From Thermofilaceae archaeon (GTDB taxonomy: Archaea; Thermoproteota; Thermoprotei; Thermofilales; Thermofilaceae): 45,210 nucleotides of DNA. This document shows positions 1 through 45,210 of the stretch, in pieces. The notes beneath the pieces were generated by a model, which saw nothing but the letters and a program-made list of their open reading frames with translations, was not told where the DNA came from and searched no databases. The position numbers and the translations under genes are program-made. Location: positions 1-45,210 of the forward strand of contig JAVYWK010000015.1 of NCBI GenBank assembly GCA_038727095.1, in the 5' to 3' direction. Position 1 is the stretch's first letter; the number at the start of each line of letters is the position of its first letter.

Positions 1-456
1 GTGGAGCTAGCCGAGGGTTTGAAAGTCCCCTTCGAGATCTACAACTTCCGGGGGAAACCCTTCCTCATAGTGTTTGCCGGTAGAAGAAGGGCTGCAAAGG
101 CCGCGAGGATGCTATCGCGCTTAGCTAACGTGGAAGTCCTGGAAATCAGCTTGCGCCCTGAAAGGGTTCTAGACGCCTTCGCTGGCAGCGTGATCAAGCT
201 TGTGGTCTTCGACATGGTAAGGGTTCCAGGGCTCCGCAGGGTCGTTCTTTCGGGAGCGGCAGTCTCCGACAGCGAGCTCTACAAGGAATTCGCCGCGACA
301 AGCGAGATCCGATACGTCCTCTTCCAGACGAGTGAGGGTCTGGTGCTCGGAGTCAGCAACTCCTGTACAATCGTTGCCTTGTCCAAGATCTCGGCGGAGG
401 ACATCTCATCCACGGTGAAAGAATTCCTGCTACCCCTCATCTCACCGTTAGCATGA
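1..456 (+). CDS. Hypothetical protein (possibly 5'-truncated at the window edge)
   Basis: 151-aa ORF starting at base 1, with a 4-nt ATGA overlap into the next gene; no family recognised. Confidence 0.7.
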   Translation: MELAEGLKVPFEIYNFRGKPFLIVFAGRRRAAKAARMLSRLANVEVLEISLRPERVLDAFAGSVIKLVVFDMVRVPGLRRVVLSGAAVSDSELYKEFAATSEIRYVLFQTSEGLVLGVSNSCTIVALSKISAEDISSTVKEFLLPLISPLA

Positions 457-965
457 CGACCTACTTCATCGGCTTCTTCGCCCCATTAACGAGGTTCGAC
501 CGCTTCATACCACCGGATTTTACTCCGCTACCCGTCGAGCAGAGGCACTTAACGCTCCTCTATTTAGGCTATCTGCCCGACCCCATAGGAGCATGTATCA
601 GGCTCTCGAGCGTACGGCATACAAAGCTTAGACTGGAATTCCAGGGGCTTCAAGCATTCCCGAACGAGACCAAGCCGCGGTACCTAGCTGCAGTCCCCAC
701 GCTCGATAGCCAGCTGCTGCTCGCTAGGCTACGCGACGGGCTGTCCCAGCTCTTTCCTAACTGCGAGGAGCGGTACGGGACGTTCAGACCGCATGTTTCG
801 ATTGCTCATACGCGGAAAAAGGCCAGCATTGATCTGTACGAGGCAGTACTGAAGGCTGTTAAAGCCAGCCGGACGATGAGCGAGAGTATCATCGTCGATA
901 AGCTCTGCTTGATGTCCGCTAGGGAGGGTGTCGTTAGGGCGGTGTGCTGCATCGATCTCTGTTAG
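453..965 (+). CDS. thpR: 2H phosphoesterase, RNA 2',3'-cyclic phosphodiesterase / 2'-5' RNA ligase family
   Basis: Two HxT/S motifs (HLTLLYLG and FRPHVSIAH), plus AFP..PRYL typical of LigT/ThpR. Confidence 0.8.
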   Translation: MTTYFIGFFAPLTRFDRFIPPDFTPLPVEQRHLTLLYLGYLPDPIGACIRLSSVRHTKLRLEFQGLQAFPNETKPRYLAAVPTLDSQLLLARLRDGLSQLFPNCEERYGTFRPHVSIAHTRKKASIDLYEAVLKAVKASRTMSESIIVDKLCLMSAREGVVRAVCCIDLC

Positions 966-1288
966 CCCTGAAGCGCGCGGAACCCCTCCTCGTCTAGTAA
1001 GTGCTGCAGCTCCCTATTCTTTTTGAAGTAGTTGACGGCAAAGCTACACACAGGAACAATCTTGTAGCCGTTCTCTCTAGCCCAGTTCACCGCGTAATCG
1101 GTTAAGCGGGTCGCAATCCCCCTTCCCCTGAACTCGGGCGGAGTGTAAGTCTTCGTTATGTACATCTTGCCCTCCCTTATTTCATAGCCGAGGAAGGCAA
1201 AGGTTCCGGGCGCCAATCGTATGAGGAATTTTCCCAGCTCCGGCCTGTGTATAACCTCGTACTCGTAGCTCACAGGCGGCAAGGGCAC
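962..1288 (-). CDS. Small GNAT acetyltransferase (YjdJ-like)
   Basis: TYTPPEFRGRGIA acetyl-CoA motif and PVCSF motif in a 108-aa protein. Confidence 0.85.
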   Translation of the reverse strand: MPLPPVSYEYEVIHRPELGKFLIRLAPGTFAFLGYEIREGKMYITKTYTPPEFRGRGIATRLTDYAVNWARENGYKIVPVCSFAVNYFKKNRELQHLLDEEGFRALQG

Positions 1289-1297
1289 AGCAGATTA

Positions 1298-1303
1298 TTT
1301 AAA
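1298..1303. promoter_or_regulatory. TATA box (TTTAAA) upstream of tRNA-Val
   Basis: TTTAAA lies 22-27 nt before the tRNA 5' end. Confidence 0.6.
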
Positions 1304-1324
1304 TTGCCTGCTTAAGGGTCACGC

Positions 1325-1439
1325 GGGCCCGTGGCCCAGCGGTGGGGCGCCCGCCTTACAAGCTTCAGGTTGCAGCTGAGCGGGTCAATCGGGCTAGGAG
1401 CGCGGGAGGTCCCGGGTTCGAATCCCGGCGGGCCCACCA
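1325..1439 (+). tRNA. tRNA-Val(TAC) with a 40-nt intron (1361-1400) at canonical position 37/38 and encoded CCA
   Basis: Acceptor stem GGGCCCG/CGGGCCC, D stem GCCC/GGGC, anticodon stem CCCGC/GCGGG(1402-1406), T arm CCGGG-TTCGAAT-CCCGG, ACCA end. BHB: CTTA pairs with TAGG, bulges CA|A and AG|C, intron helix GCTT/GGGC. Confidence 0.95.
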
Positions 1440-1498
1440 AGCGGATTTTGTAGGCACCCACTCAGAAGGATCTGTTTTAACGGTTTATCGTCCGACTT

Positions 1499-2710
1499 TT
1501 ACAACTCCACCCTCTTTATCTGGGAAAGTACTTTCTCACGAAGCTTTTGCGGTGGTTCCACTTCTACCAATATTTTTCCTTGCTCCATCACTTTGACCAG
1601 AAGGGGTTGCATGGGACGTCCGCAGCGGGGGCAATTGGGTGCCCCCTCGCTCTCGAGCGCGACAAGGTCGATGAGGCACTCCCAGCACCTATAGGCCTGC
1701 TTTTTCCCACTATACTTACCTCTTTTCGCTATCGGTACCCACTTCTCTCCAACCTTTACGGACACGATGTCTAGTGCGTAGTCTATGTAGGGTGCGTTAG
1801 CTATCGCTGAGCCCACTCCGAAGACGTCGGCTCCCGCTTCGGCGAGGGCTGGGATGCTGTACTCGTTAAGCCCGCCCGAAACAACGATTTTTACGTTGGT
1901 ATAGCCGGCAGCCTTTAGCTTCCATTTAACCTCCCTCACGATGGAAGTCATATTGCCCCTCCTGCTCCCCGGGGTGTCGAGGCGCACCCCCCAAAGCTTA
2001 TCGCCTAAGAGCTCAGCCGCCTTCAGCGCCTCCTCCGTCTCGTCCCAGAATGTGTCAGCTAGCACGACTCTAGGGACTCTGGGATCCACGTGTTTATCGA
2101 AAGCGAGCCAAGCCTGCGTGTGGTCCCCCCTCACGGCCCGGAACACGATCATGAGACTGTGGGGCATCGTCCCTGACGGGGGTATGCTGATAAGCTCTGC
2201 ACCCTTTACGCAGGAGACCCCATCGCAGCCCCCAATGTAGGCGTAGTAGTCTACGCACGGAGCTATGGCGGGGTGCGTCCGGCGGGCGCCGAACGATAGG
2301 ACAATCTTGTCCTCGGCAGCCTTCTTCACCCTCGCGGCTTTCGTGGCGATCCCTGACGCTGCTGCAAGGAAGCCGAGAAGGGCTGTCTCGTAGAGGGCGA
2401 ATTCCCCGTACGGCCCCTCTACGACCATGACCGGCATCCTAACCCCTCTGTAATCCGCTGGCCTCAGTAGCGTAGCCTCCGGTACCGAGTAAACGTTAAC
2501 GCGCTTACCCTCGAGAAGGCGGAGAACCTCAATTGAACCGGCGTACACCACCCACTTGTAGTCTTCTGGGATCGCGCTGATCGTCACTTCAGCTGCAACT
2601 TCCACTCTGTCTAAGCCTTCGCCAGTTAGGGTCTGAAGCGTCCTCTCGAAGTACACGTCCGTCGTTTTACCACTCTTTATCTCATCTGGCAGCGCGTAGA
2701 TGAAGCTCAT
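1499..2710 (-). CDS. pncB: Nicotinate phosphoribosyltransferase with C-terminal Zn ribbon
   Basis: TDVYF, SFGARR, GTMPHS, GVRLDT, SGGL and FGVG motifs; ATG at 2710 overlaps the upstream stop (ATGA); alternative GTG at 2719. Confidence 0.92.
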   Translation of the reverse strand: MSFIYALPDEIKSGKTTDVYFERTLQTLTGEGLDRVEVAAEVTISAIPEDYKWVVYAGSIEVLRLLEGKRVNVYSVPEATLLRPADYRGVRMPVMVVEGPYGEFALYETALLGFLAAASGIATKAARVKKAAEDKIVLSFGARRTHPAIAPCVDYYAYIGGCDGVSCVKGAELISIPPSGTMPHSLMIVFRAVRGDHTQAWLAFDKHVDPRVPRVVLADTFWDETEEALKAAELLGDKLWGVRLDTPGSRRGNMTSIVREVKWKLKAAGYTNVKIVVSGGLNEYSIPALAEAGADVFGVGSAIANAPYIDYALDIVSVKVGEKWVPIAKRGKYSGKKQAYRCWECLIDLVALESEGAPNCPRCGRPMQPLLVKVMEQGKILVEVEPPQKLREKVLSQIKRVEL

Positions 2711-2958
2711 CGGTACCACGCCCCCAACACGAAATCTTCGTTCACGTATAGGGAAACTTTTTTGCCCTTTCGCTCCTCCCTCACGAGTCCCAGCCTTTGC
2801 AGAATCATCAGATGCCCCGCGAGCGTCCCCGGACCGATGTTTAGCAGCCTGGCTAGTTGCCGCAAATTTATGCCGGGATTATCGAATAGCGCTAGCATGA
2901 TCTGCCTCCTCACTGGATGGGTCAGCGCTTCCCGCACCGTAAGTATCTTGCTCGGCAC
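2707..2958 (-). CDS. ArsR-like winged-helix transcription regulator
   Basis: HPVRRQI..NPGINLRQLARLL..HL..L..LGLV wHTH pattern; translationally coupled to pncB. Confidence 0.85.
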   Translation of the reverse strand: MPSKILTVREALTHPVRRQIMLALFDNPGINLRQLARLLNIGPGTLAGHLMILQRLGLVREERKGKKVSLYVNEDFVLGAWYR

Positions 2959-3035
2959 TGCTGCTCTCTAGTCTGATGTTCTTTTAAAGTTGCTCACGAT
3001 GCAAAACGTTATAAGCGCGTCCGAGCCTCAGCATT

Positions 3036-3524
3036 GTGCGCTGCGAGCTTTGCGGCGAGGAGATCAGAGGAGTCCCGTACTTGGGTCTCGTTGATCGGGC
3101 TGAGCTCATCCTCTGCGAGAGATGCGTTAAGCGTGCCAGTAAAGTGTATGGACCGCTGGGCCAGCGGCGTCAGGTCGAGCCCAAGAGAGAACCAAAAAGA
3201 GTACCCGCACGCGTACGGAGAACGCAAGTCACGGAAGAAGTCATCGAGGGATTCGCTGAAGTGGTTAGGGAGGCTAGGGAGCGCGCTGGTTTAACGAGGG
3301 ATGCCTTAGCAGCTATGGTTGGGGTTAAGGTGTCAGTTATCAGGAGGATTGAGGAGGGAAGCCTAGTCCCTCCCGTCGATTTAGCGAAAAAGCTTGAGAG
3401 AATTCTTAAAGTTAAGCTAGTAGAAGTAGTGGAGGAGGAGCGCGTGGGGAAGGCGGGGGTGGGAGCCGATTGGGAGCAAACGCTCGGAGACGTAGTGGTC
3501 TTCAGGGAGGAGGACGAGGGGTAG
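3036..3524 (+). CDS. mbf1: Archaeal multiprotein bridging factor 1
   Basis: N-terminal CELCG..CERC Zn ribbon, Cro/C1-like HTH, C-terminal TLGD motif. Confidence 0.92.
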   Translation: MRCELCGEEIRGVPYLGLVDRAELILCERCVKRASKVYGPLGQRRQVEPKREPKRVPARVRRTQVTEEVIEGFAEVVREARERAGLTRDALAAMVGVKVSVIRRIEEGSLVPPVDLAKKLERILKVKLVEVVEEERVGKAGVGADWEQTLGDVVVFREEDEG

Positions 3525-4762
3525 ATTACACGCCCGTAATCCTAGTTGAACGAAGGCGTAGAAGTGAAAAGAGCCTTCTGTACGAGCTCAAGGATCTGGC
3601 GGAAGCTGCGGGCTACGTAGTCGTGGACGTAGTCAGCCAGGTGCGGGATCCCGATCCCAAGTACAACATCGGCGCTGGTAAAGTAGCTATGCTGGCTGAG
3701 CTTGTCAGAAGCAAGGGGGCGAAGAAGGTCATATTCTTTAACGAGCTTAAACCCCACCAGGCCTACAACTTGATGAAGGAGCTTAAAGTCGACGTGATTG
3801 ATAGGTTCGACCTCATCTTAGAGGTTTTCTCCAAGCGGGCGGGTAGTAAGGAGGCAAAGCTCCAAATCGAGCTGGCCAAGCTGAGCAGGGAGCTCTCGTT
3901 TGCTAGAGAATGGCTCAGGTTGGCGAAGATCGGCGAGCTGCACGGCTTCATGGGTGGTGGCGAGTACGCGATCGATACCTACTACAAGCACGTGAGAAGG
4001 CGTATCGCGAACATCAAGGATGAATTGGCCAAGCTGAGGGCTCGCAAAGCGGAAAGATGGCGGCGGCGGAGCATCGATAGCGGCCTCTACTACCTGGCAT
4101 TGACCGGCTACACGGGAGCCGGAAAAACCACGCTCTTCACCGCACTCACCGGGCAGGCCGCCTACGTTGATGGTAAACCTTTCGCCACTCTTTCCACGAA
4201 GATGGGGCGCGCTATCATCGAGGGGCGCCCCGTCATAGTCTCTGACACCGTTGGCTTCATCGACTGCCTACCCCCGCAGCTTCTCGACGCTTTCTACACG
4301 ACCCTTGGGGAGGTAGTCCTCGCGGATCTAGTGCTCCTAGTCTACGACGCCAGTGAGGAGCTCGGCGAAATCGAGCGGAAACTTACAGCTGGCCTTACGA
4401 CCCTTCAGTCGCTGGGGGTAGATAGGAATCGGATACTCGCGGTGGCCAATAAGGTAGATCTGATCAGCGAAGATGAGCTGCGTGGCGCGCTCGAAATTGC
4501 CGGAAGGCTGGGCTTGGAGCCAATAGCCATATCGGCGCGTACGGGCTTTGGGTTGGATGCATTAAAAAGGAGCATACTCGATAAGCTGCCGAACTACGCT
4601 GTAGCTGAAATAGAGTTACCGACTGCGGACGATCTTTCGAAGCTTTCAAAGCAAATCTACATCAGGCAAATTATCGAGGATAATGGTCGTATTAAGGCAA
4701 TTGTGGAGGGGAGGGAGGAGTGGCTAAGAGCGTTCATCTCGAGGCTGGAGAAGAGCCGATAG
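3521..4762 (+). CDS. hflX: GTPase HflX (start uncertain: TTG 3470 or GTA 3521)
   Basis: IDRFDLILEVF, EAKLQIELA, GYTGAGKT, FATL, DTVGF and NKVD motifs. Confidence 0.93.
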   Translation, partial: VDYTPVILVERRRRSEKSLLYELKDLAEAAGYVVVDVVSQVRDPDPKYNIGAGKVAMLAELVRSKGAKKVIFFNELKPHQAYNLMKELKVDVIDRFDLILEVFSKRAGSKEAKLQIELAKLSRELSFAREWLRLAKIGELHGFMGGGEYAIDTYYKHVRRRIANIKDELAKLRARKAERWRRRSIDSGLYYLALTGYTGAGKTTLFTALTGQAAYVDGKPFATLSTKMGRAIIEGRPVIVSDTVGFIDCLPPQLLDAFYTTLGEVVLADLVLLVYDASEELGEIERKLTAGLTTLQSLGVDRNRILAVANKVDLISEDELRGALEIAGRLGLEPIAISARTGFGLDALKRSILDKLPNYAVAEIELPTADDLSKLSKQIYIRQIIEDNGRIKAIVEGREEWLRAFISRLEKSR

Positions 4763-5295
4763 TGGTAGTCCTGAGGGTAGGGCACAGGCCCGGCAGGGAT
4801 AAGAGGATATCCACTCACGTGGGTTTGGTTGCGAGAGCTTTCGGCGCTCAGGGGGTGATCTTCGCAGGGGAGATCGAGGAGACCGTTATCAAAAGCATCC
4901 AGAGGGTCGTTGAAACCTGGGGTGGTCCCTTTTTCGTGAAAGTCGTGCGTTCGTACAGGGAAGCCATTAACCAATGGAAAGAGGAAGGGGGCATCGTAGT
5001 TCACCTGACGATGTACGGAGAAAACATCGTAGGATCTAATGTTCTTGAGAGAATCAAGCGGAGAGGTAGGAAAGTCATGGTCGTAGTGGGGGCTGAGAAA
5101 GTTCCTGCAGAGCTCTACGAGCTCGCAGACTTCAACGTAGCCATTGGGAACCAGCCGCACAGCGAAGTGGGCGCTTTAGCCGTCTTCCTGGATAGGTTCT
5201 TCGGAGGAGCAGAGTTATTGAAGGAATACCTCGACGCGAAAATAAAGATTATACCCTCACCGCGCAGCAAAATCGTTGAAAGGATCCACCGATGA
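4762..5295 (+). CDS. trm56: tRNA (cytidine(56)-2'-O)-methyltransferase
   Basis: LRVGHRPGRDKRISTHV, HLTMYG, GAEKVP and GNQPHSEV SPOUT motifs; likely GTG start at 4762. Confidence 0.93.
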   Translation: MVVLRVGHRPGRDKRISTHVGLVARAFGAQGVIFAGEIEETVIKSIQRVVETWGGPFFVKVVRSYREAINQWKEEGGIVVHLTMYGENIVGSNVLERIKRRGRKVMVVVGAEKVPAELYELADFNVAIGNQPHSEVGALAVFLDRFFGGAELLKEYLDAKIKIIPSPRSKIVERIHR

Positions 5296-5317
5296 TCCGG
5301 CTAAACCGAATCCCCCC

Positions 5318-5390
5318 GCGCATCCCGCAGAAGTTGAGCAGTCCAACAGTAGGTAAGGGACGCTACGCTCAGTACTCCCGACGTACGCGC
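5318..5390 (-). ncRNA. Candidate long-hairpin small RNA, divergent from tfe
   Basis: Four nested stems (GCGCGU/AUGCGC, CGGGAGU/ACUUCUG, UGAGCG/UGCUCA, GUCC/GGAC) with four G-U pairs possible only on the minus strand; TTAATTAA at 5422-5429. Confidence 0.45.
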
Positions 5391-5482
5391 CATCCAGAAA
5401 AGCTTGATAAGGGGGCAGGGCTTAATTAACCTAAGGGGGTTACGCTGGGATCGACCCGATTCGGATGTAGCGGGGTGATGAA

Positions 5483-5992
5483 TTGGTGAGTGAGAGGGAG
5501 CAGGTACTATCTACGCTCGCGAGGAAAATTCACGGTGAGATCGCTGGTAGGATCATAGACCGGCTGATAAAGGTAGGTGAAGCAACAGATGAGCAACTAT
5601 CTCAAGCGCTGGGGATCGAGATTGGCGTGATAAGGAGGACTCTGAACGCTCTCTACGAGTCGCGGTTAGTGAAGTACCGTCGCGTGAGAGACGTGGATCA
5701 GGGCTGGTACCTGTACTACTGGCGGCTAACGGACGACTTCCCCACTCGGGTGCTGGAGGAGCGCCGGCGTAAAGCGCTGGAGATTCTTAAGCGCCGGTTA
5801 GAGTACGAGGAGGGTAACAGCTTCTTTTACTGCCCCAGTTGCAGGTTCAAGTACTCGTTCGACGAAGTAGTAGACTACATGTTTCGGTGTCCGAACTGCG
5901 GCAGCGATCTAGAGGCGCTCGACAATGGGGTAGCTGTTGAAAAACTAAAGAGGGCTATCAGAATCCTTGAGGAGTTAAAATTCGAACAATAA
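5483..5992 (+). CDS. tfe: Transcription factor E alpha
   Basis: wHTH with TDEQLS..IRRTLNALY..GWYLYYW and CPSC..CPNC Zn ribbon; GGGGTGA SD upstream. Confidence 0.92.
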   Translation: MVSEREQVLSTLARKIHGEIAGRIIDRLIKVGEATDEQLSQALGIEIGVIRRTLNALYESRLVKYRRVRDVDQGWYLYYWRLTDDFPTRVLEERRRKALEILKRRLEYEEGNSFFYCPSCRFKYSFDEVVDYMFRCPNCGSDLEALDNGVAVEKLKRAIRILEELKFEQ

Positions 5993-6005
5993 AGGGAAAT
6001 GAATT

Positions 6006-6500
6006 ATGGATAAGGCTAGGCTAGCCAGTCCAAGTGACTTGGAGTTGAGAGAGCTAAAGGCGCTTCTGGCCTATCAGTTTGGGAAAGGGGCTGAAAACCT
6101 GCTGAACGGGGTTGTCGAAGTGCGTAGATCGCCTCTTACGGGCAGGATAAGGGAGGTTTACGTGAATGGGGAATTGATAGGCACTATAAGGGCCAATGAC
6201 GGCTTCTTCGTACCATCGCTGAGAGGAGCCAAGAAACTCCTAGCTATACTCCCATACCCTAAATCTCGCGTGGTAGTTCAGAAAGATTTAGCCAAGTTTG
6301 TAGCTGAAGGAAGAAGCGTCTTTTGCAAACACGTGGTAACGGCTGATACAGAGCTTAAACCTGGTGATGAAACTCTCGTCGTTGACGATGAGGGACACCT
6401 AGTTGCTATCGGTAAGGCTGTAGTAAGTGGCAGCACAATTGTAACGAAGAAGACAGGTGTCGCTGTCAAAGTGAGGAAAGGAGTCAAAAACGAAGGATAA
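6006..6500 (+). CDS. PUA-domain protein (archaeosine TGT C-terminal-like)
   Basis: YQFG..TGRIR..GRSVFCKHV..PGDE..AVKVRKG. Confidence 0.85.
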   Translation: MDKARLASPSDLELRELKALLAYQFGKGAENLLNGVVEVRRSPLTGRIREVYVNGELIGTIRANDGFFVPSLRGAKKLLAILPYPKSRVVVQKDLAKFVAEGRSVFCKHVVTADTELKPGDETLVVDDEGHLVAIGKAVVSGSTIVTKKTGVAVKVRKGVKNEG

Positions 6501-6514
6501 AAATCAGAAGATCA

Positions 6515-6820
6515 CTACTTGTAGAAAACTACGTACCGAAATTGTCTCCTATTTTCTATCCTAATATTAAAATTGTTTCTCAGAACCCTCTCCATCTCCC
6601 GGTAAAAGTATTGGTTGGTCAACCTAGAGGGAGGTTTCACGCGGGGAACTAGCCCCCTAATGGCGTTCAGGTCGGTAGTCCTCTGCTTGTATGCTACGTA
6701 CGCGTAACGTAGAAGGGTACGGAGCTTTATCGAGACCATCCGGGACTTGGTGTTTCTTAAAATCTCCTTAGAAACGAGGACAACATGTTCAAGCAGATGA
6801 TTTCTTTCAGAATCCGTCAT
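6515..6820 (-). CDS. Small basic hypothetical protein, possibly nucleic-acid binding
   Basis: 101-aa Arg/Lys-rich ORF with a CTTATAAG TATA-like box about 30 nt upstream. Confidence 0.75.
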   Translation of the reverse strand: MTDSERNHLLEHVVLVSKEILRNTKSRMVSIKLRTLLRYAYVAYKQRTTDLNAIRGLVPRVKPPSRLTNQYFYREMERVLRNNFNIRIENRRQFRYVVFYK

Positions 6821-6958
6821 AGGGGCTCCGCAGCTTTCTCCGCGATCTCCTTATAAGTTTTTCAGTAAATACTTATATATTGCTATAAAAGCATAATTGA
6901 TTGCTGACGATTTCAACCTAGGCATTTGCCGAAATGCTAGAACCTTAATTCGGGTCCG

Positions 6959-7429
6959 TTACTCCCAATCTGGGAATAGTTTAGCTAAATCGGCCTCGTG
7001 CAACTCGAGAAGCCCGGATATCTCTGTTTTCCTGCTCCGCCATTGAGCCCTATTAGTCATGCTCCATACGTAGCGCTCTACCGCTTCACCTTTATTCGGT
7101 TTAAAAACCATCACTAGCTTCTTTGGAGAGTTATTGTCTAATACATCGTACAGCTTCAAGACGACTCCCTCAGCCTCGTATACCGAGACCTTGCAGTCGA
7201 ACTCATCCCGTGCAATCGCATGTGCAATGTCAGCTACGCTCAGCTGCAGAGTATCCCCGAAGTCCATGTCAAAGTGGAGAGCATCCTCCGACAAAATGAA
7301 GGTTCTCGCTGTACCCTGAACCTCAGTTAACCTGCGATTCTTAACTAAGTAAAGCCTCCCCTTAGCTTTGACCGTACGGGGAGCTGGATCGTCAAACCTA
7401 ACGTAAAAATCGAACGTTTTAACCATCAT
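6959..7429 (-). CDS. Hypothetical protein
   Basis: ORF immediately downstream of tes; likely start at ATG 7429 or 7426. Confidence 0.7.
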   Translation of the reverse strand: MMVKTFDFYVRFDDPAPRTVKAKGRLYLVKNRRLTEVQGTARTFILSEDALHFDMDFGDTLQLSVADIAHAIARDEFDCKVSVYEAEGVVLKLYDVLDNNSPKKLVMVFKPNKGEAVERYVWSMTNRAQWRSRKTEISGLLELHEADLAKLFPDWE

Positions 7430-7436
7430 CGTGGCT

Positions 7437-9275
7437 TCACTCCTCCACTGGTATCCCGAAGCGTTTCGATGCCATGACGTGCTCCTCGTAGGGTATGGAG
7501 AATACATCGGCTATGCCTTCGTAAGCTCTCTTGTACGGCTCACCGCTCATGAGTTTCTTAATATTTCGAACGTACACCTCTTCGGAAAGCTTCCTTCCAG
7601 AGATTTTCTCCCACTCTTCCATCGTGTAGGAGAAGAACTTTTGAGCACGATCCCTATACATTTCGGGGAGTACGTTAAATGTGCAGAATGGCACGATCCT
7701 TCCGTCAGGCATGGCGTAGTGCACCTCGCACCTCTGCACTCTGCTGACGTCGTAGTTGTAAGTGTCCATAAAGTGCATTAAGCCCAAGAAGAGGGACTGG
7801 TAGTGGAACTCTCCCAAGGCGGAGTAGTCGTGCCTCACTAGTATGTTGAAGATGTATCGGAGGAACCTCCTCTTTTTCCTGAACCTTCTGGGAGCTTGGC
7901 TTACATCAACGTACTTACCCAGTTTCGTTAGAGCGCTCAGTAGAACAACGTACTTGTTCCTCCCGCGCTTGATGTCGTTTGCTGCTTTATCCAGTAGCTC
8001 CATGACACCTGCGACATCGACAAACCTCGTGATCGGAATTAGTTCATCAACGCTGTCCCAGAAGAGGTAAGTGGCAGCACCGCAGGCGAAGTGGCACGTG
8101 AGCTCAAACTGTGGTCTACCCGTTATCACCTCGACGAATCTTGAGATGGGCGCTACGGTGGGCACAGGGTACCAGTCGTCCCTTCTAATCTGGCCTCCCG
8201 TCTGTTTCTCGATCTCTGCTAGAACGTCGGGTATTGTAACCCTTAGCTTCTCGCGCTCCCTCCTTGGAACCCTCCCCACGATGGATACTGGCTGCATGTT
8301 GACCCCCCTCACGATGTCCGCGTGCTTCACTCCGAAGCGGATTATGGAGCCCACCTCGTGCAGATTGTACTCCTTGATGACGGTAGGAACGAGCACGGCC
8401 CCCAGCTTCGCCTTTCTGAGGTTCTCAAGCACGTAGGGTATCTCCCAGTGGTTCTTCGGGTTTGTGTACGGTGTTACACCGTCGAAGCTGATGTAAATGA
8501 CGTTTGCGCCTGCCTCCCGCAGCTTAACCGCTAGATCCGGTTCAAAGGCTAGCCGCACACCCTCAGTGTTAACCTGAACGTGGTGGTAGCCCTCTTCCCT
8601 CGCGATCCTCACTATATCGACGATGTCTTCCCTCAGCAGGGGTTCGCCCCCCGTGAATTGCACAGCGACAGCCGGGTAGGGGAGCATCTTCCTAGCCTCC
8701 CGCAGCATGAATCGTATGTGGTTGAGTGAGGGCTCGTAGACGTAGCCAGCTTTAACGGCGTAGAAGAAGCAGTACCAGCACCTCAGCTCACACCTGTTCG
8801 TAACGGCGATGTTCAGCAGAGCAGTGTGGCTCTTGTGCCGGGCGCAAAGCCCGCAGTTGTAGGGGCATAGGGCTTGCAACTGAACGTTCGGAGTCCACAC
8901 CCCTTTTCCATCCTTCTGCCATCTCCGGAAACGCTCGTAGAGCGAGTAGTCTCCGAAATACAGCTCCTCAAACTCGCCGTGCTCGGGGCACACCTTACGC
9001 TCGTAAACTTTTCCATCCCTTTTCACGAGCACGGCCGTAACTAGCGAGTAGCAGTAAGGGCAGACAGATAGGGTCCTCGTGACGAGCTCCTCCCCCTCGT
9101 GAACCGGTGGGTAATCGCTCAGGTGGACCTTGTAGTCAACACCTGGTTTTGGAAAGAGGAGAGGGATGCACCTTTTAACTTGCTCGCCGATTTCATCGGG
9201 AGTCAGATCCTTGATTTGAAGGTAGTTAATACGGTCGAGCATTAGAGCCGGGGCACTATCCGACATTTGAGTCAC
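7437..9275 (-). CDS. tes: Radical SAM tetraether lipid synthase (Tes/GDGT-MAS, MJ0619 family)
   Basis: N-terminal SVCPYC..CPEHG, CPYNCGLC, TNRCELRCWYC radical SAM motif, GGEP, C-terminal RCEVHY..DGRIVPFC. Confidence 0.88.
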   Translation of the reverse strand: MTQMSDSAPALMLDRINYLQIKDLTPDEIGEQVKRCIPLLFPKPGVDYKVHLSDYPPVHEGEELVTRTLSVCPYCYSLVTAVLVKRDGKVYERKVCPEHGEFEELYFGDYSLYERFRRWQKDGKGVWTPNVQLQALCPYNCGLCARHKSHTALLNIAVTNRCELRCWYCFFYAVKAGYVYEPSLNHIRFMLREARKMLPYPAVAVQFTGGEPLLREDIVDIVRIAREEGYHHVQVNTEGVRLAFEPDLAVKLREAGANVIYISFDGVTPYTNPKNHWEIPYVLENLRKAKLGAVLVPTVIKEYNLHEVGSIIRFGVKHADIVRGVNMQPVSIVGRVPRREREKLRVTIPDVLAEIEKQTGGQIRRDDWYPVPTVAPISRFVEVITGRPQFELTCHFACGAATYLFWDSVDELIPITRFVDVAGVMELLDKAANDIKRGRNKYVVLLSALTKLGKYVDVSQAPRRFRKKRRFLRYIFNILVRHDYSALGEFHYQSLFLGLMHFMDTYNYDVSRVQRCEVHYAMPDGRIVPFCTFNVLPEMYRDRAQKFFSYTMEEWEKISGRKLSEEVYVRNIKKLMSGEPYKRAYEGIADVFSIPYEEHVMASKRFGIPVEE

Positions 9276-9385
9276 CGGACCCGCGTACCCTTCATCTTCG
9301 ACGGCTTAAATGGTTATTGCGAAGAACGTCGGTTTGCTCAGACGACTCCCGAAAGCATTTTATAAAACAGTTGAGATAGCCGTCT

Positions 9386-9877
9386 GTGCAGCCGAGAATA
9401 TTTGTTGTACAAGTGGAAGTACCCGAAAAAACAAACATCATACTGGGCCAAGCCCACTTCATCAAGACGGTGGAGGACCTGTACGAGGCGATCGTCACTA
9501 CGGTTCCTGGTGCAAGTTTCGGAGTAGCGTTCTGCGAAGCATCGGGCCACAGGCTTGTCCGAGTCGAGGGGAACGATGAGGACTTAAAGCGGCTCGCAGC
9601 TAAGACCGCCCTGGAGGTTGGTGCCGGCCACTTCTTCGCCATCTACCTGCGTGGGGCTTGGCCTATAAACGTCCTGAACGTCATCAAGAATGTTCAGGAG
9701 GTCGTGACGCTGTACTGCGCGACAGCTAACCCCGTTCAGGTCATAGTAGCTGAGACCGATCAGGGACGCGCGGTGCTGGGAGTTGTTGACGGGTTTAAAC
9801 CCGTCGGAGTGGAGGGGGATAGCGAAAAGCGTGAAAGAGTGGAATTTCTGAGGAGAATCGGATACAAACGCGGATGA
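9386..9877 (+). CDS. Adenosine-specific kinase family protein (DUF355)
   Basis: [24 protein letters not shown] and CATANP motifs. Confidence 0.88.
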
Positions 9878-10224
9878 TAAAGCAGGCGATCGTTGTCAGG
9901 ACTGACATTAAGATGGGAAAAGGGAAATTGGCAGTGCAGGTTGCGCACGCTGCAGTCACCGCAGCTGAAGTGGCGAGAAGGGAGAGGCCTAATTGGTTCG
10001 ATGAGTGGATGAAGAGTGGCCAAAAGAAAATCGTGCTTAAGGTTTCAAGTCTGGAGGAGTTGGAGGGTATTTTCAGGGAAGCCTTGATGATGAGCCTTCC
10101 AGCAGCGCTGATAGCTGACATGGGTCTAACGCAGCTGCCGCCGGGCACCGTAACTGCGGTAGCGATCGGGCCCGCTCCAGAGGAGCTTGTAGATAAGCTG
10201 ACCGGCAAACTCAAGCTACTGTAG
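9874..10224 (+). CDS. pth2: Peptidyl-tRNA hydrolase 2
   Basis: [22 protein letters not shown] and DMGLTQ..PGT motifs. Confidence 0.95.
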
Positions 10225-10228
10225 AACT

Positions 10229-11566
10229 ATGCCTGCACCAACGCGCTCACAACTGGACAGAGATCTCGGACTTCTGTTCTACGTAACGGAGGGGGAGGGA
10301 ATCGAAGGTGTTCTGCGAGAGAGGCTGGAGGACTTCAGAGTTTTTGAGATCGCTCTCGGAAATATTCTTTGCAGACCGGGGTGCTCGAAACAGCTCAACA
10401 GTACGGGGGACTATGTGTGGTTCCTGCTCGAGAAGCGAGGTGTTGATACGTTGACAGCACTGCGCGCCCTGGCGCGCGCAATCGGCGTTAGCCACAAGAG
10501 GTTTAGCGCTGCCGGCCTAAAGGACTCGCGCGCTATCACATTCCAACTCGTTTGTGGCGAAGGCATCGACCCAGACTCGATACCGAAGAGGGTTGGTGAG
10601 AAGGTTCTGATCCATGACGTTTTCCGTATGCCCTTCAAGCTTGCTCCAGGCATGCTCGTGGGTAACCTCTTTGAAATAACGGTGCGGCAATTGAGTGTTC
10701 CCCCCAGCCAAGCGGAGGAAAGGATAAGCTCACTGGCCGATGAAATTTGTGAAACTGGTGGGGCACCGAACTACTACGGTTACCAACGCTTCGGAACGAT
10801 TAGGCCTATCACCCATGTGATAGGGAAGATGATCATACACGGCCGCTTTGAAGAGGCTGTCAGAGAGCTCTTAGCGCGGGTCTTCCCATACGAGTCGCAG
10901 AGAGCGAGGGAAGCCAGGCAGTACCTGGCGTCAACCTGGGATATCGAAGGTGCCCTCAAGATCTTCCCGAGAAGGCTGCACCACGAGCGGATGATTCTAC
11001 ACTACCTTTACAAGCACCCCGGTGATTACGCGGGCGCAATACGCACCCTTCCAATCGCAGTCAGGCAGCTGTTCATCGAGGCTTACCAGGCATACTTGTT
11101 CAACAAGGTGCTGAGCAGACGCATCGAAATAGGGCTACCGCTAGCAGAGCCTATTCCAGGCGATCTTGTCATGCTGGGGGACAACGAGGGTGCTATCCTC
11201 CGAGCTCGAACAACCAACTTAGACAAGCTTCGCGAACTAGTTGCGATGGGAAAGGCGAGCGTGGTGGGTAACGTCTTCGGTTACTCCAGCGTTCTGGCCG
11301 AGGGCGAGCCGGGCCTCGTAGAAAACGAGGTACTTAGGGAAGAGGGATTGTCGCTCGACTCCTTTAAGATCAGGACGATGCCGGAGGCATCATCGAAGGG
11401 TACCTACAGACCCTTCGCGATGAACGCTTTCCAGCTAGAGTGGAGGGTTATCAATGGTGACGTGCCTGAAGCGAACTTCCGATTTGTGCTACGTCGGGGG
11501 TCTTACGCAACAGTGCTCATGAGAGAGTTTGTAAAACCAAATGATCCTGCTAAGCAAGGTTTCTGA
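10229..11566 (+). CDS. truD: tRNA pseudouridine(13) synthase
   Basis: EDFRV, AGLKD, GNLF, NYYGYQRFG and GSYAT motifs. Confidence 0.95.
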   Translation: MPAPTRSQLDRDLGLLFYVTEGEGIEGVLRERLEDFRVFEIALGNILCRPGCSKQLNSTGDYVWFLLEKRGVDTLTALRALARAIGVSHKRFSAAGLKDSRAITFQLVCGEGIDPDSIPKRVGEKVLIHDVFRMPFKLAPGMLVGNLFEITVRQLSVPPSQAEERISSLADEICETGGAPNYYGYQRFGTIRPITHVIGKMIIHGRFEEAVRELLARVFPYESQRAREARQYLASTWDIEGALKIFPRRLHHERMILHYLYKHPGDYAGAIRTLPIAVRQLFIEAYQAYLFNKVLSRRIEIGLPLAEPIPGDLVMLGDNEGAILRARTTNLDKLRELVAMGKASVVGNVFGYSSVLAEGEPGLVENEVLREEGLSLDSFKIRTMPEASSKGTYRPFAMNAFQLEWRVINGDVPEANFRFVLRRGSYATVLMREFVKPNDPAKQGF

Positions 11567-11576
11567 AAAGTTATTT

Positions 11577-13973
11577 TCAATCACTTAACTTTAAGAAAAG
11601 GTACTTTTGACTATCCTCTTCAGTCCTGAGTCCAAGCATCTCTGTGCACATCGCTCTGGCGGCTCCTCTGAGGAGTTCGATAGCTCTCGGTGGCGCCATT
11701 CCTAGCTCCGCACACGTGACGCGCCAGCTCTTAGCTTGAAGAACCTTCGTGATCAGCAGCAGTTCTTGCTCCTCACTAAGGAAATCGAACCCCTTCATGA
11801 AGTACACTCTAGCCAGCTCGACCATGCAGTCCATACAGTTCTCCAGCGTCATATCCCCTTGAGCGTACGAGATTAACCTGCCGATCTGGTGCGGCGTTAA
11901 GTTCCATGAGACGTCGATGCTTGGCGTTGAGCGCAACAGCGCTCGAACGATCCGAGGCCCCAAATCGTGGTAGGGTTCCGCAAGCGATAGCAGCAGCCTT
12001 CGTTTAAATCCCACAGCCATCGTATTTACATAAATAGCAACCTTCTCGTTCAGCGGCTTAACAACGAGAGCAGAATACTCGCCGCTCACTGGATTTCTTT
12101 CAGGCGATAGATGCAGCGGCACATAGCCGTTCTTAAGCCAGAAGTTCAAGAGCTCCAGAGTAACCCCGAAGCCTGCACCAACCCAATCGTACCCCTCCTT
12201 CGCGGCCTCATTTTCGATCTCCTTCAGAGCTAGGGAGCCTAACCCCCTTCCCCAGAGGTCCGGGTGTGTCGCTATCCTGACGATTCGAAAGCCCCTAAAT
12301 CTGCCAAAATCGATCAGCTTGTAGTACTTTATCAATCGATCCGGTATGATGTTACCCATTATCCACGCCCCCCTAGCACACTGTTTAGCCAGTTCCTCAT
12401 CGAGGGGACCCTCTTCTGCCAGTTCGATAGAAACGACTATCTTACCGTTTTCTAGCTTAAGAGCTCGAGCCCGATGGTGGGGAGCATCCATTATCATCCC
12501 TAAATCGTTAGGGTTGTTCCTGTAGTGAGCCATTATGTAGATCCCGAAGTACTCCCGTAGCGACTTTTCATCCGCCAAGAAGAAACTTTCAGGATCGGGT
12601 GCCCAGTACGCTACTCTCTTCTCCTCTACTAGTTTATGATCCTCCTCAGTTATCGGCGCTGGTTCAGCGTCAAGTAGGAGGGTGTCGAAGACCCATTTCT
12701 CCACAGGATCGCCAGCGGCATACCTGATGGGCTCGTTCATCTCGTACTGAAGAACCTCGACGTTCCTCAGTTGCTTTAGCCTCCGTAGGAAGCGGACAGA
12801 GAAGCCCCTCCCCGCACCCTCGTAACCGTGGATTGTCGAAGAGTAGATTACCTTCGAGTGCCTTCTCAAGAGTGCGAAGAGCATGGGGACTTGCAGCGAT
12901 GCAGCCTCGTCTACCACCAGAATATCGGCTCTTTTTGTGACGGCTTCAAGGGGGTTAAAGTACCTTATCTCGATGCCTTTCAACTTCAATCCAATTACGT
13001 AGCCCTTTTCTTCGCTTACTTCTACCCTGTGCCCAAGGTTTGTAAGTCCGATTTTAGAGAAATAGAACAACACCTGCGCGTTAAGTTCGCTCGGTGCTGT
13101 GATTATGATCCTACACCGGCCTTTCGCTCTTCTCAGCTTATGCGCTAGAGCTGTTAGGGCTAAGCCGATGGCCGCCGATTTACCCCTTCCCCTGTCGGCT
13201 GTGATGACAGCAACGAGCTTTTCCCCCTCCTCAACCTTCTCGTAGAATTTCTCAAGCATCCTGAGAACCTCAACCTGGTCTTGTGTAAGCGCCAGGCTGT
13301 ATACCTCATCGGGAAACTTCCTATCCTGAGGAACCTCAATTTTCAACTTTCTAACCGTGGCCACAACCTTAGGGCAGTTTGCATACTTCAGCACTTTTCT
13401 GTTGTCAACATCGTACACTGTTATACCGTCGAACTGGAAAAGTTTACGAATAAAACGTTCCTCAAATAATCTCCTGAGCTTGTCGGCACCGTACTGCGGC
13501 GTTAGAATCATGCTCTGAAACCTTGTTACAGTCCTGCTCAATCGTTGAGGGCTAGGCATCATAAGCACGTACAGCCCACCGCCCGCAACAACACCTGAAA
13601 CGCGGCCAATGTCGTTCGGCTCGAGATTGTTGATAAGATCTACTACCGCCGCGTCGAAGGTTCTGCCCAGTACTTTCTCGCTCTCATGGTACGGTAGATA
13701 GACAAGGGTCTCGCGATCTTTCACCAGTTTTTCAAACATTTCCTTCCTGGATAATCCATCTTCGTAGAATGCGTGATACATGTATAGTATACCTTCCGCT
13801 TTAATTTCACTAAACCTTAAGAAAAGGTTAATTGCCTCAGCTGCTGCGGCTACTAGATTCCCATCGTTTTCACCGAATAGCACGAGCATTACTCTATGGT
13901 CAGCTCGCCTAGCGTACCTAATGGCTGCGCGAAGGTCGTCGACTATCTCCTCATTTAACACGAAGGTCTTCAC
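11577..13973 (-). CDS. tmcA: RNA cytidine acetyltransferase TmcA/Nat10
   Basis: TADRGRGKS, DEAA, STIHGYEGAGRGF, AHYRNNPNDL, RIATHP..GRGLG. Confidence 0.94.
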   Translation of the reverse strand: MKTFVLNEEIVDDLRAAIRYARRADHRVMLVLFGENDGNLVAAAAEAINLFLRFSEIKAEGILYMYHAFYEDGLSRKEMFEKLVKDRETLVYLPYHESEKVLGRTFDAAVVDLINNLEPNDIGRVSGVVAGGGLYVLMMPSPQRLSRTVTRFQSMILTPQYGADKLRRLFEERFIRKLFQFDGITVYDVDNRKVLKYANCPKVVATVRKLKIEVPQDRKFPDEVYSLALTQDQVEVLRMLEKFYEKVEEGEKLVAVITADRGRGKSAAIGLALTALAHKLRRAKGRCRIIITAPSELNAQVLFYFSKIGLTNLGHRVEVSEEKGYVIGLKLKGIEIRYFNPLEAVTKRADILVVDEAASLQVPMLFALLRRHSKVIYSSTIHGYEGAGRGFSVRFLRRLKQLRNVEVLQYEMNEPIRYAAGDPVEKWVFDTLLLDAEPAPITEEDHKLVEEKRVAYWAPDPESFFLADEKSLREYFGIYIMAHYRNNPNDLGMIMDAPHHRARALKLENGKIVVSIELAEEGPLDEELAKQCARGAWIMGNIIPDRLIKYYKLIDFGRFRGFRIVRIATHPDLWGRGLGSLALKEIENEAAKEGYDWVGAGFGVTLELLNFWLKNGYVPLHLSPERNPVSGEYSALVVKPLNEKVAIYVNTMAVGFKRRLLLSLAEPYHDLGPRIVRALLRSTPSIDVSWNLTPHQIGRLISYAQGDMTLENCMDCMVELARVYFMKGFDFLSEEQELLLITKVLQAKSWRVTCAELGMAPPRAIELLRGAARAMCTEMLGLRTEEDSQKYLFLKLSD

Positions 13974-14038
13974 AGCGTAGAAAATGTCCTTTACCAGTAT
14001 CTTTTAAATTCGCCACTCGGGTCTCTTACGCATTCATC

Positions 14039-14869
14039 TCAAAGCGAACCCTGCACGCTTTCCAGCTTAGTTCGTATTTTAGGGGCGGCATCCTGTGCCA
14101 TTTCAAGAGCCCGTGTCAATTCCTCAAGCGTAAAACCCCCTCTTCCTCCCTTTTGTATAGCGCATACGTGCCCATCTTTCGTTAGCGCAAACGTAATCCT
14201 GGCATCCATGACGAGCTCCTCCTCGTAAGAGGGATCTATGACTATTGCGTCACCAATCTTAGCCAGCGTCACGAAAACGGGTATGTCGGTTATTGGCAGT
14301 CGCGTCTTTTCTTCGCTTTTTAGGAGTGCGCTTTCCGCAGTTACTGTGTACTTAGGTATCTTGGCGTTTAATAACGCCGCCATCGCGGCAAGGCCCGATG
14401 CATCGATTATGTTGCCATCATGATCGATGGGGTAGATGTCCACAAATATTCGCCAAACCTGCTTACCCGGTACCAGCACTAACTCCTCTAGTTTCAAAGC
14501 CGGCGCGCTGCGGAGACCCCTGTCGATCACCCTTGCCAGCTCGATGTCGTTCTCGTCCGGTGGACCGGGTTCAAATATCGGAGATGCTAGCGGGATAAGC
14601 TCTGCATGAACTACCTGAACCCCCGCGTTGGGACTATCGGGGAACGGCTGACCGAGCGAGGCTTTCACACCAGCGATCACCTTGGTGTGCCCTAGGGACA
14701 CTCTTGCTGATCCCTCTGCATTCCCCGCGACTCCAACTTCTATCGAAATTTCCCTAAATTCCTCAGGCTTTCGGCCATCAACGCGTTCGCCCCGCTTTAT
14801 CATCGAGCGTATAGCTTCGCGCCGCGGAGCGGGAATCACGGTATATACTCTTTCGCTCACTCTGCTCAC
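14039..14869 (-). CDS. rrp42: Exosome complex component Rrp42
   Basis: RVDGR..R, AEGSA, FEPGPPDE..ELARVIDR and DHDGN motifs. Confidence 0.95.
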   Translation of the reverse strand: MSRVSERVYTVIPAPRREAIRSMIKRGERVDGRKPEEFREISIEVGVAGNAEGSARVSLGHTKVIAGVKASLGQPFPDSPNAGVQVVHAELIPLASPIFEPGPPDENDIELARVIDRGLRSAPALKLEELVLVPGKQVWRIFVDIYPIDHDGNIIDASGLAAMAALLNAKIPKYTVTAESALLKSEEKTRLPITDIPVFVTLAKIGDAIVIDPSYEEELVMDARITFALTKDGHVCAIQKGGRGGFTLEELTRALEMAQDAAPKIRTKLESVQGSL

Positions 14870-15619
14870 CTACTCATACTCTAGACTAACTTTTGAATAC
14901 TTCTCTTTTAGAGCTCTCCTCTGCTCCTCGTAAAGCTTCAACACGGCTTCCCGCGCCATGTCGAGAGCCTGTATGATCTCTTCAGGGGCGAATCTCCCAT
15001 CAGCTTGTAGTAGTGTCACCTCCCTGAGCCTAGGCATCATGGCGATGGGCATGTCGCCCTCGCCGTGCTGATCCTCAAGACCGTTGAGGTCGATTGCCAG
15101 CTTGCCTTCGATCTTTCCGATCGAGACTCCTGCTACCAGATCCCTCATCGGTATGCCGGCGTCAGCGAGAGCTACCGCTGCAGCCGTGATTGACGCAACC
15201 CTTGTACTACCATCTGCCTCGATAACTTCGATGAAAACGTCGACCGACGTTCTGGGGTACTCCTCGAGGAAGATAGCGGGCTCCAGAGCCTCCCTGATCA
15301 CCTTCGATATCTCTATCTCCCTTCGGGTGGGAGAAGGACTCTTCCTCTCCTCGACTACGGAGAAGGGTAGCATTGAGTAACGGCACCTCAGCAGCATCCT
15401 ATCGGGTAGAGCTTCATGGCGTGGGTGAACCTCCCTGGGCCCATAAACCGCCACTATAATCTTGTTCCTCCCCCACTCTATGTAAGCAGAGCCATCAGCG
15501 TTCTTAAGCACCCCTGCTTCAATGCGAAAAGGTCGGAGCTCGTTTAGCGCGCGTCCATCGAGCCTTTTTCCATCATCCGTCAATAACTTAACCTTGACTT
15601 TTTCCGTCATCGATTTCAC
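14870..15619 (-). CDS. rrp41: Exosome complex exonuclease Rrp41
   Basis: RLDGR..ELRP, ADGSAYIEWG, VYGPRE, ADGSTR and ED..GEGD motifs. Confidence 0.95.
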   Translation of the reverse strand: MKSMTEKVKVKLLTDDGKRLDGRALNELRPFRIEAGVLKNADGSAYIEWGRNKIIVAVYGPREVHPRHEALPDRMLLRCRYSMLPFSVVEERKSPSPTRREIEISKVIREALEPAIFLEEYPRTSVDVFIEVIEADGSTRVASITAAAVALADAGIPMRDLVAGVSIGKIEGKLAIDLNGLEDQHGEGDMPIAMMPRLREVTLLQADGRFAPEEIIQALDMAREAVLKLYEEQRRALKEKYSKVSLEYE

Positions 15620-16314
15620 CCTCCACCTCCTGGAAAGGCAGATACGAGTTTCTTTGCAGCTTCAAGTGGGTCCTCGATGTATGGCTCAGCACACAATCGT
15701 TTGATTACGTACGCCGCCACAGCTTCATGATCAGTTTCTCTACCTATAACTACTATGCGCCCGTTCCTTCCGATGATTAGTTCAACGCCGAACGTTTCCT
15801 TAAGATAATCGGCAACTTGACCCTTCTTACCGATGACTCTAGAAACTCGCGTTGGCGGTACTTCCACCAGCAAACCCTTCTCCATCTTACCCAACTTTGA
15901 CTCCTTGACCGTCAGAAGAGGGTCATGGAGAAAATCGAACAGCAATACTTTGGCGATTATTACGTCTCCCACGTGGAAGATCTCTGTCAGATCCCTAGCA
16001 GTTGGCGAGGGTCGTGGAAAGACCTCGGAGGCCTGAAGGATAGCGGTGTAGGGTGAGTTGATGTCAACGAGCCAGAAAGTCGGTCCGACGTCAATAACCT
16101 TTCCTACTACAAGGTCTCCTTCAGAGGGAATGTAGCTTCGCTTTAACGGAATTAAGCGAATCTTCCTCGGTTTCTCGACTATAGCAACGCTTAGAACCTT
16201 GGCGTAGTACTTCTTTCCACTAACCATATGCGGACCACTGACCTCGTAGGACCCCTCTGCAACAAGCTCTCCAGGCACTACTATCTGCCCGCTCGAAACG
16301 TGAAGGGACGGCAT
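15616..16314 (-). CDS. rrp4: Exosome RNA-binding protein Rrp4
   Basis: VVPGE, YIPSEGDLVVGKV S1 domain, KH domain RVIGKKG and GRNG. Confidence 0.92.
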   Translation of the reverse strand: MPSLHVSSGQIVVPGELVAEGSYEVSGPHMVSGKKYYAKVLSVAIVEKPRKIRLIPLKRSYIPSEGDLVVGKVIDVGPTFWLVDINSPYTAILQASEVFPRPSPTARDLTEIFHVGDVIIAKVLLFDFLHDPLLTVKESKLGKMEKGLLVEVPPTRVSRVIGKKGQVADYLKETFGVELIIGRNGRIVVIGRETDHEAVAAYVIKRLCAEPYIEDPLEAAKKLVSAFPGGGG

Positions 16315-16317
16315 GCT

Positions 16318-17019
16318 TCAACCACCTATGTTCAAAACCTTCACCTCGCCCTCCCCCCTTGTAATCGTGCTGACCTGCGATATTACGCTCTCGGTTAAGC
16401 CTGCGGGCACTTCGAGCTCCGCTACTAATGACCCGTCGCTAGAGTATTCGCTTCTTACAATCCTCCCGAGCCGGCTGAGAACGCTATACGCCCTACCAGC
16501 ATACTGAGGAGGAACTCGGACTGCGAGTAAAGCTCTAGCGATTTTTAGCGGTAAAACGCGGCTGAGGGCCTTTATGGCCTCCTGGACTTGCACTTCAACC
16601 GGTTTGAAGGGATCAACTGGAAATCCGACTTCCTCCAGCGCGAGTTCTATCCTCTTTGGCGGGTGAGGCGCGTTAGTGCGAGGATCGATCGCGTTGCGTG
16701 AAAGGAACTCAATGATCTGCCGCTTCTTCATCTCTATGAGCTCGCGCCGCTGATCAGCTGTCAATTGAAGCTCGCCCTGTCTTATGATCACCTCCGAGAC
16801 ACGGATCACATCGTCTGTGCCGAAAAACGCGCGTAGATCCTCGGGCGACGCCTTTAACCCTTTCCGTGCATCGTAGTAGACGTGCGGGCTCTCAACGATC
16901 TCCCTTACGCTTATGTTCCCTCCCTCTTTGAACCTCCAAGCTTTCTCCACGTCCACAACCACCTCGAACCTCTTACCGCCTTTAGATAGCCTAGCAATAG
17001 CCAGCTTCTTCGAACTCAT
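16318..17019 (-). CDS. sdo1: Ribosome maturation factor SBDS/Sdo1
   Basis: [16 protein letters not shown] and [10 protein letters not shown] motifs; ATG 17019 follows a TATA box at 17045-17052. Confidence 0.93.
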
Positions 17020-17107
17020 ACTGAGAACCGTACCTTGAAGCCGCTTATAAAAGGTGCTGAGCTCGCAAAGGGAAGATTTTTTACGAACCTTCAAACCGGT
17101 GTTGGCA

Positions 17108-17163
17108 GTGATGATGGAGGTGAATACTCGAGCCTGGGGCGATGATGATCCGCAGCTGTCTGA
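17108..17163 (+). ncRNA. C/D box guide sRNA
   Basis: C GTGATGA (17108-14), putative D' TCGA (17128-31), C' ATGATGA (17142-48), 11-nt guide, D CTGA (17160-63). Confidence 0.7.
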
Positions 17164-17170
17164 ACTTTAA

Positions 17171-18295
17171 CTACTCGATCCATGCACCAGTGCTTAACTT
17201 CTCCGGAAGGTACTTTTCCGTTAAGAACTTGAAGCCGTAACCGCTGAGCGCTTCGATCTCAACTTTCTCCTGCTTCTCGAGGAATAATTTTAGTTGCCTA
17301 ACCCATTCCTTAGATTCCCTAAACCACGGGTAGTTCAGGAGCTCCTGAGCCCTCTTCACGTCCCTCTCTTTCGCCTTTATAATGAAGTTCCGAGGTATCT
17401 TGTAGTCGTAGATGTCCGTTACAGTGAGTCCGAGAAACCTTGCTCTAGGTGTCGCTAATCGCTCGCTCTCGTAACCGAGAGTTATCGATCCGCTTCTGTA
17501 GACACTGTAAATGTAAAATCCGTAGGGGTCCGCATCCGTGAGCACATACACAGGGAGCCCGTGCTCCTCCCATAACCTCCTTACCATGCGCCTCGTACTC
17601 CTATCCGGCTGCCCCTTACCCGTGATCAGAAGGCATCTATTCTTCTCCCAGAACCTCTCCTTGTTCAGCCTGTTGAATATCGCGTCCTTCTCGATCACTA
17701 AAATGTAATCAGCGTCTACGCTAAGCAGTTCAAGCGAGTCGGGGTTCGGCGGGATGGAGTATGCACCATCACCCATGCGCGAACAATCGATAGTATCTGT
17801 CCCCGATCGAATCACGATGCGCCCAACTATCTTACCCTTGGTATCATGCAGAATACCCATATGCTCCCTGAGGTGCCCTGTAAGCACTTCTAGATCCTGA
17901 ATTATGGAGTCCGATTCCTTCTGCGTATCCCACGTTTCTTCCCTTCTCAGCTTACCGAACTCGTCAATGTACTCTAACGTGTGTTTTCCTGCGTAGTAGA
18001 GATCCCTTATGGTGGGGTAGTCCCCCTCTCGGATAGCCCTAACGATCAAGGAGAGCATCAAGACGGTCTGCATGAACCTTCTCGCTTCCCCCATATCGAG
18101 GAACTCCCTCTTAAGCTTCTTCGAACCTAACTTCAGCAGCTTCGACTTCGAATCCCAGACCACGTTGGCTAGCGTTCTGACAGGTATTTCCAGAGAGAGT
18201 TCCTCGCCGTTCAATACTTGAGAAGCGACTCTGTTTCCAACTTCTTCTAGGGCCTTTAGGGCATCTGCTCTGTGACGATCGATTTGGTTCCTCAC
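17171..18295 (-). CDS. top6A: DNA topoisomerase VI subunit A
   Basis: TIRDLYY catalytic Tyr, IEKDA, TGKGQPD, DADPYG TOPRIM, KVEIEAL. Confidence 0.96.
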   Translation of the reverse strand: MRNQIDRHRADALKALEEVGNRVASQVLNGEELSLEIPVRTLANVVWDSKSKLLKLGSKKLKREFLDMGEARRFMQTVLMLSLIVRAIREGDYPTIRDLYYAGKHTLEYIDEFGKLRREETWDTQKESDSIIQDLEVLTGHLREHMGILHDTKGKIVGRIVIRSGTDTIDCSRMGDGAYSIPPNPDSLELLSVDADYILVIEKDAIFNRLNKERFWEKNRCLLITGKGQPDRSTRRMVRRLWEEHGLPVYVLTDADPYGFYIYSVYRSGSITLGYESERLATPRARFLGLTVTDIYDYKIPRNFIIKAKERDVKRAQELLNYPWFRESKEWVRQLKLFLEKQEKVEIEALSGYGFKFLTEKYLPEKLSTGAWIE

Positions 18296-19812
18296 CGGTT
18301 GCCACCCCTCGCAACTTTACTCCTAACTAGGTCATACAGCTTACTTCGGAGCAAGTTCTCGTCAATGCCTGTCACGTAACTCGTTGATCTAGCAACGTCA
18401 TCAATGTATTTCCTAATCGTTGTTTCCCACCGCTTCACCTCCAGCTGCTTCTCTAAGCGAGAGAGGTAAAGCCTAAGCCTTCGGGCACACTCCCTTACCC
18501 CGGCTTCTAGCTCGCTCTCCAATTCAGGCACGTCGGCTACTGCCTCCTTTCCAACCCCTTTGAAGGGGACCTTCGTGGAGCACACATGAGTCACGATCGC
18601 TAAAGGTGCGGGGAATTCCACCTTGTAGATCCTCCAGTCTATCTTATCGCGCACCACCTTCGTTGACACATCAACACCTTCGTCGTATAGGAGCGGTATC
18701 TTGTTAGCGAACCTCAGCAATGTTGGAGCCTCAGCCGAAGTTATTGCGCCTCCGTAAGCCAGCGCGACTTCAACAATGAAAGGGTATCCGCTATAGGAGG
18801 AGGGGGGTCTCGAGACAGCGGTTACGAACTCGGGGTTTAGAACCGCCTTTACGCCTTCTACGAGAAGCTCTTCGCCAAGGGGGGATAGCATGTTCGCTTT
18901 CGGCCTCCTCCAACCACTAAACTCTTGCATTTTCGATGCTAAAAGCTCTATTTCATCATTTTTCAAGTTCTTTATTTTAGCATTCGGATCGAAGCCAGCC
19001 CACTCGCAGAACTTTGTAGCTGTAGCAGCTCCCACCCCATCAAAGTTCCCTACCAAAAACTCCAGTAGTGTCGTGCTCTTCTTCGTGCTCTCTATCATCA
19101 TCTTAAGCATCTCTACATCCACACCTTTTGGGTGGGGTTTACCTACCACTGGCGACGGTGGCAGCTTGCTCATCGTTCGTTCAAACTTCAACGAGAGGTC
19201 GGGAGCTTCGAAGATTATGGTAGCGTAGGGCGCTATAAGAGCCGTCCTCCTTACGTACTCCTCAACCCTCTTTTTAGCTTGACTCCAATTCCCCCTAAGT
19301 ACAAGCTCCACTCGCGTCCCATGCCAACCCGAGTTGTTCTTTGAGACTTTTATGCTCTTTATTACGGGGATGTTCTTCTCAATGCTGATCATCACTTCAA
19401 ATTCATAGATGAACTTCGAACGCCTAGTAGCAGTTCTCACTTTGACCGGTTGACCAGTAGTCATCTGCGCGTAAAGAACAGCCATCTTCACGCCCAAGCC
19501 GAACACGCCCCTACTCTGCCTCAAAACGTACTTTGACCCGTAGAAGACGCGGCCGAAGACATTCGGCACCTCAAGAGATGAGATTCCAATGCCATTGTCC
19601 TCAACCGCTAGGAAGACCCTACCTTCAGAATCCTCTTTGAGCTGAACCGTGATGTGAGGAAGGATGCCGTGCATCTCAGTAGCGTCAAAAGCGTTCTCCA
19701 TAAGCTCCCTGACAGCTTGGTAAACAGCCCTCGCTGGGTTCGAGAAACCAGCTATTTCCTTATTCCGGTAGAAGAACTCTGAGGGGCTTAGCTGCCTGAA
19801 TCGCTCACTCAC
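18292..19812 (-). CDS. top6B: DNA topoisomerase VI subunit B
   Basis: SEFFYRN, ELMENAFDA, DNGIGI, QSRGVFGLG GHKL motifs, RFANKIPL. Confidence 0.96.
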   Translation of the reverse strand: MSERFRQLSPSEFFYRNKEIAGFSNPARAVYQAVRELMENAFDATEMHGILPHITVQLKEDSEGRVFLAVEDNGIGISSLEVPNVFGRVFYGSKYVLRQSRGVFGLGVKMAVLYAQMTTGQPVKVRTATRRSKFIYEFEVMISIEKNIPVIKSIKVSKNNSGWHGTRVELVLRGNWSQAKKRVEEYVRRTALIAPYATIIFEAPDLSLKFERTMSKLPPSPVVGKPHPKGVDVEMLKMMIESTKKSTTLLEFLVGNFDGVGAATATKFCEWAGFDPNAKIKNLKNDEIELLASKMQEFSGWRRPKANMLSPLGEELLVEGVKAVLNPEFVTAVSRPPSSYSGYPFIVEVALAYGGAITSAEAPTLLRFANKIPLLYDEGVDVSTKVVRDKIDWRIYKVEFPAPLAIVTHVCSTKVPFKGVGKEAVADVPELESELEAGVRECARRLRLYLSRLEKQLEVKRWETTIRKYIDDVARSTSYVTGIDENLLRSKLYDLVRSKVARGGNR

Positions 19813-19886
19813 AGGCAGCTCCCATCAAATGAGCCTTTTTTAAGCCACCTTTAATGAATGAGTGAAACTATTAGTCGTAGAGAAAA

Positions 19887-20039
19887 CTAAGCTACAAACC
19901 TAATCACGTACTTTTTACTTTTGCGACCGGGTATGGCCAACAGCACCGCTATCATAACGGCCAGTATCAAACCTTCGAACCCGCCCATTGATAGCCCCAA
20001 TGCGAGCACCAGAGCTCCGACCAAGATCCTGCTCTTCAC
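19887..20039 (-). CDS. Small hydrophobic membrane protein (50 aa), absent from the ORF track
   Basis: GTG..TAG frame read by hand: MKSRILVGALVLALGLSMGGFEGLILAVMIAVLLAIPGRKSKKYVIRFVA; TAATAAAA 24-31 nt upstream. Confidence 0.65.
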   Translation of the reverse strand: MKSRILVGALVLALGLSMGGFEGLILAVMIAVLLAIPGRKSKKYVIRFVA

Positions 20040-20116
20040 GTAATACCCTAATCATACGCGTATTTTATTAGTATCATTCACCCATAATAGCTCTCCCCGC
20101 CACGCATTCCCCCCTC

Positions 20117-20268
20117 ACGGGCTCTGCAGGCTCGAGAGCCCATCCAGGCTTCATTTGCGGCTGAGCGGGTGTCATGGTGCCCCCAGCCCATGGGACTTAA
20201 CTCCTAAGCCTCCCAACCCTTCGAGCTCCCTTCGAGAAGCGCATCAAGCCTGCAGGACTATGGCCCGC
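20117..20268 (-). ncRNA. Candidate structured RNA of unrecognised family (five-way junction)
   Basis: Closing stems GCGGGC/GCCCGU and CUGCAGGCUUGA/UCGAGCCUGCAG enclose four hairpins; G-U pairs favour the minus strand; TATA-like box at 20291-20298. Confidence 0.6.
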
Positions 20269-20290
20269 GCTGAGTCGTGTAAAAACATCA

Positions 20291-20298
20291 TTATTAAG
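20291..20298. promoter_or_regulatory. Probable bidirectional TATA element (TTATTAAG/CTTAATAA)
   Basis: About 25 nt from ATG 20323 on plus and about 23 nt from the start of the structured region on minus. Confidence 0.55.
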
Positions 20299-20322
20299 GT
20301 ACTAGCCCACCTATACCCTGGA

Positions 20323-21471
20323 ATGCCGGCAAACCTCCCCCCTCAAGCTAAGGCCGCGTGGAAGAGAGTTGAGATGGCCAGGACGAAGGAGGAGCGATTA
20401 CAGGCGCTGATCGAGTTCATGTCAACTGTTCCGCGTCACAAAGGGACGGAAAAACTCCTGATGCAGGTTCGACGCCAGATAGCGCGCTTGAGGGAAGAGA
20501 TAGAGCTCGAGAAGACTAAGCGTAGGAGCAGCGGGAGGGGGCGTTCCCTTTTCGTTGAGAAGGAGGGAGATATCCAGTTGGTGCTGCTGGGGTTCCCAAA
20601 CTCGGGGAAAAGTACTCTCTTTAAAGCGCTGACCGGCGTTGAAGTTCCTTGCGGTGAAATACCGTTTGAAACAGAGAAACCCCAGCCCGGCATGATGATC
20701 TGGGATGGCGGCGTCGAGATCCAGGTAGTTGACACTCCCTCCCTTGTTCCATCGGAGAGTTCATCGCGAAACAGCCTACCGCTTTCGCTGGCTTACAACG
20801 CCGACGCGATAGCCTTGGTGATCGACGGTGAGCAGGACCTTCTCTCTCAGCTGACTATGCTGGAAAGCATGCTGCGCAACAGGGGGATAGCTCTCAAAGA
20901 GGAGAGGAGGAAGGTTGTGATAGAGCGTAGGGGCAGTGGGGGTGTGAGCGTCATCGGTGGTCGGCTACGCGTAAACGAGGTAGCGAACCTGCTACGCGAC
21001 TACGGAATCTACCACGCGCTGGTCTGGCTCACAGACGACGCCTCTCTCGACGATGTGGAAGCCGCTATTCTCGAGTCCACCGCGTACAAGCCGTCGGTGG
21101 TAATTGTGACGAAGCTTGATCGAGACGCAAAAACCCTAGCCATAGTTAGGGACGCCGCGAGCTGGACGAAAGTGCTGTGCTTTGATGGTACTAACTCGGA
21201 GGAGTTGAAGGATGTGATCGGCGGGCACCTCTTCCGAAGTCTCAACTTGATTCGCGTGTACACCTCCAAGGATGGAGAGGTCAGCAAGAAACCACTAGTC
21301 CTGCGGCGGGGAGCGCGAGTAGTCGACGTAGCGGAGAGAATCCACAGTCGTTTAGTCAAAGAGTTCAAATACGCTCTAGTGTGGAATGAGCGCAGGTTCA
21401 GGTTTAATCCCGTAAAAGTTGGTATAGATTTCGAATTAAATGATTTGGATACCATCGAAATCGTGGCGTAA
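20323..21471 (+). CDS. DRG/Obg-family GTPase with TGS domain
   Basis: MPANLPP start, PRHKGTEK, GFPNSGKST, TKLD, LIRVYT..IHS..FKYALVW TGS domain. Confidence 0.9.
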   Translation: MPANLPPQAKAAWKRVEMARTKEERLQALIEFMSTVPRHKGTEKLLMQVRRQIARLREEIELEKTKRRSSGRGRSLFVEKEGDIQLVLLGFPNSGKSTLFKALTGVEVPCGEIPFETEKPQPGMMIWDGGVEIQVVDTPSLVPSESSSRNSLPLSLAYNADAIALVIDGEQDLLSQLTMLESMLRNRGIALKEERRKVVIERRGSGGVSVIGGRLRVNEVANLLRDYGIYHALVWLTDDASLDDVEAAILESTAYKPSVVIVTKLDRDAKTLAIVRDAASWTKVLCFDGTNSEELKDVIGGHLFRSLNLIRVYTSKDGEVSKKPLVLRRGARVVDVAERIHSRLVKEFKYALVWNERRFRFNPVKVGIDFELNDLDTIEIVA

Positions 21472-21532
21472 AGCTCCCTAAACAGCAGGCGAGGAACAAC
21501 TTTTAAGCCCCCTGGCTCAGAACAGCGCTCAT

Positions 21533-23701
21533 ATGGCTTCACGCGATAAGGACGCGATCCTAAGAGTTGCCGAAGCTAAACAGCGCGATGTAGGCCGAGG
21601 GATCGTGAGGATCGATAGAAGCATCATGTTAAAGTTGGGGATAGAGCCGGGTGATGCTGTAGAGATCACCGGAAAGAAAACAACGGTTGCGATAGCGTGG
21701 CCGGCCTACCCTGAGGATGAAGGGTTGGGTTACATCAGGATGGATGGGGTTACACGCCACAACGCGGGCGTATCCATTGGCGAGAGCGTATCAGTCCGCC
21801 CTGTGCAACTGCAGCCCGCGCAGCGCGTAACACTAGCACCGATGGGGATCGGCGGGCTCACCGTTTCACCCGAGTTTTCAGATTACGTTAGAGAGCGGCT
21901 TCTATACCGACCCCTTAGACGGGGAGACGTCGTAGAGATACCAGTGTTTAACACAGCGTTGCGCTTCGTGGTAGTCTCCACTCAGCCCGCCGCATCTGTG
22001 CGGATCACGCCTGAAACAGAAGTCGTTGTGAGAAGCGAACCCGTGTCGGAAGCGGAGCTTGCGATACCAAAGGTAACCTACGAAGACATTGGCGATCTTG
22101 AAGAAGTTAAGCAGAAAGTGAGGGAGATGATTGAGCTCCCCCTAAAGCATCCCGAGCTCTTTTCTCACTTGGGGATAGACCCGCCAAAAGGAGTCCTCTT
22201 CTACGGTCCGCCAGGCACCGGTAAAACGCTGCTGGCGAGGGCTGTCGCTAACGAGTCGGGAGCGTTCTTCATCGCCATCAACGGTCCTGAGATTATGAGC
22301 AAGTTCTACGGAGAGAGCGAGCAGAGGTTAAGGGAGATCTTTAAGCAAGCTGAAGAGAACGCGCCGGCGATTATCTTCATTGATGAGATTGATGCGATTG
22401 CGCCTAAGAGGGAGGAAGTAACGGGAGAAGTCGAGAAACGAGTGGTAGCCCAGCTCCTCGCCCTAATGGACGGTTTGAAAGGCAGGGGTCACGTCGTTGT
22501 AATCGGCGCTACGAACCGCCCTAACGCCGTGGACCCAGCTCTTAGGAGGCCGGGGCGCTTCGATAGGGAGATAGCGTTCCCCGTACCCGATAAGAGGGCT
22601 AGGAAAGAGATACTTCAGGTTCATACGAGGAACATGCCGCTGTCCGATGACGTTAACCTTGATGAGCTAGCCGATATCACCCACGGGTTCACGGGCGCTG
22701 ACCTCGCTGCACTGTGCAGAGAGGCTGCTATGAGAGCCCTGCGCAGGTTCTTACCAAAGATCGACTTGAACAAGCCTTCCATACCCCCGGAGCTCCTGAA
22801 GGAGCTTAAGGTAACGCGGCTCGACTTCCTCGACGCTCTCAAGGATATTCAACCCTCAGCCTTGAGGGAGGTGTACGTCGAAATCCCAGAGGTCCGCTGG
22901 AGCGATATTGGTGGACTTGAAGACGTGAAGCAGCAGCTGAGGGAGGTGGTGGAGTGGCCCCTTAAGCACCCCGAGTTCTTCAAGGAGATGGGCATTGACC
23001 CTCCGAAGGGTGTCCTGCTTTATGGTCCGCCGGGTTGTGGTAAGACTCTGTTGGCGAAGGCGGTTGCGACAGAAAGCGGCGCGAACTTCATAGCGGTTAA
23101 AGGCCCAGAGATCCTCAGCAAGTGGGTTGGTGAGAGCGAGAGAGCGATCAGAGAGATATTTAGTAAAGCTCGACAGGCAGCTCCTTGCATCGTCTTCTTC
23201 GACGAGATAGACTCCATAGTCCCACGACGCGGGTACAGGTTCGATTCAGGAGTCACGGATAGGATCGTAAACCAGCTGCTGACGGAGATGGACGGGTTAG
23301 AGAAGCTGGAAGGAGTCGTAGTGATCGGGGCGACGAATAGGCCTGACATTATTGATCCGGCTTTACTGAGGCCCGGCCGGTTTGACCGAATTATCTACGT
23401 GCCTCCGCCCGACCGGGCTGCAAGGCTTGAAATCCTCAAAGTGCACACAAGACGCATGCCACTAGCCGAAGACGTAGACCTCGAGAAGATCGCGGACGCG
23501 ACGGAGGGATACACAGGCGCCGACCTGGCCGCTCTGTGCAAAGAGGCGGCAATCATCGCTCTTAGGGAAGCGGGAAAGCCCACTAGGGTTACAATGAAAC
23601 GCTTCCTGAAGTCGATGGAAGCTGTCAAACCGAGCATAACCAGAGAAGACATCGAACGTTACAAGAGAATAGCTGAAGAATTCAAGCGTATTTTGGCTTA
23701 A
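21533..23701 (+). CDS. cdc48: CDC48/VCP AAA+ ATPase
   Basis: N domain plus two AAA modules ([26 protein letters not shown]). Confidence 0.97.
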
Positions 23702-23712
23702 GGTGTTTCACG

Positions 23713-23732
23713 TTCAGCTTCACGGAGCTGGG
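23713..23732 (+). terminator. Hairpin downstream of cdc48 (possible terminator or stability element)
   Basis: TTCAGCTT..GAGCTGGG inverted repeat shortly after the stop codon. Confidence 0.3.
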
Positions 23733-23829
23733 TGCAGAAGTTTAAGCGAGATTTGAGTGCACACATATTAGAGCGCAAAGCCAGTAGCAGTTTTAAATCC
23801 TCCTGATGGTCAAATGACTTGAGAGGGGC

Positions 23830-24795
23830 TTGCCTCGTTTTGCTGGTTTGCAGCTGAGAAGTGCGTGGGGCTTGAGCAGCGACGTTGAGGTAGCATCTGC
23901 TCTCATGGTGAGAGACGCGGTTGCCAACGGCGCGTCTGTAGTCTTCACACCTACCGTCTCCATCGTGGATCCACTTTATAACCCGTCAAATGCCTATACC
24001 AGGTTTAAGCTCTTATCCGTGGACTCGGGGGGCGCATTCGCACTAACGCGTCCCTTAAGCTCGCAAGTCGAGGAGATTCAAGCCCTTCTGAACGCAGTAC
24101 CCACCGAGGCGAGGAGGGTTCTATCAATAGCGGTTAGGAGCCTCAAGGAGGCCGAGGAGCTCATCGAGAGAGTAGGCAGGGGGGTGGACGCGGTAGAGCT
24201 CGACGTGAACCTGTCTTGCCTACTTGCTGGAAAGGATCTAGCATACATCATTGAGCTCGCTAAGGAACTTAGCGCACTATTGAAGACTCCCTTATCGCTC
24301 AAGATAAATGCAGCGAGCACAAGCCTCGTGAGCTTGAGTAAGATGGTCGTAGATTCGGGGGCATCAGCGCTGGTTCTCACGCCCAACCTGGTGTACAAAC
24401 TCGGCCAGCACTTCTTTAGGTTACACTCCCCACATGTTTCTACAACGCTGCTCTTAGGCGTCGCTGAGGAGCTGACGTCACTAGACGTGAGCTTAGCTTG
24501 CGTAACGCAGGTTGAACAGAACATCCTATCTTCGATCGTGCCCATACGGCTGTACGACGTAACCTACATGCTCTCATGGCTATCCTACACGGGACCTTCG
24601 CGTAGCAGCGGTATACCCTTGTCATGGAGATCGATTAGCAGGAGGCTAAAGGTGTATGCTCGTGAGGGAGCTCGTTTCTGTCCATACGGGCTCATACGTG
24701 AGGAAGGCTTCGTCTCCGGCTGCAACTACTGCGGCGTATGCCTAGAGCTAAACCCAGCTAACGTTGAACTGGCAGCCTCGATAGCGCCGCAGTAG
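23830..24795 (+). CDS. Divergent dihydroorotate/dihydropyrimidine dehydrogenase (PreA-like) TIM-barrel protein with C-terminal Fe-S motif
   Basis: FAGLQLRS N-terminus, GVDAVELDVNLSC, PLSLKIN, SGASALVLTPN, C-terminal FCP..CNYCGVC. Confidence 0.6.
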   Translation: MPRFAGLQLRSAWGLSSDVEVASALMVRDAVANGASVVFTPTVSIVDPLYNPSNAYTRFKLLSVDSGGAFALTRPLSSQVEEIQALLNAVPTEARRVLSIAVRSLKEAEELIERVGRGVDAVELDVNLSCLLAGKDLAYIIELAKELSALLKTPLSLKINAASTSLVSLSKMVVDSGASALVLTPNLVYKLGQHFFRLHSPHVSTTLLLGVAEELTSLDVSLACVTQVEQNILSSIVPIRLYDVTYMLSWLSYTGPSRSSGIPLSWRSISRRLKVYAREGARFCPYGLIREEGFVSGCNYCGVCLELNPANVELAASIAPQ

Positions 24796-24869
24796 TCCGT
24801 ACCAAGTGTCCGGTCCCCCGCTCGTGCTACAATGGATTGGGTTTTTAGGCTGGCACTTGTCGAGATGTT

Positions 24870-25967
24870 GTGGTGGACTTTTCAACGCACCTTTCAAGAG
24901 TGAGGGAGCTGTTAGCCGAGAAGGGGTTAAACACTCTCATAGTGATGGGCTCATCTAACATCCAGTACTTGATAGGGAGCGATGCTCCTTCGGCAGCTGT
25001 AGTCTCCTTCGACGATGTGGTTACGCTTTCTTCAAGGCTGGAGTTCACGAGGACTCTGGATGAGGCCAAGCATGGTAAACACTTCACGTATCTTAAGGAG
25101 GGGGATGTAGCTGAGTACGAGAACGCGATTTTCGGGGGTTTTTACGACGCTCTTAAGAAGCTGCTCGAAGGCGCGGAGAAGGGAGGTTGGGGGTATGCAG
25201 GCCTTTCACAGGAGACTCGTAGAAGGCTGGAAGAAGAACTTGGTTCTGCCGGTGTCGACCTGACAAAGGACTTCTTGACCCTTCGGAGGAGGAAAGATCC
25301 CTCTGAAGTGGAGGCTCTCCGAAGCGCTGCCAGAGTCGCGGAACGAGCTTTAGCAAAAGCAATCGCAATGCTAGAAACGGGCATTACTGAAGCTGAAGTG
25401 GCAGCAGAGATCACGAGTTGCATCACGAGATGCGGGTGTGAGCCATCTTTCCCGCCGATAGTAGCCTTTGGCGAGCACTCCGCTCATCCTCACGCTAAAC
25501 CTTCGCTCCGGAAGTTGAGGCGCGGCGATCCGGTAAAGATGGATCTGGGAGCTAGAGTTGATGGTTACTGTTCCGATCTTACTAGAACTCTCACCTATGG
25601 CGGGTGCTATGGTAAGTTCCAGGGCAAGTTCTGGGCGGTGCTTAAGGCGCAAGAGCGCGCGATCGAAATTATAAAGCCAGGGGTTCAGGCGCGCGAAGTT
25701 CATATGACGGCTGTCGAAACACTAAGGCGCGAGAAACTCTCAATGTATTTTAACCACGGCTTGGGGCATGGCGTAGGTTTAGATATTCACGAGGAACCCT
25801 ACTTAAATGCTGAAGCAACCACATCCCTACTCCCCGGCGACGTGGTTACCGTAGAGCCCGGCATCTACGTCCATGGGACCTTCGGCATTCGAATCGAAGA
25901 CATGGTGCTTGTGACCGAGCAGGGCCCTGAAGTTTTAACCTCTTTCCCTAAGCTCTTGTCATTGTGA
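24870..25967 (+). CDS. pepQ: Xaa-Pro peptidase (M24B)
   Basis: DLGA..YCSDLTRT, HGLGHGVGLDIHE, TVEPGIY and RIED motifs. Confidence 0.92.
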   Translation: MVDFSTHLSRVRELLAEKGLNTLIVMGSSNIQYLIGSDAPSAAVVSFDDVVTLSSRLEFTRTLDEAKHGKHFTYLKEGDVAEYENAIFGGFYDALKKLLEGAEKGGWGYAGLSQETRRRLEEELGSAGVDLTKDFLTLRRRKDPSEVEALRSAARVAERALAKAIAMLETGITEAEVAAEITSCITRCGCEPSFPPIVAFGEHSAHPHAKPSLRKLRRGDPVKMDLGARVDGYCSDLTRTLTYGGCYGKFQGKFWAVLKAQERAIEIIKPGVQAREVHMTAVETLRREKLSMYFNHGLGHGVGLDIHEEPYLNAEATTSLLPGDVVTVEPGIYVHGTFGIRIEDMVLVTEQGPEVLTSFPKLLSL

Positions 25968-26548
25968 TGAAAGTGAACCCCTACAAGCGAGGTTTCAGGT
26001 GCCTGGGCATCGCAGAGAGCTTCCTGCGAAAACGCTCTAAATCGGCGTTAGCAGGTGTCGTTATGAGGAGGGACTTTATCATAGACGGTGCTGCTCTAGC
26101 GGAAGTCACTGTTGGCGGCCTTGACGCGACGGAGGGGGTCTTATCGATAATTAACACTTTGAACCGGGAGGACATTAACTGTGTAATGATAAACGGATGC
26201 ATAATATCGTGGTTTAACATCATAGATCTGGAACGTGTATACAGAGAGACTCGGATTCCACTGCTGAGCCTGACCTATGAGGAATCACCTGGGATAGAGC
26301 ATTACATAATAAGATACTTTGGAAATGACATCGAACGTTTGGAGCTGTACCATCGGCTGGGGCCGCGAGAGCCAATTGTAATTAGGAGGACGGGTGCTAA
26401 GGTTTTCGTGAGGTTCTACGGTTTAAGCAAGCGCGAAGCCGAAGTGGTGATCAATTCGTTCACATTGCACGGCAGCGTACCTGAACCACTGAGAGTGGCG
26501 AGCTTGGTCGCACGAGCTTACATGAAGCGCCTCGCGTTAGAACAGTAA
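25964..26548 (+). CDS. DUF99 / endonuclease V-like family protein
   Basis: LGIAESF, VGGLDAT, WFNIID and VPEPLRVA motifs. Confidence 0.85.
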   Translation: MMKVNPYKRGFRCLGIAESFLRKRSKSALAGVVMRRDFIIDGAALAEVTVGGLDATEGVLSIINTLNREDINCVMINGCIISWFNIIDLERVYRETRIPLLSLTYEESPGIEHYIIRYFGNDIERLELYHRLGPREPIVIRRTGAKVFVRFYGLSKREAEVVINSFTLHGSVPEPLRVASLVARAYMKRLALEQ

Positions 26549-26569
26549 TATATTGGGGCCTCCTAGTTC

Positions 26570-27616
26570 TTGGCCGTGCTAAAGCTGCCCAAAACGATAG
26601 AGTGGGTGGATGGCCGGGTTAGGCTGATCAATCAGCTGAAGCTCCCCTACGAGCTCGAGTACATAGAGACTGTTGAATGGCGCCGCGTGGCTGAGGCTAT
26701 CAGGAGGATGGAAATTAGGGGGGCACCCGCTATCGGTGTCGCAGCAGCCTTTGCGATGGCGTTAGCGGCCATGAAATCTCAAGCGAGAAGGATGGATGAG
26801 TTTCTGGCCGAAATGGAATTGTGCGCTAACGAGCTAAGAAGGACTAGGCCTACAGCGGTTAACCTCTTCTGGGCAATCGAGCGTGTTCTTACGAGCATCC
26901 GAGAGGCAACAACGGTTGAGGAGGCTAAGGAGAGGGCTGTAACCACTGCACTTGAGATCCAGAGGAGGGATGAAGAAGCCAATAGGAGAATAGGTGAATA
27001 CGGTGAGCGGTTAATCTCGGATGGCGACACGGTGATGACGATATGCAACGCAGGATCGTTAGCCACTAGTTACTATGGCACGGCCACTGCTCCAATGTAC
27101 GTGGCCCACGAAAAAGGGAAGAGGTTCAGGGTAATAGCTCTCGAGACCCGACCTTACCTTCAGGGAGCGCGTTTAACGGCATGGGAGTTGAAGGAGGCAG
27201 GGATCGAGGTTAAAATAGCCACGGATAACGCGATTGGGATCATCATGGAGAGGGAACGAATCGACCTGGTGCTCGTGGGTGCGGATAGGATCACCAAAAG
27301 GGGGTACGTTGCGAATAAGGTTGGTACGTACCCTCTAGCTTTGATGGCTAGGGAACACGGAGTACCCTTCTATGTGGCAGCGCCAACTAGCACGTTCGAC
27401 CTGACCATAGAGAAGGGGGATGATATACCGATTGAGGTCCGATCAAGCGACGAAGTTACAGTCATTTTTGGGCGCAGAATCACACCGCCGGGTGTGGAGG
27501 CACTGTACTACGCTTTTGATGTGACGCCGCCAAAGCTGATCACAGGGATAGTAACTGAGAGGGGAATCATCTATCCACCATACGAGAAGAGCATACCAAG
27601 CCTCTTCAACGGCTGA
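26570..27616 (+). CDS. mtnA: S-methyl-5-thioribose-1-phosphate isomerase
   Basis: RGAPAIG, RPTAVNL, CNAGSLAT, ETRPYLQGARLT, GADRI, NKVGT and FDVTP motifs. Confidence 0.92.
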   Translation: MAVLKLPKTIEWVDGRVRLINQLKLPYELEYIETVEWRRVAEAIRRMEIRGAPAIGVAAAFAMALAAMKSQARRMDEFLAEMELCANELRRTRPTAVNLFWAIERVLTSIREATTVEEAKERAVTTALEIQRRDEEANRRIGEYGERLISDGDTVMTICNAGSLATSYYGTATAPMYVAHEKGKRFRVIALETRPYLQGARLTAWELKEAGIEVKIATDNAIGIIMERERIDLVLVGADRITKRGYVANKVGTYPLALMAREHGVPFYVAAPTSTFDLTIEKGDDIPIEVRSSDEVTVIFGRRITPPGVEALYYAFDVTPPKLITGIVTERGIIYPPYEKSIPSLFNG

Positions 27617-27624
27617 TAGAATAC

Positions 27625-27699
27625 AGCGGTCCTCCGCCGCGATCTCCTCACTCTATCAGGCGGGGGCAGGTCTACCTTGTCATCCCGCTTAGTCTTCAC
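27625..27699 (-). ncRNA. Candidate C/D box guide sRNA
   Basis: BRE/TATA GAAAAGTTAAAAAT upstream; AGCGG/CCGCT terminal stem; GGGATGA..CTGA-TAGA-GTGAGGA..AGGA; alternative parse starts at GTGAAGA (27699). Confidence 0.55.
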
Positions 27700-27746
27700 G
27701 TTAACTTCAAGATTTTTAACTTTTCGCCGCCTGTAGAGTCTTCCGA

Positions 27747-28256
27747 TTATCGTAACCGACGCCCGCAATAGGGGCATATGGTGTGGATGTCGCCAAAGGG
27801 AAGGGTTCTACCGCAGAACGGACACTTCTTCTGAACAGGTACAGTCGTGGTAGGTGCCTTCCTTTCTACTCTATCTGGGCTGGGCCTTACAGTTCGAAGA
27901 GGAGTCTCAAGTGCTGCGGCTTCTCTAGCCTGCTCACTTTTTCTAGCTTTAGCTGGCACAGGGGCTTCCTCACTCGCAACTCGCGTGGCGTGAGAGAGCT
28001 CGTGCACGACCATTACGAGCGTCGCTGCCAGAATACGTTTAAGTGCCATCAAAGCGATAATAGTTGATGCTACGCTAGTGAGCGCCACTAACACCAAGCT
28101 AATTGCTAAGGCCTCGTAAATGCTAGGGTTGAATACAAGCAACACCATCGCCGATAAAACTACAGGTATAGGGGATACCCCAAACAGTATTATCAAGTAG
28201 CGTTTCATAACTTTTTGACTTACTTTTTCAAACCTCTCCATGTATTCTCTCATCAT
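27747..28256 (-). CDS. Membrane protein with C-terminal double CPxCG Zn ribbon
   Basis: Two hydrophobic segments, Pro/Ala/Thr-rich linker, CPFCG..CPYCG. Confidence 0.8.
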   Translation of the reverse strand: MMREYMERFEKVSQKVMKRYLIILFGVSPIPVVLSAMVLLVFNPSIYEALAISLVLVALTSVASTIIALMALKRILAATLVMVVHELSHATRVASEEAPVPAKARKSEQAREAAALETPLRTVRPSPDRVERKAPTTTVPVQKKCPFCGRTLPFGDIHTICPYCGRRLR

Positions 28257-28301
28257 AACACCCTCAAACCCTCAGAGCTTGGGCCCTTCTTCACCGCTCA
28301 G
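28250..28301 (-). ncRNA. C/D-like element in the leader of the 27747-28256 gene
   Basis: CTGA-GCG-GTGAAGA-12 nt-CTGA-GGGT-TTGAGGG; 19 of 23 nt identical to the 5' half of the sRNA at 42168-42215. Confidence 0.45.
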
Positions 28302-28362
28302 CGATGGAATTCTACGCAGCATTAATAATTTTTATCTTAGTGGTGCTCAGCTACAGGTTACT

Positions 28363-28704
28363 CTATGATTCCTTCTTTTGTGCAACTGCTACCTTCTCTA
28401 TTTTAACCTTGCCATCCTCGTTTACCACGGCTTCAAAGTACGGGCTGATCCCTACATAGTCTAAATCTCCCCCTCGTATGCGCACCTTGGTGCTTCTGAC
28501 TTCAGCCCCGAGCAGCTCAACAAGCTCCTCAAGAACGTGATAAGCCTCCCGGGCTCTACTTCGCGCCCAGAGCGCCTCATCCTGAGCTTGGATGATCTCC
28601 ATCCGCACTTGCTGAAGCACTTTCTTGAGGTCAGCATTAACATCATCGCGTTGCAGTAAGGATTCGAGCATGCCTAGCGCGTTCCTTAAGTGCAAGGTAG
28701 ACAT
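28363..28704 (-). CDS. Hypothetical protein
   Basis: 113-aa ORF, helical N-half and beta-like C-half; no family recognised. Confidence 0.7.
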   Translation of the reverse strand: MSTLHLRNALGMLESLLQRDDVNADLKKVLQQVRMEIIQAQDEALWARSRAREAYHVLEELVELLGAEVRSTKVRIRGGDLDYVGISPYFEAVVNEDGKVKIEKVAVAQKKES

Positions 28705-28814
28705 GAGTTAACCCCGCTATTTTTTCTTATGTGTACCTTATTGCCTGGTCATGACGTTACACGGGGTATCTGCCGTGTGATACTTCTGCAATACGCACCT
28801 AAGAAGATTGAACC

Positions 28815-30284
28815 CTATGTCTGACGCCAGCCGAGCGCGCGTCTCAGCGTCATGAGAAAATCGCTTACGCAACTACTCATAGCTTCCCTCCAAACATTAC
28901 GAATACCCCCCCTTTTCGCCATATCAACAAGCTTCTCGACTCGGAAAAGCAGAGGTGGATGAGGATCCCACCTAAGCCACGCTGCCAATCGACCACTCCA
29001 CTGGCCTTCCACGTAGAAGTGCCTCAACCCTATCTTGCGCAGCGCTGATGCTAGCTTATCGGGTTTCCCCGTAAAAACGGCGGAATCGATATCGGCTCTC
29101 GCTTCAACGAACTTTGCTATGAAGAACAGGAAAGTCAGTGAGAACCACAGGTAGAGGAGTCCGAGGGGGGTCGCGAAGATCGGCCAGTACCTCAGTGCTA
29201 AGTACACTCGGCTAAGGTACTCTGCACTGCTCAAAATGAAGAAAGTCAACACGTCGTGGCGCTTGAGATGGCTCAACTCGTGTCCCACAATAGCTTCCAC
29301 TTCATCGTCATCCAGCCTCGAGAGGAGCCCTGTTGTGACCAGGATTGAGGAGAGCGAAGCTCCTACCCCCGATGCTGCTGCGTTGGGTACAACGATGTTG
29401 GAGAGGTAAATTTTCGGTAGCTTCCTTATACCGAAGTTTTTCGCCACTCTTTCAACTATTCCGTACAGATCAATTTTCCTCACTTCAACTTCGTACAAGT
29501 CCGGGCTTAGGCCGTACTCCACCAGAATGCTCTTGACTTGCTGCTCATCTATTTCAACACCGTGCTCTATGCTTGACGAGTACAGGCGCCGCTTGATCTC
29601 GAAACGCTTCGGCATGATTACCTTCTGCAGAACCTCCTGGTACCTCCCTAAGGGCATCCGCAATCCCACAAGGTATACGTCTCTATGCACACCATCGATC
29701 GCCCAGTCACCCATTACGAACGGGACCACTTTGTACGACAGCAGCATGATGGGGAGCTGCATCAATATCAGGACTATGGGTGCATAATCCCTTACCAACG
29801 CAAAAACAGCGTACGATAACACCATTGATATGGCGAAGATGAAAATTAAGTTGCCCAGGAAGAGGGTCTGCAACGTCTTATGCATCCTTGACTCTGTTCT
29901 AGGAGGAACAAGCTGTCGCCCAGGGACAAAGACGAAGTAGGCCATTCCGTAGCCTCCTGTTTCAGCGAAAAACCTTACGGCGCTCTCGATCAATGAAGAG
30001 ACGCGTTCAGTGAACGCTGAGCTAACACCGGCCCTCAACGGCGAAATCCGATACTTTACGCCGTAGTCAGAGTAAAGGATCAGCACCTCCAAAAGGGGGC
30101 CACTGTCATCATCTATGTAGAATAGAACACCAGGCGAGCCCATGTAGCTAACAGTGAGTGCTCCACCCAGATATCTTCCATAACTCTCCCTCATAACTTC
30201 TACTAGGAAGTTCTCAAACCTCTTCGCAGTCTCTACGTCGACTTTTATAAACGGTAGTTCCTTCTCTAGACTTAGCCGTGACAT
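28815..30284 (-). CDS. M48/HtpX-family zinc metalloprotease with long N-terminal extension
   Basis: PNAAA, TTGLL, HELSH zinc motif, EARAD and HPP..R motifs. Confidence 0.88.
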   Translation of the reverse strand: MSRLSLEKELPFIKVDVETAKRFENFLVEVMRESYGRYLGGALTVSYMGSPGVLFYIDDDSGPLLEVLILYSDYGVKYRISPLRAGVSSAFTERVSSLIESAVRFFAETGGYGMAYFVFVPGRQLVPPRTESRMHKTLQTLFLGNLIFIFAISMVLSYAVFALVRDYAPIVLILMQLPIMLLSYKVVPFVMGDWAIDGVHRDVYLVGLRMPLGRYQEVLQKVIMPKRFEIKRRLYSSSIEHGVEIDEQQVKSILVEYGLSPDLYEVEVRKIDLYGIVERVAKNFGIRKLPKIYLSNIVVPNAAASGVGASLSSILVTTGLLSRLDDDEVEAIVGHELSHLKRHDVLTFFILSSAEYLSRVYLALRYWPIFATPLGLLYLWFSLTFLFFIAKFVEARADIDSAVFTGKPDKLASALRKIGLRHFYVEGQWSGRLAAWLRWDPHPPLLFRVEKLVDMAKRGGIRNVWREAMSSCVSDFLMTLRRALGWRQT

Positions 30285-30418
30285 CGCGTCTTCACCACTG
30301 AGTCTAACAGTCTTAAAAATACTGTGGTTTGACTTCTATAGCTAAAAAGTTAACAAAAATTTCTATCATGAGAATTTACAGGTAGAATATGTTTATAAAT
30401 AAAATTATTTATTAAGGC

Positions 30419-32350
30419 TTACTCCTCCATAGAGAGTTCCTCAACCGCAGAAGATCTCGTCCTTCTCAGGATACTGAAACCGATCGTCCCCCCTCCAGCC
30501 GCGACCCCCATCAGCGCTGCTTCAAGGGTTGTTACTGGAATGCCCCCGAAGAAAGGCAGCTCGAACAGCACGTTAATCCGCATTTTCCTGACCCCGCTAC
30601 TGCTTACCTGCTCCACGCTCGTGGAAGAGACCCTCTTGTAGTTTACTTGAATGACGAATTGGCCGCCGGGTACCTGCAGAATAGGGGTTGCTCCGTTTTC
30701 ACCGGTGACGGCCCTAGCGATTGGAGTATCACCGTTTTTAACGATGATTTCTGCTCCCGCCAAGGGTTTATCCCAGGTATCCACTACGAGCCACGACACT
30801 CTGAAAACGTTGCACCTTACGGTGATCGTGCTGCCCGCGATCGTACCTAGGTACAGGGTAGCAACTGGAACCCCCTTGAAGCTGACGCTGACCGTGTAAG
30901 CTCCCGGCCTGAATAGCTTGAGAGTCACCGCACCGGAGTCGTCGCTTACCGCCGTAGCATTCACCGGACCTGAAATAGCAACTGTAGCGCCTATTACAGC
31001 TTCGCCTCCATCATCAATTAGCTTAAAGGTTATGGGCTTCCAATCTAACTTGAAGAAGTAAGTACCAGTCTCAATCGAGTTGAACGCCTTGACCTGAATG
31101 TAAGCTTCGTTGAGGAAGACTCTCACATCCCGGTACTCGTTCCCCCAAGGTAGCAACCCTTCCTGAGTGCTCCCTAGCTCAGCTCCTGAGGGAGTCCTGA
31201 TCCCCACGATATTCCCGTAGCTGGGGACTTGAACGACGAGGTAGGCTGCCATGGCGTCCTTAATGTCGCTATCTCTCACGGTTATGGAGACCCCGTTCGC
31301 CTGCCACTCCCCGGCCTCTCTTATGAAGATCGTCGTGTACATTATGTTGACGGCAGACCTAATGTTGTTCCTCACCTCGAACCAGCTCCCGTAGACTATG
31401 TACGCCTTGATGTATACGCGCAGGTTAATGTTCGGTATCAGGTAGGAGGCGGCTCTAATCGTCACGATCTCATCTCTGTAGTACGCGAAATCGACAAGTT
31501 CGCCGACAACATCAACGCCGCCGGACCCTCTACCCGTTAATGGGGCTATACTGTACACTATGACAACAGCACCTATCCCCCTCCAGTTCCTCATCTGGCC
31601 TATGCCGAAGCGTTTCGAGGAGGCCGGTGCTATCACATCTTCTTTGAAGGATGGTTCAACAACGATGAAGGCTGAAGGCAATACATAGCTCTCGTCCCGC
31701 TTAACAGTCACCGAGTAATCTCCGAGCTCCAGGTACTTGAAATTCAGCTCCACGTGCTTGTAATCGACCTTAAGAGCATCAGGTGCCGGTTCATTGTTTA
31801 ACAGCGTTTCGCCGCTAGGTGCTTTCACATCGCTAACAGCAAAGGGGGCATGGTTCTCGATCGTGAACCGGACAACTAGCTCATTCTTGGTGAAGGGGGG
31901 TGGGGGCTCTTCCACCCTGAGCGTAATGTCACCTTCCTTCAGCTCTATCCAGGTTGTTTTAACGTAGCTTACCGTCACTCTAACCTCGCTACTCAAGTTA
32001 CCCTCAGAAGCAGCTATCTTGATAGACCCTGAGGATGATATTAGCGCCGTGACCCTCTCGTCACTCACCTCCGATCTATCGAACTTCACGGGTATGATGC
32101 CTTTCGGCATGCCATTCGGGAACTCTGCACGAATGTATGCTAACTCGTATCCAGGGGGTGGTGGGGGCGCAGAAATTTCAACGAGCTGATTGTTCTCTAG
32201 TAGGATCGAAGTCGTGTAACCTGTTGACAGTACGTAGTCAACTCGCGCGTAGTAGACAAAGTTATCCGTTTGAGAAGCCACATTCTGCGCAACAGCTAGA
32301 GCGGCTAATGCGCACACGAGGATTGCCGCCCGAATCTTCTGAAGCTTCAC
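30419..32350 (-). CDS. Secreted, C-terminally anchored surface protein with carboxypeptidase-regulatory-like beta repeats
   Basis: Signal peptide; GEAVIGATV / DKPLAGAEI..G.Y.V repeats; C-terminal TM segment followed by RRTR. Confidence 0.8.
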   Translation of the reverse strand: MKLQKIRAAILVCALAALAVAQNVASQTDNFVYYARVDYVLSTGYTTSILLENNQLVEISAPPPPPGYELAYIRAEFPNGMPKGIIPVKFDRSEVSDERVTALISSSGSIKIAASEGNLSSEVRVTVSYVKTTWIELKEGDITLRVEEPPPPFTKNELVVRFTIENHAPFAVSDVKAPSGETLLNNEPAPDALKVDYKHVELNFKYLELGDYSVTVKRDESYVLPSAFIVVEPSFKEDVIAPASSKRFGIGQMRNWRGIGAVVIVYSIAPLTGRGSGGVDVVGELVDFAYYRDEIVTIRAASYLIPNINLRVYIKAYIVYGSWFEVRNNIRSAVNIMYTTIFIREAGEWQANGVSITVRDSDIKDAMAAYLVVQVPSYGNIVGIRTPSGAELGSTQEGLLPWGNEYRDVRVFLNEAYIQVKAFNSIETGTYFFKLDWKPITFKLIDDGGEAVIGATVAISGPVNATAVSDDSGAVTLKLFRPGAYTVSVSFKGVPVATLYLGTIAGSTITVRCNVFRVSWLVVDTWDKPLAGAEIIVKNGDTPIARAVTGENGATPILQVPGGQFVIQVNYKRVSSTSVEQVSSSGVRKMRINVLFELPFFGGIPVTTLEAALMGVAAGGGTIGFSILRRTRSSAVEELSMEE

Positions 32351-32492
32351 GGGGTGAAGAGGGACCTAAACCCCTTTAGCAAGTACACTTAGTCAAACCT
32401 GCTACTCCTCACGTATTACGCTTATCTTACGGTGTTCGGGTGTCCGGCAAAGAACGTTTAATAAGGCATGAGAAAGGGTATGCCGGATACCG

Positions 32493-32885
32493 ATGAAGTA
32501 CAGGCTAATGGATCTGCTAGCGTGCCCTTACGATAAAACTTTCCCACTAGAGCTTCATGTTTTCGAGATTAGAAAGTATGAAGAGCGAAGCATAAGCTTC
32601 AAGAAAAAGCCAGCATGCGAGCTTTACTGCGCATTCAAGGGTAAGAAAGTCGAAGAGTTGCAGGGTGATCCAGGCTGTGATCAGTGCATAAAGTACGAGA
32701 TTGCTGAGGGAGTGCTACGCTGTTCGGTGTGCAGCAGGTGGTACCCCATAATAGATGAGATCCCCATACTTCTGCCCGATGAGATGCGCGACAAGCATGA
32801 TGATCTAGAGTTCCTAGCAAAGTACAAGGACAGGCTTCCGAGAGAGATCGTGGAGGGCGGAAAACCCTGGAGCCTATCTGCTTAA
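32493..32885 (+). CDS. trm112: Trm112-family methyltransferase activator (long form)
   Basis: LMDLLACP..EGVLRC..C.RWYPI.DEIP.LLP. Confidence 0.88.
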   Translation: MKYRLMDLLACPYDKTFPLELHVFEIRKYEERSISFKKKPACELYCAFKGKKVEELQGDPGCDQCIKYEIAEGVLRCSVCSRWYPIIDEIPILLPDEMRDKHDDLEFLAKYKDRLPREIVEGGKPWSLSA

Positions 32886-34612
32886 TCGTGAGTGTAAATG
32901 AAGAGGTTGCGGTTGGCATCCTCTAGAATAACGAAGCCGAACCGGTAAAACTGCGCTCTATCAAACGTTTTAAGCTCGCTAGCGCCTGGCTCGAGAACAC
33001 CACTCACTTCAGTTATTATATCGCCCTTAGCTACAACGACTTTCGCGGGCATCGCGCCTTCCAGGGGCGCCCACTGGATCACTTGCAGCCCTTTAGCTCT
33101 CGCGTAGTCGACATCCAAGTTGACGACCTCCGCCCTGTTCCCCCCAAGCATGCGGATGTTTGCCAGGCCTAGCAACCTAACCTCTGATCCTTCAGGAAGC
33201 ATCTCTAGATCGCTCCTCGCAATGTAGACCCTTGCTACCCCCGAGTCAGCGGGAACCCTAATCTCCCGACTGCCTTTCTCCGGGAACGATGGGTGCCGAG
33301 GCACCCTACCTACGAGCTCACTAAGCGTCCGCAACTCAATGAGGACAGGATCGGGAACGAACATGTACCTGTTCGCAATCTTTTCCAGGTACTTTCTATT
33401 AATGGCGTATAAGTTTTCTAAGCTTATACGAGCTGTGGAAGGCTTGATACCTACGTGTAAGATTAATTCATAAATCGCTTCTGAGAGCAAACCACGTCTC
33501 CTCAAAGCGCGCAGCGTGGCTAGCCGGGGATCGTCGAATCCGAGGTAAACCCTCTTCCGAATCCCCTCGCGTATCTTTGATTTGCTCAGGATTGCTCCTT
33601 CTATGCCCATCCTCCCGAAGTGGACCGCTACTGGGTATTTCCAGCCAAAGTAGTCGAAGATGTACTTCTGCTTGAGCGTGTTAACCTCGTGCTCCGCCCC
33701 CCTGAGTATGAGCGTTACACCCATCAGGTGATCATCTACGGCGCACGCAAAGTTGTAGGTTGGCCACACAATGTACTTGCTACCTGTGAGCGGGTGGGGG
33801 TGCTTCTCCGTATCGATGATCCTGAAAGCCACCCAATCTCTGACCGATGGGTTTGGATGCGCAATATCCGTCTTGATCCTTAGTACGGCCTCGCCTTCGC
33901 GGAAGCCCCCGGCTAGCATGTGATCCCAGAGATCGAGCTGATTCTCTACTGCTCTCGCTGCGCAGGCGCACCTGAACCCCTTCATTCTGCTCTCACTCAT
34001 GATCTCTCGGGAACACGTGCAAACGTAGGCGCCCCCGATCATGATCAGGCGCCTAGCGTATTCGTAGTAGATGTCCATTCGCAGCGATTGGATGTACTCC
34101 TCGTCCCACGTCAACCCCAACCAGCGGAGATCCTCCCTGATCAAATCGTAGGCTTCACGCATGGGTGCCTTAGTCTTAGGATCAGTATCCTCGAACCTCA
34201 GTATGAAACGGCCCTTGTACATCCTCGCATACTCGTAGCTGAGTATCGCCGGCCTAGCGCTACCCAGGTGGAGCACGAAGTCTGGATTCGGGGCGAACCT
34301 CGTCACAACTTTGCCCTCAACCGCTCCAGGTAGCGGCGGAAGTCCGCGCCGCTCCGCGGGAGCTTTAGCGGGAAGCTCCTCCACCGGAGCCATTGACTCG
34401 AGAAGCCTCTTCTGATCCTCGAGGCTCAACGAGTTAACCTCTTGAACTATTTCCTCAACGATCTTCAGCAACTCCCTAGCGCGAGGCCGAAGCTCAGGCT
34501 TTGCTCCTAGCAGCTTGGACATCACAGGCTGCGGGAGAGCTCGTCCACCGTGCTTAACGGCGTTCTCGAGAGCGTAGAGCCGCGCTAGGCGGTGGATCTC
34601 ATTCGTCTCCAT
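32882..34612 (-). CDS. gltX: Glutamate--tRNA ligase
   Basis: ALENAVKHGG, RFAPNPDF.LHLG, RFEDTDP, LSKS, DDPRLAT; ATG at 34612. Confidence 0.96.
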   Translation of the reverse strand: METNEIHRLARLYALENAVKHGGRALPQPVMSKLLGAKPELRPRARELLKIVEEIVQEVNSLSLEDQKRLLESMAPVEELPAKAPAERRGLPPLPGAVEGKVVTRFAPNPDFVLHLGSARPAILSYEYARMYKGRFILRFEDTDPKTKAPMREAYDLIREDLRWLGLTWDEEYIQSLRMDIYYEYARRLIMIGGAYVCTCSREIMSESRMKGFRCACAARAVENQLDLWDHMLAGGFREGEAVLRIKTDIAHPNPSVRDWVAFRIIDTEKHPHPLTGSKYIVWPTYNFACAVDDHLMGVTLILRGAEHEVNTLKQKYIFDYFGWKYPVAVHFGRMGIEGAILSKSKIREGIRKRVYLGFDDPRLATLRALRRRGLLSEAIYELILHVGIKPSTARISLENLYAINRKYLEKIANRYMFVPDPVLIELRTLSELVGRVPRHPSFPEKGSREIRVPADSGVARVYIARSDLEMLPEGSEVRLLGLANIRMLGGNRAEVVNLDVDYARAKGLQVIQWAPLEGAMPAKVVVAKGDIITEVSGVLEPGASELKTFDRAQFYRFGFVILEDANRNLFIYTHD

Positions 34613-34666
34613 GTGACCCAAGCGACTCACAGTAACAGCTATTAAAAAGCGTTTTGAGAAAGTGCC

Positions 34667-35383
34667 GTGATCCATAGTCCTCTTCAGGCGGCGAGAGCGG
34701 TAGTGACACTGGCTATCCTTGGATACGCGGCATACTCTGACGTCAAGAGCAGAGAAGTCGACGATGCCGTATGGTTGATCCTCGTAATCGCGTCAGCAGC
34801 ATTGATCTTCCCGGAGCTGGCAGCCTTTGATAGGAGTCAGTTGATCCTCTACTTCACCTCAGTGTACATAGCGTTCGCATTAGGCTTGGCTCTACTAACC
34901 TTCGGATTAATGGGGGATGCGGATTTTCTAGCGATTGCATGTTTAGGCCTTGCGACTCCTCCTGATTGGCGCGCGCTACTCTCGTCGATACCTTCCCTCT
35001 CCATATTCATTAATGCCCTGCTCGCTTCCTGCCTGTACCCCATCGCACTGCTCGTCAGAAACCTGGTGCTCGCAATGAGGGGTATCGAGTTATTCGAGGG
35101 GGTGGAGATCGGCACTGCCGGGAAGCTCCTCGCGTTGTTCACAATGACGAAAGTCCCGGCAAGAGTGTACTTGAGCAGGAGGTATGCGTACACTTTGACG
35201 GAGATTACGGAGGACAGTAGGAAGAAGATCGTCTTCCGAGCGAGGATAAGTGAACCCCCTCAACAGCCGCAGGGAGAATGGGTTTGGGTTTCACCCTACA
35301 TACCCTTTGTTGCCATGCTAACGGTGGGTTACGCCATCCACATCTTTTATGGCTGTATCCTAGAGCCACTATTTGTGCCGTGA
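34667..35383 (+). CDS. A24 prepilin/prearchaellin peptidase (PibD/FlaK-like)
   Basis: SDVKSREV and GDAD aspartates, multiple TM helices, VWVSPYIPF C-terminal motif. Confidence 0.85.
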   Translation: MIHSPLQAARAVVTLAILGYAAYSDVKSREVDDAVWLILVIASAALIFPELAAFDRSQLILYFTSVYIAFALGLALLTFGLMGDADFLAIACLGLATPPDWRALLSSIPSLSIFINALLASCLYPIALLVRNLVLAMRGIELFEGVEIGTAGKLLALFTMTKVPARVYLSRRYAYTLTEITEDSRKKIVFRARISEPPQQPQGEWVWVSPYIPFVAMLTVGYAIHIFYGCILEPLFVP

Positions 35384-35420
35384 GCGAGCAAGCTTATTAT
35401 GCCTCCAGGCATCGATAGAG

Positions 35421-35482
35421 TGGCGGCTATGAAGAAAAACTCGGGTTCAGATGAGTGAAGAGAAGGCTGGTGCGAGCCGCCA
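35421..35482 (+). ncRNA. C/D box guide sRNA with terminal stem and own promoter
   Basis: TGGCGGC/GCCGCCA stem; C ATGAAGA, 12-nt guide, D' CAGA, C' GTGAAGA, 10-nt guide, D GCGA; CTTATTAT at 35393-35400. Confidence 0.75.
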
Positions 35483-35515
35483 ACCCTTTTTAAGCACTAC
35501 TCAAACAGTCCCTCC

Positions 35516-36652
35516 GTGGTGGATGCGGAGACCGTACTAAAATTCGTGATGAGGGAGCCTACAGAGGAGGTGCTAACGCCTGAGCGCTTAGCGAAGTACC
35601 TTGAGGAGGCCGCAGAGCTGAGCCACTACATAGGCTTCGAGATCTCCGGTTTCGTCCACCTGGGTACGGGGATTATCAGTATGCAAAAGGTTGCTGATTT
35701 CCAGCGGGCTGGCATAAAAACCACCGTGTTTCTAGCGGACTACCATTCCTGGATCAATAGGAAGCTGGGGGGCGATCTATCGACTATCAGAAAGGTGGCG
35801 GGAGGCTACTTTAAGGAGGCGCTAAGGGTATCGCTCAAGATCGTCGGTGGAGACCCGGACCGCGTGGACTTCATCCTCGGTTCAGAATTCTACGAGAAGC
35901 TGGGAGTAGAGTACTTGACTAACGTGATCAAGGTTTCAATGGAGACGACACTATCCCGAGTGCGCCGATCAGTGACAATCATGGGTAGGCGTATGAGCGA
36001 GTCCCTCAGCTTCGCTCAGCTACTGTACGTGCCCATGCAAGTTGCCGACATCTTCAGCCTGAAGGTGAACGTTGCTCACGGCGGAATGGATCAGAGGAAA
36101 GCCCACGTGATAGCCATCGAGTGCGGAGAGAGGGTGGGCGGCTACACTCCAGTTGCCGTGCACCACCACTTACTGACCGGAATGAACATAGATGAGGCAG
36201 CACGCTCAGCCATCCTGAAGGCTAGAACCTCCGGCTCCCGCGACGAGCTTGAGGAGGCAATTCTCGAAGCAAAGATGTCAAAGTCCAAGCCTCAAAGCGC
36301 GATCTTCATCCACGACAGCCCAGAGGAGATACTGCAGAAAGTGAAGGCCGCCTACTGCCCACCAAGAGAAACCGAACTTAACCCAGTCCTCGAGATCGCG
36401 AAGTTCATCCTCTTCCGGGACAGGAAAGAGGAGTTTGAGATTATTAACCGAAAAACCGGCACAAAGATCTCCTTCACCACCTACGATGAGCTGGCTAAAG
36501 CGTACACCGAAGGGTGTGTACACCCGTTAGACCTCAAGCTGGCTGTAGCTGAAGAACTGGCTCGGATGTTGGAGCCGGCGTTCAAGTACTTCAGGGAGGG
36601 CCCTGGTGCAAGGTACCTGGAGGATCTGCGCGAAATATCTATTACCAGATAA
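35516..36652 (+). CDS. tyrS: Tyrosine--tRNA ligase
   Basis: [31 protein letters not shown] and KMSKS motifs. Confidence 0.96.
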
Positions 36653-36666
36653 TTGCTCGTAAAAAT

Positions 36667-37746
36667 GTGGCGACCCTTATCTATAAGGAGGATTGGAACC
36701 TCGCGCGTGAAGCCTTCGCAGCATGGTGGGAAGGCGAAATTAGAGCCCCGCTCATTCAGGTCCTAGCTCCGCACGATAGCCAACCACCTTACGATGGGTG
36801 GGACTTCTGCCGATTCCCCGATCAGCCCGAAATAGCAATAACGAATTTCGAGAACTGGTGCTCTAAAACCTACTTTGGTGGTTTAGCATACCCAAACCTA
36901 TGGATAAACTTTGGCGCTGGCATACTAGCGGCCTTTCTCGGGGCCGAGCCAATCTTCACTGATAACACCATGTGGTTTGGTAATCAGCGCGAGAGGGGCA
37001 TCCGATCCTTGAATGAGTTAAGTGAAGCAGAGCTCGACACGAATAACGTTTGGTGGAAGCGAGTGGAAAACGCCACGAAGAAGGCGCTCGAAGCTCACAA
37101 GGGTAGGTTCATCGTCGGAGTGACGGACATAGGAGGAGTGCTAGACGTGATCGCTGCCCTAAGAGGGACGACGGAACTTCTCAAGGATCTTTACAGGCGT
37201 CCAAACGAGCTCCTGGCAGCCATAGATAACGTTACGAGGTTATGGATCGATTGCTACGAGAGATTCACCAGGCTGATGAGGGAGTACGGCCACGAGGGTA
37301 CGTCAGCATGGATGGGCCTTTGGTCGCCGAAAAGGTGGTACCCGCTGCAATGCGACATATCCTACACGCTTTCACCCGCAAAGTTCGAGAAGTTCGTCGT
37401 CCCGCACCTTCGCGAGCAGAGCGAGCACCTCGATCACCCGGTATACCACTGGGACGGTCCGGGCCAGCTAGTCCACGCAGAACACCTGCTAAAGCTGAAT
37501 TTTGCAGCTATGCAGTGGGTCCCGGGCGCTCGCGAAGAGCTCAGCGGCAACGATTGCGGCTCGCCGCGGTGGTTTGACCTCTACCGTCACGTTTTAGCGT
37601 CCGGTAAAGGTCTGGTGCTCTACATGCCCCCCTGGCGGGTTGAGAGCTTTGTAAAAGCCTTCCCTCGCGCACGCGCTATTATCCAAACCTGGGCTCCGAC
37701 CGTGCGGGAAGCTGAAAGGCTGTTAAGGCTGCGCCCCCAGCTCTAA
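36667..37746 (+). CDS. URO-D/MtbA-like TIM-barrel protein of unknown substrate
   Basis: NFGAG..AFLG, D.IAALRG..LL.DL..P, QCDIS..LSP..FEKFV.P, YHWDG and QWVPG motifs. Confidence 0.75.
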   Translation: MATLIYKEDWNLAREAFAAWWEGEIRAPLIQVLAPHDSQPPYDGWDFCRFPDQPEIAITNFENWCSKTYFGGLAYPNLWINFGAGILAAFLGAEPIFTDNTMWFGNQRERGIRSLNELSEAELDTNNVWWKRVENATKKALEAHKGRFIVGVTDIGGVLDVIAALRGTTELLKDLYRRPNELLAAIDNVTRLWIDCYERFTRLMREYGHEGTSAWMGLWSPKRWYPLQCDISYTLSPAKFEKFVVPHLREQSEHLDHPVYHWDGPGQLVHAEHLLKLNFAAMQWVPGAREELSGNDCGSPRWFDLYRHVLASGKGLVLYMPPWRVESFVKAFPRARAIIQTWAPTVREAERLLRLRPQL

Positions 37747-38342
37747 ACGGGGATGAACTCCTCCTTTACACCATCGTTGCTTATTATGAGGAGGTCCACC
37801 CCATCCCCACTTACAGCGTCACGGCTGAAAGCCGATTTCACCGCCTTTAGTGCGAGTGCCCTCGCCTCGCTTAACCGAAGGTCCTTCCTATACTCGCTCT
37901 CCACGATGCTTATGGCGAGCTGCGCCCCCGTTCCTACGGCCGCGTAATCGTCCTCTATGGCGGCCCCCAGGGGGTCAAGCACGTATATGTGCGGCCCTTC
38001 CTCGTCTATGCCCCCCACTATTGTTTCGACTATGTAGGGGGCGTATCGGCTGCTATTATACAGTATCAGGGAGAGCAGCCTGGCCGCGTTGTACACGCGA
38101 GGTTTGAGCCCGCTCTCCAGCTCGAACAACCTCATTTCAGCCTCTAGCATTCTAGCGAGGGTCTGCATGTCAGCGATGAAGCCGGCGCTGGCCACCCCTA
38201 TCCTGTCAAGTACTCTGAACACTTTTTTCCCAGTCTTGCTCATCAGTGTAAAGCCGTAGGTCACGCGCTTATCTGCTGCGAGCACAACCCCCTCCGAGGT
38301 CTTTATTCCCAGAGCCGTCGCTCCAGGGTAGTATTCAGCCAC
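37743..38342 (-). CDS. psmB: Proteasome beta subunit (Thr1 replaced by Ala)
   Basis: GVVLAADKR, AGFIADMQ, LDPLG, VGTG and RDAVSGD motifs. Confidence 0.92.
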   Translation of the reverse strand: MAEYYPGATALGIKTSEGVVLAADKRVTYGFTLMSKTGKKVFRVLDRIGVASAGFIADMQTLARMLEAEMRLFELESGLKPRVYNAARLLSLILYNSSRYAPYIVETIVGGIDEEGPHIYVLDPLGAAIEDDYAAVGTGAQLAISIVESEYRKDLRLSEARALALKAVKSAFSRDAVSGDGVDLLIISNDGVKEEFIPV

Positions 38343-38404
38343 TTACACCACCGTGCTGTGGGCTAAGCTAGGGATAAAAACGTTGCCCAGCCACTTCGGC
38401 GTAA

Positions 38405-39415
38405 ATGCTGGATAGACTGGAGCCTGCACCGAGCAGCTGGGAGGAGCTGTTCGAGGCTGCGAAGCGTAGAGCATCTAGGGCTGCATCGAGGAGGAGGCGC
38501 GATCGATTAGCGTCGGTAAAGGGGGAGGAGCTATCGAGGATCAGGGCAGCATCGGAGTACGTTAGTCGCAAGCTGACAAAAGTAGCGTTGAGCATGCCGT
38601 TCCTCGACTCGCTTCACCCTTTTTACCGCGAGCTGCTGCTAACGATGATTGATGAGAACACCTACAAGGTTTGCCTTTCGCGTATACGATCCGTCGCAAG
38701 ACTGGTGCGGAGAATAGCTGTAGAGGCTGCGCGAGAGGTAAGGGCGAGCTCTGAGGAGAGAGAGGCGCGTAAGGCTCGAAAAGCGTTTTTCGGTAGGCTG
38801 CAATCCCTCCTCGAAAGCTTGGACGAGTGCTTCAGGCTGATTAGGGGGTGGCAGGGGGAAATTACCAAGCTGCCGTCCATCGACCCTACTTTACCATCCA
38901 TCGTCATAGCTGGAGCACCAAACGTTGGGAAATCCTCTCTCCTCAGAGCGATCTCGAGAGCGAAACCCGAGGTTAAGCCTTACCCGTTCACGACGACGAA
39001 CGTGATCGTCGGTCACCTGGAACTTGCCAATACGCGCGTCCAAGCTATCGATACTCCGGGCCTGCTCGACCGACCGCTCTCGGAGAAGGGGCCCATAGAG
39101 CGGCGCGCGGTTTCTGCGCTGAAGCACTTGAGGGGGGTAACGGTTTTCCTGTTCGATCCTACTCTCAGCTGCGGCTTTCCGCTTGATTTTCAGATGAGGG
39201 TTTACAACGAGGTCGAGGAGCTCCTTGGCGGAGGATCACTGATCCTAGTGGCTAACAAGGTCGATATAACCACTCCCGAGCAAGCCTCCCAGCTGGTCAG
39301 AATGCTGGGCGACAAGGCGAAGAACTTGGTTTTTATCTCGGCGTTAACGGGGATTGGGCTAGACTACCTACTAGAGCGTGTTGAAACCGAATTGCTAGAG
39401 GTAATCAAGATGTGA
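38405..39415 (+). CDS. NOG1-family GTPase
   Basis: LHPFYREL, GAPNVGKSS, YPFTT, DTPGLLDR and NKVD motifs. Confidence 0.92.
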   Translation: MLDRLEPAPSSWEELFEAAKRRASRAASRRRRDRLASVKGEELSRIRAASEYVSRKLTKVALSMPFLDSLHPFYRELLLTMIDENTYKVCLSRIRSVARLVRRIAVEAAREVRASSEEREARKARKAFFGRLQSLLESLDECFRLIRGWQGEITKLPSIDPTLPSIVIAGAPNVGKSSLLRAISRAKPEVKPYPFTTTNVIVGHLELANTRVQAIDTPGLLDRPLSEKGPIERRAVSALKHLRGVTVFLFDPTLSCGFPLDFQMRVYNEVEELLGGGSLILVANKVDITTPEQASQLVRMLGDKAKNLVFISALTGIGLDYLLERVETELLEVIKM

Positions 39416-39536
39416 TGTGACGGGTAAGTAGCGATCTGGACGCCCGATCAACCTTGATCAGGATGGTCACTTGAGAGTCTGCGAGAAAGCCGAGCTGGGA
39501 GCTAAATTTTAAAGTAGGCTTTGCGAACCATCCACC

Positions 39537-40049
39537 GTGGTTAGGGTAGGTATTATTTCCGACACGCACGACAATCTTTCAGCTGTAGATAAGGCACTTA
39601 GTGAATTTGAAAGTCGCAATGTAAAGGTTCTGATCCATGCTGGTGACATCATAGCGCCGTTCACTTTAAGGAGAATCCTCTCGCGAGGTTTCGATTTTAG
39701 AGGGGTTTTCGGGAACAACGACGGGGAGGTGGTACTCCTGTCAAGGGTAGCGCAGGAGCAGGGTGCCATTCTCACACCGCAACCCCTCCTCACCAACATT
39801 GAAGGGCTGAACTTCCTGATCATACACGGTCTACAGGATCTTCAGGAGACCAAGAACGTTGTTACACGGCTCGCCAACACCGGATCGTTCGATGTGGTGG
39901 TCTACGGCCACACTCACGAAATCGATGTGAGAATGGTGGGTAGAACCCTAGTGGTAAACCCCGGCGAAGCCTGCGGCTACCTGACGGGGAGGAAGACGAT
40001 AGCAGTCCTCGATACAGAGAGTAGGAGTGTCGAGATCGTAGAGATTTAA
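39537..40049 (+). CDS. Metallophosphoesterase (MJ0936/YfcE family)
   Basis: SDTHDN, HAGD, GNND, HG, GHTH and NPG motifs. Confidence 0.92.
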   Translation: MVRVGIISDTHDNLSAVDKALSEFESRNVKVLIHAGDIIAPFTLRRILSRGFDFRGVFGNNDGEVVLLSRVAQEQGAILTPQPLLTNIEGLNFLIIHGLQDLQETKNVVTRLANTGSFDVVVYGHTHEIDVRMVGRTLVVNPGEACGYLTGRKTIAVLDTESRSVEIVEI

Positions 40050-40098
40050 TCAGCCGGGAGTATCTCATCATCTTTTATCAAGGTTTCCACTCGCACCC
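40050..40098 (-). ncRNA. Candidate C/D box guide sRNA downstream of the site-2 protease gene
   Basis: D' TTGA (40078-81), C' ATGATGA (40065-71), 11-nt guide GATACTCCCGG, D CTGA (40050-53); C box degenerate. Confidence 0.5.
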
Positions 40099-40112
40099 TT
40101 TTACCCTTATCT

Positions 40113-41375
40113 TTATGGGATAAGCAAGCGTAAGCGGGGCACGATGATCGGAGCGACTATCATGGCCGCGGTGACCGCTGAAACTACTGCTGTAAGTGTC
40201 TTTACGATGAACTCGCGGCGCTGGGCTGAGGATCTGTGAAGCATAAGCTTTATTGTCGATACTAACGCTGACCCCCCGTCGAGCGGTACTACTGGCAGAA
40301 CATTCGTTAAACCTATGGCTGCGTTCATCCAGGAGATCCAAAGTAGCACGTAGGTTGTATCCCATCCGCCAGGGGGTTGATTGTAAAAGTGCGATAATAG
40401 GAGTAGGCGCTGGAAGGCGAGCGGTATTGATAGCAGCTTCCACGCGACTTCAAGCGGATTGCCCGATATGAGGGGAAGAGCCTCTTTCAACCCGCCAACG
40501 TCTATCAGCTCGATGCCGATGAAACCCTTACCCTTATCCTCGGAACGCTTAGTGAAATCGAATCTGTCGGCTAGCGTGATCGTGAGACTACGGTTATCAC
40601 TGAGCGCGATGGTAACTGCATCCCCAGCCTTCTTCCCCTCCATGGCCGAAAAGAAGCTATCGAGATCTGTAACACGCTTCCCATCAACCCACGTTATAAC
40701 GTCTCCCGGCTTTAGCCCAGCTTTCTCAGCGGGTGAGCCGGGGTAGATTCCCGTCACTCCGATACCTTCAACAACGGGCCCCGCCCCTGCGAACAGCTGC
40801 GTGAGCAGGAGGAGAGCGAGAGCCGCAACCACCAGGTTCGCGAAAGGCCCGCTGCTATACACCTTGACCTTCACGATATCCTCCGCGCTCTGGAAATCGT
40901 CCCCCGGTTCCACGAAGGCGCCGAGAGGGAGACCTAGAAGAACGAGCCCCGCGGACTTGATGGAGAGCCTATTGGCCGCCAAAGCGAGACCGTGCGCCAG
41001 CTCGTGCACGGCTACTGCAACAACCAGTCCCACAGCACCGTAAGTGATCGGGATCAGAGGGTTCAATCCTGGAAGCCCAATGAGCGTCGCTGGGCTCGGC
41101 GCGTGCTCGGGAGGAATTCTAAAGGACGCCAATGTACTCATCGTCAGCATCGCCATACCTGCAACCATGGCTACGACCCACGAAGCCACGGCGACAAACG
41201 CTACGTTGCGCATCCTTGTACATGCTAGACGCTTGATGAGATCAACGCATTTCTGGCACTTCAGCATCACTACTGGCCCATAGAGTGATACCCTCCGATC
41301 GCCCAAGTACCCTCTAACTAGCATGACCAAGTAGACGGCTACGCAGACTGAGAGTGCTGCTAATGTGGCGTCCAC
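40113..41375 (-). CDS. Site-2 protease (M50) with PDZ domain
   Basis: HELAH, GAFVEP, GPFAN, GSPAEKAGL PDZ motif, NVLPVVPLDGG. Confidence 0.93.
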   Translation of the reverse strand: MDATLAALSVCVAVYLVMLVRGYLGDRRVSLYGPVVMLKCQKCVDLIKRLACTRMRNVAFVAVASWVVAMVAGMAMLTMSTLASFRIPPEHAPSPATLIGLPGLNPLIPITYGAVGLVVAVAVHELAHGLALAANRLSIKSAGLVLLGLPLGAFVEPGDDFQSAEDIVKVKVYSSGPFANLVVAALALLLLTQLFAGAGPVVEGIGVTGIYPGSPAEKAGLKPGDVITWVDGKRVTDLDSFFSAMEGKKAGDAVTIALSDNRSLTITLADRFDFTKRSEDKGKGFIGIELIDVGGLKEALPLISGNPLEVAWKLLSIPLAFQRLLLLSHFYNQPPGGWDTTYVLLWISWMNAAIGLTNVLPVVPLDGGSALVSTIKLMLHRSSAQRREFIVKTLTAVVSAVTAAMIVAPIIVPRLRLLIP

Positions 41376-41613
41376 GATTTAGCCCTCCCAACTGTGGCTG
41401 TTAGCTCTTATGAACATATCGTCTTCCCCTATCACTTCTAGACCGCGTCGGGAAAGGAGTGAGAAAGAAGAGGAAAAGCATCGTTTAGTAGTTTAATGTT
41501 CTCCTTTAATTTTTAACGCTGGCACTGGACTAATAGAGAGATACGATCAGGGGAGAAACGCAGAACAAGCGCTATGGGTGTGCCTTGGAGCGAAATGCCG
41601 TGCTCAATCGATC

Positions 41614-42000
41614 CTATGATGATGCATAGCTAGATAGGTCTGCCATGATCAGCAGAGCCCCGACAGCGAAGTTGAAAAGACCGTTAAGGTAGAGATTCAA
41701 TGCTTCGAGAGTTTGTTCGGCGATGCTGGATGCATAAAGCGGGGGAGCGGAGCGGAATGCTTCACGCGCTCCTTTGACGAATGATAAACCCCTCTCGTAC
41801 TCTATCAGCACGCCTAAGGCGACTTCTCGCACGAATGGATTCGCAAGCGCATCCACAACGTTCGCTTTAACGAACGTTAACAGCTCGTTGAAGATCTCTA
41901 GGCCTGCCTCCAGAGCGCTTTCAAAATCCCCCTGGCACGATATCTCCTCGTACTTCGAGTACAAGCCCTTCAGCTTAGCGTTAAGCTCCTTCAGTTCCAC
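41614..42000 (-). CDS. Hypothetical helical protein
   Basis: 128-aa ORF with helical composition; no family recognised. Confidence 0.65.
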   Translation of the reverse strand: MELKELNAKLKGLYSKYEEISCQGDFESALEAGLEIFNELLTFVKANVVDALANPFVREVALGVLIEYERGLSFVKGAREAFRSAPPLYASSIAEQTLEALNLYLNGLFNFAVGALLIMADLSSYASS

Positions 42001-42167
42001 GGACTAAACTTCGCTAACAACTAGTTTCCCTTAATCTTTGCAATAAATCGTATTTCACCGGTAGCGCGGACCTATATAGCGGAGAACGGTTACTGTTACA
42101 GTATCATTTAAGGCGGCTTGAAGCCCGATTGGTATGAACAGGATGAACACTTTCGATGCTGGACAGG

Positions 42168-42215
42168 TCAGATGTAGCGGTTTCCTCACCTTTCAGAGCT
42201 TTGACCCGTCTTCAT
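42168..42215 (-). ncRNA. C/D box guide sRNA immediately downstream of the AbrB-like gene
   Basis: C ATGAAGA, guide CGGGTCAAAGCT, D' CTGA, AAG, C' GTGAGGA, guide AACCGCTACAT, D CTGA; canonical spacing. Confidence 0.85.
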
Positions 42216-42220
42216 TCCCA

Positions 42221-42514
42221 TCAATCTAAGGGTTCGATGCTTTTTATCTTTACCATTGAGCCCGGTGATATTCCGTACCTGTCTCTAGCACTTTTGGGTA
42301 TCGTGAACTGACGCGAGTCTGTGTGACGGGTCCTTAACAGCTTTACTTCAACGATAACCTCTGTTCCTATGTGCTCCAGGGTTATGCGCGCCCTCTTTAC
42401 GTCACGTAGGTTGAGAGCCTTCACGATTGATGCCGGTATTAAAACCTGATTGTTTATGTAAACTTTTGACTCATAGGGAAGGGGGGGTCTCCCCGTTTCA
42501 ACCTTGTACCCCAT
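42221..42514 (-). CDS. AbrB/MazE/SpoVT-like DNA-binding protein (tandem motif)
   Basis: NQVLIPASIVKALNL and RQFTIPKSARDRYGISPG swapped-hairpin motifs. Confidence 0.8.
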   Translation of the reverse strand: MGYKVETGRPPLPYESKVYINNQVLIPASIVKALNLRDVKRARITLEHIGTEVIVEVKLLRTRHTDSRQFTIPKSARDRYGISPGSMVKIKSIEPLD

Positions 42515-42637
42515 CGTCTAGTAGGCCACCTTTCCACATATATATGGCTTTCCTGAGCGTAAAGCTCGCGGAATTTAAGCAGTTTACTTAGCCGTAGCAC
42601 CCAAAAACCTTATTTCGTTTCCCAATGAATCGACCAT

Positions 42638-43774
42638 GTGCCTGACGAGGAGAGGATTGTCCTAGACCCCTGGGGTACAGCGCACGTGAAGGATTACGAT
42701 AGACTAATGCAAGAATTCGGTATAGAGCCACTTACAGACGAGCTTGTAGAGCGGTTGCCTTTCCAGCACAGGTTGATTAGGAGGCGCGTGATCTTCGGGC
42801 ATAGAGATCTTGGCTTGATACTGAAGGCGATCGAGGAGGATGGGAGTTATGCGGTAATGACGGGGATTAAACCCAGCGGTGACTACCATTTAGGGGCTAA
42901 GCTGACATCCGAGGAATTCATCTACTTCCAGTCGCTGTCGCCGAAGGCATTCGGCTTCTTCGCGATCGCGGATCTCGAAGCGTACGCTGACAACAAAATC
43001 CCGCTTGAGGAGAGCCACCGGATCGCGTTGAGCAACTTGACGGATCTGCTGGCCTTGGGTCTCGATCCCAGGAGGGTGTACGTTTACAAGCAGTCAGTTG
43101 AAATACCCGTTCTGCGCTTGGCGTTCATCTTTTCACGCGCCGTCACGTATAACATGATAGAAGCCATCTACGGCCCTAAGCCCTTCGGTTTGTACTTTTC
43201 AGCATTGGTGCAGGCGGGCGATATTCTCAACCCTCAGCTACCCCAGCACGGTGGGCCGAAACCGACGATAGTCCCCGTTGGGGCCGACCAGGACCCCCAC
43301 ATTAGGTTAACGCGAGACTTAGCCAGCAAGTACAGAGAGGAATTCGGGTTCATTCTACCCTCAGCGACGTACCACCGCTTGCTCAGGGACTTGACGGGCC
43401 AAGAGAAGATGTCTAAGAGAAACCCCATGGGTATCCTCTACCTAAACGAGCCGCTCAGCTCAGCTAGAGTTAAAGTCATGCAGGCTTTCACGGGCGGACG
43501 AGCCACCGCCGAAGAACAGAGGAAGTTGGGCGGTGAGCCTGAAAAGTGCGTCGTTTTCGTGGAGCTCCTTCTCGCCCACTTCCTCGAAGACGATAAACGG
43601 CTTGAGGAATGGTACTGGGAGTGTAAAACCGGTCAAATACTCTGCGGGGAGTGTAAGGCCAGAGCCTGGACGATCATCGAACAATGGTTGAGAAACCACC
43701 AAGAGAAAAGAAATAAAATGCGAGATTTGGCAGAAAGACTGCTAGAGGAGAAAACGTTGAGCCAGCAGTGGTGA
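42638..43774 (+). CDS. trpS: Tryptophan--tRNA ligase
   Basis: LDPWG, DY..L..FGI, TGIKPSG..HLG, PVGADQDPH, KMSK, AFTGG and CGECK motifs. Confidence 0.95.
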   Translation: MPDEERIVLDPWGTAHVKDYDRLMQEFGIEPLTDELVERLPFQHRLIRRRVIFGHRDLGLILKAIEEDGSYAVMTGIKPSGDYHLGAKLTSEEFIYFQSLSPKAFGFFAIADLEAYADNKIPLEESHRIALSNLTDLLALGLDPRRVYVYKQSVEIPVLRLAFIFSRAVTYNMIEAIYGPKPFGLYFSALVQAGDILNPQLPQHGGPKPTIVPVGADQDPHIRLTRDLASKYREEFGFILPSATYHRLLRDLTGQEKMSKRNPMGILYLNEPLSSARVKVMQAFTGGRATAEEQRKLGGEPEKCVVFVELLLAHFLEDDKRLEEWYWECKTGQILCGECKARAWTIIEQWLRNHQEKRNKMRDLAERLLEEKTLSQQW

Positions 43775-45210
43775 GTAAAAGGAATACAGGCGTAGTAATG
43801 ACAGTTGTCATACTAGCCCTAGCCTGTATTATCCTAGCGCGCCCAGAATCCGTGAGCTTCATGCTAGGCTTCAACATAACTGATGCGAGAGGACGCCCTA
43901 TAACCGGGTTTGACGATCAACAACCGATAGTAACAATATTATTTGGGAATACAACTTTACAGAAGAGATGTTTATCATGTTTATTTGATATCAAAAATAT
44001 AGAGTTAATTAATGGTACAGCTAATTTCAGGTTCAACTTAACTGTATCGTGGTTAGGGAGGCAAGTTTTCTACCATTCTGAAGCTCTTCCTATCGATTCG
44101 TCCATGAACAATACCTTGGTAAAGATTCTTAATGGAATCATTAAAATCAATGCTATAAACCTGGATGTTTACGGCGTCAACGATGAGAATGAAAGGTTGA
44201 GCAGATGCCTAATCGAGGTGAGGGAGCTCAAAGCCCAACTAAGGTGCGGCCAAACTGTAACCCTACCCTTTGGTGCCTACAGCTTCACTAATGCCTCTTA
44301 CGAAATAGTTCCTAGCAAGTGGGTCGAGGTGCCCGTGCTTACCAACATTCTGTATGTCAGCAACACTACTTTAACCGCTCAAGTTACGATTGGTGTAGCT
44401 GGCAGCTTCTCTATCGATGTGCTGCGAGCTGACGGGTCACCGCTAAGCGGTGCAGGGATTGAGCTTGTGTACGTAGGCGTGGAGAACATCACAGTCTTCA
44501 GGGGTGCAACACAGGGTGTACCGATTCGACTTCGCAACATACCTTACGGACGCTATCTTGTGACGGTGACGTGGAAAGGCGAACGGCTGCTGCAAACGCT
44601 AGTTCAAGTAGACCGAACGGTTCGCAACGTTACTCTGACCACAAGGATCATACCCACCGTTGCACTGACCGTGCTCGATGCCGACCGTCAGCCGATCACC
44701 GGTTTGACTCTAAGAATCGTTGGCCCGGCACGCGATACTTTAGCTTCCACTGACGCTTCGGGACGCATACTCATCCAGGACGTAGTTGAGGGCCTCTACA
44801 CCCTCAGTCTTACTTGGATGAACCGAACTATCACCAAGCAGGTTTACGTGAGACCTGGCGACGTATTCGTCGACCTACCGCTCCGCCGTCTCACCCTCAA
44901 ACTTACTCCGAACGCAAGGTGCGGTGATCGGTGCACACTCCCTCCAGGCTTAACCGTGAGGGTGCTCTACAGAAACGCGGTGCTTGTGGAGGATGTTACG
45001 GATCACCCAACGAGTACCGCGGAATTCGCGTTGCCAAACTACGTTTTGACTGACGAGCTTCTCAAGCTGGAGGTTAGCTGGAACGGTACGCTGCTGATGG
45101 TTCATAGCTTCACCCCGTTCGAGAGGGTGATGGTCTTTGAGCTGCGCTTCTTCGAGCTCTCTATCAAAATTACCGATGCAAGGGGCAACCCTCTCCCAAG
45201 AGCGCTGGTT
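43771..45210 (+). CDS. Large secreted surface glycoprotein with carboxypeptidase-regulatory-like repeats (3'-partial, absent from the ORF track)
   Basis: GTG overlaps the trpS stop (GTGA); frame open for 480 codons to the window end; signal peptide; DARGRP/ADGSPL/DADRQP/DARGNP repeats; many NxS/T sequons. Confidence 0.85.
   Translation, partial: MSKRNTGVVMTVVILALACIILARPESVSFMLGFNITDARGRPITGFDDQQPIVTILFGNTTLQKRCLSCLFDIKNIELINGTANFRFNLTVSWLGRQVFYHSEALPIDSSMNNTLVKILNGIIKINAINLDVYGVNDENERLSRCLIEVRELKAQLRCGQTVTLPFGAYSFTNASYEIVPSKWVEVPVLTNILYVSNTTLTAQVTIGVAGSFSIDVLRADGSPLSGAGIELVYVGVENITVFRGATQGVPIRLRNIPYGRYLVTVTWKGERLLQTLVQVDRTVRNVTLTTRIIPTVALTVLDADRQPITGLTLRIVGPARDTLASTDASGRILIQDVVEGLYTLSLTWMNRTITKQVYVRPGDVFVDLPLRRLTLKLTPNARCGDRCTLPPGLTVRVLYRNAVLVEDVTDHPTSTAEFALPNYVLTDELLKLEVSWNGTLLMVHSFTPFERVMVFELRFFELSIKITDARGNPLPRALV

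Follow-up and report, generated by a model that had tools for sequence, protein, structure and literature searches.

The window, that is, the whole stretch of 45,210 nt that was analysed (contig JAVYWK010000015.1 of the Thermofilaceae archaeon assembly GCA_038727095.1), contains an intergenic region whose flanking genes point apart, with a DRG-family GTPase gene on the plus strand and a small ORF followed by top6B on the minus strand. Between them lies a 152-nt segment of the minus strand that an earlier reading of the sequence, hereafter the original prediction, had proposed as a highly structured RNA of a new family. The features of the locus are the following:

20323–21471, plus strand: DRG-family GTPase gene, translated, with orthologues in relatives
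20289–20296: TATA-like TTAATAAT, recognised by eye, 21–28 nt upstream of position 20268 and ~25 nt before the ATG of DRG, shared with the RNA according to the original prediction
20117–20268, minus strand: 152-nt candidate element with helices P1 and P2 and four hairpins, from the sequence and RNAfold
20215–20236, minus strand: 11-nt unit repeated imperfectly in tandem, with 9 of 11 positions identical, recognised by eye, part of the first hairpin
20061–20070, minus strand: TATA-like box of the small ORF
19887–20039, minus strand: ORF for a small hydrophobic protein of 50 aa, start codon GTG, translated, upstream of top6B
18292–19812, minus strand: top6B, topoisomerase VI subunit B gene, named from a reading of the protein, at a position conserved in relatives

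The start of the DRG gene was compared with that of its orthologues, and the alignment begins at residue 1 in 20 out of the 21 matching relatives (the G006 copy is broken). No stop codon interrupts the DRG frame in the 93 codons that precede the ATG (20044–20322, plus strand), which produces a spurious 438-aa ORF from a TTG; as a coding sequence this extension was rejected, being of low complexity and not open in G002, the sister species, whose DRG protein is 98% identical. The small ORF has tblastn matches or equivalent ORFs in the syntenic relatives, and throughout the family it retains its place between DRG and top6B. Its promoter region is ~95% identical to that of G002 and its GTG lies ~22 nt after the TATA-like box, so that the ORF looks leaderless. 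The nucleotide identity of the ORF itself to G002 (66–76%) places it among the most diverged coding stretches. In the region of the candidate, the minus strand also contains ORFs of 33 and 37 aa, and by eye G002 has one of 49 aa. These were rejected as genes because they have in common only C-terminal residues, whose codons lie in the alignable 3′ stretch; further upstream, the frames of the two species differ. A run of five T on the minus strand (20281–20285) separates the TATA-like sequence at 20289–20296 from position 20268, and the GC content of two 100-nt intervals covering the candidate is 59–65%, compared with 56.6% for the genome. Metatranscriptome contigs from two runs fell on DRG and top6B only, none of them covering 19862–20326, and thus have no bearing on transcription of the element; several show numerous differences from the window and look like a G002-like strain. 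Over 901 nt, two DNA runs showed 2 and 4 differences, all of them outside the element and too few for a covariation test.

We then examined the fold of the candidate. All the helices listed in the original prediction are present in the minus-strand sequence of 20117–20268, with their G-U pairs. The RNAfold minimum free energy (MFE) structure kept P1, P2, the GCUUCU/GGGAGC hairpin and the AGCCU/GGGCU hairpin, and the centroid structure retained in addition CUUAG/UUAAG and part of GGCUGGG/CUCAGCC. The folding energy of the minus strand was −64.5 kcal/mol, compared with −61.55 ± 4.06 kcal/mol for dinucleotide-shuffled sequences (z = −0.73), and 53 out of 200 shuffles folded at least as well. The plus strand scored better (z = −1.91). 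The description of the element as highly structured was therefore not borne out, its folding energy being no better than that of shuffles. A count of uninterrupted helices of at least 12 bp (Watson-Crick and G-U pairs, span up to 160 nt) on both strands of the window gave 55, where 30 shuffles averaged 55.1, and P2 is one of these 55. When the segment was folded in a 215-nt context, with 30-odd extra bases on each side, P1 and P2 were absent from the MFE structure. The possibility that the inverted repeat of P2 delimits a segment able to invert was rejected: the segment has no inverted match in G002 and the contigs of the two DNA runs show one orientation.

The claim that the candidate carries no signature of a known RNA family was confirmed, given that no Rfam match appeared there either at gathering thresholds or in a permissive scan. 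At gathering thresholds, the only match in the whole window was a tRNA (1325–1436), and the permissive scan of 19950–20450 gave only matches with E > 2. In size and GC richness the candidate is like the archaeal RNAs represented in Rfam (RNase P, SRP, tRNA, C/D, H/ACA and riboswitches) but it had no match to them at any threshold, and their box motifs were not seen by eye. RNase P and SRP RNA were rejected, the genes for both being located on contig C7 and the RNaseP-T model giving only weak matches elsewhere; C/D and H/ACA sRNAs were rejected for lack of convincing box motifs by eye. On C7, the SRP RNA (27162–27477, minus strand) and the RNase P RNA (27621–27935, plus strand) are divergent and 144 nt apart.

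We also weighed whether the segment might be a tRNA gene that escapes detection because its introns are multiple or permuted, a situation known in this archaeal family. The tRNA genes of this genome are intron-rich and several anticodons were missed by ARAGORN, which is what such a reading would lean on. At the candidate, nevertheless, ARAGORN with introns enabled found no tRNA in the sequence, in 17170 single-deletion variants or in 1935 circular permutations, while the control tRNA was recovered, and the Rfam tRNA model gave no match, so that we regard a hidden tRNA as extremely improbable. The tRNA in the window is a tRNA-Val (anticodon TAC; 1325–1439, plus strand) with a 40-nt intron, detected by Rfam and by ARAGORN only with introns enabled. 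Even with this option, the genome-wide ARAGORN list is missing several anticodons that would be expected (Trp, Cys and Asp-GTC among them), which indicates that many tRNA genes of this genome probably have unusual introns.

Six species representatives and many metagenome loci share the gene order DRG, small ORF, top6B. In all the syntenic relatives except G002, the start codons of DRG and of the small ORF are ~100–150 nt apart, a distance that gives room for two promoters and none for the candidate. The extra block was found only in this species, in the metagenome locus L030, whose element is identical, and in G002. A covariance model of the candidate fold gave no match in 100 relatives nor, with filters off, in 13 syntenic loci, and RNAalifold applied to the alleles of the window and of G002 retained none of the candidate helices in the consensus. 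The conservation and covariation in relatives on which the original prediction was to be judged were thus not found for this fold. For the same locus, a role as a cis-regulatory leader or riboswitch is not supported, given the short spacing in the other relatives. The mutually exclusive hairpin GGGCUCU/AGAGCCC, which had been read as switch-like, does exist.

To place the block in its evolutionary context, we compared the window with G002. BLAST gave two alignments, 1–20090 (91.4% identity) and 20294–42358 (91.5%), with one gap between them:

20091–20293: block of 203 nt that cannot be aligned to G002, the single break in a 42-kb alignment

At this site G002 carries 161 different bases. The next most divergent 100-nt stretches still show 66–74% identity, and four-fold degenerate sites are 79% identical between the window and G002 (3191/4040). 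A block that is unalignable while four-fold sites keep this identity has been turned over or replaced, beyond what neutral drift would produce. When the two alleles were compared with each other, their global alignment score was reached by 27 out of 500 shuffles, which is borderline, and the local score was not significant. The 3′ part shared by the two alleles is roughly 60% identical by eye, with indels, a value below that of the four-fold sites, and the 11-nt unit duplicated at 20215–20236 is present as a single copy in the G002 allele, where the alignment shows a gap. A 27-nt match between the G002 allele and a conserved non-coding sequence of the genome that contains the window (C1:72253–72279) was judged to be due to chance (E ~0.07 per genome); this match recurs because its target is conserved.

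Comparable breaks are not restricted to this locus, as ~10 of them occur across 259 kb of G002 contig C1. Nine breaks were examined and, at five of them, six variable segments belong to one and the same GC-rich repeat family. The copies at the breaks show 67–83% mutual identity, except for one 80-nt stretch with 97.5%. The window contains a second polymorphism of this kind, since the site that corresponds to its positions 42554–42601 has in G002 a 459-nt insertion (C1:17347–17805) of the same repeat family.

We next characterized this family. In the present genome (G000), there are eight copies of its right end (RE). Six out of the eight directly follow a tnpB-like ORF, whole or fragmentary, in the same orientation, and the other two are short copies that consist only of a left end and a right end. 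The two halves of the repeat are adjacent in two copies and ~2.5 kb apart in three, whose interior holds an ORF of ~450–485 aa. The copies of both kinds are located as follows:

C21:15897–16251 and C1:101744–102324: short copies without tnpB, insertion-polymorphic with respect to G002
C38:4417–~7500 (L129), C3:56394–~59400 (L130) and C3:11961–~14800 (L131): full-length copies of ~3 kb, each with a tnpB-like ORF of ~450–485 aa

The full-length copies have ~500 nt more of non-coding sequence ahead of the left end, and L129 also contains an upstream ORF of 152 aa with no Pfam or NCBIfam match. The RE was found in 3 of the 41 genomes searched, with 8 copies in G000, 7 in G002 and 20 in G020, a patchy spread that fits a mobile element. 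The family thus combines multiple copies with insertion polymorphism between G000 and G002, while the window copy is single and diverged. G020 belongs to a different genus, g7 (its copies include L138, L141 and L144), and the other seven genomes of that genus that were searched have none, which suggests horizontal spread or a recent burst.

The protein encoded by the tnpB-like ORF matched the Pfam Cas12f1-like TNB zinc-ribbon domain (PF07282) with E = 2.4e-4, a score below the curated cut-off, and it had no NCBIfam match and no sequence match in the PDB. A large protein collection yielded nine homologues, nearly all of them labelled hypothetical and belonging to Thermofilum or Thermofilaceae assemblies, and both the CxxC...CxxC motif and the D/D/D positions are conserved in eight to nine of the nine. 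The AlphaFold model of the protein had a mean pLDDT of 70 and a pTM of 0.62. When this model was compared with the PDB using Foldseek, all the matches listed (E from 2e-8 to 8e-5) were Cas12, TnpB or Fanzor nucleases or close relatives of them, including the TnpB-ωRNA complexes 8h1j and 8iaz, at modest TM-scores of 0.24–0.40. Taken together, the modelled structure and the conserved positions indicate that the protein of this family is predicted to adopt a TnpB/Cas12 RuvC-like fold with a zinc ribbon. A Y1 transposase (TnpA, PF01797) gave no match in the genome, which is 92% complete, and for this reason the family was assigned via TnpB alone.

In contrast to the candidate fold, the RE of the family showed the marks of a conserved RNA structure. 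The alignment of 30 RE copies to the model contains 24 pairs, in which 94.6% of the cells are standard pairs, compared with 46–55% when the partners were slid by 1–3 columns. Compensatory changes, affecting both sides of a pair, were found at 11 pairs, compared with 3.4 ± 1.4 in shuffles, none of which (0 out of 500) reached 11. As the 30 copies were aligned by fitting them to the model, the alignment favours it; both the slid controls and the compensatory changes still stand clear of this effect. When read in the sense of tnpB, several of the pairs are predominantly G-U, which implies that the structure belongs to this strand. The RE element of this TnpB-like family has no entry in Rfam.

These properties resemble those of the reRNA, or ωRNA, of TnpB elements of the IS200/IS605 superfamily such as ISDra2. 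According to passages of Karvelis et al. (PMC8612924), the reRNA of TnpB is ~150 nt long; its sequence comes from the 3′ end of tnpB together with the RE, and the flank supplies the last ~16 nt. The RE of the family studied here likewise lies 3′ of a gene for a protein with the TnpB fold, on the same strand; it spans ~150–190 nt with a conserved, covarying and strand-specific structure; and it ends where the transposon does, with flanks that differ past this point, a layout that agrees with the same passages of PMC8612924. It departs from the reRNA systems in that the family is known here from DNA alone, its protein has no NCBIfam or PDB sequence match, and no TnpA was found. By analogy with known TnpB elements, the RE of the intact copies probably encodes the scaffold of a guide RNA (ωRNA/reRNA).

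We then asked how the block in the window relates to this family. The block was compared with the RE family only after it had been noticed, so that the comparison is partly post hoc. The block divides into two parts, which are listed together with the flank that follows them:

20092–20223, minus strand: RE-like part of the block, comprising the 3′ two-thirds of the candidate and 25 nt past its 3′ end
20224–20293, minus strand: 5′ part of the block, 70 nt, holding the 5′ strands of P1 and P2 and most of the first hairpin
20075–20090, minus strand: flank 3′ of the RE-like end, which would be the guide position in an intact TnpB element, as deduced from the end of covariance model R2 and from the part of PMC8612924 cited above

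A profile built from 11 RE copies, comprising right ends from G000 and G002, was searched with nhmmer and matched 20104–20215 on the minus strand with 9.8 bits. With an E limit of 10, the window gave no other match (E = 0.011 for this one), and the corresponding E value over the whole genome was 0.45. Dinucleotide shuffling of the block 2000 times never gave 9.8 bits, the best score being 4.8. The covariance model R2, made from the same number of RE copies (11), gave its top match in the window at 20092–20223 on the minus strand, with 15.1 bits and E = 0.13 over 65 kb, and the model ends (position 153) at 20092, right beside the point where the G002 alignment stops (20090/20091). Also, blastn of the block against the full-length C38 copy gave two colinear matches, both within the RE. 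The G002 allele matched the same region of the RE profile weakly, with 2.6 bits, a score that 6 out of 2000 shuffles reached. A profile of 30 RE copies gave no match on the window block, and single-sequence searches detected no relative of the candidate in its own genome. Considering these comparisons of sequence, the similarity is weak but true homology between the block and the RE is likely.

The 5′ part of the block falls outside the RE profile match and was not matched by two left-end profiles either; a likeness to a left transposon end that was perceived by eye in these 70 nt was rejected, as neither profile supported it. Within the RE-like part, the structure of the family is not kept. 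In the R2 alignment at least 8 out of the 24 family pairs are broken in the block copy (8 are marked as non-standard), and the central hairpin, which occupies 29 model positions, is replaced by 12 nt. When the RE-like part was folded alone, its MFE had z = +0.3, while five family copies ranged from −3.4 to +0.65; in this fold GGGCUCU/AGAGCCC forms inside a closing helix that resembles, by eye, that of the family. No tnpB-like match was found anywhere on the contig of the window copy (C15), where the DRG gene and the small ORF are its neighbours. In P1 and P2, bases derived from the RE pair with the 5′ part of the block, and both helices are absent from every other copy. The five-way junction of the original prediction is itself not supported: P1 and P2 are not family helices, they are absent in the sister species, and the corresponding model matched none of the 100 relatives. 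Most likely, this junction is a fold peculiar to a relic, in which RE-derived sequence is paired with the 5′ sequence of the block. The choice of the minus strand fared better, since it is the strand that resembles the covarying RE family, although the five-way fold drawn on it has no support.

On this basis, the explanation we favour, and hold to be probable while leaving appreciable room for others, is that a TnpB-type insertion sequence left the block behind as a decayed solo RE, which would be ωRNA-like by descent and is probably inert. A TnpB-type element of the IS200/IS605 superfamily would have landed, in a hot-spring archaeon, between the promoters of DRG and of the small-ORF/top6B operon; the 3′ part of the block (~130 nt) would descend from its RE; and tnpB and the left end would then have been lost from the window copy. 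With tnpB and the left end gone, the central hairpin replaced and at least 8 out of 24 pairs broken, what is left would most likely be inert DNA. Independent internal deletions, or repeated turnover of transposons at one site, may have produced the alleles of the two species, and this would account for junctions that are common to both and interiors that differ, in the sole unalignable stretch of 42 kb. A point against a single shared insertion is that it would predict ~79% identity in the 3′ part, and the identity observed by eye is roughly 60%. The same evidence can be set against a plain lineage-specific spacer, made of filler sequence and indel turnover, whose likeness to the RE would be a coincidence driven by composition. 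Spacer length does vary among the relatives, the 11-nt tandem duplication is the kind of trace such turnover might leave, the fold is no better than that of shuffles, and both the silence of the 30-copy profile and the genome-wide E of 0.45 speak in its favour. A coincidence of composition sits poorly, nonetheless, with the fact that none of the 2000 dinucleotide shuffles reached the profile score, with a colinear match that has the expected orientation and stops at the block edge, with the five other breaks between G000 and G002 that carry the same family, and with a divergence far beyond the 79% identity of four-fold sites. We thus consider the plain spacer unlikely, yet still to be given some weight.

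Two further explanations would grant the block a function as RNA. The element could be a solo guide-RNA gene, exapted after the loss of the transposon, transcribed from the shared TATA and bound in trans by TnpB that the intact copies supply, and it would then target the neighbouring flank, serving in homing or in modulation of the small-ORF/top6B promoter. The block is oriented in the ωRNA sense, the RE-like part alone keeps in its MFE a family-like closing helix together with GGGCUCU/AGAGCCC, a TATA-like box recognised by eye lies 21–28 nt upstream of 20268, the genome holds intact tnpB genes, and the RE-like end adjoins sequence that is ~20 nt from the TATA-like box of the small ORF. Such a guide would have to work with at least 8 out of 24 family pairs broken and 12 nt in place of the central hairpin, with an RE-like part whose folding energy (z = +0.3) is that of random sequence, with no alignable version in the sister species and, by eye, with no T-rich terminator after the element, and we consider it a small chance. 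That a domesticated guide is loaded on TnpB and directed beside the small-ORF/top6B promoter by its flank-derived 3′ end is more improbable still; if true, it would represent natural RNA-guided control of a promoter, or protection of a locus, in a hyperthermophilic archaeon. The remaining explanation, that of the original prediction, is an independent and undescribed structured ncRNA or riboswitch-like leader with a five-way junction. Its helices with G-U pairs on the minus strand, the GC content of 59–65% over the element and the TATA-like box at a suitable distance are compatible with it. In contrast, the energy (z = −0.73) and the loss of P1 and P2 in the 215-nt context, the lack of matches in the 100 relatives and the syntenic loci, the G002 consensus that keeps none of the listed helices, the missing room in the other syntenic relatives and the promoter-like region, conserved and separate, of the downstream small ORF all argue against it. 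The original prediction had named the lack of conservation and covariation in relatives and a folding energy no better than that of shuffled controls as findings that would speak against such an RNA; by these sequence criteria it is already refuted, and we hold it to be highly improbable.

The implication of the favoured explanation, a decayed solo RE, is deflationary, as a striking intergenic fold becomes the scar of a transposon, and the RE-like window copy is most likely an ordinary relic and not a new regulatory RNA. A rule follows, namely that a candidate should be checked against a sister genome and against the repeats of its own genome before its fold is called a new RNA. The finding of broader interest concerns the intact copies. 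Thermofilaceae carry a family of TnpB-like nucleases that is mostly labelled "hypothetical protein" in public records, and this nuclease together with the covarying RE makes up a candidate thermostable pair of TnpB and guide RNA. Our literature search found no paper that joins TnpB, archaea and Thermofilum.

Measured against TnpB reRNA/ωRNA elements, the window copy stands apart, being solo, decayed and without tnpB; at least 8 of the 24 family pairs are broken and no more than 8 are kept, so that most of the family structure is gone. Short non-autonomous derivatives of IS200/IS605 elements are called MITE- or PATE-like. The genome has short copies of this sort, formed by a left end and a right end without tnpB and insertion-polymorphic with respect to G002; the window block differs from them in having no detectable left end and in being single-copy by sequence search. 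One of the short copies, C21:15897–16251, is placed between two tRNA genes, and at that site G002 carries a different segment of 543 nt that is partly related.
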